A DNA stretch of 64,000 nucleotides. Origin: an uncultured Acidobacteriaceae bacterium. Its GTDB lineage: Bacteria > Acidobacteriota > Terriglobia > Terriglobales > Acidobacteriaceae. The position numbers and the translations under genes are program-made. The stretch is from contig CAWDNI010000007.1 of assembly GCA_963803615.1 (NCBI GenBank), forward strand, positions 23,445-87,444, read 5' to 3'. How positions within the stretch are numbered: the stretch's first letter is position 1; each line of letters begins with the position of its first letter. Positions 1 to 64,000 of this stretch are shown one piece after another. A model generated the notes under the pieces. The model was not told the origin of the DNA and ran no database searches. It saw only the letters and a list, made by a program, of their open reading frames with translations.

Positions 1-94
1 ACATCCCCAACCGGGTCCAGCGCCGGCCGCAGTCGCTGCGTCATGAAGTTCACGAAACAAATGCTTCGCTCCGGCCGGCCGGATGCAAGTCCCT

Positions 95-925
95 TCATCC
101 TTTGAAAATACGGGATGCGCGCATGAGTTCTCGCGTTTTCAGCACGATCATGTATTCGTAGATGGCCTGCAGATTGGCATACTCGATTCCCGCGCGCCCA
201 TCGAGAATGGCCCGGCGAACGAAGATCATATAACACCACTTAAGCAGCGGCCGTCCGGGAAGGCGGTAGAAAAGCGCCTTCTGCGCCACGCGGCGGGCAT
301 GGAAATCCTTGCCGAAGAATGCCGCACTCAGCGAGGCTCCGGAGCTTGCCTGGCCGGAGACGATCAACTCCGCCTCCATATCGGAGTAGGTGTTGTGTCT
401 CGCCAGCCAGTGGGCCGTTCCTTTGGAAAAGGGGAAATGGTCGAGCGGCGACCGCAGATTCTCGACTTTTCCGTCCACTTCCAGCACCTCATTGACCGCC
501 CGGGAGTAATAAGCTTTGCCGCGCCGGACCAGGCGGATGTACCAGGGAGAAAGCTGCGCATGCTTAAGCCATGTCCCGTTAAGAAAATCGCGCCGGCGAA
601 TGCGGAAGCCATTCACTCCATCGCCGGCAGAAGCAACCGCCTTCGGCATTTCCTGAACCAGTTCCTGCGTGGGCCGTTCGTCGGCGTCGAGCAGAAAAAT
701 CCAAGGATAGCGGAAGGGCAGCGATTGGAGAGCCGCGTTGCGCTGAGCGGAGTAGCTATCGAAGCGGCGCTCAACCAAATTGACTCCATGACTGCGCGCG
801 ATTTCGGCAGTACGGTCCGTGCTGAAGGAGTCAAAGACGTGAACATCGTCGCACCAAGCGACGGAAGCAAGGCAGCCGGGAAGATCGAGTTCTTCATTCC
901 TGGTCAGAATAAGGACGGAAATCAT
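95..925 (-). CDS. glycosyltransferase family 2 protein
   Basis: 276-aa ORF. N-terminus ISVLILTRNEELDLPGCLASV..DSFSTDRT and LLDADE fit the GT-A/GT2 pattern. The overlapping + strand 289-aa ORF is an antisense shadow. Confidence 0.8.
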   Translation of the reverse strand: MISVLILTRNEELDLPGCLASVAWCDDVHVFDSFSTDRTAEIARSHGVNLVERRFDSYSAQRNAALQSLPFRYPWIFLLDADERPTQELVQEMPKAVASAGDGVNGFRIRRRDFLNGTWLKHAQLSPWYIRLVRRGKAYYSRAVNEVLEVDGKVENLRSPLDHFPFSKGTAHWLARHNTYSDMEAELIVSGQASSGASLSAAFFGKDFHARRVAQKALFYRLPGRPLLKWCYMIFVRRAILDGRAGIEYANLQAIYEYMIVLKTRELMRASRIFKG

Positions 926-979
926 GTAGCGGACATTACCACATCACGGTAGCTGTGAGATTGCTCTAAAATTGCCCAT

Positions 980-2101
980 ATGACTCAGGGCCGTCGATCG
1001 ATCCTGCTGCTCTTGCTCTGCGTGGCATTGGCTCCCTTGCTCTACCGCCACATCGCCTACATCGCGCGCCCGTTTGGAGACACCCGAGTCTATGCTCATG
1101 CCATCGACAACTTCAACAGCGGAAAGTCCCCGTATGTACTGCCCGGCGAACTGCCCTACATTTATCCTCCCGTCTTTGTTTGGGCAGGCAGTTGGCTCTC
1201 CCGGCTGCTCACGCCAGCGCTGGGATGGAAACTCTACGTAACGGTCCATGTTGCCAGTGTGGTTGCGGTGCCGTTCATCCTGGCCCGGTTCTATTTGCGC
1301 CGTTTAGGCTATGTGGAGGCGGTTGCCTTGTTTCTTCTCGCGCCCTTTGCGGTCACTGAAAATGCCATGCTGGGCGGCAATGTTGCCCACCCTTTCTATT
1401 GCGCCGCGCTCTTAGCGGCAGCGCCAGGGCTTTCAAGCAACCGCTGGAGGTGGTTCTACGCCGTAGTCGTTTTAGCCGCAGCCGTGAAAATAACTTTCTT
1501 AATCTTGTTGCTGCTGCCGCTCCTGGCAGGGGCGGCCCAAATACTGCCCAGCGTGATCACGACAGCCATCACCGGGAGCCTTTATCTGCTGCAAATGATC
1601 TGTTCGCCGGAGCTGTACCACCAGTTTCGCGAGACGCTTGCCCGGCAGACCTTTACCTCCCGCAATTATGGCTTTGCGCCTTTCGGAGCCACCGCAAACC
1701 TGCTCTGGCACTTCCATATCTCCGGCTTCATTCTTCCCGCAGCGGTGCAGATCCTCTGCGCAGCAGCCATTCTTTATGTCCTCTGGCGGCTGCGCATGCG
1801 AGCAGAACCAGGAGATGATCGATGGCTGGCCTTGATCCTTGTGGCAATCGTTTTGGTAAACCCCCGCATGTTCGAGTCCGACGTGGCGACTGGACTGCTC
1901 GCAGCCTACTTCCTGCTTCTCTGCAACTGGCGTATCCCGGCAACTTGGGTCCTAGCTGCAATAAGCTTCTCGGGATTTTTCATTCGCCATGGCGCTCTCG
2001 GTTACCTTTTTCTGTTCACGTCGGCCTTCATCGCCGGAGCATGGACTCTACGCAAGGCTCCGGAGAGATCCGAAGCTAATCTCTCCGCCGTTCCCCTCTA
2101 G
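980..2101 (+). CDS. polytopic membrane protein, GT87/DUF2029-like glycosyltransferase candidate
   Basis: 373-aa ORF, hydrophobic throughout with about 10 predicted helices. Divergent from the GT2 gene. Family assignment rests on overall resemblance only. Confidence 0.5.
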   Translation: MTQGRRSILLLLLCVALAPLLYRHIAYIARPFGDTRVYAHAIDNFNSGKSPYVLPGELPYIYPPVFVWAGSWLSRLLTPALGWKLYVTVHVASVVAVPFILARFYLRRLGYVEAVALFLLAPFAVTENAMLGGNVAHPFYCAALLAAAPGLSSNRWRWFYAVVVLAAAVKITFLILLLLPLLAGAAQILPSVITTAITGSLYLLQMICSPELYHQFRETLARQTFTSRNYGFAPFGATANLLWHFHISGFILPAAVQILCAAAILYVLWRLRMRAEPGDDRWLALILVAIVLVNPRMFESDVATGLLAAYFLLLCNWRIPATWVLAAISFSGFFIRHGALGYLFLFTSAFIAGAWTLRKAPERSEANLSAVPL

Positions 2102-2207
2102 TGCGAAGAGTCGTGATTTTAATCGGCTCTCCTGTCCCTTAACTCGAAGCATCTTAGTTGCGACGGAGTTTTCAGCCCTTCGCGTTTTTCCGGTGAAAGG
2201 AGCAATC

Positions 2208-3302
2208 ATGCCACGCCCCTTCTGGTCAGGAACCATTCAGATTTCGCTTGTCGGCTTCGCGGTTGAAATCTATCCCGCGACTACCACCACCCGGCCCATT
2301 TCCTTTCATGAGCTTGACCGCAATACTTTGAGCCGGGTTCGCCGCCAGAACGTGTCAGCAGGTCCGGCGCCTCAACAAGAATCAGTAGCGCCCGAGGCTC
2401 CCGAACAAGCCCCCGACCAAGCCGAGGATATTTCGGCGAAGCACAAGACCTTGCTGCACATAGCGGCGCGAGCCGGTGATCGGGAAGCTGCTCGCGACCT
2501 GCCGGAAAATGCGGGCCAGCACGCTGTGGAGAAGGCTGACATCGTCAAAGGCTACGAATACCAGAAAGGGAAATACGCGATCGTTGAGCCGGCAGAGTTA
2601 AAAAACCTGCGCCTTGCCGGCAGAAAGACGATCGAAATCTCACAATTTTCAAAAGCAGCCGAGATCAATCCCGCCCTGTACGACAAGCCGTACTTCGTGC
2701 TGCCTAAGGCTGGTCCACAGGCAACAGCGTTTGCCGTCGTTCGGCAAAGCATGATCGACAGCAGCATGGTCGGAATTGGCGAAATCGTCTTCAGCGGACG
2801 GCAACATCTGATGGCTCTCGCGCCCCCTCACGATCCGGACCAACCCGGCATGATGCTCTATACCCTGCGCTTTGCCACGGAACTCCGCGACCCGCATGAC
2901 TACTCGGAAGGTATGGAAACCATTCAAGCCGACCCGGCGCAGCTCGGCTTGGCAAAGCAATTGATCGATGCCTACACGCAGCCTTTTGAGCTCGGCAAAT
3001 TCAAGGATCATTACGAGGATGCGCTTCGCGAGCTGGTAGAGGCAAAGATCAACCACTTGCCCCCACCCGCGGCTGAGCCCGAAACGAAACGCGGCCAGGT
3101 CATCGATCTAATGGAAGCACTGCGCCGGAGCCTTGCCCAGCGCAACCTCCCCGAAGCTGTCGCTGACAGTGCACAGCCGGCAGCCGAAACTGCAGTCAAC
3201 GATACACCGCCGAAGAAGCCATCTAGAACGAGCGCCGCGAGAGCCAAAACTGCTGGAGCAACAACCCGGGGCGCATCAGCAAAGAAATCCAAATCCGCTT
3301 AG
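2208..3302 (+). CDS. ku: Ku family DNA end-binding protein (NHEJ)
   Basis: ATG at 2208 is preceded by gaaaggag. N-terminus PFWSGTIQISLVGFAVEIYPA matches the Ku core (W.G.isFGLV.iPV). DIVKGYEY and DKPYFVLP motifs are present, with a Lys/Ala-rich basic tail. The ORF-track start at 1989 is an upstream extension. Confidence 0.85.
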   Translation: MPRPFWSGTIQISLVGFAVEIYPATTTTRPISFHELDRNTLSRVRRQNVSAGPAPQQESVAPEAPEQAPDQAEDISAKHKTLLHIAARAGDREAARDLPENAGQHAVEKADIVKGYEYQKGKYAIVEPAELKNLRLAGRKTIEISQFSKAAEINPALYDKPYFVLPKAGPQATAFAVVRQSMIDSSMVGIGEIVFSGRQHLMALAPPHDPDQPGMMLYTLRFATELRDPHDYSEGMETIQADPAQLGLAKQLIDAYTQPFELGKFKDHYEDALRELVEAKINHLPPPAAEPETKRGQVIDLMEALRRSLAQRNLPEAVADSAQPAAETAVNDTPPKKPSRTSAARAKTAGATTRGASAKKSKSA

Positions 3303-4586
3303 ATCAAGGCCATCAAAGCATTTTCCTGATACCGTGGTGACGCAAGATTATGTGTAGCCATTTAGGAATGGCTGCGTCAGGAGCTGTTTCTCCCTCTGGA
3401 CCATCAGGAAAAATGTTCTAGGCAGGTCCAAATGGAATTGATTGGCAGGGATGGTGTTTCAGAGCTGGCTGGGGAAGTCATTGGGATTGGAAGCAAAAGA
3501 GCCTGTTGAAAGAAACAGTCTCCAAAAGAAAGAACGGTGACACCGGCTTTCTGCCGATTGAATCCTCCCCCGAGAATCAATCCGCAGCTAGCAAGAATCA
3601 CCGCTTGATTGCAAGAATACCGACTTCCTGGTCTTAAGCCACAGTTTCTAAGTAACAATCGCTTACACAATAGTACCGTGTACGATGTTACCTAGGCCTA
3701 AGAGGCTGGGTTTTGCGTCCAGGCTCGGCAGTTCTCTCAATTAGAGAGAAGATTAGCAATCATCAAAGAGAAAGACTGACAAAAATCAGACCTTGCTGAA
3801 CAGTCCTGGTCCATAGTAGATACAAGAGCCTATTTTTACACTGTTCCATAACTGGCTGTTCCATAACTGGCCCTCATCCGATTGTTTCCAACACATAAAA
3901 ACCGGAAGTGTTTCGAAAGCGACGTAGAAAGACTGCAACTATAGCAAGTCGAGCAGTTTTTCAATGAGCTGCGGGTATCCGGAAGAGGAAATCACCGCAT
4001 CGACTCCATTGCGAAACTGAACCAGTCCGACCCCTCTTTGGTAGTCCATCGTAAGACTTACGATTCGCTCCATGCTGACCGCGCGAGCAGCGTCAAGCGT
4101 TATTTCGAGCGATGCCTTTGGTTCGCGGTGATTCTGCGTGGTCCACCTCAATGAATCCCTCCCCCGAAGAATCAGATCAGCAGTCCAACAGAACCACCGC
4201 TGTCGAGAAGCATATCCGTTAGACGCTGTTTGACTACAACTATTGGGTAACAAACGGCGGCATAAAAGTACTCGGGCAGGGTAATGGAGCCGCCGGTTAT
4301 CGCAGTGTCGACAGGAGTTCATTTCAGGAGAATGCGCGGCGGGATCCTCCGCTCTTGCACAGACAATCGGGCAACCTTTACTATTCTTTACGGTCCGAAA
4401 AGACTTCCAGTCACATGATCGAAACTGCTGAACGTGTGGACGCTCTGGCTCGGAATCGGCCTTTGCAGCGCTGGCCACCCCGAAAAAACATGAGAACCAG
4501 ACTCTCCGGTTTAAGAGGTCATCAAAAGCAAACATTTGCCCTCCAACCCGCGTTGGAGGCCGGCATACCAGGTGACGGCTGAGTTT

Positions 4587-5717
4587 ATGAAAAATCGCTT
4601 GATGCGTTGGGAGAACCTGAAATATCTCTGTCTCCTCATCACACTTTTAACGACAGGACTGCGCATGGAGGCGAAGGTGACCGAGTCCGCATTCGGCAAG
4701 ATGCCCGACGGAACAAATATTGAAATCTACACGCTCGAGAGCGGACAGGTGAAGGCGCGCATCATGACTTACGGCGCTCGCGTCGTTTCTCTTGAGGTTC
4801 CCGACCGCCACGGAAAAATTGCGGATATCGTCCTCGGCTATGACACCTTTGACCCGTACATAAAACCTCCCAGAACATATTTTGGAGCTATTGTAGGACG
4901 CTACGCCAACCGCATTGCTCATGGCGCTTTTCCGCTCGATGGGAAGGAAATTCACGTCGCCAAGAACGAAAGCGGGAACACTCTACACGGCGGAACACAA
5001 GGGTTTGACAGCCGTGTTTGGAAGGCGCATGTCATCCCCGACGGCGTGGAGTTTACCTTGATTAGCCCTAATGGCGACCAGGGTTTTCCGGGAACGTTGA
5101 CCGCTCACGTCCGCTACACGCTGCAGCAGGACTCGCTTAAGATCGACTATTCCGCCACCACCGATCAAGATACCGTCGTCAATCTGAGCAATCACAGCTA
5201 CTTCAACCTGGCAGGTGAAGGGAACGGTAATATTCTCGGCAATCTGTTGACCATCCACGCGGATCGCTATACACCCGTCGATTCCGGTCTTATCCCCACC
5301 GGACAGCTGGCTCCGGTTGAGGGCACGCCCTTCGATTTCCGCAAGGAAACTGAGATCGGCGCGCGCATCCATGAGAACAATGAACAGCTCAAGCTGGCTA
5401 AGGGCTATGACCAGAATTGGGTTTTAGACAGCAAGCAGGGTGAACTGAGGGAAGCTGTTCGCGTAGTCGAACCCAAGAGTGGCCGCGTTATGACGGTGAA
5501 GACGACCCAGCCCGGGGTGCAGTTTTACACCGGCAATCAGCTGGACGGAACAGCTCACGGCAAGCATGGCCATATTTACGCCAAGAATGCAGCTCTGTGC
5601 CTGGAAACGCAGCATTTTCCAGATTCGCCCAATCATCCCAATTTTCCTTCCACCGAGCTCAAGCCGGGACAGACGTTTCATCAGGTAACCGTGTTTACCT
5701 TTTCAACCCAGAAGTGA
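4587..5717 (+). CDS. galM: aldose 1-epimerase (galactose mutarotase), secreted
   Basis: Motifs GRYANRIA, NTLHGG, NHSYFNL and ETQHFPDSPN. I chose the ATG at 4587 (MKNRLMRWENLKYLCLLITLL) because it gives a signal-peptide-like N-terminus. Confidence 0.9.
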   Translation: MKNRLMRWENLKYLCLLITLLTTGLRMEAKVTESAFGKMPDGTNIEIYTLESGQVKARIMTYGARVVSLEVPDRHGKIADIVLGYDTFDPYIKPPRTYFGAIVGRYANRIAHGAFPLDGKEIHVAKNESGNTLHGGTQGFDSRVWKAHVIPDGVEFTLISPNGDQGFPGTLTAHVRYTLQQDSLKIDYSATTDQDTVVNLSNHSYFNLAGEGNGNILGNLLTIHADRYTPVDSGLIPTGQLAPVEGTPFDFRKETEIGARIHENNEQLKLAKGYDQNWVLDSKQGELREAVRVVEPKSGRVMTVKTTQPGVQFYTGNQLDGTAHGKHGHIYAKNAALCLETQHFPDSPNHPNFPSTELKPGQTFHQVTVFTFSTQK

Positions 5718-5720
5718 TAG

Positions 5721-5741
5721 AAGCGCTCTGAACGGGCGCTT
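5721..5741 (+). terminator. stem-loop just after galM (AAGCGC-9 nt-GCGCTT), no U-tract
   Basis: 6-bp GC-rich stem starting 4 nt after the galM stop. A near-identical 21-mer recurs at 61882-61902, after the GH130 gene. Confidence 0.3.
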
Positions 5742-5894
5742 GCATTGCAACCTCAGGTGGAGACCTAACCTCCACAGACCAGGAGTGGGCTGTGCATCCT
5801 TGGAATCACCGGAATTACCGAAACGGCAGCAGCGAGGGCAGGATTCCCCGTCACGCTGCCGCCTGCTCCGCTTGGTGCTTGTTCATGTCTTCTT

Positions 5895-7067
5895 TTGGGC
5901 TGGCCGGCATCTTCTCCGGCCGCATCCTCGCAGGAGACGTGGTTGCCAACCTGGAGCACGGCTCCAATGACCAACACTACCGGCTTTAGCAATCAGACCA
6001 TCCGCATGATCGTGCGCACTACTCTGGGCGGCAAACAGGTGCGGATTCGGCTTTCCAACGTCTACGGAAACCAATCCTTGTCGATCGGTACAGCGCACAT
6101 AGCCCTTGCCGGGCAAGGCTCCGCGATCGTCGCCGGAACGGACCATCCCCTGGCCTTTGGCGGGCAGCCAGGTATCGTGATTCCTCCAGGCGGCTACGCT
6201 CTCAGCGATCCTGTGAGCCTGGATGTGCCGCGGCTCGGTGATCTGGCGGTAAGCGTCTATCTGCCAGGAACCACCACCGCATCCACGGGGCATTCTACTG
6301 GGCTAAGGACCACGTACATCTCCTCGGCCGGAGACTCCACCGGTGCGGCCGAAATGCCGGCCGGCACCACCACGCTCTCCTATTATTGGCTGACCGATGT
6401 CTATGTCGATGCGGACAAGCCGGCTCCGGTGATTGTGGCCTTTGGAGACTCGATTACCGACGGAGCGCACGCCACGCCCAATACCAATAGCAGTTGGCCG
6501 AGTGTTTTAGGCAAGCTTTTGCTGAGCAAATCGGATCACGCCAGAGTCGCGGTTCTGAACGAAGGCATCGGAGGCAATCGCCTGCTCCATGACATTACCG
6601 GGTCAAACGCACTGGCCCGCTTCGACCGTGATGCAATCGACCAACCTCACGCGAGCACGGTGATTCTGCTTGAGGGCATCAACGATATCGGATGGCCGGC
6701 GCGTCCTAACAGCGAATACCACGACCAGGCGGTCACCTCCGCGGATCTCATTCAAGCCATGCAGCAACTTATCGCCCGCTGCCACATGCACAAGATCAAA
6801 ATTGTCGGAGCGACCCTGACTCCCTATGACGGAGCGGGTTATTTCTCTCCCGGCGGCGAAGCCACCCGCGAAGCAGTCAATCAATGGATTCTCACCAGCG
6901 GCGCCTTCGACGCGGTCGTGGACTTCGCCAAGGTAACGGCGGATCCGGCACATCCCACTCACATGCTGGCGGCCTATGACAGCGGAGACCATCTCCATCC
7001 CGCGGATGCCGGCTACCAGGCAATGGCTGCGGCCGCGGCTGAGGTGATTCAGCACATGGGTAAATAG
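5895..7067 (+). CDS. SGNH/GDSL hydrolase family protein
   Basis: SGNH blocks are present: FGDSITDG, GIGGNR, GINDI, DHLHP. The start is uncertain: TTG at 5895 gives no signal peptide in frame. Confidence 0.8.
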   Translation: MGWPASSPAASSQETWLPTWSTAPMTNTTGFSNQTIRMIVRTTLGGKQVRIRLSNVYGNQSLSIGTAHIALAGQGSAIVAGTDHPLAFGGQPGIVIPPGGYALSDPVSLDVPRLGDLAVSVYLPGTTTASTGHSTGLRTTYISSAGDSTGAAEMPAGTTTLSYYWLTDVYVDADKPAPVIVAFGDSITDGAHATPNTNSSWPSVLGKLLLSKSDHARVAVLNEGIGGNRLLHDITGSNALARFDRDAIDQPHASTVILLEGINDIGWPARPNSEYHDQAVTSADLIQAMQQLIARCHMHKIKIVGATLTPYDGAGYFSPGGEATREAVNQWILTSGAFDAVVDFAKVTADPAHPTHMLAAYDSGDHLHPADAGYQAMAAAAAEVIQHMGK

Positions 7068-7133
7068 CCTTCATCCCATATCTCCCCGCGAATCTCATAG
7101 CCCCAAGAGAGATGCTACCCTCAACAGAGGCGC

Positions 7134-8264
7134 ATGCTGGACAAATCCCTCATCGAGCGGAGCACATCGGCTCTATCCCAAACGCAGACCGGGGGCAGTC
7201 GTTTTGTCCGGGCCTGCCTGCGCCAGCCGGTAGACCGGACGCCAGTGTGGTTCCTCCGTCAGGCCGGGCGCTACATGCCCGAGTACCAGGCTGTCCGCCG
7301 TCACTACTCCTTGCTTGAGATATGCAAGAGGCCCGAATTAGCCGCCGAAGTGACCATTACGGCTGCAGAAAAGCTGGATGTCGATGCAGCCATCATTTTT
7401 GCCGACCTGCTGTTGCCCCTTGAAGGCATGGGCTTGGAGTTTGAGTTTCAAGCCGGAGAAGGCCCGGTAATTCATAACCCGGTGCGCACCTCCGCCGCTG
7501 TTGAACGGTTGCGCACAGATCGGGCATTGGAACTCGGCTATGTAGCCGAAGCTATCCGTAAGGTGGCCGCGCACTTCGCCAATCGTCTTGGCATTATTGG
7601 ATTCTGCGGCGCGCCCTTCACCCTGGCAAGCTACGTGATTGAAGGCGGGGGCTCGCGCAATTACATCCATACCAAATCCTTGATGTACCGCGATGCTGCC
7701 GTTTGGCGGCTGCTGCTTGAAAAGCTCGCCTCCGTGCTTGGAGAATTCGCCGCGCAACAGGTCGAGGCCGGCGCCGATGCGATCCAGATCTTCGATAGCT
7801 GGGCCGGTGCCCTAGCCCCAGTCGATTATCGCGAATTCGTTTTGCCTGTGACGAAACAATTGGTTCGCGATGTGCAGGCTCTTGGGGTCCCCGTCATCTA
7901 TTTCGGGGTGGATACCGCGACCCTTCTGCCCGCAATGCGCGAGACCGGCGCCGATGTCTTTGGCCTGGATTGGCGCGTGGACTTGGATGAAGGCTGGCGA
8001 GCGCTAGGCCGCGGTTGCGCCGTTCAGGGCAATCTCGATCCGATCGCGCTGTTTGCCGAAGAGGCTCTGCTGCGCGAGCGCGTCCGGCGGATTCTCGCCC
8101 AGGCCGGCGGCCGGCCGGGGCACATCTTCAATCTGGGACATGGCATCGTTCCCGGTACGCCGGTTGAGAACGTGCAGAGAGTGGTCCAATATGTGCGCGA
8201 GTACAGCCAGGCAGGCCTGTCTGGCTTCGAGAGCACTGGCGAGCGGGAGAATCCCCGTGCCTGA
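7134..8264 (+). CDS. hemE: uroporphyrinogen decarboxylase
   Basis: PVWFLRQAGRYMPEY signature and full-length URO-D-like sequence. Confidence 0.95.
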   Translation: MLDKSLIERSTSALSQTQTGGSRFVRACLRQPVDRTPVWFLRQAGRYMPEYQAVRRHYSLLEICKRPELAAEVTITAAEKLDVDAAIIFADLLLPLEGMGLEFEFQAGEGPVIHNPVRTSAAVERLRTDRALELGYVAEAIRKVAAHFANRLGIIGFCGAPFTLASYVIEGGGSRNYIHTKSLMYRDAAVWRLLLEKLASVLGEFAAQQVEAGADAIQIFDSWAGALAPVDYREFVLPVTKQLVRDVQALGVPVIYFGVDTATLLPAMRETGADVFGLDWRVDLDEGWRALGRGCAVQGNLDPIALFAEEALLRERVRRILAQAGGRPGHIFNLGHGIVPGTPVENVQRVVQYVREYSQAGLSGFESTGERENPRA

Positions 8265-9240
8265 GTTCGCTGCCCAGAAATCTGCGGTGCTCCTGCTTGC
8301 GCATGGCACTCCCGAAACGCTCGATCAGATTCCCCAATACCTGCGTAACATCACCGGTGGCCGTCTCTTGCCCGACGCGGCGATAGAAGAGATCCGCCAC
8401 CGTTACAGCCTGATCGGCCAGAGTCCGCTCACTCGGCTTACGTTGGAGCAGGGCAGCTTACTCCAGGATTCTCTCCGCATCCCTGTTTATGTAGGCATGC
8501 GCAATTGGAACCCGTACATAGCCGATGTAGTTCGCCGGATGCGCGGCGACGGCATCGCTTCAGCAGTTGTTATTTGCCTTGCTCCGCAGAACTCCCGCAC
8601 CAGCGTCGGCCTCTATCGGAGCGCCACCCTCGCCGCATCCGGGAACGCCATAGAAATCGATTTCATCGAAGGCTGGGCCGATCACCCCAAACTGGCCGAA
8701 GCCTTTGCAGAACAACTTGAACCGATGTGGCAGAACGCCTCCGCCAAGGCGGCCTGCAGTGTCCCGGTGCTCTTTACCGCTCACAGCGTACCCTGCAAGA
8801 CCATCATCTCCGGAGAGGCGTCATCCGGTCCGGATCCTTATCCAGTCGAAGCGAAGCGCACAGCGGGCAATGTCGCCGCATTGCTTGCGCGGGTCGGGCT
8901 TACCGCGGAAGACTGGTTCTTCGCATTTCAAAGCCAGGGAATCTCAGGCGGTCCTTGGATCGGTCCCACGGTGGAAGATACGCTTACGGCGCTGCGCCAA
9001 CAGGGCCATCGCTCGGTGGTTATCCAGGCCATAGGCTTCCTGTGCGATCACGTCGAGATTCTCTATGACATCGATATCGGCTTCCGTGAATTCGCCGCCG
9101 GAATCGGTCTCGAGGTCACCCGGGCGCCGTCCCTGAATGACTCGCCGGTTTTGACTGCGACGCTCGCCGATCTCGCCCGGGGAGGTCTCGCCCGCCTCCA
9201 CCAGCAAAGGCAAACTGCTCTGCTCAATGCCACAGGATGA
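8257..9240 (+). CDS. hemH: ferrochelatase (HemH/CpfC family)
   Basis: GTG at 8257 follows gggaga and overlaps the hemE stop. Motifs LLLAHGTPE..IPQYL, MRNWNPYI, FTAHSVP. The ORF-track start at 8053 lies inside hemE. Confidence 0.9.
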   Translation: MPEFAAQKSAVLLLAHGTPETLDQIPQYLRNITGGRLLPDAAIEEIRHRYSLIGQSPLTRLTLEQGSLLQDSLRIPVYVGMRNWNPYIADVVRRMRGDGIASAVVICLAPQNSRTSVGLYRSATLAASGNAIEIDFIEGWADHPKLAEAFAEQLEPMWQNASAKAACSVPVLFTAHSVPCKTIISGEASSGPDPYPVEAKRTAGNVAALLARVGLTAEDWFFAFQSQGISGGPWIGPTVEDTLTALRQQGHRSVVIQAIGFLCDHVEILYDIDIGFREFAAGIGLEVTRAPSLNDSPVLTATLADLARGGLARLHQQRQTALLNATG

Positions 9241-10688
9241 CTAAGACGAAGATTTCGTCTGCCAAACCGGCGCCGGGAAATTTTGCGGGGAGTACCGCCA
9301 TCATTGGCGGGGGTATCAGCGGGCTCAGCGTTGCCTATGAGCTTGCTCGCCGGGGAATCGCTTTCACGCTCTTGGAAGCCTCCGGCCGGCTCGGAGGCAC
9401 GGTCGAAACCATCCGCACACAGGATTTAATCGTGGAATGCGGGCCCGATTCCTGGGTCACGGAGAAACCCTGGGCACGCGATCTGGCCGTCGAATTGGGA
9501 CTTGAGAATCAGATCCTTTTCTCTAACGATCACTGGCGCCGCACCTATCTGGCCAAAGAAGGTAAGCTCATACCGCTGCCCGAGGGTATGCGCATGATGG
9601 TTCCCACGGAGCTTGCGCCGGTATTGGAGTCGCCGCTGTTTAGTGAACAGGCCCGGCTTGCCTATTCGCGGGAACCTGAGCGGGCGGCGGAATTGAAGTC
9701 TACGGCGCCCGGGCAAGACGAACCGGTAGCCGAATTCGTTCGCCGGCATTTTGGTGACGAGGTCACAGAGACGGTTGCCGGACCGCTTCTGGCTGGTGTT
9801 TTCGGGGGCGACATACGCGAGTTAAGCGTCCGCGCGATCCTCCCCGCATTCGTAAAGATGGAGGCGGAGCATGGCAGCCTTATTGAGGCTCTGCGGAAAA
9901 CGCCTCAAGCGAAGACGCCCCCGCCCATTTTCTCGACCCTCAAGACCGGCCTGCAGACCCTCATTGACCGTCTCATCGAGTACCTGCCGGCCCAATCCGT
10001 CTATCTTCACGAAGCGGTCGAGGGTCTTCGTTACGATGGCCAAGGCTGGCGGGTCATTACGTCCAAAGGAGAGCACGGCTTTGATGCCGTGGTGTTGGCT
10101 ACTCCCGCGCATGTCACTCGCGGCTGGCTCGCGGCCCTCAATGAAAACGGCCGCCAAATGGCTGCTTTGCTGCCTCAACATTCCACCTCGGCCATCGTCG
10201 TCGCTTTTGCCTTCGGCGCTGAGCAGGCTGCCCAGATGCGCATACCACGCGGTTTCGGCTTCCTCGTTCCGCCCCAGCTCCCTACCGTGGGCGATCATCA
10301 ACTGCTTGCCTGCACATTCGTCGACCAGAAGTTCTCCCATCGTGCGCCCCCTGGAGCTGTGTTTCTGAGAGCCTTCTTCGGGGGCCGCTCGGCTGAAGCG
10401 CTGCTGGAAGAATCGGATCAAGCAATAGCGTTGGCCGCGCGCCGGCAGCTTGCACAAATGCTCGGCCCATTGCCCGCGGAGACTCTGATCGAACCATTGG
10501 TCCGCCGCTGGCCACTGTCCCTGCCACAGTACACCGTCGGCCATCTCGACCGCATTCGCGAGATCGAATCTCTCGCTGGTACGTGGCGGGGTCTTCACCT
10601 CGTAGGCAACGCCTACCACGGCGTTGGAATCTCTGATCTGATCCGCGAGAGCCGCGCCACCGCGCTGGCGATCGCCGAATCAGCCTAG
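9237..10688 (+). CDS. hemY: FAD-dependent protoporphyrinogen/coproporphyrinogen III oxidase (HemY/CgoX family)
   Basis: IIGGGISGLSVAYEL dinucleotide-binding motif. Its start overlaps the hemH stop (ATGA). Length and C-terminal GNAYHGVGI fit HemY. Confidence 0.85.
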   Translation: MTKTKISSAKPAPGNFAGSTAIIGGGISGLSVAYELARRGIAFTLLEASGRLGGTVETIRTQDLIVECGPDSWVTEKPWARDLAVELGLENQILFSNDHWRRTYLAKEGKLIPLPEGMRMMVPTELAPVLESPLFSEQARLAYSREPERAAELKSTAPGQDEPVAEFVRRHFGDEVTETVAGPLLAGVFGGDIRELSVRAILPAFVKMEAEHGSLIEALRKTPQAKTPPPIFSTLKTGLQTLIDRLIEYLPAQSVYLHEAVEGLRYDGQGWRVITSKGEHGFDAVVLATPAHVTRGWLAALNENGRQMAALLPQHSTSAIVVAFAFGAEQAAQMRIPRGFGFLVPPQLPTVGDHQLLACTFVDQKFSHRAPPGAVFLRAFFGGRSAEALLEESDQAIALAARRQLAQMLGPLPAETLIEPLVRRWPLSLPQYTVGHLDRIREIESLAGTWRGLHLVGNAYHGVGISDLIRESRATALAIAESA

Positions 10689-10689
10689 A

Positions 10690-13104
10690 TCAGATCTGGT
10701 CAGTAGCGGCTTGGTACATCCATCCTGTTTCTGCCTTAGCTGCCTCTCGGCTTCCAAGGTTTTCGCTGAACGGGAGCGCTCGGCGCTTCGGGAGCGCTTC
10801 GGGCGAGGCGGCTTCAGGTAAAGGATCGGACGCTTTGGCCGGATGCCACTTTTTACGCTCAGGCTGCGGATTTGCCTCCGTCAATGATTCTTCGACCGTT
10901 ACCTTTTTCGCAGGTTCAACTTCGCCGCTCCGAGCTGTTAAAGAGGATTGAATATCCGTGATCGGCGCGCTGGGCGAAGGCGTTGTCTCCGCCGCGCGCG
11001 CGGATGGGATAGCGGCCGGTTTACCCGATCTCCGCTCAACGCCTTCGAGCAGGAGCACGGCAATATCTTTTATTTCGACTTGGGCGCCCTCTTGCTCTCT
11101 GGCCGGGGTGCTGCTCAGCATGCTTTTGCAGAAAGGACATCCCACGGCGAGCACCTTGCTCTCCGGGCCTGAACCAAGGCGCTGCTTCGCTTCCCGATAG
11201 CGATTGTCTGAGACGCGCTCCTCACCCGGCTCTTCTTCCTTCCAGAATTGCGCCCCGCCCGCTCCGCAGCAGAAGGAGTTCTGCCGGCTGCGATCCATTT
11301 CTACCAGCTCGCCGGTAAGAACACGCAGCACATTGCGCGGCGCATCGTAAACTCCATTGTGGCGGCCAAGATAGCAGGGATCATGATAGGTAACTCTCCC
11401 GGGCGCTCGCTCCGCTTCTAAGCGGTCTTCGGCAAGCAGGCGCTCCAGATACTCGGTATGGTGCATCACCTCAAAATTTCCACCTAGCTGCCGGTATTCG
11501 TTTCCAATGGTATTCATGCAGTGGGGACAGGTCGCGACAATCAACTTGGGTTTCACTTCGTTGAGAATTGCGACATTTTGTTCCGCTAACTGGCGGTAGA
11601 GATATTCGTTTCCCGCCCGCCGTGCGCTATCGCCTGTGCAGCCTTCCCGCTTGCCGAGCACGGCGAAGCTGACATTCGCGCGGATCAGTAGTTCGACGAA
11701 CGCACGCGCAGTTTTTTGGGCTTGGGGATCGTAGCTGGCAGCGCATCCAACCCAAAAAAGAACCTCCGCGGATGGATTCTCCTCAATGCTGGGCACGGCA
11801 AGGCCATCGGCCCACGTCATACGCTGATCGCGGCTGATGCCCCAGGGATTCGACGTGCGCTCCATCCCGCGAAATGCCGTCTGCAGCTGCGCCGGAAATT
11901 TGCCCTCCATCATGACTTGATTGCGCCGGATATCGATAATGTCGAGCATCTGCTCGTTCTCGACCGGACAGACTTGCATGCAGGCGCCACAGGTAGTGCA
12001 TGCCCACAATGCTTCCGGTGACAGCGCGAATTCCAGGAGCGGGCGCGGACTGGGAGCTCCTTGCTCAAAGGCTGAAGACCTCACAGCCAACAAACCGCCT
12101 CCTTCGCCCAAAAAATTCAGCTCCATTCTTTTATTGATTTCGAGCGCTGCCGGACTGAGCGCCTTTCCCGTAGCCGTTGCCGGGCATACATCCTGGCAGC
12201 GGTTGCACTGAATGCATGCGTAGGCATCGAGCAACCGCGGCCAACTGAGGTCTTCTAATCTTCGTGCTCCGAACTGCTCGGGGCCATCGCTCCGATCGAT
12301 CTCCGGCGACTCTACTTCGGTTTCAAGCAAGGGCAGCTCACCGGAAGGCGCCGCGCGCGCGAAGAAATACTTGAGAGGCGCCATGAAGATGTGCATGTGT
12401 TTGGACCACGGGAAGTATGCCAGAAAGACCAGCACGCTTCCCAGAGCGCCCCAATAGCCAAACTGAGCAAGCTCACGCGCATGCCTGAGCGGAACCAGAT
12501 GAGACAGCGCTGTTGCGAAGGGCTGAAATCTGTCTCCGCCTTCGAGCTTCAGCTTGGCGCCTTCGCCCACCGCCCGGCTGCCGACATGAAAGAGGATAAA
12601 GGCAGCGACGATTGCCGAATCGAACGAGATATATCCCTGCCGCACTTTCCGGTTCAACGGAGTCTTAGGATTGAAATCGAAGTCGCGGCGGCTGGGAGTG
12701 AGAAAGCGCCGCACCACCAGGGCGACCATGCCGAGGATAACTAGAAAGCTGAGAATGTCAGCGCAGAGATTGTAGGCCGCGCCAGGGAAAGTGGACGATC
12801 GGATGGTGAAAGGCAAATAGCCTTCCAGTGCGTCCACCGAGTTCACAAGGATATAAAAAAGGAATCCGTAGACGATGAAGGAATGGAAAAGGCTGACCAC
12901 GGGCCGGTCGCGGAAGGTGCGTTGCTGCGTGATCGTGGTCCTCGCCGCATACCATAGCCGGCGGAATCGATGATCGCTGCGGACATCCGCGTCCGGTATG
13001 CCCCGCCTTATACGGCGAAAGATGCGATCGAAGCCTCGCGCGCCTAACAACACTGCCGCCACCGCGAAGACCAGGAAGGCGACTCTTTGGGCCGGTGGGA
13101 GCAT
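10690..13104 (-). CDS. membrane-anchored (Fe-S)-binding oxidoreductase with CCG domains (heterodisulfide-reductase-related; ETF-linked quinone reductase candidate)
   Basis: N-terminal ~230-aa multi-helix membrane domain. Two ferredoxin motifs (CIQCNRCQDVCP, CTTCGACMQVCP) and Cys-rich CCG-type motifs (CPHCMNT, CCGAGG, GCPFCKSM). Sits 8 nt downstream of etfA. Confidence 0.8.
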   Translation of the reverse strand: MLPPAQRVAFLVFAVAAVLLGARGFDRIFRRIRRGIPDADVRSDHRFRRLWYAARTTITQQRTFRDRPVVSLFHSFIVYGFLFYILVNSVDALEGYLPFTIRSSTFPGAAYNLCADILSFLVILGMVALVVRRFLTPSRRDFDFNPKTPLNRKVRQGYISFDSAIVAAFILFHVGSRAVGEGAKLKLEGGDRFQPFATALSHLVPLRHARELAQFGYWGALGSVLVFLAYFPWSKHMHIFMAPLKYFFARAAPSGELPLLETEVESPEIDRSDGPEQFGARRLEDLSWPRLLDAYACIQCNRCQDVCPATATGKALSPAALEINKRMELNFLGEGGGLLAVRSSAFEQGAPSPRPLLEFALSPEALWACTTCGACMQVCPVENEQMLDIIDIRRNQVMMEGKFPAQLQTAFRGMERTSNPWGISRDQRMTWADGLAVPSIEENPSAEVLFWVGCAASYDPQAQKTARAFVELLIRANVSFAVLGKREGCTGDSARRAGNEYLYRQLAEQNVAILNEVKPKLIVATCPHCMNTIGNEYRQLGGNFEVMHHTEYLERLLAEDRLEAERAPGRVTYHDPCYLGRHNGVYDAPRNVLRVLTGELVEMDRSRQNSFCCGAGGAQFWKEEEPGEERVSDNRYREAKQRLGSGPESKVLAVGCPFCKSMLSSTPAREQEGAQVEIKDIAVLLLEGVERRSGKPAAIPSARAAETTPSPSAPITDIQSSLTARSGEVEPAKKVTVEESLTEANPQPERKKWHPAKASDPLPEAASPEALPKRRALPFSENLGSREAAKAETGWMYQAATDQI

Positions 13105-13112
13105 GAATGTCC

Positions 13113-14066
13113 TTACTTGCGGCCCCTGAGTTCTTCGAGAATCGCGGGCACTACTCTAGCAGCGTCCCCCACGATTCCAAAATCGGCGATTTTGAAGATT
13201 GGCGCATCCGGGTCTTTATTGATGGCGATGATGTACTTGCTCTTGCTCATTCCCGAGAGATGCTGCACTGCTCCCGAGATCCCGATGGCGATATACGCCT
13301 TGGGCTGAACTGTCTTTCCGGTTTGGCCAACCTGTTCGGAGTAGGGACGCCAGCCGGCGTCCACGATGGCGCGCGTCGCGGCGACTGCGCCGCGGAGCTG
13401 ACTTGCCAGATTCTCGACAAGCTGAGAAAATCCTGCGGCATTCGCCACGCCACGGCCGCCGGCGACCACAACTTCGGCATCGGAAAGAGCGATGCCCGCG
13501 CCCTTATCTTTCGTTCTGGCACTCACCTGAACGCGCCGCTCGGGGATATTCAAGTCCACATCAAACTGTTCTCCGGCATTGCCCGGTACAGCCGCCGGAA
13601 AGGCGCCCGGCTTTACGGTAATGACAACAACCGCGGCCCTGGTTTCCACCGTTTCAGTAACCCGCGCCAGGCAGGTATATCGATCGGCTGAGGTCACGCC
13701 GTTTGCATGTTCCAGGCGGATGACATCTTCAAGCAGCGGCGCATCGAGCTTGACGGCTACGCGGGCGCTTGACTCCCGGCCGCCGCGGCTACCGCCCATG
13801 AGCACCGTGTGGGCGCCGCCTTCCGCGGCAATTTGCGCAATCGCCGTAGCCCATACTTCAGGATCATAGTCGGCCAGAGCCGGGTTATCCGCCACCAATA
13901 CCTGCTCGGCAATGCGCCCGGCCTCATTCGCCACCGCGGCAACACCGCTGCCCAACACCAGCACGGCAACGGGTCCCTCGCGTCCGAGCGCGCGCGCCGC
14001 GGATACCATCTCGCCGGCGCTCTTGCCTAATTGATTGTTGACATGCTCCGCAACCACCAGGATCAT
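13113..14066 (-). CDS. etfA: electron transfer flavoprotein subunit alpha
   Basis: [17 protein letters not shown]-binding signature. Start overlaps the etfB stop. Confidence 0.95.
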
Positions 14067-14821
14067 TCAACCACCCTCACGTCGTTGCGCAGGAAATCGA
14101 CGAATTGTGCGGCCGCGGCTTGTGTATCTTTGCCATCGAGGATCTTCCCCAGGCGCGCTTTGACCTGGATTTTGGCCGAAACCAGGCGAATCTTTGGCGT
14201 CACCTGAAAGCGATCGAGGCTCTCTTGCCTGAGTTCTTTCTTTTTAGCCTTCATGATGTTAGGCACCGTAGGATAGCGTGGCTCATTCAGTCCTTGCTGC
14301 GTGGTCACCACCAAAGGCAGCGGAACACGGAAGGACTCGCTTCCCTCATCGACATCGTGTTTACCAACAGCTACTCCTTGCTCGAAATCCAGCCCGTTGG
14401 TCCATGTGACCTGCGGCCATCCCAACCTCTCCGCTGTAGCCGCACCGAGAGCTTCGCTATCCCAGTCCGCCTGCCGCCCGCCGGTTAGGATCAATTCAAT
14501 CTTCTCCTCTTGCGCTACTTGCGCCACTACCTTGCTGATTGAGATCGGATCGAGCGCCTCATCGGTAACAACGTGAATGGCGCGATCCGCTCCCATGGCC
14601 AGTGCAGTACGCAACGCCTCCTGCATCCGCTGTGGACCCACGGCGAGCACCAACACTTCCTGGGCAAGCCCACTCTCGCGAATTCTCAGTCCTTGCTCCA
14701 CTCCATACTCATCCATCGTATCCATAACCAGCTTCGATCCCGCGAGATCGACAACACCATTCCGGACATGCACCGTCTCTTCCGCATCCAGCACTTGGCG
14801 AATGACAATCAAAATTCGCAT
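14063..14821 (-). CDS. etfB: electron transfer flavoprotein subunit beta
   Basis: ATG at 14821 is preceded by ggagagg. [15 protein letters not shown] is a typical EtfB N-terminus. The longer ORF-track start (15190) overlaps the divergent acyl-CoA dehydrogenase gene. Confidence 0.9.
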
Positions 14822-14867
14822 CTCACCTCTCCAAAAGTTAATAATAGGCTCAAAGATTGGAGCCTTG

Positions 14868-16040
14868 ATGCACCCATCGGAGCCAAATAGTGACGCGATG
14901 GCGCCGCTTACCTCGCTGACCGAGGAAGAGCAGCTCATGCGCGATGCAGTGCGGAGGTTTGCGCAAAAGGAGATTGCTCCTCTGGTTCGTGGCATGGACG
15001 ACGCGCAAAAACTCCATCCTGAAATCCTGCGCGGGCTTTTTGCTATGGGCCTGATGGGGATCGAGGTTCCTGTCGACTTCGGAGGAGCCGGCGCTTCCTT
15101 CTTCAGCTCCATAGTCGCCATCGAAGAGATCTCGCGAATCGACCCCGCCGTGGCTGTACTAGTCGATGTGCAGAATACTCTGATCGTCAACGCATTGTTG
15201 CGCTGGGGATCAGCCGATCAGCAGAGCCGTTACCTGCCGCGGGTTGCATCGAACACCGTCTGCTCGTATGCGTTGAGCGAAGCCGGATCCGGCTCAGACG
15301 CCTTCGCGCTGGCTACGCGGGCCAGGGCCGAAGGTCAAGGCTTCGTTCTGACCGGGCGCAAGTTGTGGATCTCAAATGCGGCGGAGGCGGATCTTTTTAT
15401 CATCTTTGCGACCATCGATCCGCAGGCCGGCTACAAAGGGATTACCGCGTTTCTGGTGGAACGGGGCATCGACGGCTTCAGCGTTGGGAAAAAAGAAGAC
15501 AAGCTGGGGATTCGCGCCTCCTCCACCTGCGAATTGCTGCTCGACGGATGCCGCGTGCCTGGTGAGAATGTTCTGGGCGAAGTAGGCAAAGGCTACAAGA
15601 TCGCAATCCAGACGCTCAATGAAGGACGAATCGGCATCGCCGCTCAGATGCTTGGATTGGCGGAAGGAGCCTGGTCGCTGGCGCTCAAATATAGCGGCGA
15701 GAGAAAGCAGTTTGGCAAAGTGATCTCGGATTTTCAGGCAGTGCAGTTCTCGCTCGCCCGCATGGCTACAGAGATCGAGGCGGCACGGCTGCTGGTCTAC
15801 AACGCCGCACGATTGAAACAAGCGGGCCAGCCGTTCGTCAAAGAAGCCGCCATGGCCAAGTACTTTGCCTCAACCATAGCCGAGCAAGTAGCCAGCGAGT
15901 CGTTGGAGATCTTCGGCGGTTCCGGCTTCGTCAAAGATTCTCCCATCGAAAAGTTTTATCGCGACGCCAAGATTGGCAAGATTTACGAAGGTACGTCAAA
16001 TATGCAGCTCGCGACGATCGCAAAGCAGCTTCTGGCTTAG
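14868..16040 (+). CDS. acyl-CoA dehydrogenase
   Basis: [23 protein letters not shown]-terminus and [18 protein letters not shown]-terminus. ATG at 14868 follows ggag; ATG at 14898 is an alternative start. Confidence 0.9.
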
Positions 16041-16149
16041 CGCCACTCAGGGTGAAATTGACGGAGATTTGCGGTATCCCACCCCTCGCACGGAACAGCA
16101 CCGTGCGAAGGATGAGTCACCCTGGACTTGTATGGGTGAACCAAATTGC

Positions 16150-16266
16150 TAGAGCATTTTAGGTTTCGGTGTAGACGAGAAAACCCCTTCCGATGCGGCC
16201 GTTCCATCGAAGAACGGCCGCTCATAGCTGAGATAACCAGTTCACAGTAAAACCTAAAATGCTTTA
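16150..16266 (+). repeat. palindromic intergenic element, copy A (subfamily 1)
   Basis: TIR TAGAGCATTTTAGGTTT / AAACCTAAAATGCTTTA. Inner GGTGTA and ACAGTA boxes. Central hairpin GGCCGTTC-CATCGAA-GAACGGCC. Lies between convergent genes. Confidence 0.85.
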
Positions 16267-16278
16267 AAAGCCGGAATG

Positions 16279-17901
16279 TTACCAGCGAGTGACGGTTAGA
16301 TTATCCAAGTACACCGTGGGCGACCCGCTTGAGCCAAGCCCATCGACCTGGAAGTTGGTCAACAGGACCGGGCCCCATCCAAGAGCAAAGGCCGATGGAA
16401 CCGTGGCCTCTATATTCTCCTGCTGGCCGTCGAGCGACACAGAGTGATATGTAACATTGCCATTGCCGTCGCGGGAGTAGTACACCTGCACGCGATGCCA
16501 GGCGTTGGCGCTCCAATCACGGGGATTGCAATATGCGCCGGAGTGCACCCACTGGTCGCTGGGGTTCGCAGGGCTGCCCCCGTTTTTGGTGTAATCCCAT
16601 GTGCTTGAATAGCCGTCGCACTGGAATCCATAAATCACCGTCTGGCCGTTAGACATGGTCTGATTCATGTCCATTTCCAAATTGGCTATTTGACTCGAAG
16701 AATTAGTAAAGTATACCGACGCGTCGTAATAGAAGTTAGTAGATGCAGTGTCATCTCCGAAGGACACATGGTAAAGCTCACCGCCCGAGTTTGAGAATTG
16801 AGTCGCAAAATCGCGCGCCTGGCCGCTCAACGACGGCGAGTTGACGATGCTCATAGTTCCACTGGCGCTTCCGCTTCCCGTGCTGGCATCGAAGTTCGCC
16901 TGCCAGTTACTCATCGCCTGAATACTGCTCACGCTGACCGCCCCCGATGGAACCATCGAAGTGGTCGCCGCACTGGTACCCGATGCTGTAATTGCGAGAT
17001 CGGTGCCGCATGCGGCTCCACCGTTGCCCCAGGCTTTGACATGTAGCGTATGTGCGCCGGCCGTGGCGGAAATGCTGGCCTCTAGGGAAGTCTCATTAAA
17101 AGTGCTGGTATTCGTGCTGTTGTCGAGCGAATAGCCCATGGCGCTCACCGGCTGAGACGAACAGGATGCCGCACTCGCGGAAAGAGTGAACGGCGACGAA
17201 ACGGTGGCTCCGTTGTAAGGACTACTGACAGTGATTCCACTCGAAGTAACAACGCCGCTAGTCGCGGCTGCGGTGATGGCGACATCGCTGTCGCATGATG
17301 CCCCGCCGTTGCCCCACGCTTTCACATGCAGCGTGTGCGCGCCGGCAGACGTCGTGACCGTGGCGCCCACCGACGTACCGTTCACAACGGTGGTATTCGT
17401 GCTGCTGTCCAGAGAATATCCCATAGCGCTCACCGGCTGAGACGAGCAACTCGCAGCGCCGGCAACCAAGCTGAATGACGTCCCTACTACGGCGCCATTG
17501 GAAGGGCTACTTACACTGATTCCATTCGACGCTCCGGAAGTTGCCGCCGAGTTAGTTGAAGGCGCAGTGGCAGCAGCAGCGGTGATGGTGATGGCGGCGT
17601 CCGTGTCGCATGCCGCGCCCTGATTTCCCCATGCCTTGACATGCAGCGTGTGCGCGCCAGTAGACGCCGGGATCTGGGCACTTATGGATGTACTGGGAAC
17701 GATAGTAGTGTTGGTGCTGTTATCGAGCGAATAGCCCATGGAACTAACAGGCTGCGACGAGCAGGATGTAGCGCTCGCAGAGAGAGTAAATGGTGAGGAC
17801 AGTACAGCACCGTTGCCGGGAGTGCTGACGTTTACGCTTGCTAATGCCGTGGTTGCGAGCGCGAGGAAGAACAGGAGAACGACGGACGATGTCCTATTCA
17901 T
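16279..17901 (-). CDS. secreted protein with three Ig-like tandem repeats and a C-terminal beta-sandwich-like domain
   Basis: Signal peptide MNRTSSVVLLFFLALATTALA. Three ~83-aa repeats ending AGAHTLHVKAWGN.GA.C. Ser/Thr-rich linkers. Confidence 0.75.
   Translation of the reverse strand: MNRTSSVVLLFFLALATTALASVNVSTPGNGAVLSSPFTLSASATSCSSQPVSSMGYSLDNSTNTTIVPSTSISAQIPASTGAHTLHVKAWGNQGAACDTDAAITITAAAATAPSTNSAATSGASNGISVSSPSNGAVVGTSFSLVAGAASCSSQPVSAMGYSLDSSTNTTVVNGTSVGATVTTSAGAHTLHVKAWGNGGASCDSDVAITAAATSGVVTSSGITVSSPYNGATVSSPFTLSASAASCSSQPVSAMGYSLDNSTNTSTFNETSLEASISATAGAHTLHVKAWGNGGAACGTDLAITASGTSAATTSMVPSGAVSVSSIQAMSNWQANFDASTGSGSASGTMSIVNSPSLSGQARDFATQFSNSGGELYHVSFGDDTASTNFYYDASVYFTNSSSQIANLEMDMNQTMSNGQTVIYGFQCDGYSSTWDYTKNGGSPANPSDQWVHSGAYCNPRDWSANAWHRVQVYYSRDGNGNVTYHSVSLDGQQENIEATVPSAFALGWGPVLLTNFQVDGLGSSGSPTVYLDNLTVTRW
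16984..17835 (-). repeat. three tandem ~285-315-nt coding repeats inside the secreted-protein gene
   Basis: Protein residues 23-106, 128-210 and 223-306 are clearly homologous (SP.NGA.V.S.F.L.A.A.SCSSQPVS.MGYSLD.STNT). Confidence 0.85.
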
Positions 17902-18795
17902 CAGCTATAGCTTTCTATGAGATTCATTTGCGCCCGACACTGTGGGGCGGATATTGACGTACGAGGGACCTCCTTCCGTTGCGTCTGATCAACGGGAGTG
18001 GCCGACGAAGTTCGGTTTGTATTCGGGCCGGGGTTATCTGAGCGAGGACAACCTTGTTGTCCCTACATAACTCGACAACCTCTTCTGCGTGCTCCGGCGG
18101 CTGCGGAGACGAATGTCACCACAGGGCTCGGCCTAGGTTCCTGGAACGAGATAGGACGCGAATGAGAACACTCCACGGTCGTCCCGGGAGCGCCTCACAG
18201 GCCTACTTAGGTCCCATGAATCTCGAGCCTGCTGGCAGAAACTAAATGGATTTTCTAGAGGGATCATACACAAGAGCTCGCGGCTGCAAAGCTCTTTATC
18301 GCTATTTTCTTTGAGAAAGTTGTGGAATTAAGTAACACTTTCTGTGTACGTGCAAATAATGCCGAATAGCGGCAAATAACTCACTCTAAGATGCCCTAAA
18401 TTACACGAGTCTCAAATTACACGACTACTCCGGCTTCGGTCATATCGGGGACACGCGTTAAGTAGTGACACTTGCAATAAGCAGAAGCTTCGCCTTTGTC
18501 AATTTGCGAAGCATTCTATTCGAACGGGTACGGCTGTTCAGCTTGTCGAGGCCGAATCCGCGAGTCCGGCCAAGGGCGGCTGAGAAAATCGCTCACCACA
18601 AGTTCGCCGGATGAGATTTTTTCCACAGCTTGTTCTCAGCTCGCTTCTAGGAGACGGTAAGCTTGTGGAAACCGGAGAGGATCTGAAGAATTGTCGATCA
18701 GTACGAGGAGCGAAGCCGAGTAGTTATTTACAGATTGATTGTTACAGTTATGCGGCTTTTACTGCAGATGTCGACTGGAGAAAGGACACTTGCGT

Positions 18796-19540
18796 TCACA
18801 CTGTTATTGCTTTACCAACCGAAGCCTGACTTCGTGTATTGCCTGAGCTGGTGGTTTTTCCGCTCCCAGATAATTTCTCCATTGGAAGATCCGGGTAGGT
18901 CCAAAAATTGAGGACACTCAATAGCACACGACTATCGGATAAGGGACATGCTCTGACGGCAACGTCGGCAAGTGCCTCGACGCGAGCGCAAACGTTTTTG
19001 CCGGCCAACATGCATGACGCTTGCCACACGTGCTCCTCAGGACGGAAATCGTTAGTGGCAGATAACTGCGCCCCATCCTTGCCAAAAAGGAAAAAGTTCC
19101 CCATATCCTGCGACCAAGGCCAGGTCGGCGCCTTACCATACTGTTGAGCTGAGTGAGCAGACATTCTGAGAGCCGTTCCCTTCGGTCGTCCGATATGGTC
19201 CTCCGGGTAAACTGACCATAACGCTCTCCGCTCCCACGTTAGTCTATCGACATTCTTTGGAAGCAAATAGGCCAGGCCTATCTTAGGCGCCTTGGGAGGA
19301 TTGGCTGAGGTTCGATAGCGGGTGATGATGAGCCCGCTGCCGTCAATCTCCAGGTCGAGATCAAGCTTGATCGTATCTATTCCTCCGTATTCACCCGAGG
19401 AACGAATAGTCACAATATAACTCGGGAGGCACCGCCCGGCCATGCCAATACCTGACTTCGACTGGTGATCGTCTGTGGCGTGGTCGCCGGCGCTCCAGCG
19501 GTCGCAGGTGATCCCGCCGAGATCGATGTTCCAGGAAGAG
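18796..19540 (-). pseudogene. C-terminal fragment of a GH2 beta-galactosidase (domain 5 / Bgal_small_N-like)
   Basis: LEIDGSGLIITRYRTSANPPKAPKIGLAYLLPKNVDRLTWERRALWSVYPEDH parallels LacZ YRIDGSGQMAITVDV..PARIGLNCQL..VERVNWLGLGPQENYPDR. There is no N-terminal catalytic part. The upstream sequence is the TonB receptor. Confidence 0.5.
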
Positions 19541-22500
19541 ATTCGCGAAGGCGCAAGGGTTATACCAGTTGGTCTTGTTCTTGGTGCGCGGCGCACACGA
19601 AACGCCGGGATTGTTCGCGCTATTTGCCGCACCCCCGGCGGCGAACGGATCGCCCACCAAAATAGCGCGCGCCGATCCGCCTACGGCAGTTGCGATATTT
19701 GGAGAGACCGTGATGGGCGGCCCGGATTGATCGACAAAGGTCAGGCTCGTCATCCAACCTCTGGCGATGAGGTTCGGTATGCCTTTCCGGTTCAGGTAGG
19801 CGCGCCCGGTTCCAAATGGAAGCTCGTACAATCCGTTGAAGGTCACTCGGTTGCGCACATCGAAGGCCGAGTTGCTGTAATCGTAGCTAATGGGCAACAA
19901 ATTGGTGCTGCGAAACCCTCCATCCGCGTTGGAGCCAAATGGATCGGGAGCATCATCCAGCGAATGCGCCCAGGTATACGTGGCGAGAAAGCTTAAGCCA
20001 TTGGAAAACCGCTTTTCCACCGTAGTCTGCAGCGAGTTATAGTCGCTCATTGCATTCGGAGAAGAGAAAGTAGCTCCCGCGAAGTCCGGGAACGGCTGAT
20101 AAGACTGCGCGCTCAGCGCGGGATTGATGAGTGCTTTGGAACCATTAGGATTGGTGATCACCACTATATGCCGGGCGGAGCTTCCAACGTAGCTGATCTG
20201 GCCGTGGGATTGCTCGAAAATGAATGCGCAAAGGCCAGGTTGTAATCCATTGAATATTCTGTTTTGGGTGCGTTGGAGATACCGGTCAACCCGGGTGTGG
20301 AGGGAAAGTTCTCTAACCCACAGCCAGCGCTTCGGAAAATCCTCTTTCCAGTGTGATCCCATTGGAGACACAGTTATTGGGAAAGCAGTTGGATGCGGGG
20401 AACGTATCCGTATACTCGAAGGGATAATTGTTCGCTATGTTTGGACTGAAGCCGATATTCTCCAGGCCTCCGTAGAACATTCCCCAACCTCCGCGAATAA
20501 CGGTTGCAGGATCGAGCTGATAGGCGAATCCCAGACGCGGCGCAAAGTTTGTTTTCTGGTTTTCGACCATGCGCGGATTATTGATGTATTGGAGAGCGAT
20601 GTTGTCCTTTGTCAATAATGCAGTGAACCACGGAGCGATGAACACTCCTTTACTCTGGACGGGTATCTGATAAGCACCCGATCCGGTCGCTATGCCGAGA
20701 GCGCCTGTTGTAAAGAAATTTGCCTTCTGTCCGTTCATTTCCTTATAAGGCTGAAGGTAGTCGTAGCGAACACCCAGGTTGAGGGTAAGTCGAGGAGTCA
20801 CTCTCCAGTCATCTTGCGCATATCCGGAACGGTACCATCGCTCATCGTTGGCTTTGATTATGGGCGAGATGTTGGAAGCGTTGTTTTGGCCTGCCAGAAG
20901 ATCGGCGACACCATAGCCGGTAAAGCTTGCGCCGAGATTGCTGGTATATAAGCCGCTGAAACTGTAGGTGCCGTGCGAGTAAGGCGGCTGCAACGTCTGG
21001 TATCGGAGACTCATAAGTTGAATGCCGAACTTCAGCGAATGATTCCCCGCGATCTTGGTTACATTATCGAGAATCTGATAAGCGTTTTGGTGTTCCAAAA
21101 TCGGGTTATAAGCAGGCGAACCCGTAGTGGTGACGCCGTTGGCCTCGCCCACTCCGGCGCCCTCGGCGCCGCTGATAAAGAAGGTAGGCAGGCCGCCATT
21201 ATCCGGGTACTGCGGACCGAATTGAGTTCCCCCTATGCCGATATTCGCTGCGATATTTGTCTGGTAATTTTCCTGGAGAAATCCGAAAAAACCGTAGCTG
21301 TAGCCGAATCTGAACTCATTGATAAGGTTCGAGCTAAAGGAATGCGTCTCGCTTCCTGCGAAATTCTCCGTCCGGTTGATGATTGTTCCGTTGTTGTAGG
21401 CTCTGCCATCGAGTATCGGACCCAGGGGCCCAGGTATATGTCCGGGGGCGTGCAGGTAACTGAATCTCCCAAACATCTGATCCTTGGCGCTGGGGTTATA
21501 GTCCATCCGCGTGTCCCACTGCCAGGTATTGCTCGACGAATTGAGAGTAGTCACATAATTGTTGTAGGTACGCCCATTGTTCGTATTCGGCTGGGGATAG
21601 AGATTAATCAGCGTTTTTGCGACAGGATCAATTTGACTTGCACAGAAGACATTCTGTTGTCCGTTGCATTGCAAAAGCGCAGTGCCGCCTGAATTTGGCT
21701 GATAAAGAGTTATGGGTTTATTTGCACCGGTAAGGCTGGGATTCAGCAATTCGGAAAAGTTTCCTTGGCGCATCAGAGGAGTGGGCACGCTTAGAGTGCT
21801 TGTTTGACCATAGACGATCCGGTTTGCCTCGGCATCGCCGAAGAAGAACAATTTATTGCGGACGATGGGAAGGCCAAGCGTGGCGCCGAATTGGTTCTCG
21901 TGATAAGTCGGGATGGTAAGCGCGTTCCAGTCCTTCGCATCCAGGTCGTTGTTGCGGAAATACTCCCAAAGATCTCCATGAATCTGGTTGGTGCCGGATT
22001 TGATGCTGGCGTTGATTACGGCGCCGGCGGAGTGTCCAAACTCGGCCCCGTAGTTGCTGGTCTCCACCTTGAATTCAGCCAATGCATCCGGCGGCGGCCG
22101 GACCACAAAGCTTGCGCCATTCAGAAAATCCGCGCTGTTTTCATTGTTGTCGACGCCGTCCATGATGAAATCATTCTGCTCTGCCACCTGGCCATTGGCC
22201 TCGAAATCGCCTGAGCCGCCTCCCCTAGACCCGACTGAAGGGTCGGCCCCGGCGGTGAGCTGTGCAATATAGACCCAATTGCGCCCATTGAGAGGCGTGT
22301 CGTTGATGGTACGCGTGCTCAGCACCTGGCCCACAGCGCCCTGTTGGGTCTGCAATAGCGGCGGAGCGCTGGAAACCGTGACAGTCTGGCTCACCACCCC
22401 AGGTTGCAGAACCAGGACGACGTTAAGACGCTCCTGAACATCTACGTGCACGTTCTGCTGAGAAGTTGTTTGGAAGCCGGGAGCAGTTGCGCTCACCGTG

Positions 22501-22707
22501 AAGTTGCCGATCTTGATCGGAGAGAAATTGTAAATACCGTTCGAATCCGCTTTCGTCTTCAAGACCAGGCCGGTATCCGTACTGGTGAGCGCCCTGATCC
22601 TGTTGCGCCACGGCGCGGTAAGCGGGCAGCAGCGCGCAACAAAAACCAACTACCAGGGAGCAGATGCAGCTCTTGCGTCTTTTCAGGTGTCTCACTCCGG
22701 CGGCCAT
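19541..22707 (-). pseudogene. TonB-dependent receptor with CarboxypepD_reg domain, multiply disrupted and 3'-truncated
   Basis: The signal peptide (MAAGVRHLKRRKSCICSLVVGFCCALLPAYRAVAQ, ATG 22707 after ggaagaggaaagag) is in a different frame from the 778-aa body (TINDTPLNGRNW plug). The barrel continues in two more frames after 20313 and about 20200. The last ~100 aa are missing after NWYNPCAFAN. Confidence 0.75.
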
Positions 22708-23072
22708 TTGGTCTCTTTCCTCTTCCGGGATACTGTGGCCGGTTGGTAGTTCATTCATTTTTTGCCTCCATAAATGCTAGCGCAATCATTCAGATTGGCA
22801 ACGCTAGAAGCTTACCTTGAGCTTTGTCAAGAGGAGTCTATTTCAAAGGCTCTTCAGCACGTCCTAAAGCTCCACAAAGGCATGTTCTATTGGAAACATA
22901 GCGGACGATAGGCCGGCTTCTCCCTGCTTTCAACTTTCCCTCCGCTGATTCCAGCCCTTCTCGAAATTGCATTGACGCGGCTTCCTTTTTGCTCCTGTGA
23001 TTGCGCAGTTATTGGTAGCGCTGTCACGACGATGAATCCGGGCCAATTGTTATCTTTCTATTGAGGTAGAGG

Positions 23073-23933
23073 ATGCGACCAAATCGAGCTTTCTCAGGGA
23101 ATGCCCACGCCGGAACTGCCGCAAAAATCGCGGGTCTTTTCATCCTCTTTGTTGGTTGCTGCCAATTGAACTTCGCGCAGACTACGCCGGCTTCCGCGGA
23201 GAATTTGGCCCCCACGCCGCCTATGGGATGGGCGAGCTGGAATCATTTCTTTTGCGATTACAACGATCAAACGATCCGCAACCAGGCGGACGCGTTGGTC
23301 TCCACTGGAATGCGCGATTTGGGTTACCGCTACGTGCTCATCCAGGAATGCATCGCTCCTGGGCGAGATGCGAAGGGCGAACTTGTTGTCGACCCAAACC
23401 GGTTTCCGCACGGAATGAAAGCGCTCGTTGACTATATCCATGCGCGAGGACTTAAGGCTGGTATCTACACCGATGTAGGACCCTATACCTGCTATCCCAA
23501 TCCCCGCTATCAGGGCAGCTTCCAACACGAAGATCAGGACGCCGGAACCTTTGCCTCATGGGGCATGGATTTCATCGAAATGGATTACTGCAATCGCCCT
23601 GCCGGGCACACCGGACGTGAAATCTATGAACGCATGGCAGCAGCAATCCGGAAGACCGGACGCCCGATGTTGTTCTATATATGCTCCTGGGGCAACGAGA
23701 GTCCCTGGACCTGGGCACAAGGGAAAGCCCAATTGTGGAGAACGGATGCCGACATCAGCCCAGACAAAGATCATGTGGAGTGGGCAAACGTGGTCAAGCG
23801 TTTTGAGTCGAATGCCAGACATTCCGTATTCAATGCTCCCGACAGTTGGAACGATCCCGACATGATGGAAGTCGGTAACCTTGGACTCAACCTAACCGAA
23901 GCGCAGACTCGCGAAAAAGGCCGTCGGCGGTAG
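23073..23933 (+). pseudogene. alpha-galactosidase (GH27), 3'-truncated
   Basis: PPMGWASWNHF, DFIEMDYCN (nucleophile region) and SWNDPDMMEVGN (acid/base region) are present. The ORF stops about 15 aa later, lacking the end of the barrel and the C-terminal beta domain. Only ~85 nt remain before fabI. Confidence 0.6.
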
Positions 23934-24020
23934 CGGCTTGGATATACACCATCCTCTTTCTGCCGTAGGCCCAGAGTAGACCGACTGTGGTGAGTCATTG
24001 GCTCGTTACACAATCGGAAG

Positions 24021-24821
24021 TCAGGACTGCTTTCCTTGCTCCATCTCCGTGCTGCTGAAGGAGACTACGTTGTATCCGCAATCGACGTAGAGAATCTCGC
24101 CGGTAACTCCTGAAGCGAGATCTGAGGCTAAGAACAGTGCTGCGTTGCCTACTTCAGACTGTTCCACATTGCGGCCCAGGGGCGCTCGGGCCGCATGTAT
24201 CTTCAACATTTCGCTTAAACCGCCTATGCCGCGCGCGGCGAGAGTTTTGATAGGTCCGGCGGAGATCGCGTTGACGCGAATATTCTGCCTGCCCAAATCC
24301 GCGGCAAGATAACGAACCGTCGCCTCCAGAGCCGCCTTGGCTACGCCCATCACGTTATAGCGGGGAACCACCTTTTGCGATCCATAATAGGTGAGCGTGA
24401 GGACAGATCCGCCCTCGGTCATCAGCGGAGCCGCGGCCCTGGTAAGGGCGATCAGAGAATACACACTAACATCATGTGCCACGCGGAATCCCTCCCGGCT
24501 GGTGAGCACGAAGTCGCTGTTTAGCTCATGGGGAGGCGCAAAGGCTACGCTGTGTACCAGGATATGTAATTTCTCATAACGCTCCTTGAGCTTGGCAAAT
24601 AGGGCGTCGATCTCTTCATCTTTCGAAACGTCACATTGAAAAGTTTCCGCGGCGGTCAGTTCTCCAGCCAAAGCCTCCGCTTCGGAGCGAAGGCGCTCGT
24701 TCTGATAGCAGATGGCAAGCTGCGCACCCGCCGCGGAAAGTGTCTGGGCAATGGCCCACGCTATACTGCGCTTATTTGCCAAGCCAAAAACGACTGCTGT
24801 ACGGCCTTTGAGATCGATCAT
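24021..24821 (-). CDS. fabI: enoyl-ACP reductase (NADH)
   Basis: GLANKRSIAWAIA N-terminus and YNVMGVAKAALEATVRYLAADLG..IRVNAISAGPIKTLAA. Confidence 0.95.
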   Translation of the reverse strand: MIDLKGRTAVVFGLANKRSIAWAIAQTLSAAGAQLAICYQNERLRSEAEALAGELTAAETFQCDVSKDEEIDALFAKLKERYEKLHILVHSVAFAPPHELNSDFVLTSREGFRVAHDVSVYSLIALTRAAAPLMTEGGSVLTLTYYGSQKVVPRYNVMGVAKAALEATVRYLAADLGRQNIRVNAISAGPIKTLAARGIGGLSEMLKIHAARAPLGRNVEQSEVGNAALFLASDLASGVTGEILYVDCGYNVVSFSSTEMEQGKQS

Positions 24822-24995
24822 CTTGAATGCTCCCGGTTATCGTTCTGATTCGCTTTGAACTTTCTGAACGCAAGATTCAGCTTACGGCAGAAGCAGGATA
24901 GATATATCCCAAGCCGCTGCCATCAACGGCCTTTTTCCTCAAGAAAAAGACCACTTTGTGGAATTTATCGAAGCGAACCTTTCCTGTTTCTGCCC

Positions 24996-25817
24996 TTAGC
25001 CCCCCAAATCGACTAGTTCCACTTTGTCAATCGGTTCTCCTAAAAAACGAGCGCCCAAATTGCGGAACTTAGCTACCGAATCGGTCGCGAAAAAGCGGAG
25101 ACTTCGCGCGGGATTCGCGGCCGCACAGAGGGCATCATTGCCGAGCGTTCCCGCTACTCGCTCCGCGATGGCATTGGCCGAATCGATCACGCGCATGCCG
25201 GCCGGCAGGGCGGCTTCGATGGGCGCGCGCAGAAGCGGATAATGAGTGCAGCCCAGCACCAGCGTGTCCGGCGCCATTTTTTCTTGCTCCGCCTGGGCAA
25301 GCAGTTCCGAAAGATAGATCCGCACGACTTCAGCGGTGACCGGGTGGGTAACCCATCCCTCCTCCACCAAGGGCACCAGGAGAGGGCAGGCTTTCTCCAA
25401 CGTATGTAGCCCGCATCTCCGGCCCGCCTCCGCATACGCATGGCTGCCCACAGTAGCGTCAGTTCCGATTACCAGGATGTCTCCGGACCGGGAACGGCCG
25501 CGGGCCTCGTCGACCCCGGCCTCGATGACGCCTAAAACCGGGAGCGCCGTGGAGCGGCGAATGTCGTCAAGCGCAAGCGCGCTTGCCGTATTGCACGCGA
25601 TGACCAGGAAGCCGGCATCCTGTTCGATCAGAAAGCGCGTGCTGGAGAGTGCATAGCGGGCGATGGTTGCCTGGGATTTCGACCCGTAGGGCAGCCTCGC
25701 TGTGTCGCCGATATAGACAAAATCCGCTCCCGGAAGCACCTGGAGCAAAGCCCGCAAAACGGTCAGGCCGCCAAAGCCGGAATCGAATACACCAATTTTG
25801 ACCTCCGCTCTGCTCAT
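24996..25817 (-). CDS. murI: glutamate racemase
   Basis: VFDSGFGGLTV, ACNTAS and GCTHYPLL motifs. Confidence 0.95.
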   Translation of the reverse strand: MSRAEVKIGVFDSGFGGLTVLRALLQVLPGADFVYIGDTARLPYGSKSQATIARYALSSTRFLIEQDAGFLVIACNTASALALDDIRRSTALPVLGVIEAGVDEARGRSRSGDILVIGTDATVGSHAYAEAGRRCGLHTLEKACPLLVPLVEEGWVTHPVTAEVVRIYLSELLAQAEQEKMAPDTLVLGCTHYPLLRAPIEAALPAGMRVIDSANAIAERVAGTLGNDALCAAANPARSLRFFATDSVAKFRNLGARFLGEPIDKVELVDLGG

Positions 25818-26455
25818 AGATGCTTTACATCCGGAGAGTCGGTGGCCAGGTATACGCGGGTAAGGTCGGCATGCCCGGCGAGTGTCTCGCGGGTTTGTCC
25901 ATCGATTAGAAATCTTACCTGTGTAATATCCGGAAGGTTGGCGCGGAGCGTGCCGATGATGGAGAGCAGCGTGAGCGTTTCCGGTTCAATGCCCGAGGGG
26001 TGTTCGGCGGCGAACGATCCGCTCAAATTCACAATGGCCATCATGCCCGGCACCACGGTGTTGGGCGCGGGCGGCAGGGGCATCAGGAAAACTCCGTCGA
26101 CCCCGCTGTTGGTTGCGATGGGGTGACCCGATTCGGGACGTGCATAATCCGCGATCAGGTGCTGCAGAATAATGCGCGCCCGCGCGTTGATATCCGTAGG
26201 CAGCGCTATCTGCTGCCGGTCCGCCGTAAGAGACCCGTCCGCGTCATTGGCAATCATCAGAGTGACATTCTGCGGCGCGCTCTGCGCCGGAGGATTCAGC
26301 GGCATGGTCTCTCCCGTATCGAGCAGCCGCTCGTGCGCCCGTTCCCGCATGCGGATCAGCACCGCCGACATAATTACCGAACTGACCAAAAGAACCCAGA
26401 AAAGAATGCGCTGGTGGCGGGGAATCACGGTTGCTGCCTCCAGTCCTTTTGCCAC
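25814..26455 (-). CDS. GerMN domain-containing protein
   Basis: N-terminal TM helix. C-terminal NLSGSFAAEHPSGIEPETLTLLSIIGTLRANLPDITQVRFLIDGQTRETLAGHADL fits the GerMN pattern. Translationally coupled to murI. Confidence 0.7.
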   Translation of the reverse strand: MAKGLEAATVIPRHQRILFWVLLVSSVIMSAVLIRMRERAHERLLDTGETMPLNPPAQSAPQNVTLMIANDADGSLTADRQQIALPTDINARARIILQHLIADYARPESGHPIATNSGVDGVFLMPLPPAPNTVVPGMMAIVNLSGSFAAEHPSGIEPETLTLLSIIGTLRANLPDITQVRFLIDGQTRETLAGHADLTRVYLATDSPDVKHL

Positions 26456-27261
26456 TGCTCGAGAGCCGCTGCGAGCGTGGTCAAGATGCGGTTTTGGTAT
26501 TCAGGGTTGGAAAGAGGCGTTATGCCGGTGGAACGGCGAAGCGGCGCCACCTCGACCGCCACTGCCGGACAGGTAAAGCTGTCCAAAGGCTGCAGCGCCG
26601 TGCGGCCCAGAGTTACCGGAATTTCCGCCTGAGTCATCGCCGAATCGATCTCCGAGGAAAGCCGCTGGCTTTGCGCGATGTAAGCGCCCTGTGCAGTTTC
26701 CCAGGGCATAAAGCGGGTATTCGGAACTTCAGTCAGAGAGGAAGTAAAGAGGTGTACGCCGGTACCGCTTGCCGTGGCATGCAGACTTATGCAGGCGGAA
26801 GGCATCGCGTGGTTCGCCACCTGGGCACGGTTCACAGCGGGCACGGTCGCATCCGACTCACGCGAGGTGATTACAGAGATCCCGTGCGCATTCAACAGCG
26901 AACGTAAACGGAGAGTCAGAGTCAAGACCAGGTCCTTCTCTAGCGTTTGACTGCTTAGACGTGCGCCCGGATCGACTCCCCCGTGGGCTGCGTCGATAAA
27001 TACTAAAAAACGTGGTTGTATTCGTGCGGGCGGTACGGGCGGAGTTCGCGTGGCAGGTGCCTGGGGCGCCGCCGGTTGTTGTGCCGTTTGCGCTATTCCC
27101 GGCCCCGCCGCAAGAAGAAGAACGATTACCAGGCACGTATGAGAAAGCCGGTTCGTTCTTCTCCTTATATCAGCGGATGTGGTCGAACTGGATATCGTTG
27201 AACCTGCGGCCGGGGGAGGCGACAGACAATCGCAACCGCGAGCGGTCTCAATCCAGGGCAT
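26425..27261 (-). CDS. N-acetylmuramoyl-L-alanine amidase (Amidase_3)
   Basis: IDAAHGGVDPGA zinc-site motif with ISLHATAS further on. Start uncertain (overlaps the upstream gene by 14 nt). Confidence 0.8.
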   Translation of the reverse strand: MPWIETARGCDCLSPPPAAGSTISSSTTSADIRRRTNRLSHTCLVIVLLLAAGPGIAQTAQQPAAPQAPATRTPPVPPARIQPRFLVFIDAAHGGVDPGARLSSQTLEKDLVLTLTLRLRSLLNAHGISVITSRESDATVPAVNRAQVANHAMPSACISLHATASGTGVHLFTSSLTEVPNTRFMPWETAQGAYIAQSQRLSSEIDSAMTQAEIPVTLGRTALQPLDSFTCPAVAVEVAPLRRSTGITPLSNPEYQNRILTTLAAALEQWQKDWRQQP

Positions 27262-28579
27262 AGATTGCGAGGCCGCTGAGTAGCTTGGGGTAGAAGTCAG
27301 TCGATTTTTGCGGCATTACCTCTCCGGCGAACGCTACCTCGCGCAGTTGCTGAAGCGTAACCGGCTTGGTCAGGAAAGCCAAATCCGCTTCACCGCGCGA
27401 TACCTGGTCCACTGCTTCCGATGCATCCCGCAGATAGCGCAGGTTCCGCTGCTCGCGGATGGCCTCGGAGGTGATGGAGAGGATTCGTTCCAGCACCAGC
27501 GAGTGCAGTTGCACCAAGTCCAGTTTGCGCTGCCGCTCGGGCAGAGTGGCAAGTGCCTGAGCAACCGCTTCAGCTTTGGCCGCCAGCCGGAAGTTGCCCG
27601 CTCGCGTTACGGCGATAAATTCCGTCCCCTTTGTATCGGCAAGCTTCCTGGTTAACTCTGCCGCGCTGGTCGCCGGCAAAGATTCAATCTCAAAGAATGG
27701 CCTCGACCGCTCAACAAAATCCGCCGGCACGAAATTTCCCAAGCCGAAGACCACCCGATGGGTGGGAAGAATCGTGAGGCCGCCCGCGTCCATATTGACA
27801 AATGTCATCATAACTGCAGCCTCGGGATAGGCTGGCTGGGGAGTGGTGTTCGCCGGATTCCGAGCCGTCGGAGTAATAGTCTTCGGTGCATGCTCCTTCG
27901 AATAGGCAAGAGCCGTTTCGTAGCGGTGATGGCCGTCAGCGATAATCAGTTTTTTATCTCCCATGGCTCCCAGCAGAATGTTGATCGTGCTGGTGTCACT
28001 AACCTTCCATATCCGGTGTGATACGCCATATTCGTCAGTAACGTCGATCTCCGGCGAAGCTGTACTGGAAAAGAGGATCTTCTCCGCCGTTAGTCCGGGA
28101 TCGGAATACAGCATGAAAATCTGACCGAAGTGCGCATGTGTGGAGCGTAACAAGTTGAGCCGGTCGGATTTAGGTTTGGAAAGCGTCTGCTCATGACGGA
28201 AAATAATGTTCTGGCTGTAATCCTGAAGCTCGCCCAGGGCAATAAACCCGCGCCGCTGATTGATTTTTCCAGGGGAGCCTGGAACGGCGAACCGCTGCTC
28301 ATAAGCAAAGATACAGGGCTCCTGCTCCTGCGTTAGTACGCCGATGCGCCGCCAATCTGCAAAGTCTCGCGCCGCTCGTGTATAGACATCATTGATTCCA
28401 GCCTCATCAAACAACTCAGGCAGGCCCAGGATAATCCGGACCAGGTTGTACACGCTGCGCTGATAATAGGCTTGCTGCATGGCGGGTGTGATCTTGTCGT
28501 AAGGTTGCGTTACAACATCTTCGAGACGGACCAGGCTCGGATTGTAGCGGAGAGCGCGGAAGGGATAAATGCGGGCCAT
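27248..28579 (-). CDS. DUF1015 family protein
   Basis: The MARIYPFRALRYN N-terminus and IADGHHRYETA motif are characteristic of DUF1015. Confidence 0.8.
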   Translation of the reverse strand: MARIYPFRALRYNPSLVRLEDVVTQPYDKITPAMQQAYYQRSVYNLVRIILGLPELFDEAGINDVYTRAARDFADWRRIGVLTQEQEPCIFAYEQRFAVPGSPGKINQRRGFIALGELQDYSQNIIFRHEQTLSKPKSDRLNLLRSTHAHFGQIFMLYSDPGLTAEKILFSSTASPEIDVTDEYGVSHRIWKVSDTSTINILLGAMGDKKLIIADGHHRYETALAYSKEHAPKTITPTARNPANTTPQPAYPEAAVMMTFVNMDAGGLTILPTHRVVFGLGNFVPADFVERSRPFFEIESLPATSAAELTRKLADTKGTEFIAVTRAGNFRLAAKAEAVAQALATLPERQRKLDLVQLHSLVLERILSITSEAIREQRNLRYLRDASEAVDQVSRGEADLAFLTKPVTLQQLREVAFAGEVMPQKSTDFYPKLLSGLAIYALD

Positions 28580-28952
28580 TCGAGGGATTTAGCTCCAGAT
28601 ATCGGCGGGGATCGGGCTTGAGCGCCGCCGACGTTTGCTTTTATTTGGTTATACCTGCCAAATTGTACCTGACGAGGCCGGCGCAAGGGCTTTCCAGCAT
28701 TGTTGTTCCGGGCGCGGCCGCGTCAAATTGGTTAGATGGGTTCCTTTTTGCATTTTGCGAAAAGCATTTGCTCGCCCGGCCACTTCTTGCTGCACGAAAT
28801 GGATTCGGCAAGCTTAGTATCGAAACAACCGGTTCTGCCGGATTTTAGTCAGGGTCATGGTTAGAGGGCTTGGGGTGATGGTGCTCTCGGGGAAGCGCGG
28901 AGCGATATGGCCGGACCGCGCAGCACGGTCTGCTACTCTTTCTTTCAATCGG

Positions 28953-29996
28953 ATGGCGCGGGGAAGCCCCGCCTTCCGTATCGCCCTCTTGCTGGCTGTC
29001 ACGCTGGTTCTCGTCATGACAAGTTGGACTACAGGTTGGGCTCAGGATCCGCTGAACGCCGTCCACGTTGAGCCGCCTCCGCCGGCGGCCGCCGCCAACC
29101 CCAACCTCCCCAAGACGCCTCCTCCATTGGAAGGGAAAGCCTCACTCAAAGCACGGCCCGACGAGCGCATTCGTGTCAATGTGAACCTTGTCCTGGTTCC
29201 GATCACTGTGACCGATCCGATGAACAGACTGGTCACCGGTCTCGAAAAGAACGATTTCTTCATCTATGAAAATAATGCCCTGCAACAGATTAAGAGCTTT
29301 TCGTCGGAGGACACGCCTGTCTCCATCGGGGTCATCTTCGACCTGAGCGGGAGCATGTCGGACAAGATCAATCGGGCACGGAATTCGATCATCGAGTTTT
29401 TGCATACCGCTAATCCGCAGGACGAGTTCTTTGTGATCGGGTTCAACGACCGGCCGGAGCTGGTAGAGGATTTTACTTCCAATGTCGACAATATTGAGAC
29501 CCGGCTCATGAGCTTACAACCCGGCCATCGGACCGCCCTTCTCGATGCTATCTACTTTGGATTGAATAAGATGAAAGGCGCCAGGAACGATCGAAAGGCG
29601 TTGCTGGTGGTCTCCGACGGCGGCGATAACCGCAGCCGGTACACCGAGGGCGAAGTACGCTCCATGGTGCGCGAGTCCGACGTCCAAATCTATTCCATCG
29701 GGATCTTCGACCAATACGCCGCCACGCGTGAGGAACAGCTCGGGCCATTGCTGTTGCACGACATAAGCGAAGAGACGGGAGGGCAGCTTTTCCGGGTGGA
29801 CGATATTTCCGACATGGGCGACATCGCCACCAAGATCAGTGCCGAATTGCGCAATGAGTACATGGTCGGGTATAAGCCCGACGATGTGAAACGGGACGGG
29901 AAATGGCGTAAATTGAAGGTAAAGCTGGTTCCTCCCCCCGGGTTGCCCCAGCTTTCAGTCCATGCCCGAACCGGATATTATGCCCCATTGCAGTAA
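28953..29996 (+). CDS. VWA domain-containing protein (acidobacterial VWFA-related type)
   Basis: Signal peptide MARGSPAFRIALLLAVTLVLVMT. MIDAS-like DLSGSM. Typical FxxxEDG/NN..Q.I..F N-terminal module. Confidence 0.8.
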   Translation: MARGSPAFRIALLLAVTLVLVMTSWTTGWAQDPLNAVHVEPPPPAAAANPNLPKTPPPLEGKASLKARPDERIRVNVNLVLVPITVTDPMNRLVTGLEKNDFFIYENNALQQIKSFSSEDTPVSIGVIFDLSGSMSDKINRARNSIIEFLHTANPQDEFFVIGFNDRPELVEDFTSNVDNIETRLMSLQPGHRTALLDAIYFGLNKMKGARNDRKALLVVSDGGDNRSRYTEGEVRSMVRESDVQIYSIGIFDQYAATREEQLGPLLLHDISEETGGQLFRVDDISDMGDIATKISAELRNEYMVGYKPDDVKRDGKWRKLKVKLVPPPGLPQLSVHARTGYYAPLQ

Positions 29997-31125
29997 TCGA
30001 TTTGCCCTACTTGTACTCCTGTCGATCCTCGCTTTATGCTGCCCTGTTCCTCGGATGTGGGCGGCCCAGGCGTCGGCGCAATCCGGATCCGTCAGTCAAA
30101 CCCAGCGGGAAACCCAACCGGTCCTCAATAGGGACCACGACCCGATCGCTTCACCCGACCCTGAAGAAATCCCCTCGGCCAAGGCGCCTCCGAAGACGGG
30201 CAGCCAAACTCTTACCCGCGGCCGCAACGGACAATACACGCTGGAGCGCACCGTTGATGAAGTCGTCTTGAATGCCACGGTCCTCGACAATAAGGACCAT
30301 ATGGTCGAAACCCTCGATAAGAATGATTTCCAGGTCTTCGAGGACGGAGTACCCCAGACCATTACTGCCTTTCAACACCAGGATATCCCCATCTCTCTGG
30401 GAATATTGGTCGACAACTCCGGCTCGATGCGCGACAAGCGGCAGGCGGTGAACCAGTCTGCTGTTGATTTGGTGCACGCTTCCAATCCCGAGGACGAGAG
30501 CTTTGTAGTTAACTTTTCCGACGAGGCTTATATCGATCAGGACTTCACCGCGAGCATCCCCAAACTGCGTGAAGGTCTTTCCCATATTGATTCCAAAGGC
30601 GGAACCGCCCTTTACGATGCCATCATGGCGTCGGCGGACTATCTCACCAAGAACGCGAAACGGTCCAAGCAGGTTCTTCTTGTGATTACGGATGGAGAAG
30701 ATAACGCCTCGAGCACTACGCTGGAGGAGACAGTCCGCCGCGTTCAGGATCTCCAAGGGCCGGTGGTCTATTGTATTGGATTGCTTTATGACGACCAGGG
30801 CGGAGGCCGTGAGACCCACCGCGCGCGCAGGGCATTGGAGCTGCTGGCCAATCAGACGGGAGGATTAGCGTTCTTTCCCAAGAATCTGGAACAGGTGGAT
30901 TCGATCGCAGGAGAGGTGGCCCGCGATATCCGCGAGCAATACACGCTTGGATATCACTCCACTAAGCCCATTAGTCAAGGGGGCTTTCGGACCATCCGGG
31001 TGGATGCGAAGGCAAAAGGGTACGGCAAGTTGATTGTTCGGACCAAGACCGGATATTACCCAAACGCAAAGGCCGCAGCCGCCGCCCCGCAGGGAAAGAG
31101 CCAGTCTCATCGGAATTCAGATTGA
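29980..31125 (+). CDS. VWA domain-containing protein (acidobacterial VWFA-related type), paralog of the preceding gene
   Basis: Signal peptide, FQVFEDGVPQTITAF, and MIDAS DNSGSM. Overlaps the end of the preceding gene. Start is 29962 or 29980. Confidence 0.8.
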   Translation: MPHCSNRFALLVLLSILALCCPVPRMWAAQASAQSGSVSQTQRETQPVLNRDHDPIASPDPEEIPSAKAPPKTGSQTLTRGRNGQYTLERTVDEVVLNATVLDNKDHMVETLDKNDFQVFEDGVPQTITAFQHQDIPISLGILVDNSGSMRDKRQAVNQSAVDLVHASNPEDESFVVNFSDEAYIDQDFTASIPKLREGLSHIDSKGGTALYDAIMASADYLTKNAKRSKQVLLVITDGEDNASSTTLEETVRRVQDLQGPVVYCIGLLYDDQGGGRETHRARRALELLANQTGGLAFFPKNLEQVDSIAGEVARDIREQYTLGYHSTKPISQGGFRTIRVDAKAKGYGKLIVRTKTGYYPNAKAAAAAPQGKSQSHRNSD

Positions 31126-31255
31126 AGTACGGCTGATACGGTTTGGCCGGGTAAGCGATGCGCTCTTGAATCCCATCGTAGAGATCGGCCGGTTCTTACC
31201 AAGCCGGAGCGCCGTTGAGATGCTATAGGGCTGCTACACTTTTCATGTTGACCCT

Positions 31256-32215
31256 ATGAGCGCTCCCCTCATCGAAAGCCCCGCCTCCGCCTTGCGTGTC
31301 GCCGAAAACATTACGGATTTGGTGGGGCTAACCCCGATGCTCCGCCTGCATAGAATCGCGCCTACCGGCGCAGCCGACGTTTATGCCAAGCTTGAATTTC
31401 TGAATCCTGGCGGAAGCGTAAAGGATCGCGCAGCCCTGGGGATGATTCTGGAGGCCGAACGCCGTGGCCGGATTAGTCCGGGTTCGACGATCCTGGAGGC
31501 GACTGCAGGCAACACCGGTGTGGGACTCGCTCTGGCAGGGGTAAACCGCGGGTATAAGGTCATTCTTTTCGTACCCGAAGGCTATGCCGAAGAAAAATGC
31601 ATTCTCATGCGAGGTTTTGGGGCGACTGTGATTCGCACCCCGGAGGAGGAGGGCATGACCGGCGCCATTCGCCGCTGCCGTGCCGCCGCGGAGGAAATCC
31701 CCGGCTCATTTGCCGCGCTTCAGTTCGACAATCTTTCTAATCCCCAATTCCACTACCAAACCACAGCTCCCGAAATCTGGGAGCAAATGGAGGGCCGAGT
31801 GGACGCCTTCGTCGCCGGCGTGGGCACTGGGGGAACCTTCTCCGGGGTAGCCCGTTTTTTGAAAGAGCGCCGGCCGGAGATTCTTACCGTTGCCGTCGAA
31901 ACGCAGGGTTCCGTGCTCCAGGGTGGCGAGGCGGGTCATCACAAAGTGGAGGGTATCGGCGTATCTTTTATTCCCGACACCTTCAGCCGCGAGCACTGCG
32001 ACGAGATCATCCGTGTCATGGACCCCGAAGCATTCGCCATGGTCAAGCGGCTGGCGGCCGAAGAGGGTGTTCTCGCAGGTTCGAGCGCAGGCGCTTCGGT
32101 GGACGCCGCGATGCAGATTGCCGCGAGATTGGGAAAAGGGAAGCGGGTCGCCACCATCATTCCCGACTCCGCCGAGCGCTATTTGTCGAAAAATATTTTC
32201 GACGGCGGTCTGTGA
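31256..32215 (+). CDS. PLP-dependent cysteine synthase / cystathionine beta-synthase family protein
   Basis: LEFLNPGGSVKDRAA (PLP lysine) and ATAGNTGVGLA motifs. Confidence 0.85.
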   Translation: MSAPLIESPASALRVAENITDLVGLTPMLRLHRIAPTGAADVYAKLEFLNPGGSVKDRAALGMILEAERRGRISPGSTILEATAGNTGVGLALAGVNRGYKVILFVPEGYAEEKCILMRGFGATVIRTPEEEGMTGAIRRCRAAAEEIPGSFAALQFDNLSNPQFHYQTTAPEIWEQMEGRVDAFVAGVGTGGTFSGVARFLKERRPEILTVAVETQGSVLQGGEAGHHKVEGIGVSFIPDTFSREHCDEIIRVMDPEAFAMVKRLAAEEGVLAGSSAGASVDAAMQIAARLGKGKRVATIIPDSAERYLSKNIFDGGL

Positions 32216-32231
32216 TAGAGCTCGATCGGGA

Positions 32232-33389
32232 ATGCGCATGACATCCAAGGCAGGCTTCTCCACTCGCGCCATACACGACGGCCAAAACCCGGACCCGGCA
32301 ACCGGCTCCGTCAACGTTCCCATTTATGCCAGCTCCACCTACGCACAGGAGGAGATTGGGAAGCACAAGGGCTACGAGTATTCGCGCGTGTCCAACCCCA
32401 CGCGGACCGCTCTGGAAGAGAATCTGGCCTCGCTCGAGGGTGGAACGTCGGCTCAGGTATTCGCCAGCGGGATGGCCGCAATCGCCGCGCTGGTCGCCAT
32501 GCTCAAGACGGGGGATCACGTCATCTGCGGCGCAAATGTGTACGGCGGCACGCCACGGCTCTTCAATCAGATCGTCGCCAACTACGGTATCGGTTTCAGC
32601 TACGTCGATACCAGCGACGCGGAGAATGTCAGCCGGGCCCTTCAGCCGAATACCAGGCTGGTTCACATCGAAACGCCGACAAACCCCATGATGCAGCTTA
32701 CCGACATTCGTGCTGTCGCCGAAATCTGCCATCGGAGCAATGTCGAGCTGAGTGTCGATAACACGTTTATGTCTCCTTATTTCCAGCGTCCTATTGAGTT
32801 CGGCGCGGATATCGTGATGCATTCGACCACCAAATTCCTCAACGGTCACAGCGACGGATTGGGCGGCGTGCTGGTATCGACCAAGCCTTCGCATCAGGAG
32901 ACCTTCGCTTTCGTGCAAAAGTGTACCGGCGGTATCCTCTCCCCTTTCGAGTGCTTTCTGGTCTTGCGCGGGGTCAAGACCCTGGCTGTTCGCATGAAGC
33001 AGCATGAGATCAATGGCCGTGCGGTTGCCCAGTATCTGGCCGGGCATCCCAAGGTGCAAAGGGTCTATTATCCCGGCCTTCCCGATCACCCCCAACACGA
33101 ATTGGCTAAGCGGCAGATGTCCGGCTTCGGAGCGCTGATTGCGTTTGAAACCGGTTCCCTCAGGAATGCCAATAGCGTGCTCCGCCGCGTTCGCGTATGC
33201 ACCCTGGGTGAGTCGTTGGGCGGGGTTGAAACGCTGATTTCGCATCCGGCGACCATGACGCACGCCGCTTTGGGCGAAGAGGGCCGGGCGAAGATCGGCA
33301 TTACCGATGGCTTGGTGCGCATCTCGGTCGGTATCGAAGATCTGGACGATTTGCTCGAAGACCTGGAACAGGCGCTCAGCGTTCTTTGA
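32232..33389 (+). CDS. cystathionine gamma-lyase/gamma-synthase family PLP enzyme
   Basis: [11 protein letters not shown]-terminus and [11 protein letters not shown] (PLP lysine). ATG at 32232 or 32238. The ORF-track start at 31890 lies inside the previous gene. Confidence 0.9.
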
Positions 33390-33427
33390 AGGCAAAGTAT
33401 TGTGCGCACAAGATCGGGAGAGACGAA

Positions 33428-34186
33428 ATGAACTCACCGCTAAAGGTTGCGATCGTCACAGGAGCAGGCAGTGGGATTGGCAAAGATACCGCCATCGCGC
33501 TGTCGAAGGAAGGCTACTCGGTAGTTTTCACGGGCCGCCGCCGGGAACCATTGGAGGCGGCTGCGTCGGAATCGAAGAGCGCGCCTGCGCAAACGCTTGT
33601 CGTTCCCGCGGATGTCAGTGACCCGGCAGCCGTGCGAGCGCTCTTTGCAAAAACCGCCGAGACCTTCGGGCGGCTCGATCTCTTGTTCAACAATGCCGGC
33701 CTTTCCGCGCCTGGAGTGCTGCTGGAAGATTTGACCTATGAGCAATGGAAATCCGTACTGGACACGAACCTGACCGGCGCATTTCTCTGCACCCAGGAAG
33801 CATTCAAAATGATGAAAAGCCAGCAACCTCGTGGCGGGCGAATCATCAACAATGGCTCCATCTCCGCCTATGCGCCCAGGCCGAATTCAGTGCCCTACAC
33901 CGCGTCCAAGCACGCCATTACGGGCCTGACCAGGTCGGCCTCGCTGGACGGAAGAAAGTACGACATCGCCTGCGGCCAGATTGATATCGGCAACGCCGAT
34001 ACGCCTTTGGCTCAGAAGATGAAGGAAGGCGTGCCCCAGGCCAACGGCGAGATCGCCAAAGAGCCGACCATGAATCCGGCGGACGTGGCGCGCGCGGTCG
34101 TATATATGGCGAGCCTTCCGCTCGATGCCAATGTCCAGTTCATGACGGTAATGGCGACGAAGATGCCGTTTATAGGCCGCGGGTAA
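33428..34186 (+). CDS. SDR family oxidoreductase
   Basis: TGAGSGIGK and YTASKHA (YxxxK) motifs. ATG at 33428 follows gggagag. Confidence 0.85.
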
Positions 34187-34274
34187 AAACTTCAGTGCGA
34201 GCCGCGGGCGGGCTTTTGCCTTGAATAACTGAAATAATGAGTGCAGAAGTTTTCTAATCGACTGGAGCCTGCCC

Positions 34275-35456
34275 ATGAGCGCCGACACGGCCGCCGGCAT
34301 TCCCCCCGTCTCCCACTGCTTCGCGCTCACCGACGACCAGCAACAGTTGCGCAAGGAAATACACGACTTTGCCGCGCGTGAGATCGCTCCTAATGTCATG
34401 CGCTGGGATGAAGCCAGTGAGTTCCCACAGGAAGTCGTCAGGCAGCTTGGCCAGATGGGCCTGATGGGAGTTACGGTGCCCGTCGAGTATGGTGGGTCAG
34501 GCCTGGCGTACGTTGACTACGCTCTTGCAGTAGAAGAGCTTTCCGCGGTCGATGGCTCGATCGGCATCATCGTCGCCTCCCATAATTCCCTGTGTACAAA
34601 TCACATCTTTGTTGCCGGAAGCGAGCAACAGAAGCGCAAATACGTGCCTAGACTCGCCTCGGGCGAATGGCTGGGGGCTTGGGGACTTACCGAGCCTGGT
34701 TCCGGCTCCGACGCGAGCAGCGCCCGCATGACCGCCGTGCGCAACGGGGATCGCTGGGTGCTCAATGGGAATAAGACATTCATTACCAATGGTCACTATG
34801 CCGATATTTCGGTGGTGATCGCGGTGACCGACAAGAGCAAGGGAACGAAGGGGCTCTCCGCATTCGTGGTGGAGAAGGGAACACCCGGTTTCCGGCCGGG
34901 GAAGAAGGAAAATAAGCTCGGACTTCGGGCTAGCGATACCTCAGAGCTGATCTTCGAAGACTGCGAGCTCCCCGCCGAGAACCTGCTGGGCAAGGAGGGC
35001 GAAGGCTTCATCGACTCCATGCAGGTGCTCGACGGCGGCCGTATCTCGATCGCTGCACTTGCGCTTGGAATGGCCAGGGGAGCGTTTGAAGCCGCACTCC
35101 GCTACACACAACAGCGCCGCCAGTTCGGGAAAGCCATCTCGGACTTTCAGGGTATTCAATGGAAACTCGCCGATATGGCCACGCAACTGGATGCGGCGCG
35201 CCTGCTTACTCTGCGAGCGGCGGTGATGAAAGATGCAGGCCAGAAGACCACTCTGGAATCCTCCATGGCCAAGCTCATGGCGGGAGAAGTTGCCGTCCGG
35301 ATCTGCGACGAAGCAGTTCAGCTCCACGGGGGTTATGGCTTTATCAAGGACTACCCCGTGGAAAAGTTTTATCGCGACGTTAAGCTCTGCACCATCGGCG
35401 AGGGCACCAGCGAAATCCAGCGCATCATCATTGCCCGCGAGCTCCTGCGCAAGTAG
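34275..35456 (+). CDS. acyl-CoA dehydrogenase
   Basis: [22 protein letters not shown] and [17 protein letters not shown] are typical of short/medium-chain ACADs. Confidence 0.9.
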
Positions 35457-35481
35457 GGATGGCGAGTTAACAGGCCCTAGA

Positions 35482-35988
35482 TCATCTATGCGCAATTGCG
35501 GGTAGAAAACTAAGGCGGAAACACAACCACTGGATTGCTTCCATCACAACGAACAAACTAGCCATGTGTAATGGCGACAGAAGAGATTTGAAACGGATAG
35601 AATTTACAATCCCTATGCTCGACACGGCTCCAACTATGATTGTCATGGCGATCTCGATGTGCGAGAAGTGGCCGCTCAGGAGATGAGATATGCCGAGCAA
35701 GTACGACCAGATAAGCGCCATTAAGATGAGCCAAAATATAAATAGAGGCAATCCTGCCCAGGATGTTGCGCGAGAACGGCGAAGGCCAAGTACGACGCCG
35801 ATCCAGAGCGGTAGTGTCTGAACGAGGTGGCGCAGAACCAGATTGCTGGCGAGACCGACACCGAGCACCATTGCGAAAATGATAGCAAGACAACAGACCG
35901 CGATAGAGAGCGGTACTGTTGATGCAGAATTCGCTGCGGCCGATTGTTTTATTGCGCCGGAATCATCCGTCGAAATTTGACGACTCAT
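35482..35988 (-). CDS. hypothetical membrane protein
   Basis: 168-aa ORF with 4-5 hydrophobic helices. No recognisable family. Visibly lower G+C. Confidence 0.5.
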   Translation of the reverse strand: MSRQISTDDSGAIKQSAAANSASTVPLSIAVCCLAIIFAMVLGVGLASNLVLRHLVQTLPLWIGVVLGLRRSRATSWAGLPLFIFWLILMALIWSYLLGISHLLSGHFSHIEIAMTIIVGAVSSIGIVNSIRFKSLLSPLHMASLFVVMEAIQWLCFRLSFLPAIAHR

Positions 35989-36297
35989 ATTTTTCCTTCA
36001 AATTGCTGAGAATCGAAGGGGCGACAGTCTTTCCGCACTTATCGGAACAGTTAGGAAAAACCACATCCGCAACCTGCGGTTGATGAAACCAAGCAGCCCG
36101 GATCGCGGCTCCGGAAAAGTAGTGCTACCGAAGAAGAGCTGCTCCTGTCAAGGTGTACACCAAAGGCCACGCAGCCCGGTCACAAAAATTCTCGAGAGTT
36201 GTCGATTTCCCGTAATCCGCGCGTCGTACTCATGAAAGAACGAGGAGGCTGGATCGCAAACCCAGCCCTCTTAGAGAGATCGCAAGAGGAGGAGTTT

Positions 36298-36501
36298 ATG
36301 TGTCCAGCGTGCATTGCGACCATGGCGTTGATTTTGGCCGGCGCGACGTCAACGGGCGGTCTGACCGCGATCGTCGTGAGAAAGCTTCAGGCGAATACCG
36401 GCGTGAAAAAAATCGGAATGATAACTGATTCCAAAGGAGAGGAAAATGACCACACTAACAGAGAGCAAGATAGAGCGTCCGAGAGTTGTTTCGCAAGCTG
36501 A
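36298..36501 (+). CDS. small hypothetical membrane protein
   Basis: Strong RBS agaggaggag 5 nt before the ATG. MCPACIATMALILAGATSTGGLTAIVV is a single TM helix followed by a charged tail. The 3' end overlaps the DUF899 start by 56 nt. Confidence 0.45.
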   Translation: MCPACIATMALILAGATSTGGLTAIVVRKLQANTGVKKIGMITDSKGEENDHTNREQDRASESCFAS

Positions 36502-37192
36502 GTGGCTGGCTGCTCGCAGGAAGCTACTCGCCAAAGAAAAAGAAGCCACGCGCCAGCGGGACGCGCTCAGCGCAGAGCGCCGCAAGCTTCCAATGGCGAA
36601 GGTTGAGAAGGAATATGCTTTTGAGGGCCCAAACGGCCGCACTAGTCTGCGCGATCTCTTTGAATGCCATCCTCAGCTCATCGTCTACCATTTCATGTTC
36701 GATCCAAGCTGGGAGGAGGGCTGCAAGAGCTGTTCTTTCTTCGCCGATAACTTCACTGGCGCCATTGTTCATCTGGCCGCGCGCAATACCGCATTCGCGG
36801 TCGTCTCCAATGCGCCGCTGGCAAAGCTGGAGGCATTTAAGAAACGAATGGGATGGATTTTTCCGTGGTATTCATCGTTCGGCAACAGCTTCAACCATGA
36901 CTTTCACGTCACGGTGGGCGAGGCCGAAGGCGGCGACGAGTACAACTACGAGAAGACGGCAAAGCTGAAGCAGACGGGCAAAATTTGGATCGAGAAGGGT
37001 GAGCTGCCTGGGCTGAGTGTCTTCTTTCGCGACGATGACAGCGTTTTTCATACGTACTCCACTTACCAGCGCGGGCTCGATCTGCTCCTGAATACCTACA
37101 ACTACCTCGACTTGACGCCGCTCGGCCGACAAGAAGATGAGGAGCCACACGTAATGGCATGGGTCCGCCATCATGACAAGTACGCAACATAA
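36446..37192 (+). CDS. DUF899 family (thioredoxin-like) protein
   Basis: VSQAEWLAARRKLLAKEKEATRQRDALSAERRKLPM and the CKSCS motif are typical of DUF899. Confidence 0.8.
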   Translation: MTTLTESKIERPRVVSQAEWLAARRKLLAKEKEATRQRDALSAERRKLPMAKVEKEYAFEGPNGRTSLRDLFECHPQLIVYHFMFDPSWEEGCKSCSFFADNFTGAIVHLAARNTAFAVVSNAPLAKLEAFKKRMGWIFPWYSSFGNSFNHDFHVTVGEAEGGDEYNYEKTAKLKQTGKIWIEKGELPGLSVFFRDDDSVFHTYSTYQRGLDLLLNTYNYLDLTPLGRQEDEEPHVMAWVRHHDKYAT

Positions 37193-37257
37193 AAAAGAGA
37201 TAACCGGCTGTCGATTTTCAGCAACTCACACGTCGTACCGGCAGGAGGAACACGAAG

Positions 37258-37593
37258 ATGGAATACTTATTGCTGATCTATGAGAACGAGAACCGCTTCA
37301 GCCAAGGCTATCCCGAGGCCGAGTTGGGCGAATACCGTGCATTCGGCGAGGAATTTGCCGGCGCGATCAAGGGAGGCCATGCTCTGCAGCCTACGCGTAC
37401 CGCCACTACCGTGCGCATTCGCGACGGCAAGCGGCTGACCGTCGACGGACCGTTTGCGGAAACCAAGGAACAACTAGGCGGATTCTATCTGGTCGAGGCG
37501 CGCGACCTTGACGAGGCAACTGCCATAGCGGAGAAGATTCCAGGCGCCCGTTTCGGATCGATTGAGGTGCGGCCGATTATGAAATTCTCCTAG
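37258..37593 (+). CDS. YciI family protein
   Basis: MEYLLLIY.., VDGPFAETKEQLGGFYLVEA and IEVRPI form the YCII/DGPF signature. Confidence 0.9.
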   Translation: MEYLLLIYENENRFSQGYPEAELGEYRAFGEEFAGAIKGGHALQPTRTATTVRIRDGKRLTVDGPFAETKEQLGGFYLVEARDLDEATAIAEKIPGARFGSIEVRPIMKFS

Positions 37594-37690
37594 CGCGCAA
37601 TGGTAACAAAGCCGCTGGGAGAAGGCTCGATCTGCCGGCGCGCGGTGGTTTTCTACCACCGTGCGCCGCAGCATTTAAATCCTAAGCTTG

Positions 37691-38956
37691 ATGCAGGCGC
37701 ATTTGACAGATGCCCAATCCATAGTTGAGAAAGTCTTCCGGGAAGAGGCCGGCAGAATTCTCGCTTCGTTAATCCGGATCTCCGGCTCGTTCGATTTGGC
37801 CGAAGAGGCAACGCAGGAAGCGTTCACCTCGGCGCTCGCTGACTGGCCTGCGCGCGGGATTCCCGAAAAGCCGGGCGCGTGGATCATGGCCGTGGCGCAT
37901 CGAAAGCTGATCGACTACGCACGCCGTCAGAGTACCCGGATGGAAAAGCAAGATGCGCTTGAGCATGAAACGCAGACCGCGACATACGATGAAAATCTAT
38001 CGGCGGAAGAGATGTCCGAGACCTATCCCGATGATCGCTTGCGCCTGATTTTCACCTGCTGCCATCCGGCGCTGAATCGCGAGGCGCAGATCGCACTCAC
38101 CTTGAGGACCCTGGGGGGCTTGACCACGACCGAGATTGCACGGGCCTTCCTGGTGGCTGAGCCGACGTTGGCCCAGAGACTGGTGCGGGCCAAACAAAAA
38201 ATTCGCGACGCGAATATCCCGTACAAGGTGCCCGCGGGCGACCTATTGGAAGAGCGTCTGGAGGCGGTGCAAGCTGTCATCTACCTGATCTTCAACGAAG
38301 GTTATGCGGCGACTGCGGGCGAGCGCCTGACGCGCGGCGATCTCTGCGGCGAAGCGATTCGCCTCGCACGCATGTTGTGCGAACTCCTGCCGAACCAGCC
38401 GGAGAACCTGGGCTTGCTGGCGCTGATGCTTCTTCACGACTCGCGCCGCAACGCCCGGCTCAATTCCCAAGGTGAATTCGCGCCGCTTGAGGAGCAAGAT
38501 CGCTCGCTTTGGGATCGAGAGCAGATCAGCGAGGGCTTGAGTCTGGTTGACAGAGCGCTGCGCCTCCGCTCGGCCGGACAATACCAGTTGCAAGCGGCCA
38601 TTGCGGCCCTGCACTGCCAGGCGCGAACACCCGAAACTACCGACTGGCCACAGATCGCGTTCTTGTATGCGGAACTCGCGCGGTTCTCCGATACCCCGAT
38701 TGTTGCGCTCAACCATGCCGTCGCGGTTGCGATGAGCGAAGGATACGAGAGGGGCCTCGTTTTGCTCGATACCTTGGGATCGTCGGGAGAATTGGAAGGT
38801 TACTACCTCTTCCACGCGGCTCGCGCCGACATCCTCCGTCGGCTCGATCGTCCCCGGGAAGCCGCTGAGGCATACCGCAAGGCGTTGGCCTTAGCAACGA
38901 ACCAGGTCGAAAAAATTTACCTGGGCCGCCGATTACGTGAGGTAAGCCGGCGATAA
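37691..38956 (+). CDS. RNA polymerase sigma-70 family factor (ECF-like, long C-terminal extension)
   Basis: Region 2 ([19 protein letters not shown]) and region 4 HTH ([27 protein letters not shown]). A ~230-aa helical C-terminal extension. Sits next to YciI, as is typical for this class. Confidence 0.8.
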
Positions 38957-39030
38957 CGCGGCATAGCTTACCCCCGGATCTGCAGATCTCTCCAATACGC
39001 TTCTCCAACGAGCCGGTTATCATCTGGGTA

Positions 39031-40005
39031 ATGAAAGCGGAGCAAACCTCGGACGCTTGCGCGCCGCAAATCGCGCATCTGATCCGGCAAATGCGCAGTG
39101 GAGATGTGCGTGCGCTTGCGCGGGCCGTTTCGCTGGTGGAAAACGGCGCTGTTGAGGCTGCGCAGATTCTCTCTTGTTGTTTCGCTTATAGCGGCGCAGC
39201 CAGACGCATCGGCGTAACCGGCTCCCCGGGTACGGGCAAAAGCACGCTGGTAGACCAATTGACCCGCCACTATCGCGCGCAAAACATAAATGTTGGCGTA
39301 ATTGCCGTCGATCCTACGAGTCCCTATACCGGGGGCGCGATCCTGGGCGATCGCATTCGCATGCAAGCAACCGAGCGTGATGAGGGATTCTATATGCGAA
39401 GCATGGCTACGCGAGGGTCGCTCGGGGGCTTGGCGCGCGCCACGGCGGATGTTGCCTTGGTTGTCGAGGCTAGCGGCAAGGAGCGTATTCTCATTGAAAC
39501 AGTTGGCGTCGGCCAGGATGAGATCGACGTCGTGCGTCTAGCTGACGCGACGATTGTGGTGCTCGTGCCCGGCATGGGCGATAGCGTACAAAGCATCAAG
39601 GCCGGGATTATGGAAGCCGCAGATATTTTCGTTGTGAATAAAAGCGACCGCGAAGGCGCGGACCGGGTGGAACAGGAAGTGCGAGCCCTGCAGTCGCTCG
39701 CATCGAGCGGCGGCTGGGTTCCGCCGGTGGTTCGTACCATTGCGAACACCGGAGCCGGGATCCTGGAATTGGCGAGCGCGCTGGAAGAATTCTGGTCCTG
39801 GCTCTCAGAGGAGGAGAGATTGATGGAGCGGCGGGAGCGGCAGTGGCGTGACCGGATCTTGGAAATGATTCGTCATGAGCTCTTGAGCCGGGTCCGCGAT
39901 CATGGGCTCAACCAGCAGGCGATTATCGAGATCAGCCGCGAGGTCGCGCGCAAGTTGCAGGATCCCTATCAACTTGTTCCCCGGCTCATCAGAGATTTGG
40001 CCTAA
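39031..40005 (+). CDS. meaB: methylmalonyl-CoA mutase-associated GTPase MeaB/ArgK
   Basis: P-loop GSPGTGKST, DPTSPYTGGAILGDRIRM and VNKSDR motifs. Confidence 0.9.
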   Translation: MKAEQTSDACAPQIAHLIRQMRSGDVRALARAVSLVENGAVEAAQILSCCFAYSGAARRIGVTGSPGTGKSTLVDQLTRHYRAQNINVGVIAVDPTSPYTGGAILGDRIRMQATERDEGFYMRSMATRGSLGGLARATADVALVVEASGKERILIETVGVGQDEIDVVRLADATIVVLVPGMGDSVQSIKAGIMEAADIFVVNKSDREGADRVEQEVRALQSLASSGGWVPPVVRTIANTGAGILELASALEEFWSWLSEEERLMERRERQWRDRILEMIRHELLSRVRDHGLNQQAIIEISREVARKLQDPYQLVPRLIRDLA

Positions 40006-40051
40006 GCAGTTTGGCGCGAATCGAAAGAACGTTTCAGGAGAATATCCGCAA

Positions 40052-40459
40052 GTGTCCAGCATCGATCATTTAGGAATTGCAGTGAAGAGCATCGCGGAAG
40101 CCCGGCGCTTCTATGAGTCGCTCGGCCTCAGCGTTTTGCATGAAGAAGATGTGCAGCAGGAAGGCGTGCGCACGGCGATGATTCCCATTGGCGAGAGCCG
40201 CATCGAGTTGCTGGAGCCTCTTTCCGGGGATACGACAGTTGGTAAGTTTCTCGCCAGGCATGGGGAAGGCCTGCACCATCTTGCGATTCACGTGGATGAC
40301 ATATCCCGCGTTTTCGAGGACATGAAGGCAAGAGGCGTCAAGCTCGCCTGCGATGATATTCAGATCGGGGCCGGCGGCCACTTCTATTTCTTCGTTCATC
40401 CCTCAAATGCCTCCGGCGTGCTGGTGGAGATCTGCCAGGATTCAATTGCCGATGTTTGA
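40052..40459 (+). CDS. mce: methylmalonyl-CoA epimerase (VOC family)
   Basis: GTG at 40052 follows aggag. IDHLGIAV, IELLEP, GEGLHHLAI and FVHP motifs. Confidence 0.8.
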   Translation: MSSIDHLGIAVKSIAEARRFYESLGLSVLHEEDVQQEGVRTAMIPIGESRIELLEPLSGDTTVGKFLARHGEGLHHLAIHVDDISRVFEDMKARGVKLACDDIQIGAGGHFYFFVHPSNASGVLVEICQDSIADV

Positions 40460-41184
40460 TCGATCCGATTCTCATGCCATAATCCTCGCGCTGGATACTT
40501 GTGGAAACGGGGGCAGCGCGGCTCTTGGGCGTCTTGACTTAGCTTCGAATCGGCTTGAGATCCTGGGCAAGTCCGACATCTCCGGCCGCACCTATTCGGC
40601 GCAGCTAATTCCGAAAATTGAACAATTGCTTGCCGGCTGCCAAGCGACCGTTCAGGATATTCGCGCCATAGTGGTTGTGCGCGGCCCGGGCAGCTTTACC
40701 GGAATTCGGGTGGGTTTGAGCGCTGCCAAGGGATTGGCTGAAGCGGTAGGCGCGGGCATTGTCGCAGTTTCCCGCCTGGCTCTGCTGGCCGATGTCAGCG
40801 GGTTGCCGCATGTGCTGGCGGCCATCGATGCCGGACGAGGCGAATACTACGTTGGGGAATACCAGGACGGGCAGAACCTTAGGGAAATGCTTCTCAGCAG
40901 GGCCGAGCTCCTGACCGCCGCATCGGAGCCGGGAGCGGGCATCCTGGTCCATGAAGCGCGGCTCAGGGACAGCGGAAGACGTGATCGCTTCTAAGCCTGT
41001 TTATGTAATCGCGCCCGATGCCGCGGATGCGCTTAGCTTCGCTCTCGATCGCTTGCGTTCCGGCAGCTTCGATGATGTAGAAACTCTGGACGCGAATTAT
41101 CTGCGTCGTCCCGATGCAGAGATCTTCGGAGCCACAGGAACCGGTGTGAGAAAAAGTGAGGGCGCCATATCGAAGCTGCCGTGA
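40452..41184 (+). pseudogene. tsaB: tRNA t6A protein TsaB, apparent frameshift near 40950-40990
   Basis: The N-terminal part (ILALDTCGN.., RGPGSFTGIRVG) is in the frame ending at 40994. The characteristic C-terminus (..LDANYLRRPDAEIFG) is in the next frame (ORF 40951..41184). Confidence 0.7.
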
Positions 41185-41666
41185 CCATCCGCGCCATGCG
41201 CGCGTTGGACCTGGATTACGTGTTAGCGATAGCTGACGATTCACCGGAGGCTCCGCGATGGTCACGCCGGCAGTACGAGCAAATGCTGCTTTCCGCTCCG
41301 GGAGCATCCGTCCATCGCACTGCCTTGGTGGCCCATTCCAATGGGGTTCTCGCCGGTTTTGCTATTGCGAACGTCTCGCCCGCGGAGAATCTGGCTGAGC
41401 TGGAGACGCTTGTGGTCCATCTCGCCTTGCGGCGGCGCGGCATCGGTGCTCTGTTGCTCATTACATCGAAGAATTCGGCATACCGTGCGGGCGCTTCCGC
41501 CATGCGTCTGGAGGTTCGCGAATCCAATGCGGCTGCTCTTTCCCTCTATCAGGAACACGGATTCCAAATGGTGGGGCGCCGCAGGTCTTATTATTCGGCT
41601 CCGGTCGAAGATGCCCTCCTGCTCCAAGCAGACTTGCAGGTTCCGGGAGCCTCACGGGACGGGTAA
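41181..41666 (+). CDS. rimI: ribosomal-protein-alanine N-acetyltransferase (GNAT)
   Basis: GNAT motif LRRRGIGALLL. The GTG start overlaps the tsaB stop. This is the classical tsaB-rimI pairing. Confidence 0.8.
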   Translation: MTIRAMRALDLDYVLAIADDSPEAPRWSRRQYEQMLLSAPGASVHRTALVAHSNGVLAGFAIANVSPAENLAELETLVVHLALRRRGIGALLLITSKNSAYRAGASAMRLEVRESNAAALSLYQEHGFQMVGRRRSYYSAPVEDALLLQADLQVPGASRDG

Positions 41667-41806
41667 GCCTATGGGAACAGAGGAAAACACCCCCCCTTTT
41701 TCCACAAATTCCAAGTGGAAATCTTTTCCTTCGCCCCTTGGACTTGACGGCAATCCTCGTGGTATCGTTCAGCGTCTATAGTGAAATAGAAGGAGGAGCC
41801 GCTCCT

Positions 41807-42025
41807 ATGGGTGAAGCAAACGGCCAGATGACGGGTGAGGCGCTACGCCATCTGGAGGAACAGCACCGCCGCTATTCCCGGCAGCTTGAATTGCTGTCGA
41901 GCAAACCGTATCTTTCGGAGGATGAAAAGCTCGAAGAGGTTCGTCTGAAAAAGATAAAATTGCGCCTTAAAGATCAGATGTCAGGCCTATTAGGCGCACA
42001 GAACAGGATCAGCAGCATCGCCTGA
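41807..42025 (+). CDS. DUF465 (YdcH-like) small protein
   Basis: ATG at 41807 follows gaaggaggag. [33 protein letters not shown] matches the DUF465 pattern. Confidence 0.75.
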
Positions 42026-42053
42026 CGGACTTTCCAATAGCACCGCGGGCTCC

Positions 42054-42791
42054 ATGCTCCAGCCTGAGAGTATGAGTGTGTCCACTCCTGGCCCCTCTAT
42101 AATCCCAATAGAGTCTTTTTTTCTCAACATGGTACGTGACGGATATTTCTACGGTTTGGGGTTTGTTGGAGCCGGGGTTTTGCTGGGCTTGCTTACCGGT
42201 AACTGGAATTGGGCGCTGCCGCCGCTAGTACTGGCCCTCTTCTTTCTCTGGTTTTTTCGCGACCCGGAGCGTGCAGCGCCGGAAGAACCTGGCCTCGTCG
42301 TCTCGCCAGCCGACGGCAAGCTTACAGAAGCGGTACGTGTTCCGACTCCCGATGGAGAACGTATCCGCCTCAGCATTTTTCTGAGCGTCTTCGATGTCCA
42401 TGTGAATCGCTCGCCTATCGCCGGGACGGTGAGCGCGGTGCGCTATCGCAAGGGCGAATACCTGAATGCTCTCAACCCTGCGTCAGCCGAGAGAAATGAG
42501 CAAAACAGCGTTACCGTTCAAGGCGACGAGTTCGAAGTGACCTTCAAGCAGATCGCCGGCTTGCTTGCCCGCCGCATTGTTTTTCACCCGAAGCCCGGCG
42601 ACTTCGTAGCCCGCGGCCAGCGGGTCGGATTGATCAAATTCGGCTCGCGGGTCGACATTCTGCTGCCTGGGCACGCGCGCCTCCGGGTTGCGCCCGGCCA
42701 GCGTGTCAAAGGCGGCTCCTCCATTTTGGCGGACGTCCGGTCAGCGCAAGACGAATCCGCGTTCGACGTTCTGGAGGAGACGTTCGCTTGA
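42054..42791 (+). CDS. psd: phosphatidylserine decarboxylase proenzyme (short form)
   Basis: [20 protein letters not shown] and the cleavage-site FGSRVD. The start may instead be 42129 (MVRDGYFYG). Confidence 0.9.
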
Positions 42792-43666
42792 ACGATGAAG
42801 CCGAAAGGGTCCAAGGCGGGCGTCTCAGGCGCATGGGGCAAAGAGGCCGGCGGCGCCGCGGCAGATCGCGCCGGGGGATGTATATCTTGCCCTCCCTTTT
42901 TACCTCGGGGAATATAGCCGCAGGCTACTATGCCATCACCCAGAGCTTGCAGGGCTCGGTAATGGAACCGCGGCATTTCAACTATGCCGCGCTGGCCATC
43001 GGCTTCGCCATACCTTTCGACGCCCTGGATGGCCGCATCGCCCGCATGACTAAGACCACCAGTGAGTTCGGGAAGGAACTCGATTCACTGGCCGACGTCA
43101 TCACGTTTGGTGTCGCGCCCAGCGTGCTGGCCTTTACCTGGGGTTTTCATACTCTGCCTGCCGCTATGGATCCGGGGTTGCGGCAGAAAGTAGTACAGTT
43201 CGGCGCCTTTGTGTGTTTTCTATTCCTGCTTTGCGGAGCCAGCCGCCTAGCGCGATTCAATATCAGCATCAATCCGGAGCCAAAAAATCCCGGGCGCGAG
43301 GGACGAAAATATTTCGTCGGCATGCCTATTCCCGCTGCCGCAGGCGTGATTGCCGCCGTAGTCCACTATTTTCTGGGAAACCCCATTCCTAATTGGTGGG
43401 TAGCGCTGATCTGGATGGCGCTGGTTGGACTGATTGGTTTTCTCATGGTCAGCACATGGCGGTTTTGGAGCGGCAAGGAGATCAATTTAGCCAATCGCCA
43501 TCCCTTCCAACTTATCGTGCTGCTCGGGCTGGTGATCTATGCCATGGTATTTTTTTCGCAATACGTTCTGATTCTTTTTGCTTTCATCTATATGTTTTCC
43601 GGCATCTTCGCCCGCGCCGCTTATTCCTGGCAGCGCCGCCGTCGAATCACCAGCGGCATCCAATGA
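42788..43666 (+). CDS. pssA: CDP-diacylglycerol--serine O-phosphatidyltransferase
   Basis: CDP-alcohol phosphatidyltransferase motif [26 protein letters not shown]. Start uncertain (TTG 42788 overlapping the psd stop, or a downstream ATG). Confidence 0.9.
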
Positions 43667-43748
43667 ATCTGTATCTTGTCAGATGATGCTTCCCGTAAAC
43701 GGTCCAAGGCCCCGGCCATTATCCTAGAGGACAAGCAGACTGATCCAC

Positions 43749-43866
43749 TATAGCGTTTTCACAATTGGTGTATCCCAATAAACTACTCTCGACGCAGGCG
43801 TTCCATCAAAGAACGCCTGCACATAGCCAACTCTCACCAGGACACAGTAATTGTGAAAACGCTACA
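43749..43866 (+). repeat. palindromic intergenic element, copy B (subfamily 2)
   Basis: TIR TA-TAGCGTTTTCACAATT / AATTGTGAAAACGCTA-CA. GGTGTA and ACAGTA boxes. Central hairpin AGGCGTTC-CATCAAA-GAACGCCT. Confidence 0.85.
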
Positions 43867-44913
43867 ATGACAGAAAACTACCGTATCGCGATCGTAGGAG
43901 CCGCTTCCCTCCGCGGCAAAGAACTCAATGAGGCTCTGACCGAGTCGAGCTTCGCCGCTTCGGAATTTGCGCTCATGGACGACCAGGAAGCGCTCGGACA
44001 GCTCGAAGCGGTCGGTGAAGAAGTAACCTTCATTCAGCAGATAACCCCCAGTTCATTCGAGCGCATCGATTTCGCTTTCTTCGCCGGACATCCGAAGGTT
44101 ACGCGGATGCACTGGCAAACCGCCATGCGTGCGGGCGCCAGCATTATCGATCTCTCCTACGCGCTGGAAAGAGAGGCAGGCGTGCTGGTGCGGGCGCCTT
44201 GGATCGGCGAAAGGGGAAGCGATGGCGCGCCGCTCGCGCCGCCGGATTTGCACACGCCGGCGATCATTCCCGCGCATCCCGCCGCGGTAACTCTCGCCCT
44301 ATTGCTGCAACGCCTGCAGAGCATCGGAGCCATTCGCAACGTATCGGTTACCATTCTTGAGCCTTCCTCCGAGCATGGACGCGCGGCCATGGACGAACTG
44401 CATCAGCAGACCGTATCGCTGCTTTCATTCCAGAGTATTCCCAAAAATATTTATGACATCCAAATAGCCTTCAATGCGATTGTGGCAAGCGGCGAGGCGG
44501 CGAAGGTCAATCTGCAGGAGATTGAATCGCGTGTGCGCCGCCACTATGCTCTGCTTTCCGGCGGACGCCTGCCGCAGATCTCGTTACAGTTGATTCATAT
44601 TCCGGTTTTTCACGGGCACAACTTCTCCATTGCCGTCGAGTTCGAGCAGCCGGTTACGCTGGAACATGTGGAGGCCGCGCTTTCCGGGGCGCACGTAGAG
44701 ATCGTTCTGGGCGACGCGGACGCGCCCAGCAATCTTACCGCCGCCGGCCAGGAAGATATTCTGGTTCGCGTTCGTTCAGGTGAAGAAGGCAGCGCGCCCT
44801 CGCGCCGTCTGTGGCTATGGGCCTCGATCGACAACCTCAAAGTCTGCGCTTACAACGCAGTCGAGTGCGCTCAGGAATTGCGGAAACTGAGGCCGCATGG
44901 CACGGTCCAATAA
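43867..44913 (+). CDS. aspartate-semialdehyde dehydrogenase family protein lacking the active-site cysteine
   Basis: Rossmann RIAIVGAASLRGKEL, IAFNAI, IPVFHGHNFSIAVEF and DNLKVCAYNAVECAQ align with Asd. The NPNCST position reads PAHPAAV. Confidence 0.75.
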   Translation: MTENYRIAIVGAASLRGKELNEALTESSFAASEFALMDDQEALGQLEAVGEEVTFIQQITPSSFERIDFAFFAGHPKVTRMHWQTAMRAGASIIDLSYALEREAGVLVRAPWIGERGSDGAPLAPPDLHTPAIIPAHPAAVTLALLLQRLQSIGAIRNVSVTILEPSSEHGRAAMDELHQQTVSLLSFQSIPKNIYDIQIAFNAIVASGEAAKVNLQEIESRVRRHYALLSGGRLPQISLQLIHIPVFHGHNFSIAVEFEQPVTLEHVEAALSGAHVEIVLGDADAPSNLTAAGQEDILVRVRSGEEGSAPSRRLWLWASIDNLKVCAYNAVECAQELRKLRPHGTVQ

Positions 44914-44915
44914 TC

Positions 44916-46079
44916 TCAATCTCGAAGCCTCTCCTTATATTGCAGAAGGATGTAGTGGTCGGTCATCCCCGCGATGTAGTCAGCTACGGCACGGGCTGCG
45001 CCTTCTTCGCCGATCTGGTCCTGGTAAGTCTCAGGCAATAGTCCTGGATTGCGTACCCAGCAGGTGAAAAGCTCGCGCACTACCATACCGGCATCGCGCA
45101 AGTTGTGCTGTAGTTCTTCACTGGAGTAGAGCGTCTGGTAGAGATATTGCTTAGCTTCGCGGCGCAACGCCTCAGTCTCCGCGGAGAGCGCGGCCAACCT
45201 TTCCGGGAAATCACGGATCTCCTCAAGAGTCGCGATGCCGGCGCGATTCACTCTGCCGGCGGTCTCACGGATGAGATCCCCAACGAACGCATTCAACATC
45301 TTCTTAAGCGCTTCATTGAAGAGGAGAGATTCCGCCGCATTTGGATATTCTTTTTTCGCCGCGAGCAAAGCGCGGTTGAAGATCTCGACATGGGCGCAAA
45401 TGCTGTTCAGTTCCAGCATCCCCGCCTCCATGCCGTCTTCCATATCCGCGCAAAGATAGGCTATCTCGTCCGCCAGATCGATCAGTTGCGCCTCCAGGGG
45501 AGGCCGCTTATCTAGAAAATAGGCGCTTAATTCAGGATGCTCCGCTACCGAATAGTCCCGCGAGTGCTTGACGATCCCCTCACGTACGCCGAGGGTAAGG
45601 TTCAAGCCGCGAAACGCCGCGTAGCGAATCTCAAAGTATTCCACGATACGCAAAGCATGGAGATTATGGTCGAAGCGCAATCCAAACTCACGCATGGCGT
45701 CATCCAAGGCCCGCTCCCCGGCATGCCCAAAGGGAGGGTGCCCGATATCGTGCGCAAGCGCCAGGGCTTCAGTCAGATCTTCATTCAGGCGTAACGCATT
45801 GGCTATGGCGCGCGCGATCTGCGCCACTTCCATGGTGTGGGTGAGACGGCTGCGAAAGTGGTCGGAATAGGGCCGCGTGAATACCTGCGTCTTGCCCGCC
45901 AGCCGCCGGAATGCACGCGAATGGATTACACGCGCTCGATCGCGCTGGAATGGAGTTCGGTAGGAGTGTGCCGGTTCCGCATGTTTCCGTTGCGCCAAAG
46001 GGCTATCGGGGACAATTGCCACGGCGCAACCTGGCGGCAAAAAGCTGACTTCGCCAGAGAATTTGTCGCTTACCGTCAC
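44916..46079 (-). CDS. dgt: dGTP triphosphohydrolase-like HD-domain protein
   Basis: FQRDRARVIHSRAFRRL, RLTHTMEV and HDIGHPPFGHAGE motifs. Confidence 0.9.
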   Translation of the reverse strand: MTVSDKFSGEVSFLPPGCAVAIVPDSPLAQRKHAEPAHSYRTPFQRDRARVIHSRAFRRLAGKTQVFTRPYSDHFRSRLTHTMEVAQIARAIANALRLNEDLTEALALAHDIGHPPFGHAGERALDDAMREFGLRFDHNLHALRIVEYFEIRYAAFRGLNLTLGVREGIVKHSRDYSVAEHPELSAYFLDKRPPLEAQLIDLADEIAYLCADMEDGMEAGMLELNSICAHVEIFNRALLAAKKEYPNAAESLLFNEALKKMLNAFVGDLIRETAGRVNRAGIATLEEIRDFPERLAALSAETEALRREAKQYLYQTLYSSEELQHNLRDAGMVVRELFTCWVRNPGLLPETYQDQIGEEGAARAVADYIAGMTDHYILLQYKERLRD

Positions 46080-46085
46080 AAGTGC

Positions 46086-48254
46086 TTATTTCGGGTCCGA
46101 GCCCGTCGATCCTTCCTTGGCCAGCTTGACCCGCGCCGTCTCCAGCTTCTTCTGCACCTTGCTCACATCGGTCGGTTCGGCGTCGGCCGCAACGGTTTGG
46201 GAGTACTCCTTGAGGCTCTGCTCCCATTGTGCGGCTGCGAGCTTCAGACGGCCGGTTTTCTCATAAAGCTCACCCAAATGGTCGTGAACGGTAGGGTCCG
46301 TGGACATGCGTTCGCTCGCCTTACGCAGATTAGCCTCAGAAAGGGCATACTGTCCCATTTTGAAATAGACCCAGCCGAGCGAATCCAGGTAAGCGCCATT
46401 TTGCGGATCGAGTTGCACGGCCTTCTGCACCATGCTGAGCGCCTCGTTCAGCTTGATCCCGCGATCGGCTAACATGTAGCCGAGATAGTTCAGCGTCATA
46501 GTGTTGTTCGGGTCAATGGCGAGAATCTTGCGGAATTCTTCCTCCGCGGGATCGTAGTGCTTCTGGCGTTCAGCCAGCGCACCCCGTAGAAAATAGACGT
46601 AGATCTTATCGTCCGGTTTGGCTGAGAGCGAATCCGCCTTGTCGAGTTCTTCGCCTGCCTCTTTCCAGCGGCGTAAGCGAGTATAAATTTGCGCCAGCGA
46701 CATTTCGACGTCGCGATCTTCCGGAGTTCCCGTAAGCTGGGCCTTTGCCAGGCTGATTCCTTCCTCAGCTTTGCCGGTATCCGCCAGCTGTCCAGCCAGC
46801 ATCAGGCGAACGCTCTTACTCTTGGGGAGCGCTTTTGTGGCCTGTTGCGCCACGGCAGTAGCCTTGTCGTACTCCTTAGCATCGCGGTAAGAGTCCACCT
46901 GACCCTGATAGCCGCGCTCGGCGTAGTCGCCGCCCAGGGAAATCATTTTCTGGTAAGCCGCGACCGCGAGATCAACCTTATTCTGCTCACGATAGACGTT
47001 GGCCAGCCGGTCCAGGAAGATGGAGCGATTGTTCTTATCCGCATCGGAATACTGCCCGTCCGGATGACTGGTCTTGGCCACAAGGCTTTCGAGGATCTGC
47101 GTGGCCTCGTCATAGCGGCCCAGACAATCATCGATTAACGCCTCGTTGAAACTGACCTCCAAAGAATCCGAGGCTAGACCCTTGGCCTTTTCCAGGGTTG
47201 TCAAAGCCTGATCATAATGGCCCTGCCGCCGCTGAATTTCAGAGATTCGCAAATAGGACTGCGCATCCTGCGGATCGGACGCTGCGATCGATTCAAAGTG
47301 TTTGAGCGCGGCATCCATCTGGTTGTCATTCAAGAGCGCCTGCGCCAAGCCCCGCTCCGCGTCGAGATTATCCGGCTCGAGGTCTAATGCCTTGGTATAC
47401 GCGTCGATGGCCTTCTTGTTGTCCTTTAACTGGTCGTAACTTACGCCGAGAGCATATTCGATTCTTGCGGTGCGGTCATCTTCGGGCACCGAATTCAGCA
47501 CGGTGATCGCGCGCTGGGTATCACCGGAGTCGCCATACAGGCGCGCCAAATTCAATACGACGTTTTCAGATCCGGGATCGATCTTTTGCGCGTCCTGGAA
47601 CTGTTCCGCTGCCCGCGGCGTGTCATGGCCAAGCGTGTAGAGTTGGCCAAGCAAGAGATGGTTTTCGACGTCATTGGGTTCCAGTTGAACGATCTTTGTG
47701 TATTCGGCGATGGCAAGCTGCAGCACTTTCTCGGAAGGCCCGGTAGTCTGCATATTGCCCAAGGATTGAAGGTAGACCCGGCCTAGAAGCTTATGCGCCT
47801 CCAGATTGTCAGGGTCGGTCTTGAGCGTTGCCTGCGCAGCCATAACTGCGTCGCGCACCCGGCCGGTGCGGAGATAGAGCTCGGCCAGCCCGCTAGTCAG
47901 GTACTTGGATGTCGGATCGGCATCCAATGCAAGCTTGTATTCTTCAATTGCGCGCGTGGCATACTCGGGCCGCCCGTAATTGGTGGCCATATCTTCGTAG
48001 ATGTGGGCCATGCCGAAATGGAAATAAGCTGCCGCCCGGTCTGGCGCCTGCCCGGGCGCAGGTTTGGCGGGGGCCTTTGGGGTAGTCGCTGGCGCCGGCT
48101 GCTTTGAGGTTTGCTGCGCCCATAGAGGGCCGGCCGAAATCATTACCGCCAGTGCGATTCCGCGATAGAGATAGCCTGGGCGAACTCGGCAGATATCGGG
48201 TGACATTACCCTGCGCATCGCGCACAAAAAATCCTGTTTTGTCTTGCTATTCAT
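46086..48254 (-). CDS. tetratricopeptide repeat protein, secreted/periplasmic
   Basis: Many TPR units (A..Y..AL..DP.N..A...LG..Y). I chose the ATG at 48254 (MNSKTKQ..) because the upstream extension has no protein-like character. Confidence 0.8.
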   Translation of the reverse strand: MNSKTKQDFLCAMRRVMSPDICRVRPGYLYRGIALAVMISAGPLWAQQTSKQPAPATTPKAPAKPAPGQAPDRAAAYFHFGMAHIYEDMATNYGRPEYATRAIEEYKLALDADPTSKYLTSGLAELYLRTGRVRDAVMAAQATLKTDPDNLEAHKLLGRVYLQSLGNMQTTGPSEKVLQLAIAEYTKIVQLEPNDVENHLLLGQLYTLGHDTPRAAEQFQDAQKIDPGSENVVLNLARLYGDSGDTQRAITVLNSVPEDDRTARIEYALGVSYDQLKDNKKAIDAYTKALDLEPDNLDAERGLAQALLNDNQMDAALKHFESIAASDPQDAQSYLRISEIQRRQGHYDQALTTLEKAKGLASDSLEVSFNEALIDDCLGRYDEATQILESLVAKTSHPDGQYSDADKNNRSIFLDRLANVYREQNKVDLAVAAYQKMISLGGDYAERGYQGQVDSYRDAKEYDKATAVAQQATKALPKSKSVRLMLAGQLADTGKAEEGISLAKAQLTGTPEDRDVEMSLAQIYTRLRRWKEAGEELDKADSLSAKPDDKIYVYFLRGALAERQKHYDPAEEEFRKILAIDPNNTMTLNYLGYMLADRGIKLNEALSMVQKAVQLDPQNGAYLDSLGWVYFKMGQYALSEANLRKASERMSTDPTVHDHLGELYEKTGRLKLAAAQWEQSLKEYSQTVAADAEPTDVSKVQKKLETARVKLAKEGSTGSDPK

Positions 48255-48652
48255 CGTGGGAGTCCTATGGCCCGGATTTTCGCTTCGTTGAAGACACGCC
48301 CGCCGGCAGGCATTCTTGAGCGGCGTCCGGCGTCTGAGACAAATCTGCGCGAGGCAGCGATTATCCTGGAGCCGGTCCGATGAAGCGTACGAGCACACTT
48401 CTGCCGTAAAGACGATTGTAACGCCGTGCACATCAGTTTACTTCCAGAGGGACAGCCAAAGCGCGGATTCGCGCTGCTTTTGGTCTCACGAAGACCGCCA
48501 CGAAGGTTGCAGAGACTTACAGCCGGACTCGGACCTTGTTGAAAACGCTCCGAAGCACCCGAGCGAGGCGCCCGCGGACGTAGGCAGTGCCGCTGCTGCA
48601 TACAAGATATTGTTGCCTTATCGGTCCGCAAAGCCGTTTTTCAACAAGCTCT

Positions 48653-48767
48653 TAGAACTGGTCTCATAGATGGATTTTGAGGCTTCGGTCGAAAGCATGA
48701 GCCCGCTTCGGTGGCGGGTCTCATCCACAACGTTGGCGAGGGAGTTGGGTTTATGAGACCAGTTCTA
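48653..48767 (-). repeat. 115-nt TA-bounded palindromic element at the purH 3' end
   Basis: Perfect 16-bp inverted repeat TAGAACTGGTCTCATA (48653-48668) / TATGAGACCAGTTCTA (48752-48767). A central 8-bp stem / 7-nt loop hairpin and a second UUCG-type hairpin lie inside. The right arm contains the purH stop codon. Confidence 0.7.
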
Positions 48768-50348
48768 GTGCCGGAAGTGCCGCATCCCGGTAAATGCCAT
48801 GGCAATGCCGAGCTCGTCCGCCTTCTGAATGACTTCCGGGTCCCTTACCGAGCCGCCCGGCTGAATTACGGCCGTCGCGCCGGCTGCGGCCGCCGTTTCC
48901 AATCCATCCGAAAACGGGAAATAAGCGTCAGAAGCCGCGACGCAGCCGGCCAGCGGCAGCACAGCCTTTATCGCGCCAAATTTCGCCGCATCTACCCGGC
49001 TCATCTGCCCGGCCCCGACCCCTAACGTCTGACCATCCCGCGCGTAGACGATGGCATTCGATTTCACGTGTTTGGCAATCCGCCACGCGAATAGGAGCGA
49101 GTTCATCTCGCCATCGGTGGGCTGACGTTTCGTGACGATCTTCAGTTCTTTCGCAGTTACACCACCGAGGTCAGGATCCTGCAGCAGCAGGCCGCCGGAG
49201 ACCTGCCTGATCACCCACCCCGGCTGTGCGTCTTCGACTTCGATCAACCGAAGATTTTTTTTGGCTTTGAATCGCTCCAGAGCCCCTTCGCTGAAGGAGG
49301 GAGCGGCGATAGCCTCGACGAACAATTGCGCAATCTCCTGGGCGGCTGCTTCGTCCAATTCGCGGTTAATGCCGATTACGCTGCCGAAAGCTGAGACAGG
49401 ATCGGTTGCCAGAGCCTTTCTGTAAGCGTCGGCGATTGAGCTCGACACTGCCGCCCCGGACGGGTTGGTGTGCTTGATGATGGCGACGGCGGGTTCAGCG
49501 AACTCCCGCACTAGTTCCCAGGCAGCATCCAAGTCGACTAGGTTGTTGTAGCTCAATTCTTTGCCCTGGAGCTGCCGTGCTCCCGCAATGCCCCTGCCCG
49601 TCCCATCCGTATAGAGAGCGGCCCTCTGGTGCGGGTTCTCTCCATAGCGAAGATCGGCGACTTTGGAGTGGGCTGTCGAGAGCGTCTGTGGGAACGGGGC
49701 GGCTCCGCCGGAAACGAGCTCTACAGGAACCGAGTGGCGAGGCGGCGAAGCGATTTCGTCGAGCGTTCGAGATATGGCGGAATCGTAAGCCGCCGTCGCC
49801 GCAAAGGCCTGTTTAGCCAATCTCCAGCGAGTATCCAAACTCAGCGATCCTTGAGTTCGCTTGAACTCCTCCGCCACAGCTTCGTACTCCGCGGGAGAAG
49901 TCAACACTGCCACATCTTCAAAATTCTTGGCCGCTGAGCGAATCATCGAAGGGCCGCCGATATCGATATTTTCGATCAGATCTCCAAAGAGAACCTCTGG
50001 TTTCCGGGCGGTCGCCACAAAGGCGTAAAGGTTCACCACAACCATATCGATCGGCTCGATTTCATGCTCCGCCACGGCCGCGAGGTGTTCCTGGTTGGTT
50101 CGCACGTGGAGGATTCCCCCGTGAACCTTGGGGTGCAGGGTTTTCACCCGGCCATCGAGCATCTCCGGGAATCCAGTCAGGTCCGAGACATCGCGCACTG
50201 CAAGCCCAGCCTCCCGCATCGCGCGAGCCGTCCCGCCGGTCGAAACCAACTCTGTTCCCATACCTGCCAACTGCCGGGCAAATTCCACTAATCCCGTCTT
50301 GTCCGTGACGCTTAAAAGGGCCCGCCGAATCTGTCTATCTCCCGCCAA
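48765..50348 (-). CDS. purH: bifunctional AICAR transformylase / IMP cyclohydrolase
   Basis: ALLSVTDKTG MGS domain N-terminus. Full-length 527 aa ending ..FTGMRHFRH. Confidence 0.95.
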   Translation of the reverse strand: MAGDRQIRRALLSVTDKTGLVEFARQLAGMGTELVSTGGTARAMREAGLAVRDVSDLTGFPEMLDGRVKTLHPKVHGGILHVRTNQEHLAAVAEHEIEPIDMVVVNLYAFVATARKPEVLFGDLIENIDIGGPSMIRSAAKNFEDVAVLTSPAEYEAVAEEFKRTQGSLSLDTRWRLAKQAFAATAAYDSAISRTLDEIASPPRHSVPVELVSGGAAPFPQTLSTAHSKVADLRYGENPHQRAALYTDGTGRGIAGARQLQGKELSYNNLVDLDAAWELVREFAEPAVAIIKHTNPSGAAVSSSIADAYRKALATDPVSAFGSVIGINRELDEAAAQEIAQLFVEAIAAPSFSEGALERFKAKKNLRLIEVEDAQPGWVIRQVSGGLLLQDPDLGGVTAKELKIVTKRQPTDGEMNSLLFAWRIAKHVKSNAIVYARDGQTLGVGAGQMSRVDAAKFGAIKAVLPLAGCVAASDAYFPFSDGLETAAAAGATAVIQPGGSVRDPEVIQKADELGIAMAFTGMRHFRH

Positions 50349-50431
50349 TCCATGCTCCTTATCTCTGCTCTATGCCTATCATGCCAGATCGGCCGGTTTG
50401 TCAGAGTTGCCGTCTCAGGGTAGCCTAGCCT

Positions 50432-51310
50432 ATGGATTGGAAATCGCGAGGGGACCGGCCGGTGCTCGCCCAGCCGGAGATTCTGCCGCCGGCAGGGCGA
50501 GACGACCCTCGCAACTATCCCGGAGAGGACCCCAGGCGATTTGACCTGCCTCCGCCTGGTCCCAGCAGACGCCGGAGCGTTGCCCGCTGGGCCACGGCGC
50601 CGGCCACCTATACGTTGGTAGCGATCAACTGCCTGGTCTATCTGGGGATGATCCTTCAGGGCGTCTCCGCCAGGAACCCCACCATTGCCGATCTTCTCCG
50701 CTGGGGCGCAAACTCCGGCCCTTACGTACTCATAGGCCATCAGTGGTGGCGGCTGGTCACCGCCGCATTCGTTCACGCGGGACCCCTGCACATCGCCACC
50801 AATATGTGGTGTCTTTGGAATTTGGGACTGCTTGGCGAGCCTCTCCTTGGGGGTTTTGGAACATTCGCGGTTTATTTGTTGACGGGAGTCGCGGGAAATC
50901 TGCTGAGCGTCGCGGTCAATCCGGGTGTGCCGCACGGGCCGCCCGGAATCGTGGGCGTGGGCGCTTCCGGAGCGGTATTTGGATTGGCCGGCGTGCTGAT
51001 CGTTTTATTGAAGTCGCCATTGTTGCCGGTCCCCCCGGGGGAATTGCGGCAATTGCGGCGCAGCGTGATCTATTTCGCCATCCTGAATTTTGTATTCGGG
51101 GCTTCGAGTCTTTTCTTCTCCAATTTCATTCGCATCGACAATATGGCCCATTTGGGAGGATTTCTCTGCGGCTTGGCGGTAGGCGTGCCGCTGGTTCCCA
51201 GGATCGGCGCGCCCAGAGGCCAATTTCTCTTCCGCCAAAAACTGGCTTACGGCGGTATGCTCCTGCTGCTGCTGGTCTTCGCCTTCGGGGTTGAATCCTT
51301 CTGGCGATAG
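50432..51310 (+). CDS. rhomboid family intramembrane serine protease
   Basis: WWRLVTAAFVHAGPLHIATNM, the catalytic GASGAVFG, and AHLGGF. Confidence 0.9.
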   Translation: MDWKSRGDRPVLAQPEILPPAGRDDPRNYPGEDPRRFDLPPPGPSRRRSVARWATAPATYTLVAINCLVYLGMILQGVSARNPTIADLLRWGANSGPYVLIGHQWWRLVTAAFVHAGPLHIATNMWCLWNLGLLGEPLLGGFGTFAVYLLTGVAGNLLSVAVNPGVPHGPPGIVGVGASGAVFGLAGVLIVLLKSPLLPVPPGELRQLRRSVIYFAILNFVFGASSLFFSNFIRIDNMAHLGGFLCGLAVGVPLVPRIGAPRGQFLFRQKLAYGGMLLLLLVFAFGVESFWR

Positions 51311-51424
51311 AGCATTTTAGCTTTTGGTGTATGCGCGGGAAGCATTGCCCAGATGGCCGTTCCATCGGAGAACGGCCACACACAGTTGCCCTTGCCACAT
51401 CACGGTAAAAGCTAAAATGCTCTA
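51308..51424 (+). repeat. palindromic intergenic element, copy C (subfamily 1)
   Basis: Perfect 18-bp TIR TAGAGCATTTTAGCTTTT / AAAAGCTAAAATGCTCTA. GGTGTA and ACGGTA boxes. Central hairpin GGCCGTTC-CATCGGA-GAACGGCC. Confidence 0.85.
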
Positions 51425-51450
51425 GACAAGGCAGGGGGCTTCCCGCAAAT

Positions 51451-51798
51451 CTACCTGATCGCTGTGGCTGCGAATTTCTTCACCATCGCCAAGAGTAGCT
51501 TGCGGTCGCTGTCATTGAGATTGGAAGAGTAGCGCCGTATCTGCGTCAGGAAGCGTAACTCGTCGTCGGTGAGCTTTTGCGTGTTCATCTCACGGCCTAA
51601 CGAGTCTTCCGCGAAGAATTGGGCTAACGGCATATCCAAGGCGAGGGCAATTTTGGCAAGCGTATCGAGCGATGGAACGGTGTGCCCATTTTCCACTCTC
51701 GACAGGTAGCAGCGCAGCAGGCCGGTGCGCTTCTCAATATCTCCCTGCGACAGGCCCTTTTGCAGACGGTATCCACGAATCGTCGTTCCGATTTTCAT
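51451..51798 (-). CDS. XRE family helix-turn-helix transcriptional regulator
   Basis: IRGYRLQKGLSQGDIEKRTGLLRCYLSRVENGHTVPSLDTLAKIALAL is an HTH_3-type motif. Confidence 0.85.
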   Translation of the reverse strand: MKIGTTIRGYRLQKGLSQGDIEKRTGLLRCYLSRVENGHTVPSLDTLAKIALALDMPLAQFFAEDSLGREMNTQKLTDDELRFLTQIRRYSSNLNDSDRKLLLAMVKKFAATAIR

Positions 51799-52031
51799 AA
51801 GATATGGTTTCGTTCACCGTTTTCATTCAACCAAGAGCAAATTGAACCGTTTCTATTTTTGGTGTTAGCAGCATGGTTAACACGGCGCCCGCGGGACGCG
51901 CAAGAACTATTTTCGATTCTGCGTGAATTTTGCCGGACACAAGTGGGATGCGGCATAACACCGTAAGCGGAAGGCACATCCCGGATCCGGCAATTCTCAT
52001 CGCATCTTGCAGATTTGGAGTCCGGAGGACC

Positions 52032-52916
52032 ATGCTGCGATTCCGCCAAACCAGCCGGACCATGTTTCACAGGTCGAAGGCTCTCGTGGTCACGGTTTTT
52101 GGAGAACTTGGGCGTACCAGAGCCGATATCGCTGCCGCGGCTTTGGCCTATTATTTTCTGCTTTCGCTGGTGGCGCTGCTGGTGATCCTCACCGCGATGC
52201 TTGGATTGTTACCTATTAGCCATCCTTTCCAGCGAATACTCGGCATGATGGGGGTTTTAGTGCCGGCCGAGGAGATGGCTATGGTTCATAGGATAGTAGC
52301 CGGCATATCCACGTCGCATCGCCGCGGGATTCTCTCGTTTGGCCTCATAGGCTATCTTTGGACCGCCAGCACTGGCTTCGGCGCGACCATTGAAGCGCTG
52401 GACATCGCATACGACGTCAAGCGCAGCAGAAGCTGGTGGCGCGACCGTTTGCAGGCGGTGGTGCTGACCGGTACGGCCGGCATATTCATAATGGCTTCTC
52501 TCCTGGCGATGGCCGCGGGCCCGCGCTTCGGCCGGTCCATCGCCGAAATCTTCCACTTGCCCCGTGCCTTCGCCATTGTCTGGCCAACCCTACGTCTATG
52601 CGTAACCTTCGCGGCTTTCGTTCTTGCGGTTGAGACGCTCTATTACCTGGCGCCGAACCGGAAGCAGCAGTTTCGATCCACTTTCCCCGGCGCATTGATT
52701 GCCGTTGCCGGTTGGTCGCTCGGCTCCTTTCTTCTCAATCTTTACCTCTCGCACTTTTCCGATTACAGCAAGACCTACGGCGTTCTCGGTTCTGTCATGG
52801 TGATTATGCTGTGGTTCTATATCGTGGCTCTCGCCATACTGACCGGCGCGGAAAGCAATGCGGAGCTCGGCAAAGCCGTGATCCGATGGCGGGAGGAGGA
52901 CAGAAAACCTCTTTGA
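52032..52916 (+). CDS. YihY/BrkB family membrane protein
   Basis: AAALAYYFLLSLVALL, YGVLGSVMVIMLWFYI and AEL motifs. Start is 52032 or 52062. Confidence 0.8.
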   Translation: MLRFRQTSRTMFHRSKALVVTVFGELGRTRADIAAAALAYYFLLSLVALLVILTAMLGLLPISHPFQRILGMMGVLVPAEEMAMVHRIVAGISTSHRRGILSFGLIGYLWTASTGFGATIEALDIAYDVKRSRSWWRDRLQAVVLTGTAGIFIMASLLAMAAGPRFGRSIAEIFHLPRAFAIVWPTLRLCVTFAAFVLAVETLYYLAPNRKQQFRSTFPGALIAVAGWSLGSFLLNLYLSHFSDYSKTYGVLGSVMVIMLWFYIVALAILTGAESNAELGKAVIRWREEDRKPL

Positions 52917-53067
52917 CCAGATAGACCGCAACTTTACGCCGATTCGGTTCAGCGGCTGCGCCCGTTCTTGACGAGATGCCGAATTATCATTACCTATCGG
53001 CGGCTTGAGGTTTGCGAACCCGCAGACCCGTTCCCGCTGAGTTTCCCGGTTGCCTTGCCGGTCAACT

Positions 53068-54093
53068 TTACATCGTGAGAACAACGCGGAACTGTGCCTT
53101 ACCACTCAGCATGCGAGCGTACGCCTCGGCCGCTTTGTCGAGCGGATAGGTTTCAATCATGGCACGTACGCCGCTGATTTCGCAAAAGTGCAGCGTGTCG
53201 TCGGAATCGGCTGGAGTTCCGGCCGCCCAGCCCTGAATGGATTTGCTTCCAGTGATGAGCTGGACCGAGGCGACCTCAATGGGATCGAATGTTACACCGA
53301 TCACCATGAGCTTGCCGTTTGGCCCCAGGCCGTTAATCAGCTCAGACATCGCTTTCGCGTTTGGGGCTGTGGCTAGAATTACCTTTGCGCCGCCCAGCTT
53401 CTGCAAAGCCTCTGCCGCGTTCGTCTCGTTGGTGTCGATGTACACGCTCGCGCCGAGCTTCTTTGCGAGCACCGCATTTTCGGGGCCGCGCCCGATCGCC
53501 GCGACCTTATAACCAAACTTGTTCGCGAATTGAACTCCGAGGTGACCCAGGCCGCCGATTCCTTGAACTGCAACCAGGTCGCCGGGGAAGGCGCCACTAT
53601 GGCGCAGGGCGTTGTAGGTGGTAATTCCGGCGCAGAGCAGCGGTGCTGCGTCCACGTCGCTGAGACTGTCCGGTATCGGCACCAGCGCTTCGACGGGAGC
53701 CACCATGTATTGCTGATATCCACCGTCATAGCTAATGCCTGGAATTTGCAGATTCTGGCAATTGCGAAAGTCTCCCCGCCGGCACTCGCGGCAAGTGTTG
53801 TCCTGTCCGCCGTGCCAGCCCACACCGACGCGCTGCCCCTTCTTCCACGCGGAAACGCCGGAGCCCACTTCGTCGACGATGCCCGCCACTTCATGTCCTG
53901 GGACGCGGGGATACTGAATTCCGGGCCAGGAGCCGTCCACCGTGAACACGTCGCTGTGGCAAACACCACAGGCCTGCACTTTGATCCGCACCTGTCCCGC
54001 GCCGGGCCTGGGGAGCTCGCGCTCGACCATCTGGAAGCCCGCTCCCGGCTTGGAAATTTGCGCAACTTTCATGGTTGCTACTGCGGTTGCCAT
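53068..54093 (-). CDS. zinc-dependent alcohol dehydrogenase family protein
   Basis: GVCHSD, GHEVAGIV and the GIGGLGHL NAD motif. AGGAGG lies 4 nt before the ATG at 54093. Confidence 0.9.
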   Translation of the reverse strand: MATAVATMKVAQISKPGAGFQMVERELPRPGAGQVRIKVQACGVCHSDVFTVDGSWPGIQYPRVPGHEVAGIVDEVGSGVSAWKKGQRVGVGWHGGQDNTCRECRRGDFRNCQNLQIPGISYDGGYQQYMVAPVEALVPIPDSLSDVDAAPLLCAGITTYNALRHSGAFPGDLVAVQGIGGLGHLGVQFANKFGYKVAAIGRGPENAVLAKKLGASVYIDTNETNAAEALQKLGGAKVILATAPNAKAMSELINGLGPNGKLMVIGVTFDPIEVASVQLITGSKSIQGWAAGTPADSDDTLHFCEISGVRAMIETYPLDKAAEAYARMLSGKAQFRVVLTM

Positions 54094-54146
54094 AAATCCT
54101 CCTGTAGGTTACGGTGAGTACTGAAATGAGCTTGCTTTTGCCGATG

Positions 54147-54635
54147 CTACTCGGCGATTTCGAGGATGACCTCAAGTTCTATTGGCATTCCCAAGGGAAG
54201 GCTGGCAACGCCGATGACCAGCCGAACTCCTGTTCTTTCGACGCCAAAGATATCTTGAAACAGGTCGGAGACAGCGTCTGCGACCCTGGGCTGATCGAAG
54301 AAGTCCCCGGAGGTTGCCATCAACACGCCTAACCGAACAACGCGCGTCACTCTGTCGAGTGAGCCCAAATGCTTCCTGGCCGCAGCGAGGGCGCTCAGAG
54401 CCGCAGTGTACGCCGCATCTCGTCCCGCCTCAGCATTGAGCTCTTTCCCGAGCCGGCCAAGATATTTCGGCTTGTGGTTTACAACCGGAAGCATCCCGCT
54501 CAGGAAGAGCAGGTTGCCAGTCTGCAACGTTTCGACGTAAGAGCCGAACGGCGTCGGAGCGGCTGGGAGATCAATGCCAAGGTCCTGCAATCGGCGTTCC
54601 GCACCAATCGACCGCGACCCTTTACTGCTTACCAT
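54147..54635 (-). CDS. RidA/YjgF family protein
   Basis: LLFLSGMLP and the C-terminal GVASLPLGMPIELEVILEIA are typical of RidA-fold proteins. Confidence 0.8.
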   Translation of the reverse strand: MVSSKGSRSIGAERRLQDLGIDLPAAPTPFGSYVETLQTGNLLFLSGMLPVVNHKPKYLGRLGKELNAEAGRDAAYTAALSALAAARKHLGSLDRVTRVVRLGVLMATSGDFFDQPRVADAVSDLFQDIFGVERTGVRLVIGVASLPLGMPIELEVILEIAE

Positions 54636-55351
54636 TTACCCACATGCGCACCGTCGTCCACGTGCAGCACCTCCCCGGTGACATGACCGGCTTCCGTCAG
54701 GTAAACAACAGCCTCAGCAATGTCCTTCGGGTCTGAGATCGTGCCCATAGGCGTACGGTTCTTCAGGGATTCCTTGGTTGCGTCTTTGTGCAGAGGCGTA
54801 TCGACAACGCCGGGCGCGACCGCGTTGAAGCGAATCTTGTTCTTCGCATATTCGCTCGCGAGGCTCAGGGTAATCGCATTCAGTCCACCTTTGGTGATCA
54901 TCGGAATCGACGCCGGACTGCCCGCGATCGGGTTGTCGGCCAGCGCTGCTGTGATGGTGGTTACGCTGCCGCCGGTGCCCTGCGACAGCATCTGTCTGAC
55001 TGCGAGTTGGGTGATGAAGATGAACCCTTCCAGATTGACGGAGACGAAACGGCGGAACTCGTCGATAGTGTAGTCGGTGAAGGGCTTGACGGAAAAGATG
55101 CCCGCATTATTGACAACATGGTCGATTGAGCCGAACTCGGCGATCGCGGTCTGCGCGACCTTCTCGGCCGTCGCTGCCTGACCAATGTCTCCGTCGACCA
55201 ATGCGAGTGTCGACGACGGCGCGAAGCCCGCCGCGGAAAAGCTGAGCGAGGTTGCAACGACGTTATAGCCGCGGTCCAGAAAGATCTGGACAACGGCTGC
55301 GCCTATGCCTTGCGAGGCGCCGGTTACAATGACCGTCTTTTTGCTTGTCAT
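54629..55351 (-). CDS. SDR family oxidoreductase
   Basis: VTGASQGIGAA, NNAG and YAKNK motifs. Confidence 0.85.
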   Translation of the reverse strand: MTSKKTVIVTGASQGIGAAVVQIFLDRGYNVVATSLSFSAAGFAPSSTLALVDGDIGQAATAEKVAQTAIAEFGSIDHVVNNAGIFSVKPFTDYTIDEFRRFVSVNLEGFIFITQLAVRQMLSQGTGGSVTTITAALADNPIAGSPASIPMITKGGLNAITLSLASEYAKNKIRFNAVAPGVVDTPLHKDATKESLKNRTPMGTISDPKDIAEAVVYLTEAGHVTGEVLHVDDGAHVGKW

Positions 55352-55938
55352 GTTTAGCCCCTGTTGGTTTACCGCAGGGCCTCTGAGAATGCTGCACTAC
55401 ACGGGTTTGGCCCGGTTACCACTACTACAGCGTACGTATGCCCTTACACGTGAACAGATTCCCGTTATACCTGTATGGATACTCTTAGCGATAGATTGTT
55501 TCCTGTGGAAAAGTCCGACTCCCGGCCATTCCCGCCATCTTCGGATGGAGCAACTTGAGCGTCTTGAGCATCGCGGGTCCGATTCGACGAGTACAGTGCC
55601 AGCTCATATTCGAGCGTCTTCAATCCATGAAAGACCCCATGAACTCCTCGCTGAGCTTCAACATCGCCTGCGTGTTGCCGGACACTGGGACGGTATCGCC
55701 GGATTTGGGATAAAGAGCCTGGGTCTCTCCGCCGGCCTCTTCACTGGGATCAGCGTCGGTGATGACGGCAACCGGGGATGCAGATTCTTCCTTTTCCGAA
55801 GAGCGGCAGAAAACGTAAAAGCGCGCAAACTAATGACCCACCGGAGAGTAGACTGCTTCAAATAAGGCTGGGTGGGCTTTCAAGATCCGCGCAGAACTCC
55901 ATAATGGAATTTGAAAAGAGCAGGAAGAAGGAGAGACC

Positions 55939-57549
55939 TTGGCTATTTACGACGTGTGCGTGATCGGATCGGGTCCAGCCGGCGGTACTATGGCCAAGGA
56001 ATTGTGCGAGGGGGGAGCTAAGGTCATCATGCTCGAAGCTGGAAGTGAAGTTAAGCCGAGAAGTTTCCTTTCTCACAAGTGGCCTTACGAACTGCCTTAT
56101 CGAGGATTGCGCAGCGAAAAACAGACCCTGTTCTACCCCGATGATATTGCTCCGGTCCGTTATCAAGATAGCGACCATGTTGCTGTGGACCGCATCCGGG
56201 TCTTAGGCGGGCGCAGCCTGCACTGGAACGCGGTCACGCTTCGTTACGCCCCGAAGGATTTTCAGGAAAGGTCTTTGCAGGGTATCGAGGAGGACTGGCC
56301 GATCGGCTACGCAGAGCTGGCGCCTTACTATGATCGTATCGAGCAGATCATTGGCGTTTGTGGTCAAAATGACCACCTGGAGATTTTACCTGGCGGCGAT
56401 CATTATCTGCCGCCAATCCCCATGCGGTGTAGCGAGCACGCTCTGGCTCGGGCGACACGTTCGATGGGTATTCCGCTCATCCCGGTGCGCAAAGCAGTGC
56501 TGACCAAGCCTTACGATAATCGGCCGCCGTGTCACTACTGTGGTCACTGCATGGATGGCTGTGACGTTGGTTCAATCTTCAGCACGCCGGCTAGCATGCT
56601 TCCAAAAGCGCGGGCGACCGGAAATTTCACGCTCCGGCAAAACGCGATCGCCCGGGAGTTGCGTGTGGATGCCGAAGGGCGTGTGACGGCCGTTTTCTTC
56701 GTGGACCGCCTAACGAAAAAGGAAGAGGAGATTCGCGCGCGTGTTTTCGTAGTCTGTTGCGCAACCGTGGAAAGCGCGCGCTTGCTGCTCAATTCCAAAT
56801 CACCTCGGTATCCTCAGGGGCTGGGGAACTCGAACGGAGTAGTAGGCCGCTACATGAGCGGTCACCATACCGCAAGCGTGAACATGTACCTTGCCGAGCT
56901 GGAAGGTACTCCGCCGATCAATCAAGACGGGGCAACCGACCACGTCTACGTTCCACGCTATAACCAGCTCTCTGGAACACGCAATTATGCTGGTGGATGG
57001 GGAATTCAGGTGAATTTTAATTCGTATATGTTTCCTTACCAGGCTACAGGTCTGAAGGGCTATGGGGCACAGTATAAGAAACAAGTGCGAAAGATGCAGC
57101 CTGGCTTTCTGTATCTTGCCGCTTTCGGAAAGACGGTCGCGAGCTCACGGAACTATGTCAGCGTAGACCCCAGCCACACGGATGAGTACGGGATTCCTGC
57201 TCCGATAGTACATTACCGGTTTGTAGACAACGAATACGCAATGTGGCGGGATATGAAGCAGAGTCTGCTTGAAATCTGCTCACAAATGAAGGGCACGGTA
57301 TTCGCAGGGTTCGGCGACAACCCCTCCGGCTTTGCGAGCCATGAAGTGGGTACAGTTCGAATGGGAAAAGACCCAAAGACTTCTGCTCTGAACAGTTTCT
57401 GTCAATCGCATGAAGTGAAGAATCTGTTCGTTACCGACGGAAGCTGCTTCACAACTTCGAGCGAGAAAAATCCAACTCTGACCATTATGGCGCTGTCTTC
57501 GCGGGCCGCCGACTACATCAGACAACAAAGCAAGTTGGGAGGGCTTTAA
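55939..57549 (+). CDS. GMC family FAD-dependent oxidoreductase
   Basis: TTG start after gaaggagag. DVCVIGSGPAGG FAD motif and C-terminal HEVGTVRMG..N..V.DGS. Confidence 0.85.
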   Translation: MAIYDVCVIGSGPAGGTMAKELCEGGAKVIMLEAGSEVKPRSFLSHKWPYELPYRGLRSEKQTLFYPDDIAPVRYQDSDHVAVDRIRVLGGRSLHWNAVTLRYAPKDFQERSLQGIEEDWPIGYAELAPYYDRIEQIIGVCGQNDHLEILPGGDHYLPPIPMRCSEHALARATRSMGIPLIPVRKAVLTKPYDNRPPCHYCGHCMDGCDVGSIFSTPASMLPKARATGNFTLRQNAIARELRVDAEGRVTAVFFVDRLTKKEEEIRARVFVVCCATVESARLLLNSKSPRYPQGLGNSNGVVGRYMSGHHTASVNMYLAELEGTPPINQDGATDHVYVPRYNQLSGTRNYAGGWGIQVNFNSYMFPYQATGLKGYGAQYKKQVRKMQPGFLYLAAFGKTVASSRNYVSVDPSHTDEYGIPAPIVHYRFVDNEYAMWRDMKQSLLEICSQMKGTVFAGFGDNPSGFASHEVGTVRMGKDPKTSALNSFCQSHEVKNLFVTDGSCFTTSSEKNPTLTIMALSSRAADYIRQQSKLGGL

Positions 57550-57618
57550 TTGAACGCGGAGCAAATAGTTCGACAGCAGGCGCGTACAACGAATGGAAAT
57601 GGCGGTCAGCTTCGGTTC

Positions 57619-57736
57619 TATAGCGTTTTCACAATTACAGTGTCCTGGTGAGAGTTGGCTATGTGCAGGCGTTCTTTGATGGAACGCCTGCGTGGACTGT
57701 TGTTTCTTGGGATACACCGATTGTGAAAACGCTATA
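57619..57736 (-). repeat. palindromic intergenic element, copy D (subfamily 2, inverted relative to B)
   Basis: TIR TATAGCGTTTTCACAAT / ATTGTGAAAACGCTATA. The core is the reverse complement of copy B, with 6 mismatches in ~83 nt by hand alignment. Confidence 0.85.
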
Positions 57737-57782
57737 ACAGCATTTCGCATATTAACCCGGGTGTCAGAGATAGAGGTGGATC

Positions 57783-58301
57783 ATGGAAAGACGCACGGTA
57801 TTGAAGATCGTGATGCTGGGCGGTCTGGTTCCTTCGGCACTTAGCTTGAGTGAAAAGAGATACCCAGCGGAGAGCAGCAGCAACCCGACAAAATATGCGC
57901 TGCAATTCTTTACCGAACAGGAAAGTGAGATGCTCGACCAATTGATGGAGATGATCATCCCCAGTGACGAGCATTCCCCAGGCGCACACGCTGCAGAGGT
58001 GAATCTTTTCGCGGATCTGATGGTAGCGAGCAGCAGCGATAAAGTGAAGCGACAGTGGAGACATGGTCTTCAACTCATTCGGGAAGAGGCCGCTCACGGC
58101 TCTCTCCAAGAGGCTTTGGCCAAAGCAGCTGCACACGAAGACCGTCCGACCAACGAGCTTGAGAGATTTTTTGTCGAGCTCAAAACCATGACGGCGAATG
58201 GATATTATACGTCGTCGATCGGCATACACAGCGACCTGCAATACCAAGGCAATACTTATATCCCATCATTTCCAGGTTGCGGGCACGGAGTGCAAGGGTA
58301 G
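57783..58301 (+). CDS. gluconate 2-dehydrogenase subunit 3 family protein (small subunit partner of the GMC oxidoreductase)
   Basis: Tat-like MERRTVLKIVMLGGL. FF..E...LD.L...IIP.DE.SPGA is the typical pattern of this family. Confidence 0.7.
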   Translation: MERRTVLKIVMLGGLVPSALSLSEKRYPAESSSNPTKYALQFFTEQESEMLDQLMEMIIPSDEHSPGAHAAEVNLFADLMVASSSDKVKRQWRHGLQLIREEAAHGSLQEALAKAAAHEDRPTNELERFFVELKTMTANGYYTSSIGIHSDLQYQGNTYIPSFPGCGHGVQG

Positions 58302-58481
58302 GAAATGTGCCGGACGCCAAGTCTAATTCGGAGCGGAGAGTTAGAAATACGGCATGAAGCTAATAATGTGAGCCACTCAATCAGGTGAGGAGCGAGAAAT
58401 CCAGAGGTGGCCGCCGTAGCCGCCGATATGAGACTTAGTTCCCGGAGAGAAGCCCTACGCCTACTCGGCGAACGCTAAGCC

Positions 58482-58557
58482 GATCCGGGGGAAATATTCC
58501 GATCCGACCCGCCGCATCCACAGTAACGGTGTCTCTGCGACCTGCCGCTAGCAGCTC
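58482..58557 (+). repeat. 76-bp direct repeat, copy R1
   Basis: GATCCGGGGGAAATATTCCGATCCGACCCGCCGCATCCACAGTAACGG... matches 59250-59325 at 68 of 76 positions by hand alignment. Confidence 0.85.
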
Positions 58558-58650
58558 TCAAATTGTCATCGTTATGCGTTACGTGAGTGGCTCCTAGCCC
58601 TGAAGCGGGCTAACCTTGCTGGTCTACACCATCGGCGGTACTCTTGCGTA

Positions 58651-59199
<549 letters not shown>

Positions 59200-59249
59200 C
59201 CATTGGGCTTGTTAGCCCGAGCCGGCCGCATCATGGAGCAACTCGGGCA

Positions 59250-59325
59250 GATCCGGTGGAAATATTCCGATCCGACCCGCCGCATCCGCAGTAACGTTGT
59301 CTCTGCGACACGCCACTAGTTGCTC
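59250..59325 (+). repeat. 76-bp direct repeat, copy R2
   Basis: See R1. Lies 51 nt upstream of the FG-GAP gene start. Confidence 0.85.
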
Positions 59326-59375
59326 GCAAGGATCATCACGTTGATGTAGAAGGCGGCGCGTGGAGAGGAAGGCAG

Positions 59376-60662
59376 ATGAAGCAAGATATGAATCCAACAC
59401 GAAGACGGTTCCTGAAGTCAATTAGCGCGGGTGTTCCTGCAACGGTGCTGAGCCTCGGGTCCACCGGAGCTTCAGGATACGAAGCTGGAGTGCTGCCCCT
59501 TGCGAAAGTTGGATCCGAAGCTCAGCGATACATAGACCTGGGGTACACCTCGGCGGGTGACGGCACAATTCAGTTTCGGAAACACACGCTTGATTTGGGC
59601 CCGGCTGAATCCGTGACTGTTGCTGACATGAATGGTGACGGCAGGCTCGATATCATCTGCGGCGAAAGCTGGTATGAACAAAGCCCTCCCGAAGGAGGCC
59701 GGGGTCCGCGCTTCATCAAACACAAGTTTCGCGATCTGGCTTACACCGACAACTACTTGGAAGACTTAAGTGACTTAGCAATCGATGTTAATGGCGATGG
59801 ATACATGGATATCGTGAGCTGCTCGTATTGGTCGAAGCCGCTCACTTGGTGGGAGAACCCCGGGAAGCGGGGAGGGCCGTGGCGCGAGCATCTTATTGAG
59901 AATCGGTCTCCTGTGGAATTTGTCTTCCTCGTAGACATTCTCAACTCCGGAAAGCCCCTACAACTCTTACCTCAATTTGGCGATCCGAAATTTCCGCTGA
60001 CCTGGTACGAGTTGGCGGGTAAGGGAGCTCAAGATCCGTGGATAAAGCACGAGATCAGTTCTAAGAGTTACGGACACGGAATCGGCGCGGGCGATGTGAA
60101 CGGCGACGGGAGGACAGACATCATTACTCCCAAGGGTTGGTTCGAAGCTCCAACCGACCCGCGCAATGGCAAGTGGACGTTCCATGAGGAGTTCGATCTG
60201 GGAGCAACAGGATTCATCTATGTAACGGATGTGAACAACGATGGGATTCCGGACCTGGTCACCAGTTTCGGACATGACTATGGGATTTTTTGGATGGAGC
60301 AGAAGAAGGACACATCTGGAAACCGTACCTGGGTCAAACATCTCATTGACAATGGCTGGTCCCAGTCACACGCCATGACCCTGGCGGATTTAAACGGCGA
60401 TGGAAGGGCTGAGCTGATTACGGGCAAGCGTTACTACGCGCACGAGCATGATCCCGGCGCTAACGAGACTTTAGGGGTCTATTGGTACGAGGCAATGAAT
60501 CGGGAAGGATCAGAGTGGAGACGACATATCCTTGATTACGGTACGCGAACCGGAGGCGGCATGCAGATTCCTGTAGTCGATATCGATGGCGACGGGCACC
60601 TAGATATCGTTGTCGCAGGTAAGTCGGGTCTGTACCTTTTTCAAAATCTGACGGGAGCGTGA
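59376..60662 (+). CDS. FG-GAP/VCBS repeat protein with Tat-type signal
   Basis: TRRRFLKSISAG signal. Six D.NGDG..D(I/L) calcium-binding-like repeats. Confidence 0.85.
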   Translation: MKQDMNPTRRRFLKSISAGVPATVLSLGSTGASGYEAGVLPLAKVGSEAQRYIDLGYTSAGDGTIQFRKHTLDLGPAESVTVADMNGDGRLDIICGESWYEQSPPEGGRGPRFIKHKFRDLAYTDNYLEDLSDLAIDVNGDGYMDIVSCSYWSKPLTWWENPGKRGGPWREHLIENRSPVEFVFLVDILNSGKPLQLLPQFGDPKFPLTWYELAGKGAQDPWIKHEISSKSYGHGIGAGDVNGDGRTDIITPKGWFEAPTDPRNGKWTFHEEFDLGATGFIYVTDVNNDGIPDLVTSFGHDYGIFWMEQKKDTSGNRTWVKHLIDNGWSQSHAMTLADLNGDGRAELITGKRYYAHEHDPGANETLGVYWYEAMNREGSEWRRHILDYGTRTGGGMQIPVVDIDGDGHLDIVVAGKSGLYLFQNLTGA

Positions 60663-60691
60663 GAAGGCCTGTCTGAGCCGGTCTGGTTAGC

Positions 60692-61801
60692 ATGGTTTTA
60701 TCCCGCCTCACCCTCGTTTGTACTTTTCTGTTGTCAGCAAACTTGTTGCTCGCGCAGTCGACGCAGGATTCCAGCTGGACACTGGGCCCTTTCATGCGGC
60801 CAGTGACGGCGCCTATCATCACGCCCCATCCGGCAGCCCTATTTAGCGACCCTGTTACCAAGAAGCCTGTGCACTGGGAGTCGCTGAACACCTTCAACCC
60901 AGCCGCCATCGTGCGCCAAGGCAAGGTTTACGTGTTCTATCGCGCAGAAGACGACTCCGGGAGCATGGTCATCGGGATGCACACCTCTCGCCTGGGCCTG
61001 GCGTCAAGTGACGACGGTATCCACTTCACGACAGAGCCTACTCCGGTTTTCTATCCTGACGTTGATGCGCAGCAAGCGAAGGAATGGCCCGGCGGCGTCG
61101 AAGATCCTCGCCTGGTGGAGCGCCAAGACGGCACTTATGTTCTTGCCTACACGCAATGGAACCGCCACAACACTGATATCGGAATCGCCACATCGAATGA
61201 TCTAATTCACTGGAAAAAACAGGGCGCCGCTCTCCAGGGTGAGAAATACCAGCATCTAGACTACAAGTCGGCCAGCATCGTCACCCGGCTCACGCAAGGC
61301 CGTCTCATCGCGGCCAAGATTGATGGGAAATACTGGATGTACTGGGGCGAGGTACAGGTGCGGGTGGCAACTTCACCGGACCTGGTCCACTGGACACCCG
61401 TCGAAAAATCGTCCGGCAAACCCATCGTGTTGCTGCACAATCGTCCGGGGCACTTCGACAGCGCGTTCCCTGAAGTTGGGCCGCCTTCGCTGCTGACCGA
61501 TCGCGGCATCGTCCTCATCTACAACGGCAAGAATGCGGCGGCGGATGGTGCACCTGGAATCGCCGCCGGCGCCTACTCCGCCGGGCAAGCGCTCTTTGCA
61601 GCCAATGATCCAAGTAAGCTCGTCGCACGCACCGGTCAGCCGTTTCTAAAACCCGAGCAACCGTGGGAACAAAGCGGCCAGTATGTCGCGGGAACCATTT
61701 TTGCCGAAGGGTTGGTGTTCTTCCGTGACAAGTGGTTTCTGTATTACGGCGGCGCCGACTCGCGCGTCGGCGTTGCCGTTTTCGATCCGAAGAAGCCCTG
61801 A
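60692..61801 (+). CDS. glycoside hydrolase family 130 (DUF377-type), secreted
   Basis: Signal peptide. FNPAAIVRQGKVYVFYRAED, GVEDPRLV and YGGADSRVGVA are GH130 beta-propeller motifs. Confidence 0.8.
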   Translation: MVLSRLTLVCTFLLSANLLLAQSTQDSSWTLGPFMRPVTAPIITPHPAALFSDPVTKKPVHWESLNTFNPAAIVRQGKVYVFYRAEDDSGSMVIGMHTSRLGLASSDDGIHFTTEPTPVFYPDVDAQQAKEWPGGVEDPRLVERQDGTYVLAYTQWNRHNTDIGIATSNDLIHWKKQGAALQGEKYQHLDYKSASIVTRLTQGRLIAAKIDGKYWMYWGEVQVRVATSPDLVHWTPVEKSSGKPIVLLHNRPGHFDSAFPEVGPPSLLTDRGIVLIYNGKNAAADGAPGIAAGAYSAGQALFAANDPSKLVARTGQPFLKPEQPWEQSGQYVAGTIFAEGLVFFRDKWFLYYGGADSRVGVAVFDPKKP

Positions 61802-61872
61802 GCACCTCAGCGTATTCGCTCGGGCGCTCAGTTCTTCCCCTTCTTCCAGACCCGACTCCGCGACAACGAGCC

Positions 61873-62190
61873 CTAACTCCTAGCGCTCGAACGGGCGCTT
61901 GTAGGCCAAGGTGGCCTTGTTTTTGCTTGAGTGGGGCAGTCCACTGGCGGACATGGTGTCCCGGCTGCCCGTTCGCGGTTTCTTGCGGTCCACTCGGATT
62001 CAATCTTCACGCGGCCTTCAATCCCGATTGCGTAATGGCGAAAACTGCTCCACTCCCAGCCTTTAGGGCGTTCACACAGCCCGCGCTTCACCGGGTTGCG
62101 ATGAATATAGCCAAGCTTTTCCGCGAACTGCCGCTGATTCCGAACATTGAAATCGTAATAGCGCTTTTGCCAGAAGTGTTCCCGCCTCGC
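61873..62190 (-). mobile_element. REP-associated tyrosine transposase (RAYT / IS200-like Y1) gene remnant, C-terminal half only
   Basis: Translates as EHFWQKRYYDFNVRNQRQFAEKLGYIHRNPVKRGLCERPKGWEWSSFRHYA. There is no N-terminal HUH part and no start codon upstream. Confidence 0.7.
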
Positions 62191-62204
62191 CGATCAACAA
62201 CTTC

Positions 62205-62249
62205 CCCACTCAAGCCAAACAACAAACAAGGCTTGAATGGGCCACCCGC
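62205..62249 (+). repeat. REP-type hairpin
   Basis: CCCACTCAAGCC-13 nt-GGCTTGAATGGG followed by CCACCCGC. Confidence 0.75.
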
Positions 62250-62427
62250 GGAGAGCGAAGCTGCGTCTCACACGCTCCAGCGCGGTCTGGGAACGTCTCC
62301 TTGGTTGTGTTAGTCAGGAACAGTGACGACGATGTTAACAATAGAACGTAACGAAGTGGGTTTGCCCGGCTTGGTGAAATCGCTCCAGAAACCATGGCAC
62401 GAGGTCAAGCTTACGCCCAACTACTTC

Positions 62428-62467
62428 CCCACTCAGGCCAAAACAGGGCTTCAGTGGGCCACCCGCC
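62428..62467 (+). repeat. REP-type hairpin (imperfect)
   Basis: CCCACTCAGGCC-7 nt-GGCTTCAGTGGG followed by CCACCCGCC. Confidence 0.7.
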
Positions 62468-62554
62468 GGTCAGTCGTGGCTATTCCAAGCCGAGTAGTAT
62501 TACTAATGTAGCCCCAGCTAAATGCAGATTTGTCGCGCCACAGGAGTGATTTTC

Positions 62555-63713
62555 ATGGCTGAAAGTAATGAAGAGCAACAACCGTCCGGTACCATCCTAC
62601 TCGAACCCGAAGTAGGAACCCCAACCAAGAAGCAAACCAAGAAAAAAGCCGTCAAGAAGAAAAAGACGGCGATGAAGAAAGCCGTCGCTGGAGGTAGTGC
62701 TCGGGGTGGTGCTGGACGGGTGAAATATCCCAAACACTCGATCCTCGATTGCATCAGAATCCCGCAAGCGATTATCGACCAGAACGCTGGTGAAGCATGT
62801 ACCGACCGTGAAGGTGCAGGGTACGCCAAGATTGGTTGGACTGGTGATATTGCCGTCGAGATCAGCTCCGCCATCAAGTACGGATTGCTAGAGCGTCCTT
62901 CCCCTGGCCATATCAAACCCACAGATCTAGCGCGCAAGATCGTTCGTCCGCAAGATCCGAAGGACAAGCTCACCGCGTTGCGCCAGGCTGTGATGAACGC
63001 TCCTGTTATCTCCGACGTCTACACTAAATATCGCAGCGAGAATCTTCCTGACACCGAGTTCCTCGTCAACACGCTAGTGGATTCATTCAATGTTCCTCGG
63101 GAACAGGTCAATGAGTTTATTGGGGTGTTCACTAAGACGCTGAAGGAAGCAGAGCTTCTGGAAGAACTAAGCAATGGTAAGTTCCGTGTTCTGGATGTTT
63201 CGTCTCCGGCAGACACCAGCACCCAGGTCGGTGAGGAGCAAATCAAGAAACTGTCCAAGGGTTTGACGGTAGCCGCTGATGATACCTGTTTCATCATGAT
63301 GCCGTTCGCCAATCCGATCGGTGGATACTACGACAGCATCTATAAACCCGCGATTGAAAAAGCCAAGCTAAAAGCAGACCGCCGACGCGGAGATCTACGG
63401 CACTGGAAAAATCATCGACCAGATTTGGAAGGGGATCACTTCAGCTCGAGTTTTGTTGGCTGAGATTACAAACCGCAACGCCAACGTGCTCTATGAACTT
63501 GGTCTTGCTCATGCGCTGCATAAGCCTGTCGTGCTTGTGTGCTCCAAAGCGAATGAGGAGGATGTCCCGTTCGATCTTCGTCATGTGCGCGTCATCTACT
63601 ATGACAAGGACGATCCGTTCTGGGGAACCAAGCTGATTGAGAAAATAGCCGAAAAGATTCTCTCAGTCATGCAGGACCCGAAGGACGCGGTCTTGTTTCC
63701 CGAGAAGAAGTAG
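62555..63713 (+). pseudogene. hypothetical protein with Lys-rich N-terminus and C-terminal nucleoside 2-deoxyribosyltransferase-like / TIR-like domain, interrupted by a frameshift near 63375-63390
   Basis: ATG at 62555 follows aggag. KKQTKKKAVKKKKTAMKK tract. The C-terminal domain is split over two frames: CFIMMPFANPIGGYYDSIYKPAIEKAKLKA, then ADAEIYGTGKIIDQIWKGITSARVLLAEITNRNANVLYELGLAHALHKPVVLV...PFDLRHVRVIYY. Confidence 0.65.
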
Positions 63714-63792
63714 CCTCTGCGAGTCTACCTGTACTCACCCACGAGATTGAAACAGCGGGTTGGTGGTCTTCTGCAGTGAAGACCCTTTTCGG

Positions 63793-63831
63793 GCGGGTGG
63801 CCCACTCAAGCCTTGTTTTGGCTTGAGTGGG
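63793..63831 (-). repeat. REP-type hairpin, inverted relative to the two upstream copies
   Basis: GCGGGTGG followed by CCCACTCAAGCC-7 nt-GGCTTGAGTGGG (perfect 12-bp stem). Confidence 0.8.
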
Positions 63832-63957
63832 CAGTTCCATCGGCGGACATGGTCTCCTCCAGCTGCCCGTTCGCGCTTTCTTGCGGTCCACTTGGATTCA
63901 ATCTCCACGCTGCCTTGAATCCTGATTGCGTACGGACGAAAACTGCTCCACTCCCAG
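63832..63957 (-). mobile_element. second RAYT 3'-end remnant (last ~40 codons)
   Basis: Translates as WEWSSFRPYAIRIQGSVEIESKWTARKRERAAG. Together with the adjacent REP it forms a ~148-nt direct repeat of 61913-62059. Confidence 0.6.
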
Positions 63958-64000
63958 ACGGCTTAGAACCTTAGAACGTTTGAGTCGTTGTAGTTGATGC

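Follow-up and report, generated by a model that had tools for sequence, protein, structure and literature searches.

An element of about 117 bp, palindromic and bounded by TA, was recognised at four intergenic places in the window (the whole 64,000-nucleotide stretch of DNA analysed here) and could be read in two ways, either as a MITE family or as a structured RNA or DNA element under selection for pairing. The locus raises the question of whether these copies have spread as mobile DNA or are kept for the structure into which they fold.

Build and setting of the copies in the window

Reading of the four intervals bore out copies A to D, with the positions and orientations given in the initial annotation. 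Copies E and G and a solo right end were found with an nhmmer profile HMM and a covariance model, and element F with an inverted-repeat scan. The count of four in 64 kb is correct for full copies but not for the total, which comes to seven elements and one fragment, about one element per 9 kb. The features are as follows (TIR, terminal inverted repeat):

Copy A: 16150-16266, plus strand, 117 bp, A/C subfamily
Parts of copy A: left TIR 16150-16167; GGTGTA box 16168-16173; central hairpin 16195-16221; CACAGTA box 16243-16249; right TIR 16250-16266
Copy B: 43749-43866, plus strand, 118 bp, B/D subfamily
Copy C: 51308-51424, plus strand, 117 bp, A/C subfamily, perfect 18-bp TIR
Copy D: 57619-57736, minus strand, 118 bp, B/D subfamily, perfect 17-bp TIR
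Copy E: 3313-3420, minus strand, about 108 bp, divergent and older, TIR TAGAACATTTTTCCTGAT / ATCAGGAAAATGCTTTGA
Element F: 48653-48767, no strand given, 115 bp, TA-bounded, perfect 16-bp TIR TAGAACTGGTCTCATA, GC-rich central hairpin
Copy G: 24883-24998, plus strand, 116 bp, divergent, central hairpin GGCCTTTTTCC-TCAA-GAAAAAGACC
Solo right end: 938-968, plus strand, ACCACATCACGGTA and TIR GCTGTGAGATTGCTCTA, truncated copy

Copies A to D all carry the TA-bounded TIRs that had been described, the last TA of B reading CA: this copy consists of TA, a 114-nt element (43751-43864) and CA, in which a T>C change has altered the second TA. TIR length is 17-18 bp, and complementarity is 100% in C and D and 94% in A. 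Both boxes are also present in the four copies, GGTGTA constantly at positions 19-24 and the proposed AC(N)GTA as CAC(N)GTA just inside the right TIR. The central hairpin has the 7-nt loop reported for it, but its stem measures 10 bp instead of 8, with the arms GCGGCCGTTC/GAACGGCCGC in A and GCAGGCGTTC/GAACGCCTGC in B and D. The loop reads CATCGAA in copy A; in copy C it reads CATCGGA, which does not fit the consensus CATCNAA that had been put forward.

The division into an A/C and a B/D subfamily is upheld by the pairwise identities (A-C 74%, B-D 93%, A-B 65%; mean column identity of A to D 77%), and B and D indeed differ at 6 core positions, or at 8 of 118 positions in all. In copy E the GGTGTA box has decayed to GGTCCA and the central hairpin is AGCCATT-CCTA-AATGGCT, while the central hairpin of copy G matches that of a sister subfamily found elsewhere (loci L035, L011 and L030). 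Element F scores only 13 bits against the family covariance model; its core is unrelated and its architecture shared, and it represents a second, sister family of the same build. Elements range from 105 to 118 bp and have a GC content of 45-52%, compared with 56.8% for the window. As had been stated, they have no coding capacity; no frame has more than 39 open codons.

The setting is one of gene-poor gaps in ordinary housekeeping DNA, and a Pfam scan of 50 window ORFs returned ordinary housekeeping genes or no matching family. Copy A lies between two convergent genes, one for an acyl-CoA dehydrogenase (stop at 16040) and one of 540 aa (stop at 16279). Copy B separates a CDP-alcohol phosphatidyltransferase gene from asd, ending 2 nt 5' of the asd ATG at 43867. 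Copy D lies between a GMC oxidoreductase gene and a gluconate 2-dehydrogenase subunit 3 gene, copy E 11 nt 3' of the stop codon of a Ku-domain gene, and the solo right end 12 nt upstream of an ATG at 980. Three elements share bases with a stop codon: the first three bases of copy C (TAG) are the stop codon of a rhomboid gene (50432-51310), the terminal CTA of element F (reverse complement TAG) is that of purH, and the terminal TTA of copy G (reverse complement TAA) is that of an Asp/Glu racemase-family gene (24996-25817, minus strand). The description of the copies as intergenic is correct with these overlaps allowed for, and with copy B reaching almost to a start codon. Integron attC sites, which form cassette arrays beside an integron integrase and have R''/R' core sites, were considered and rejected, the copies being 6-27 kb apart among housekeeping genes in a window with no integrase.

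Further copies, empty sites and target

In order to place the family, one genome per prokaryotic species was scanned with an exact pattern, which returned at least 33 loci. Among the matches listed, 32 are in MAGs of Acidobacteriaceae or Acidobacteriota from peat and soil; the Lachnospiraceae contig that is one of the loci has no TIRs and looks like a chance match. From the matches listed, the search of relatives that had been proposed yielded 38 further copies in 32 loci of at least nine Acidobacteriaceae MAGs. One of these, MFD10064.bin.1.84, holds at least 19 loci, 17 of those listed with a complete copy. Since GGTGTA and CGTTCCATCNNAGAACG were part of the pattern used, the invariance of this box and of the hairpin in loci L001-L032 is built in and does not measure conservation; in the members found without this bias (E, G, L035 and L011b) the core drifts too. 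Several subfamilies were recovered with very different TIRs that are still complementary to each other (TAGAGCAAGAGCACAGAA, TAAGGCATTATCAGAGTT, TAGAGCATTTTCACTGAA and others).

Outside this group the family thins out. In 80 metagenome contigs (0.82 Mb) from more distant Acidobacteriaceae, with asd 54-72% identical, only four weak covariance-model matches were obtained, all with a variant central hairpin, and the family is therefore restricted to a limited clade of Acidobacteriaceae. Copy D found no match among plasmids and phages (blastn, word size 11), nor did the core pattern among the viral contigs of IMG/VR. The whole window gave 0 Rfam matches at the gathering threshold, in agreement with the initial view that this is no known Rfam family. 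Full-text searches of the literature turned up no MITE or REP family described for Acidobacteriaceae, and a broad MITE survey names Acidobacteriae only for phage-borne MITEs (PMC11602168).

Spurious repeats, arising by chance or in metagenome assembly, might be suspected in material of this kind, as the window and all related loci are MAG-derived and one window gene looks frameshifted. The copies, however, differ from one another and sit in distinct unique flanks, and the same family recurs in assemblies made independently by several projects, among them palsa, Microflora Danica and FK2. By chance the pattern GGTGTA-N70-90-CACNGTAA is expected about 0.02 times per window, and TA-bounded inverted repeats number 9 in the window against about 1.4 in shuffles. 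An artefact is accordingly refuted and extremely improbable as an account of these repeats.

The initial annotation had also proposed a search for empty sites and TA duplications. The window PurH has relatives that are 81-83% identical, and two of these are on long contigs. The corresponding 21.6-kb loci, L114 and L115, have the gene order, from BrkB to phosphatidylserine decarboxylase, that is found at 39-53 kb of the window. Their coding DNA is about 79-80% identical to that of the window, and the covariance model found no copy in either locus. BLAST homology to L114 and L115 is broken exactly at B, F and C, where the sites read as follows:

Site B, empty: GCAGACTAATTCGC-TA-ATGACAGAC in L114; AAACTAGTTCTT-TA-ATGACAGAC in L115
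Site B, filled: GCAGACTGATCCAC-TA-[TAGCG...114 nt...CGCTA]-CA-ATGACAGAA in the window
Site C, empty: end of the rhomboid gene TTCTGGCGA-TAA in L114; TTCTGGCGG-TAA in L115
Site C, filled: TTCTGGCGA-TA-GAGC... in the window
Site F: end of purH CAC-TAA-ccgg in L114, empty; CAC-TA-GAAC... in the window, filled

Put briefly for site B, the relative has ...TTCGC-TA-ATGACAG and the window ...ATCCAC-TA[114 nt]CA-ATGACAG. Empty sites are thus seen at B, C and F, and the exact duplication is visible at B alone, where one of the two TA copies is CA; at C and F there is one alignable junction each. Metagenome relatives chosen by asd could not serve for such comparisons, the best match being 72% identical and too distant to align.

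The empty sites have the contexts C-TA-A, A-TA-A and C-TA-A. In 35 full copies, C or T precedes the element 32 times and G or A follows it 33 times; 28 of the 35 have TA at each end. Together, these results show that the target is Y-TA-R and that its TA is duplicated.

As in C, F and G, a stop codon is overlapped by 3 nt in at least 8 of the 38 copies elsewhere. Among the matches listed outside the window, 11 copies lie between convergent and 3 between divergent genes, and between tandem genes both orientations occur (12 and 5, a difference that is not significant). An element at locus L020 that follows an orthologous acyl-CoA dehydrogenase gene was considered as an ancient orthologous insertion; its other flank is non-orthologous and its subfamily dispersed, and it is therefore an independent insertion.

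Several copies are close to identical. The 15 B-type copies in MFD10064.bin.1.84 have a mean identity of 96.6%, and copy D agrees with their consensus to 98.3%. Copy B and the copy at L013 share 94.9% identity; L013 lies on the contig of L115, whose genes are only about 79% identical to those of the window. Since non-coding copies at non-orthologous sites are better conserved than the genes, the data point to recent bursts in individual genomes and to an active lineage exchanged between species. Dead derivatives are found as well, namely the solo end and two chimeras, L011 and L028, each of which combines arms of different subfamilies.

As a separate observation, B-type copies are 95-98% identical between genomes whose genes are only about 79% identical, a discrepancy that we leave unexplained.

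Bacterial MITEs are described as shorter than 200 bp, bearing TIRs and TA ends, duplicating their target site and giving long stem-loop transcripts (PMC2229807, Delihas). As a class they can be defined by a size of about 70-300 bp, a lack of coding capacity and TIRs of about 15-30 bp (PMC2229807, PMC3733652). The present elements are of this size, lack coding capacity, have TIRs, occur as dispersed copies in unrelated flanks and show filled and empty sites with a duplication. The MITE reading, one of the two offered at the outset, gains further from the single TA of the empty sites, the Y-TA-R flanks, the presence of both orientations and the near-identical copies. Each copy is an imperfect palindrome of some 114 nt with TA on either side. 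Most probably, then, the copies are those of a DNA transposon that is not autonomous, a bacterial MITE family confined to a single clade of Acidobacteriaceae. The family is new, comprises several subfamilies and has a sister family, within a well-known class of elements; it is not a new category of biology.

Pairing, covariation and strand asymmetry

The compensatory changes reported for both stems are real and exceed the controls. In 33 distinct copies, 86.8% of the cells of the full-length hairpin are paired, against 37-52% when the partners are slid by 1-3 columns, and the terminal helix is 92.6% paired. Changes on both sides occur in 24 of 48 pairs overall and in 14 of 18 terminal pairs, above all shuffle controls. 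This covariation cannot separate RNA structure from matching ends, since two TIRs that fit one transposase would covary without any RNA.

The two strands are not equivalent. Of 34 copies, 31 fold better on the strand complementary to the plus strand of A, B and C (mean -56.2 against -46.3 kcal/mol). In 13 subfamily representatives, 80 wobble positions are G·U on the better-folding strand and 29 on the other; they are even in the terminal stem (7 and 7), and it is in the inner arms and the extended central stem that G·U is in surplus. Columns 29:90, 30:89 and 34:86 have G·U in some copies and G·C in others. When two invariant columns and shared ancestry are taken out, what is left of the bias is clear chiefly in the B and L001 clades. 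A 3x3 internal loop beside the GGTGTA and CACAGTA boxes is conserved. The strand asymmetry is not predicted by double-strand cut-and-paste and would fit selection at the level of RNA or single-strand DNA; it remains unexplained here.

These observations are what would be said for a structured RNA module, a cis-regulatory hairpin or small-RNA precursor in which pairing is selected and mobility merely spreads the copies or is ancient. Folding is very stable (z = -6.6 to -10.7 in all copies and on both strands), pairing and both-side changes are as given above, the wobble is strand-biased and this bias is absent from the terminal stem, and whole elements are more alike between genomes than the genes are. 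Known MITEs, Correia and ERIC, also act as RNA hairpins (PMC2229807). The orthologous sites in relatives are nevertheless empty, which indicates that the neighbouring genes do not need the copies. Both orientations occur between co-directional genes, and the commoner one gives the mRNA the weaker-folding strand. The corrected wobble bias is found mainly in two clades, covariation of the TIRs is expected without RNA, and the element has no promoter or terminator signal of its own, a search for terminator-like sites within the elements having found none. Nor does Rfam offer a match at threshold; in E-value mode, the best sub-threshold matches of B and C were generic look-alikes, plant miRNA hairpins that reached 28 of the 79 bits required. 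A promoter-like AGGACA-18-TACAAT across the junction of B and asd was discarded, as transcription would start inside asd. Taken together, we regard an RNA module as unlikely.

The same asymmetry could reflect a REPIN-like single-strand DNA hairpin moved by an HUH/Y1 tyrosine transposase (RAYT or 'TIRYT'), an enzyme that works on a single folded strand of DNA: through G·T wobble one strand forms a near-continuous hairpin, and on that strand lie the conserved 3x3 internal loop and the boxes UACUGUG and UACACC. TIR-associated Y1 transposases are moreover reported as a well-defined group in Terriglobus, Koribacter, Acidobacterium and Granulicella (PMC3733652). TA at both ends, symmetric Y-TA-R flanks and an empty site with one TA argue against such an origin. 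IS200/IS605 Y1 transposases insert beside a specific tetra- or pentanucleotide, with no target duplication. The halves of the element are not palindromic REP units and have no GTAG or CGTC head, and no Y1_Tnp was seen in the window or in the best 25 of 194 families of 114 neighbouring genes. Even in Neisseria, Correia-type elements are distinct from REPINs (bioRxiv 10.1101/2021.07.10.451892). A REPIN-like origin seems quite improbable on this evidence.

Put more broadly, there is a small but appreciable chance that the copies move by a structure-reading or single-strand transposition that duplicates TA (for example by a TIR-associated Y1 enzyme of Acidobacteria) or serve the host as an RNA hairpin module. 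Either would make the element more than a selfish MITE and would fit the one-strand wobble folding, the 3x3 loop and the 95-98% identity across species.

Proposed mobilisation and comparison with known systems

For the MITE family, which is the reading we prefer, mobilisation in trans is probably due to a transposase of the IS630/Tc1 type, an assignment drawn solely from the TA duplication and the Y-TA-R preference, that is, from knowledge of the family. Among prokaryotic IS families, IS630/Tc1-mariner is the one known for strict TA duplication, often at CTAG-like or NTAN targets. A DDE transposase of this type, encoded elsewhere, would bind both ends and move the element; the conserved terminal TA-N-AGC and the boxes GGTGTA (left) and TACTGTG (right, read inward) are candidate cleavage and binding sites. 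The distance between a subterminal box and its end of the element is constant at 18 nt. The subfamilies may have arisen in successive bursts from different master copies, the two ends co-varying to fit one enzyme.

TA is scarce at 57% GC, and insertions within genes are presumably purged by selection; the copies that survive therefore cluster at gene ends, several of them in the TA of TAA or TAG. To a TA-specific element in such a genome a stop codon offers both the TA and a harmless landing place, and a terminus of the TAGAGC type remakes a TAG stop. Once inserted, the element would add a very stable hairpin of -45 to -63 kcal/mol to any transcript crossing it. Side effects on the stability of the mRNA or on its translation could follow.

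No transposase was found among the 50 window ORFs scanned with Pfam, and no transposase family is enriched among the 114 genes around copies elsewhere (best 25 of 194 families). The 1.17 Mb of loci contain no longer element with these TIRs, and TA-N-AGC inverted-repeat pairs 0.06-4 kb apart in the same 1.17 Mb comprise only chance-like pairs and two other short palindromic elements, at L025 and L085; none of the pairs 0.7-4 kb apart stands out. Solo-TIR matches considered as an autonomous partner proved to be ordinary or degenerate copies.

MITEs of the Correia, ERIC and RUP type have been described chiefly in Proteobacteria and Firmicutes. A family as dense as this one matters when MAGs from soil and peat are annotated and assembled: contigs break at repeats, and genes are called too long where they run into copies, as in the TTG-started ORF 43765-44913 across copy B. 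The copies can serve as strain-typing markers, and they record recent DNA exchange among uncultured species of Acidobacteriaceae. The insertions in stop codons illustrate how a TA-specific element finds neutral sites at high GC, and copy B, with a hairpin of -48 to -63 kcal/mol 2 nt before the start of the essential asd gene, is a natural test of translation initiation.

Among known systems, REP and REPIN-RAYT elements resemble the family in being hairpins of about 100 bp that are scattered outside genes, favour gene 3' ends and fold asymmetrically by strand. Their units are self-palindromes of 20-40 bp arranged as inverted dimers. They differ in that the present family has no REP dimers, no GTAG/CGTC head and no flanked RAYT gene, and in that TA is duplicated here.

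ERIC/IRU (RU-1) of enterobacteria is an imperfect palindrome of 127 bp that ends in TA, lies between genes and forms a hairpin when transcribed (PMC2229807). Its contiguous TIRs are short (7 bp) and it is largely immobile and vertically inherited, whereas the present copies are insertion-polymorphic. De Gregorio and colleagues are said to have found in 2005 that the effect of the ERIC hairpin depends on its orientation. Identity with ERIC or another enterobacterial repeat was rejected, as copy A has no match in 5,426 E. coli genomes (blastn, word size 11).

RUP of Streptococcus pneumoniae can be likened to the family by description, being a palindrome of about 107 bp with TA targets and stop codons in many frames (PMC2229807). 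Both show recent bursts of near-identical copies. An IS630-family transposase has been proposed to move the 107-bp RUP, which is linked to IS630-Spn1 and offers a model for IS630-dependent mobilisation (PMC2229807). The TIRs of RUP match those of a resident IS of the IS630 family, whereas none matching was found here in the window and the 1.17 Mb.

The closest system in build and behaviour is Correia (NEMIS, CREE) of Neisseria. It belongs to another phylum, its TIRs are of 26 bp as against 17-18 bp here, and the inner arms of the present elements pair mainly through G·U on one strand. The TIRs start alike, with TATAGTGGATTAA in Correia (PMC5039591) and TATAGCGTTTTCAC in B and D, and the Correia repeat opens with TATAGTGG (PMC5039591), like TATAGCG here; compared by eye, the likeness to the 26-bp Correia repeat TATAGTGGATTAACAAAAATCAGGACAA covers the first 5-7 nt only (TATAG-Y-G), too little to count as homology. 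Correia elements measure 69-155 bp and the present ones 105-118 bp, both with long TIRs, TA ends and TA duplication. In both, no transposase has been assigned, the whole element forms a hairpin in transcripts, and the copies are mostly intergenic, numerous (about 100 or more per genome) and shared between species.

Chimeric copies and independent insertions

Two copies of the TA-bounded palindromic family found in loci of related Acidobacteriaceae are chimeric.

L011, 3216-3327: left and right halves from different subfamilies
L028, 3173-3289: left and right halves from different subfamilies

Because the halves come from different subfamilies, pairing of the terminal stem is lost in both copies, and this structure suggests recombination between elements. 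In two genomes, a family copy lies just 3' of orthologous acyl-CoA dehydrogenase genes (copy A, window 16150-16266, and L020 3165-3282). These two copies belong to different subfamilies and their opposite flanks are unrelated; they landed there independently.

The copy B/asd junction and neighbouring genes

A promoter-like match (AGGACA-18 nt-TACAAT, window 43839-43868) spans the junction between copy B and the start codon of asd, the gene directly 3' of it. Since transcription would then start inside asd, this match is probably not functional. Near the asd ATG there is no Shine-Dalgarno sequence, either in the window or in its syntenic relatives L114 and L115. In L115 (MFD06092.bin.2.40), an IS110-family transposase gene (16331-17545; DEDD_Tnp_IS110 and Transposase_20) sits between the HD-domain gene and asd; neither the window nor L114 carries it between these two genes.

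Elsewhere in the window, a TonB-dependent-receptor-like outer-membrane gene (18796-22649, minus strand; Pfam OMP_b-brl_4) is broken into overlapping ORFs.

20313-22649, minus strand: OMP_b-brl_4 profile positions 2-502
19391-20371, minus strand: OMP_b-brl_4 profile positions 549-757
18796-19632, minus strand: no Pfam match; may be the remaining tail of the gene

Either the gene is frameshifted or has become a pseudogene, or the split is an artefact of assembly.

Element F and other repeats

Element F shares the architecture of copies A-D and has a core unrelated to theirs.

48653-48767: element F, a 115-bp TA-bounded palindrome with a perfect 16-bp terminal inverted repeat, TAGAACTGGTCTCATA

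Its insertion site is the TA within the stop codon of purH, and no further copies were detected in the 1.17 Mb of loci searched. A 271-bp sequence in L025 (4357-4627; ends TAGAGCCTGTGATTCA and TGAATCACAGGCTCCA) has the TAGAGC terminus in common with the A-D family and no similarity to its core; it may be a further non-autonomous element.

A repeat different from the A-D family occurs in metagenome contigs of more distant Acidobacteriaceae.

L085, 8152-8305: 154-bp TA-bounded palindrome, TAAAGCAGTTCTCCAA...TTGGAGAACTGCTCTA
L081, 1831-1953: further site of this repeat
L105, 4067-4150: further site of this repeat

The centre of the L085 palindrome is a GC-rich hairpin of ~42 bp (CCCCACGGAC...GTCCGTGGGG), which is found alone, as tandem arrays, in other contigs. 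The repeat is REP-like.

What the first reader, a model, noticed from the sequence alone, without database searches (positions are those of the whole stretch)
62555..63713. REP-bounded lower-G+C islet with a frameshifted Lys-rich / NDT-TIR-like single-gene candidate conflict system
The only gene between the inverted REPs has visibly lower G+C than its surroundings. It would encode ~385 aa in three parts. First comes an acidic leader followed by a histone-H1-like basic tract (PTKKQTKKKAVKKKKTAMKKAV). Next is a ~200-aa helical region that looks like tandem winged-helix modules (..AIKYGLLERPSPGHIKPTDLARKIV.., ..FIGVFTKTLKEAELLEEL..). Last is a C-terminal flavodoxin-fold domain with the pattern F(I)MMPF...Y..IY.PAIE...(R)AD.I.....I...I...I..A.VLLAEIT..NANVLYELGLAHAL.KPVVLV......PFDL...RVI.Y. 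That is the nucleoside 2-deoxyribosyltransferase/deoxyribohydrolase-TIR-like pattern, with the YE(L)G glutamate. Such domains are recurrent effector or sensor modules in nucleotide-based anti-phage systems. A basic DNA-binding tail, wHTH modules and an NDT/TIR-like domain would make a self-contained sensor-effector. The reading frame is broken once: frame 2 gives ..AIEKAKLKADRRRGDL, frame 0 gives ADAEIYGTGKII.., and the shift lies within gaccgccgacgcgg at about 63378-63390. The copy here is therefore either inactivated or affected by an indel error.
Basis: partly seen in the sequence, partly recalled or inferred. Interest (0 to 1): 0.65.

Follow-up and report, generated by a model that had tools for sequence, protein, structure and literature searches.

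The report
Broken DNA-binding nucleotide-glycosidase accessory gene
This is a real, well-conserved but uncharacterised accessory gene that joins a DNA-binding front half to a nucleotide-cleaving enzyme domain of the type bacteria use against phages; the copy here is broken by a two-base deletion that may be only an assembly error.

Summary
An ORF starts at ATG 62555 and changes frame once at 63380-63383. Every relative has CGCGCC there and the window has CGCC, so this is a 2-nt deletion. The repaired product is 386 aa.

It has four parts: an acidic leader, a Lys/Arg-rich tract, a confidently modelled tandem winged-helix module, and a C-terminal DNPH1/NDT-type (TIR-related) Rossmannoid domain. 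The catalytic-position Glu of the YELG motif is conserved.

Intact homologues are abundant, with 215 loci in the one-genome-per-species set. They are under strong purifying selection (dN/dS 0.05-0.13). They are phyletically patchy: mostly Acidobacteriota, yet 53-60% identical in at least eight other phyla. No partner gene is conserved.

Roughly a tenth of immediate neighbours are recognisable defence genes. Others are housekeeping genes.

In the window the gene sits in a scar of REP hairpins and two truncated RAYT transposase remnants. This scar cut off an ABC exporter gene.

The best reading is a mobile single-gene nucleic-acid-binding N-glycosidase, probably a conflict or defence module. That function is inferred, not shown.

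The frameshift is either very recent or an assembly artefact. The window lineage still shows 15 synonymous to 6 nonsynonymous changes, and another gene in the window is also split.

The parts
62555..63382 (+). 5' part of the CDS (codons 1-276, in the frame of the ATG). It encodes the acidic leader (aa 1-22), the Lys-rich tract (aa 23-54, pI 11.6), the tandem winged-helix module (aa 55-216), the linker, and the first strand and helix of the C-terminal domain.
63380..63383 (+). Site of the 2-nt deletion. The window has CGCC where relatives have CGCGCC or CGGGCC, which shifts the frame by +1.
   Evidence: alignment columns 1051-1052
63381..63713 (+). 3' part of the CDS (codons 277-386 plus the stop), in the other frame. 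This is the rest of the DNPH1/NDT-type domain. It is open for all 110 codons. The YELG Glu (E315) lies at 63495-63497.
62477..62554 (+). Upstream region that travels with the gene in Acidobacteriaceae relatives. It contains a conserved GAGTAG(A/T)AT box (62492-62500) and an AGGAG ribosome-binding site (62542-62546).
   Evidence: The promoter role is inferred; the sigma-70 scan found nothing.
63765..63790 (+). Short GC hairpin followed by CTTTTCG after the stop codon. It is absent from the closest relative, L008. The fold is weak (z = -0.66).
63792..63831 (.). REP copy d. It forms a 13-bp perfect hairpin (dG -16.7, z = -5.7) and is the inverted partner of REP c. The start of the same REP follows the gene in L008.
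62418..62467 (.). REP copy c. It lies 10 nt upstream of the point where homology with relatives begins.
62195..62249 (.). REP copy b, a direct repeat of copy c.
61873..62185 (-). Truncated REP-associated tyrosine transposase (IS200-like Y1) remnant. Only the C-terminal ~100 codons remain (EHFWQKRYYDFNV...WEWSSFRHYA...). Its 3' end runs through the degenerate REP a (61901-61940).
   Evidence: The homologous intact gene in L028 matches PF01797 Y1_Tnp.
63735..63957 (-). Second, shorter RAYT 3' remnant. Together with REP d it forms a direct repeat of 61914-62059 (83-90% identity).
61820..61905 (-). Remnant of the last ~28 codons of a convergent 608-aa ABC exporter gene, now carrying an internal stop. 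Homology with intact relatives ends exactly where REP a and the RAYT remnant begin.

Best explanation
The gene encodes a self-contained accessory protein that moves horizontally as a single gene.

Proposed mechanism. The N-terminal histone-H1-like basic tract and the first, basic winged helix tether the protein to nucleic acid. The C-terminal DNPH1/NDT-type domain is a sister of TIR domains. I infer that it is an N-glycosidase that cleaves a nucleotide substrate (NAD+, dNMP/NMP or a modified nucleotide) using the conserved YELG glutamate. The most likely biological role is a single-protein conflict module (anti-phage or anti-mobile-element). In that model, nucleic-acid binding localises or activates the hydrolase, perhaps through oligomerisation as in NDT and TIR enzymes, and nucleotide depletion then stops replication.

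The copy in this window. It is interrupted by a 2-nt deletion at 63380-63383, which removes the catalytic part from the reading frame. The deletion is either very recent or an assembly error. The gene lies in a REP/RAYT-scarred insertion that truncated an ABC exporter gene.

Shown: the ORF, the deletion, the domain folds, conservation of the Glu, purifying selection, patchy distribution, absence of a conserved partner, and the flank anatomy.

Inferred: DNA binding, catalytic activity, substrate, defence role, and the way the gene moved.
For: Domains.
- PF05014 scores 24 bits for this protein, below the 28.8-bit cutoff. It passes the cutoff in relatives that carry the same domain and is precomputed for many homologues.
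- A profile of the domain against PDB sequences finds Rcl/DNPH1 at E 1.1e-6, with YELG aligned to YELG.
- The AF2 model of the domain has pLDDT 87 and pTM 0.82.
- All top 50 PDB fold hits are NDT, DNPH1, SARM1-TIR or STING-TIR. The best viral hits are a CMP/hmCMP hydrolase (E 2e-7, TM 0.72) and a Pycsar TIR effector.
- The middle module has pLDDT >90, and its only fold hits are winged-helix proteins.
- The K/R-rich tail is present across phyla; its pI is 11.6.

Accessory and mobile character.
- There are 215 loci among 185,579 species genomes. Identity is 53-60% across Bacteroidota, Proteobacteria, Planctomycetota, Verrucomicrobiota, Nitrospirota and others.
- Homology with the 93%-identical L008 copy is confined to 62477-63749.
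- No neighbour family occurs in more than 9 of 82 loci, and none sits at a fixed position.

Conflict flavour.
- Immediate neighbours include Shedu SduA (x2), ThsB/TIR (x2-3), DrmD, a CBASS 4TM effector, and PDC-S11 and PDC-S66.
- PADLOC families per ORF are about twice as frequent next to the gene as beyond 6.5 kb: 138 per 150 ORFs versus 47 per 111.
- The same C-domain is fused elsewhere to REC+EAD8, GAF, PP2C and TIR_2.
- NDT-like plus winged-helix effectors are established in type II retrons (PMC7736814; bioRxiv 10.1101/2023.08.16.553469).

Frameshift.
- the window branch shows 15 synonymous to 6 nonsynonymous changes, and the shifted frame carries no stops.
Against: - No PADLOC system model matches; there is only a weak TIR-effector hit.
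- No full-length member was found in PLSDB plasmids, INPHARED phages or IMG/VR.
- Most neighbours are ordinary genes such as DnaK, PGI, ThiC, RNR and enolase.
- The defence-neighbour enrichment rests on a crude control.
- Conservation is very high for an immune gene: the C-domain is at least 65% identical between bacteria and archaea, and dN/dS is about 0.1.
- The Asp that binds the sugar 3'-OH in Rcl (the QQAD motif) aligns with Lys/Arg here. The chemistry may therefore differ, or the domain may only bind a ligand.
- Fold-search E-values against the PDB are modest (2e-3 or worse). Those for the winged-helix module are weak (4e-3 or worse).
- Lack of synteny is not unique to this gene. The neighbouring GH130 gene also shares only gene-length homology with its 95% relatives.
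Confidence: 0.45

Rival explanations
1. Nucleotide-sensing DNA-binding regulator or nucleoid protein. The winged helices and basic tail bind chromosomal DNA. The NDT/TIR-like domain is a non-catalytic ligand sensor that modulates that binding.
For: The architecture of a DNA-binding module followed by a small-molecule-binding Rossmannoid domain is typical of regulators. The sugar-binding Asp of Rcl is replaced. Conservation is very high. Inactive TIR/DrHyd/SLOG domains acting as sensors are described in PMC9503650.
Against: There is no conserved neighbouring target gene or operon. The distribution is far too patchy for a core nucleoid protein. The catalytic-position Glu and a set of polar residues (R276, D278, N309, N311, H320, D341, R346) are invariant across 16-73 sequences. 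In other proteins the domain sits in the output position after REC or GAF.
Confidence: 0.15
2. Non-conflict nucleotide-pool or DNA hygiene enzyme. This would be a DNPH1-like hydrolase tethered to the nucleoid that removes aberrant or modified deoxynucleotides, or excises bases from DNA, as part of maintenance.
For: The nearest solved relatives by sequence are DNPH1/Rcl, the 5-hydroxymethyl-dUMP N-hydrolases. Purifying selection is strong. Many neighbours are housekeeping genes.
Against: The gene is an accessory with sporadic, cross-phylum distribution at high identity. It is frequently found disrupted. It has no link to repair or salvage operons. Here it sits in a transposase and REP scar.
Confidence: 0.15
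3. Cargo of a mobile element that serves the element itself (maintenance, exclusion or counter-defence) rather than the host.
For: Protein-primed-type PolB genes (PF03175) lie within 0-7 kb in L001, L002 and L011, and L002 also has a Cas1. IS3 or IS200-like transposases lie next to the gene in L005, L028, L044, L077 and the window. Related domains occur in Staphylococcus and Streptococcus phages and on enterobacterial plasmids.
Against: No full-length member was found in plasmid, phage or IMG/VR collections. The mobile-element genes are not at fixed distance or orientation, and they occur in only a few of the 82 loci.
Confidence: 0.1
4. About the break only: the 2-nt deletion is not biological but an indel error of the assembly, and the gene is intact in the organism.
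For: The window lineage shows 15 synonymous to 6 conservative nonsynonymous changes since it split from L008. The 110 codons after the shift carry no stop. A second gene in the window, an outer-membrane barrel at 18796-22649(-), is split between adjacent ORFs matching PF25183 positions 2-502 and 549-757. The closest relative L008, a MAG, has a different frameshift at codon ~26. Several public copies carry multiple frameshifts typical of noisy assemblies, for example P0435 and P0280.
Against: A loss of one unit from a CGCG dinucleotide repeat is a plausible genuine slippage mutation and is not a homopolymer error. Eight other genes tested in the window are full length. Other copies are disrupted in ways that are not indel errors: an inversion in L025, truncation in L045 and an in-frame stop in L043. 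Real decay of this family therefore does occur.
Confidence: 0.55

Closest known systems
Type II retron effectors (Retron-Eco1/Ec86, Sen2, Eco3): NDT-like domain plus winged-helix DNA-binding domain
   Same: They have the same two building blocks in one polypeptide: a nucleoside-deoxyribosyltransferase-like domain with a nucleic-acid-binding winged helix. The NDT-like domain is the toxic, nucleotide-depleting part, and it is regulated through contact with nucleic acid (PMC7736814; bioRxiv 10.1101/2023.08.16.553469).
   Different: The domain order is reversed: wH-wH-NDT here, NDT-wH there. This family has an H1-like basic tail. No reverse transcriptase or msr/msd RNA is nearby: there is no conserved neighbour and no Rfam hit. 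No retron model in PADLOC is matched, and no retron effector appears among the top fold hits.
DNPH1/Rcl and nucleoside 2-deoxyribosyltransferases (Pfam PF05014; DrHyd superfamily), including CMP/hmCMP hydrolases
   Same: The fold is shared, as is the YELG motif, whose Glu aligns with the Glu of the Rcl YELG motif. These are the nearest solved structures by sequence (E 1.1e-6) and by fold.
   Different: Those enzymes are stand-alone ~150-aa metabolic enzymes. Here the domain is fused to DNA-binding modules. The Rcl Asp in QQAD is replaced by Lys/Arg, there is a family-specific set of invariant residues (RAD, RNxNV, H320, PFD, W357), and the Pfam score is below the cutoff.
Bacterial TIR-domain immune effectors and sensors (Thoeris ThsB, CBASS/Pycsar TIR effectors, TIR-STING, SARM1-type NADases)
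   Same: The domains are structurally related Rossmannoids with an equivalent catalytic Glu position. SARM1 and SfSTING TIR domains are among the fold hits, as is a Pycsar TIR effector. There is a weak PADLOC TIR-effector hit. Homologous domains on plasmids are annotated as TIR domain-containing.
   Different: No Pfam TIR, TIR_2 or TIR-like model is matched at E<=1. By sequence the domain is closer to DNPH1 than to any TIR. No signalling partner gene such as ThsA is present.
REP / RAYT (REP-associated tyrosine transposase) clusters
   Same: The locus has hairpin-forming ~40-nt repeats in both orientations next to IS200-like Y1 transposase sequence.
   Different: Both RAYT copies are 3' remnants and no intact transposase is present. 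The repeats enclose a protein-coding passenger gene. Whether they moved it is not shown.

Membership tests
NDT / DNPH1 (DrHyd) superfamily, Pfam PF05014 | Three-layer alpha/beta Rossmannoid fold like NDT/DNPH1 | tested here: met
   The AF2 domain model has pLDDT 87.3 and pTM 0.82. All top 50 PDB hits are NDT, DNPH1 or TIR, with probability ~1 and TM 0.5-0.6, but E only 2e-3 to 5e-2. The best BFVD hit is a CMP/hmCMP hydrolase, E 2e-7, TM 0.72.
NDT / DNPH1 (DrHyd) superfamily, Pfam PF05014 | Catalytic glutamate nucleophile in the Y-E-(L/I)-G motif after the fourth strand | tested here: met
   E315 is invariant in 16, 54 and 73-sequence alignments. It aligns with the YELG motif of Rcl/DNPH1.
NDT / DNPH1 (DrHyd) superfamily, Pfam PF05014 | Conserved Asp that binds the deoxyribose 3'-OH (QQAD in Rcl) | tested here: not met
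   In the profile alignment that position is Lys/Arg: 'qeak' / SAR, with R299 invariant.
NDT / DNPH1 (DrHyd) superfamily, Pfam PF05014 | Score above the Pfam gathering threshold | tested here: not met
   This protein scores 24.0 bits against a 28.8-bit cutoff, E 4.5e-5. Relatives with the same domain pass at 29.6-35.6 bits.
NDT / DNPH1 (DrHyd) superfamily, Pfam PF05014 | N-glycosidic bond cleavage or transfer activity | not testable with these tools
   This needs an enzyme assay.
TIR domain (Pfam TIR, TIR_2; bacterial immune TIRs) | Match to TIR sequence models | tested here: not met
   No Pfam TIR family is matched at E<=1. The only hit is PADLOC TIR-effector HMM PDLC00733 at E 9.7e-5, 19 bits.
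TIR domain (Pfam TIR, TIR_2; bacterial immune TIRs) | TIR-like fold with the catalytic Glu in the equivalent position | tested here: inconclusive
   SARM1 and SfSTING TIR domains appear among the fold hits at TM ~0.57, but they rank behind NDT/DNPH1.
Type II retron effector | NDT-like domain and winged-helix DNA-binding domain in one protein | tested here: met
   Both modules are present, but in the opposite order (PMC7736814).
Type II retron effector | Encoded next to a retron reverse transcriptase and msr/msd ncRNA | tested here: not met
   No neighbour is conserved in 82 loci. There is no Rfam hit in 58-64 kb. The window's flanking ORFs are REP/RAYT remnants.
Known anti-phage defence system (PADLOC-DB v2) | Match to a system protein model, and co-occurrence with that system's genes | tested here: not met
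   There is only the weak TIR-effector hit, and no fixed partner gene.
Defence-island resident (guilt by association) | Significant enrichment of known defence genes in the neighbourhood | tested here: inconclusive
   About 13 of 150 immediate neighbours give strong hits to SduA, ThsB, DrmD, the 4TM effector and others. There are 138 PADLOC families per 150 ORFs next to the gene, against 47 per 111 beyond 6.5 kb. No genome-wide background was available.
REP/RAYT element | Palindromic REP repeats flanking an intact Y1 (HUH) transposase | tested here: not met
   REP hairpins are present, but only C-terminal RAYT remnants remain.
Programmed ribosomal frameshift | The frame change is conserved in relatives | tested here: not met
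   All aligned relatives are in one frame at this site.

The most novel reading that the evidence does not exclude
The family is a previously unrecognised single-protein immune system. An H1-like tail and tandem winged helices read invading or damaged DNA. They switch on a DNPH1/NDT-fold N-glycosidase that either depletes a nucleotide pool or, more radically, removes bases directly from (modified) DNA. The gene spreads between phyla as a promoter-gene-REP cassette that REP-associated transposases can relocate.
Probability: 0.25. Interest if true: 0.7.

Novelty: new variant of a known kind. Interest (0 to 1): 0.45.

Why it matters
NDT/DNPH1-type and TIR-type hydrolases are recurrent killing or signalling modules of bacterial immunity, and they are related to human DNPH1 and SARM1. 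A widespread, strongly conserved family remains annotated only as 'hypothetical protein'. It couples such a domain directly to a DNA-binding module, without a retron or any other partner. If active, it would be one of the simplest sensor-effector designs, and it is easy to test with one gene, one point mutant and a phage panel.

For this particular window the practical message is more modest. The gene is real, the copy is broken or mis-assembled, and it marks a REP/RAYT-scarred insertion point.

Tried and rejected
- Conserved partner gene. All-vs-all clustering of ORFs in 82 loci found none.
- Retron or ncRNA next to the gene. There is no Rfam hit and no tRNA.
- Known defence system. PADLOC and NCBIfam gave nothing usable.
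- Phage or plasmid carriage. tblastn against INPHARED and PLSDB and a scan of IMG/VR found only distant C-domain relatives and no full-length member.
- Programmed frameshift. Rejected, because relatives are in a single frame.
- Widespread frameshifts in the window. Overlapping ORF pairs were checked with Pfam. Most are separate, full-length genes; only the outer-membrane barrel gene is split.
- Full-length AF2 model. The C-domain came out at low confidence, so the domain was remodelled alone with a more diverse alignment.
- Winged-helix module fused to other effectors. Only fragments or frameshifted copies of the same family were found.
- Recovering the window's own contig, to see past base 64000 and identify the sample. 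Two look-ups returned nothing on record.
- Finding an empty site. Metagenome relatives of the GH130 neighbour defined the left breakpoint at 61905, but the right flank lies beyond the window.
- Sigma-70 promoter and terminator scan. It was uninformative.
Full report
**1. What is in the sequence**

An ORF opens at ATG 62555, behind an AGGAG ribosome-binding site at 62542-62546. It reads 276 sensible codons and then runs out of frame to a stop at 63463. The frame of base 63381 carries on with ADAEIYGTGKII... to the stop at 63711-63713.

A DNA alignment with four relatives shows exactly what happened. They read GCAGACCGCGCCGAC (or ...CGGGCC...). The window reads GCAGACCGCCGAC, so one GC/CG unit is lost at 63380-63383. 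All 54 aligned homologues read KAKLKADRADA(E/D)IYGTGKI in a single frame, so this is not a programmed shift. The repaired product is 386 aa.

**2. The gene is real and selected; the break is young or artefactual**

- Pairwise dN/dS among five relatives and the repaired window gene is 0.05-0.13.
- I polarised the differences between the window and its closest relative L008 (93% nt identity) with four outgroups. This assigns 15 synonymous and 6 conservative nonsynonymous changes to the window branch. Roughly 5:16 would be expected without constraint.
- The 110 codons after the shift contain no stop.

The copy was therefore under selection for nearly all of its separate history.

Points in favour of an assembly error:
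- A TonB-dependent-type outer-membrane barrel gene at 18796-22649(-) is also split in this window. Pfam PF25183 positions 2-502 fall in one ORF and 549-757 in the next.
- L008, a MAG, carries a different frameshift at codon ~26.
- Several public copies have multiple frameshifts (P0435, P0280).

Points in favour of a real mutation:
- Loss of a unit from CGCG is an ordinary slippage event.
- Eight other genes checked in the window are full length.
- Some relatives are disrupted by an inversion, a truncation or an in-frame stop (L025, L045, L043).

I put the artefact at about 55%.

**3. The family**

The repaired protein finds more than 2,300 proteins. The best 120 are 300-392 aa (all but a few 366-392 aa) and 63-98% identical, and where a source names them at all they are 'hypothetical protein'. 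The named sources are Tunturiibacter gelidiferens and Terriglobia MAGs. The window is thus most likely from an Acidobacteriaceae genome.

In the one-genome-per-species collection, 215 loci encode a relative. About half of the best 80 are Acidobacteriota. The rest are Chitinophagaceae, Mucilaginibacter, Pedobacter, Flavobacterium, Bacteroides, Pseudoxanthomonas, Dyella, Cupriavidus, Pigmentiphaga, Mesorhizobium, Hellea, Planctomycetota, Verrucomicrobiota, Nitrospirota, Gemmatimonadota, Spirochaetes and Saccharibacteria. These still share 53-60% identity over ~330 residues. A handful of species per genus, combined with high cross-phylum identity, is the signature of an accessory gene that moves horizontally. 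It is not the signature of a housekeeping gene.

**4. Anatomy of the protein**

- *Residues 1-22* are acidic. *Residues 23-54* are a Lys-rich tract with 12 K/R, no D/E and pI 11.6. A K/R-rich tract directly before the folded part is present in members from all phyla examined.
- *Residues ~60-220* are modelled by AlphaFold2 at pLDDT >90 as two helix-rich modules with short hairpins. Foldseek finds only weak matches (E 4e-3 or worse). Nearly all of the matched proteins contain winged-helix domains: GntR, IdeR/DtxR, SelB, Stn1, STK19, TrmBL2 and RNA polymerase III subunits. The first half is basic (pI 8.7) and the second acidic (pI 4.85).
- *C-terminal domain, first model.* After a ~27-residue linker comes the C-terminal domain. 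It was poorly modelled in the full-length run.
- *C-terminal domain, second model.* Modelled alone with a diverse 73-sequence alignment, it reaches pLDDT 87.3 and pTM 0.82.
- *Fold matches for the C-terminal domain.* All top 50 PDB matches are nucleoside 2-deoxyribosyltransferases, DNPH1/Rcl, SARM1 TIR or SfSTING TIR. The best viral matches are a CMP/hmCMP hydrolase (E 2e-7, TM 0.72) and a Pycsar TIR effector.
- *By sequence*, the domain profile hits Rcl/DNPH1 at E 1.1e-6, with YELG aligned on YELG. E315 is invariant in every alignment made.
- *Two cautions.* The Pfam PF05014 score is below the cutoff for this protein (24 vs 28.8 bits), although relatives pass. The Rcl Asp in QQAD aligns with an invariant Arg/Lys here.

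The domain is a large family in its own right: 18,906 50%-identity clusters reach E<=1e-3. Elsewhere it is fused to REC+EAD8, GAF, PP2C/SpoIIE, a PMT_2 glycosyltransferase and TIR_2. It is also fused to TPR/DUF4071 'TRAFs-binding' proteins on enterobacterial plasmids and occurs in small proteins of Staphylococcus and Streptococcus phages. By contrast, the winged-helix module was found only in this architecture. Apparent exceptions are fragments or frameshifted copies.

**5. The locus in the window**

The REP core motif occurs three times in 64 kb, all next to this gene, against 0.36 expected. In full there are four copies:
- a degenerate one at 61901-61940;
- 62195-62249;
- 62418-62467;
- 63792-63831, which folds into a 13-bp perfect hairpin (z = -5.7).

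Two direct repeats, 61914-62059 and 63810-63957, each comprise a REP plus the 3' end of an IS200-like REP-associated tyrosine transposase on the minus strand. Both transposase copies are truncated. An intact homologue next to the family gene in L028 matches PF01797.

To the left, metagenome relatives of the GH130 gene (60692-61801) show what used to be there. In L091 and L092 a convergent 608-aa ABC exporter follows. In the window only its last ~28 codons survive (61820-61905), with an internal stop. Homology ends exactly where the first REP/RAYT remnant starts.

The gene therefore lies inside an insertion or rearrangement that destroyed a resident gene. The right-hand junction is beyond base 64000.

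G+C of the gene is 51.3% against 56.8% for the window, the 4th percentile.

**6. Context elsewhere**

- Homology between the window and the 93%-identical L008 copy runs only from 62477 (78 nt before the ATG) to ~63749. It then resumes for the first ~28 nt of the same REP. No other part of the window matches any of the 87 loci.
- Clustering all ORFs of 82 loci found no neighbour family in more than 9 loci, and none at a fixed distance or orientation.
- The 150 immediate neighbours are a mixture. On one side are TIR_2 (3), Shedu SduA (2), ThsB (2), DrmD, a PD-T4-6-like kinase, a CBASS 4TM effector, QueC, PDC-S11 and PDC-S66. On the other are DnaK, PGI, ThiC, ribonucleotide reductase and enolase.
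- As a rough control, the first ORFs beyond 6.5 kb gave 47 PADLOC families per 111 ORFs, against 138 per 150 next to the gene. That is suggestive, not conclusive.
- Lack of synteny is also not special to this gene. The GH130 neighbour likewise shares only gene-length homology with its 95% relatives.

**7. How it most likely works**

Shown: a nucleic-acid-binding-type front half and a DNPH1/NDT-type back half with the catalytic-position Glu, encoded by a lone, mobile and selected gene.

Inferred: the basic tail and first winged helix hold the protein on DNA or RNA. The hydrolase cleaves an N-glycosidic bond in NAD+ or a (deoxy)nucleotide. Activity is gated by nucleic-acid binding or oligomerisation, as is known for NDT dimers/hexamers and TIR assemblies. 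The biological purpose is conflict with phages or other mobile DNA.

I give this about 45%. The rivals are:
- a non-catalytic nucleotide-sensing regulator (15%);
- a non-conflict nucleotide or DNA hygiene enzyme (15%);
- a function serving a mobile element (10%).

The truncated product made from the window sequence as it stands (302 aa) would keep the DNA-binding half but lose E315. It could not be an active hydrolase.

**8. Comparison with what is known**

The closest described design is the type II retron effector, an NDT-like domain plus a winged-helix DNA-binding domain. Its NDT-like lobe contacts msDNA, and one preprint reports that it depletes adenine derivatives. The family here differs in four ways: the domain order is reversed, it has the H1-like tail, it has no reverse transcriptase or ncRNA, and no sequence match to retron models was detected.

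I would file the C-terminal domain in the NDT/DNPH1 (DrHyd) superfamily on fold, motif and profile evidence, while noting the replaced Asp and the sub-threshold Pfam score. It is not a TIR by sequence.

No paper found in the library describes this architecture.

**9. Verdict**

The domain reading is correct. The 'conflict system' label is plausible but unproven. The copy in this window is non-functional as written and possibly mis-assembled. The family is a new variant of a known kind and a reasonable, cheap target for experiment.

Noticed in passing
window 18796-22649 (-): A CarboxypepD_reg + OMP_b-brl_4 (TonB-dependent-type) outer-membrane protein gene is split. ORF 20313-22649 matches PF25183 positions 2-502, and the next ORF 19391-20371 matches 549-757. 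This implies a frameshift near 20313-20371. It is a second broken gene in the window and bears on assembly quality.
   Followed up: partly
window 61820-61905 (-): Decayed remnant (~28 codons, internal stop) of the 3' end of a 608-aa ABC exporter. The exporter is intact and convergent to the GH130 gene in metagenome relatives L091 and L092.
   Followed up: yes
window 60701-61821 vs L088/L089: The GH130 gene is 94.6% identical at the DNA level to two metagenome contigs, but only over the gene itself. Neither flank is shared. This end of the window looks like a mosaic of individually exchanged genes.
   Followed up: partly
L008 10001-10090: The closest relative of the gene (93% nt, an Acidobacteriaceae MAG) has its own frameshift at about codon 26, in the region encoding the basic tail.
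   Followed up: yes
L001 13886-16918, L002 1-1511 and 3901-5436, L011 11012-12722: Large protein-primed-type PolB genes (PF03175) lie within 0-7 kb of the family gene in three Acidobacteriota genomes. In L002 there is also a 511-aa Cas1. This may be a casposon- or pipolin-like element.
   Followed up: partly
L055 11087-12262 (-): A 391-aa protein lies directly convergent to the family gene. It has two tandem copies of the same NDT/TIR-like domain, separated by a coiled-coil-like segment (30-39% identical to the C-domain; PF05014 31 bits).
   Followed up: partly
proteins P0401+P0355, P0391, P0412, P0411, P0435, P0280: Many public assemblies carry split or frameshifted copies of this family. P0411 breaks at the same VRAD motif as the window. 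P0401 and P0355 are adjacent locus tags in one MAG.
   Followed up: partly
L028 11974-12501, L044 6297-6839, L077 12193-12834 and 14710-15294: IS200-like Y1 transposases homologous to the window's RAYT remnants lie within ~2 kb of the family gene in three unrelated genomes (Acidoferrales, Burkholderiales, Chitinophagaceae).
   Followed up: partly
window 1989-3302 (+): ORF with a Ku70/Ku80 beta-barrel domain (PF02735, E 1.7e-39), a bacterial NHEJ Ku. It is unrelated to the finding.
   Followed up: no
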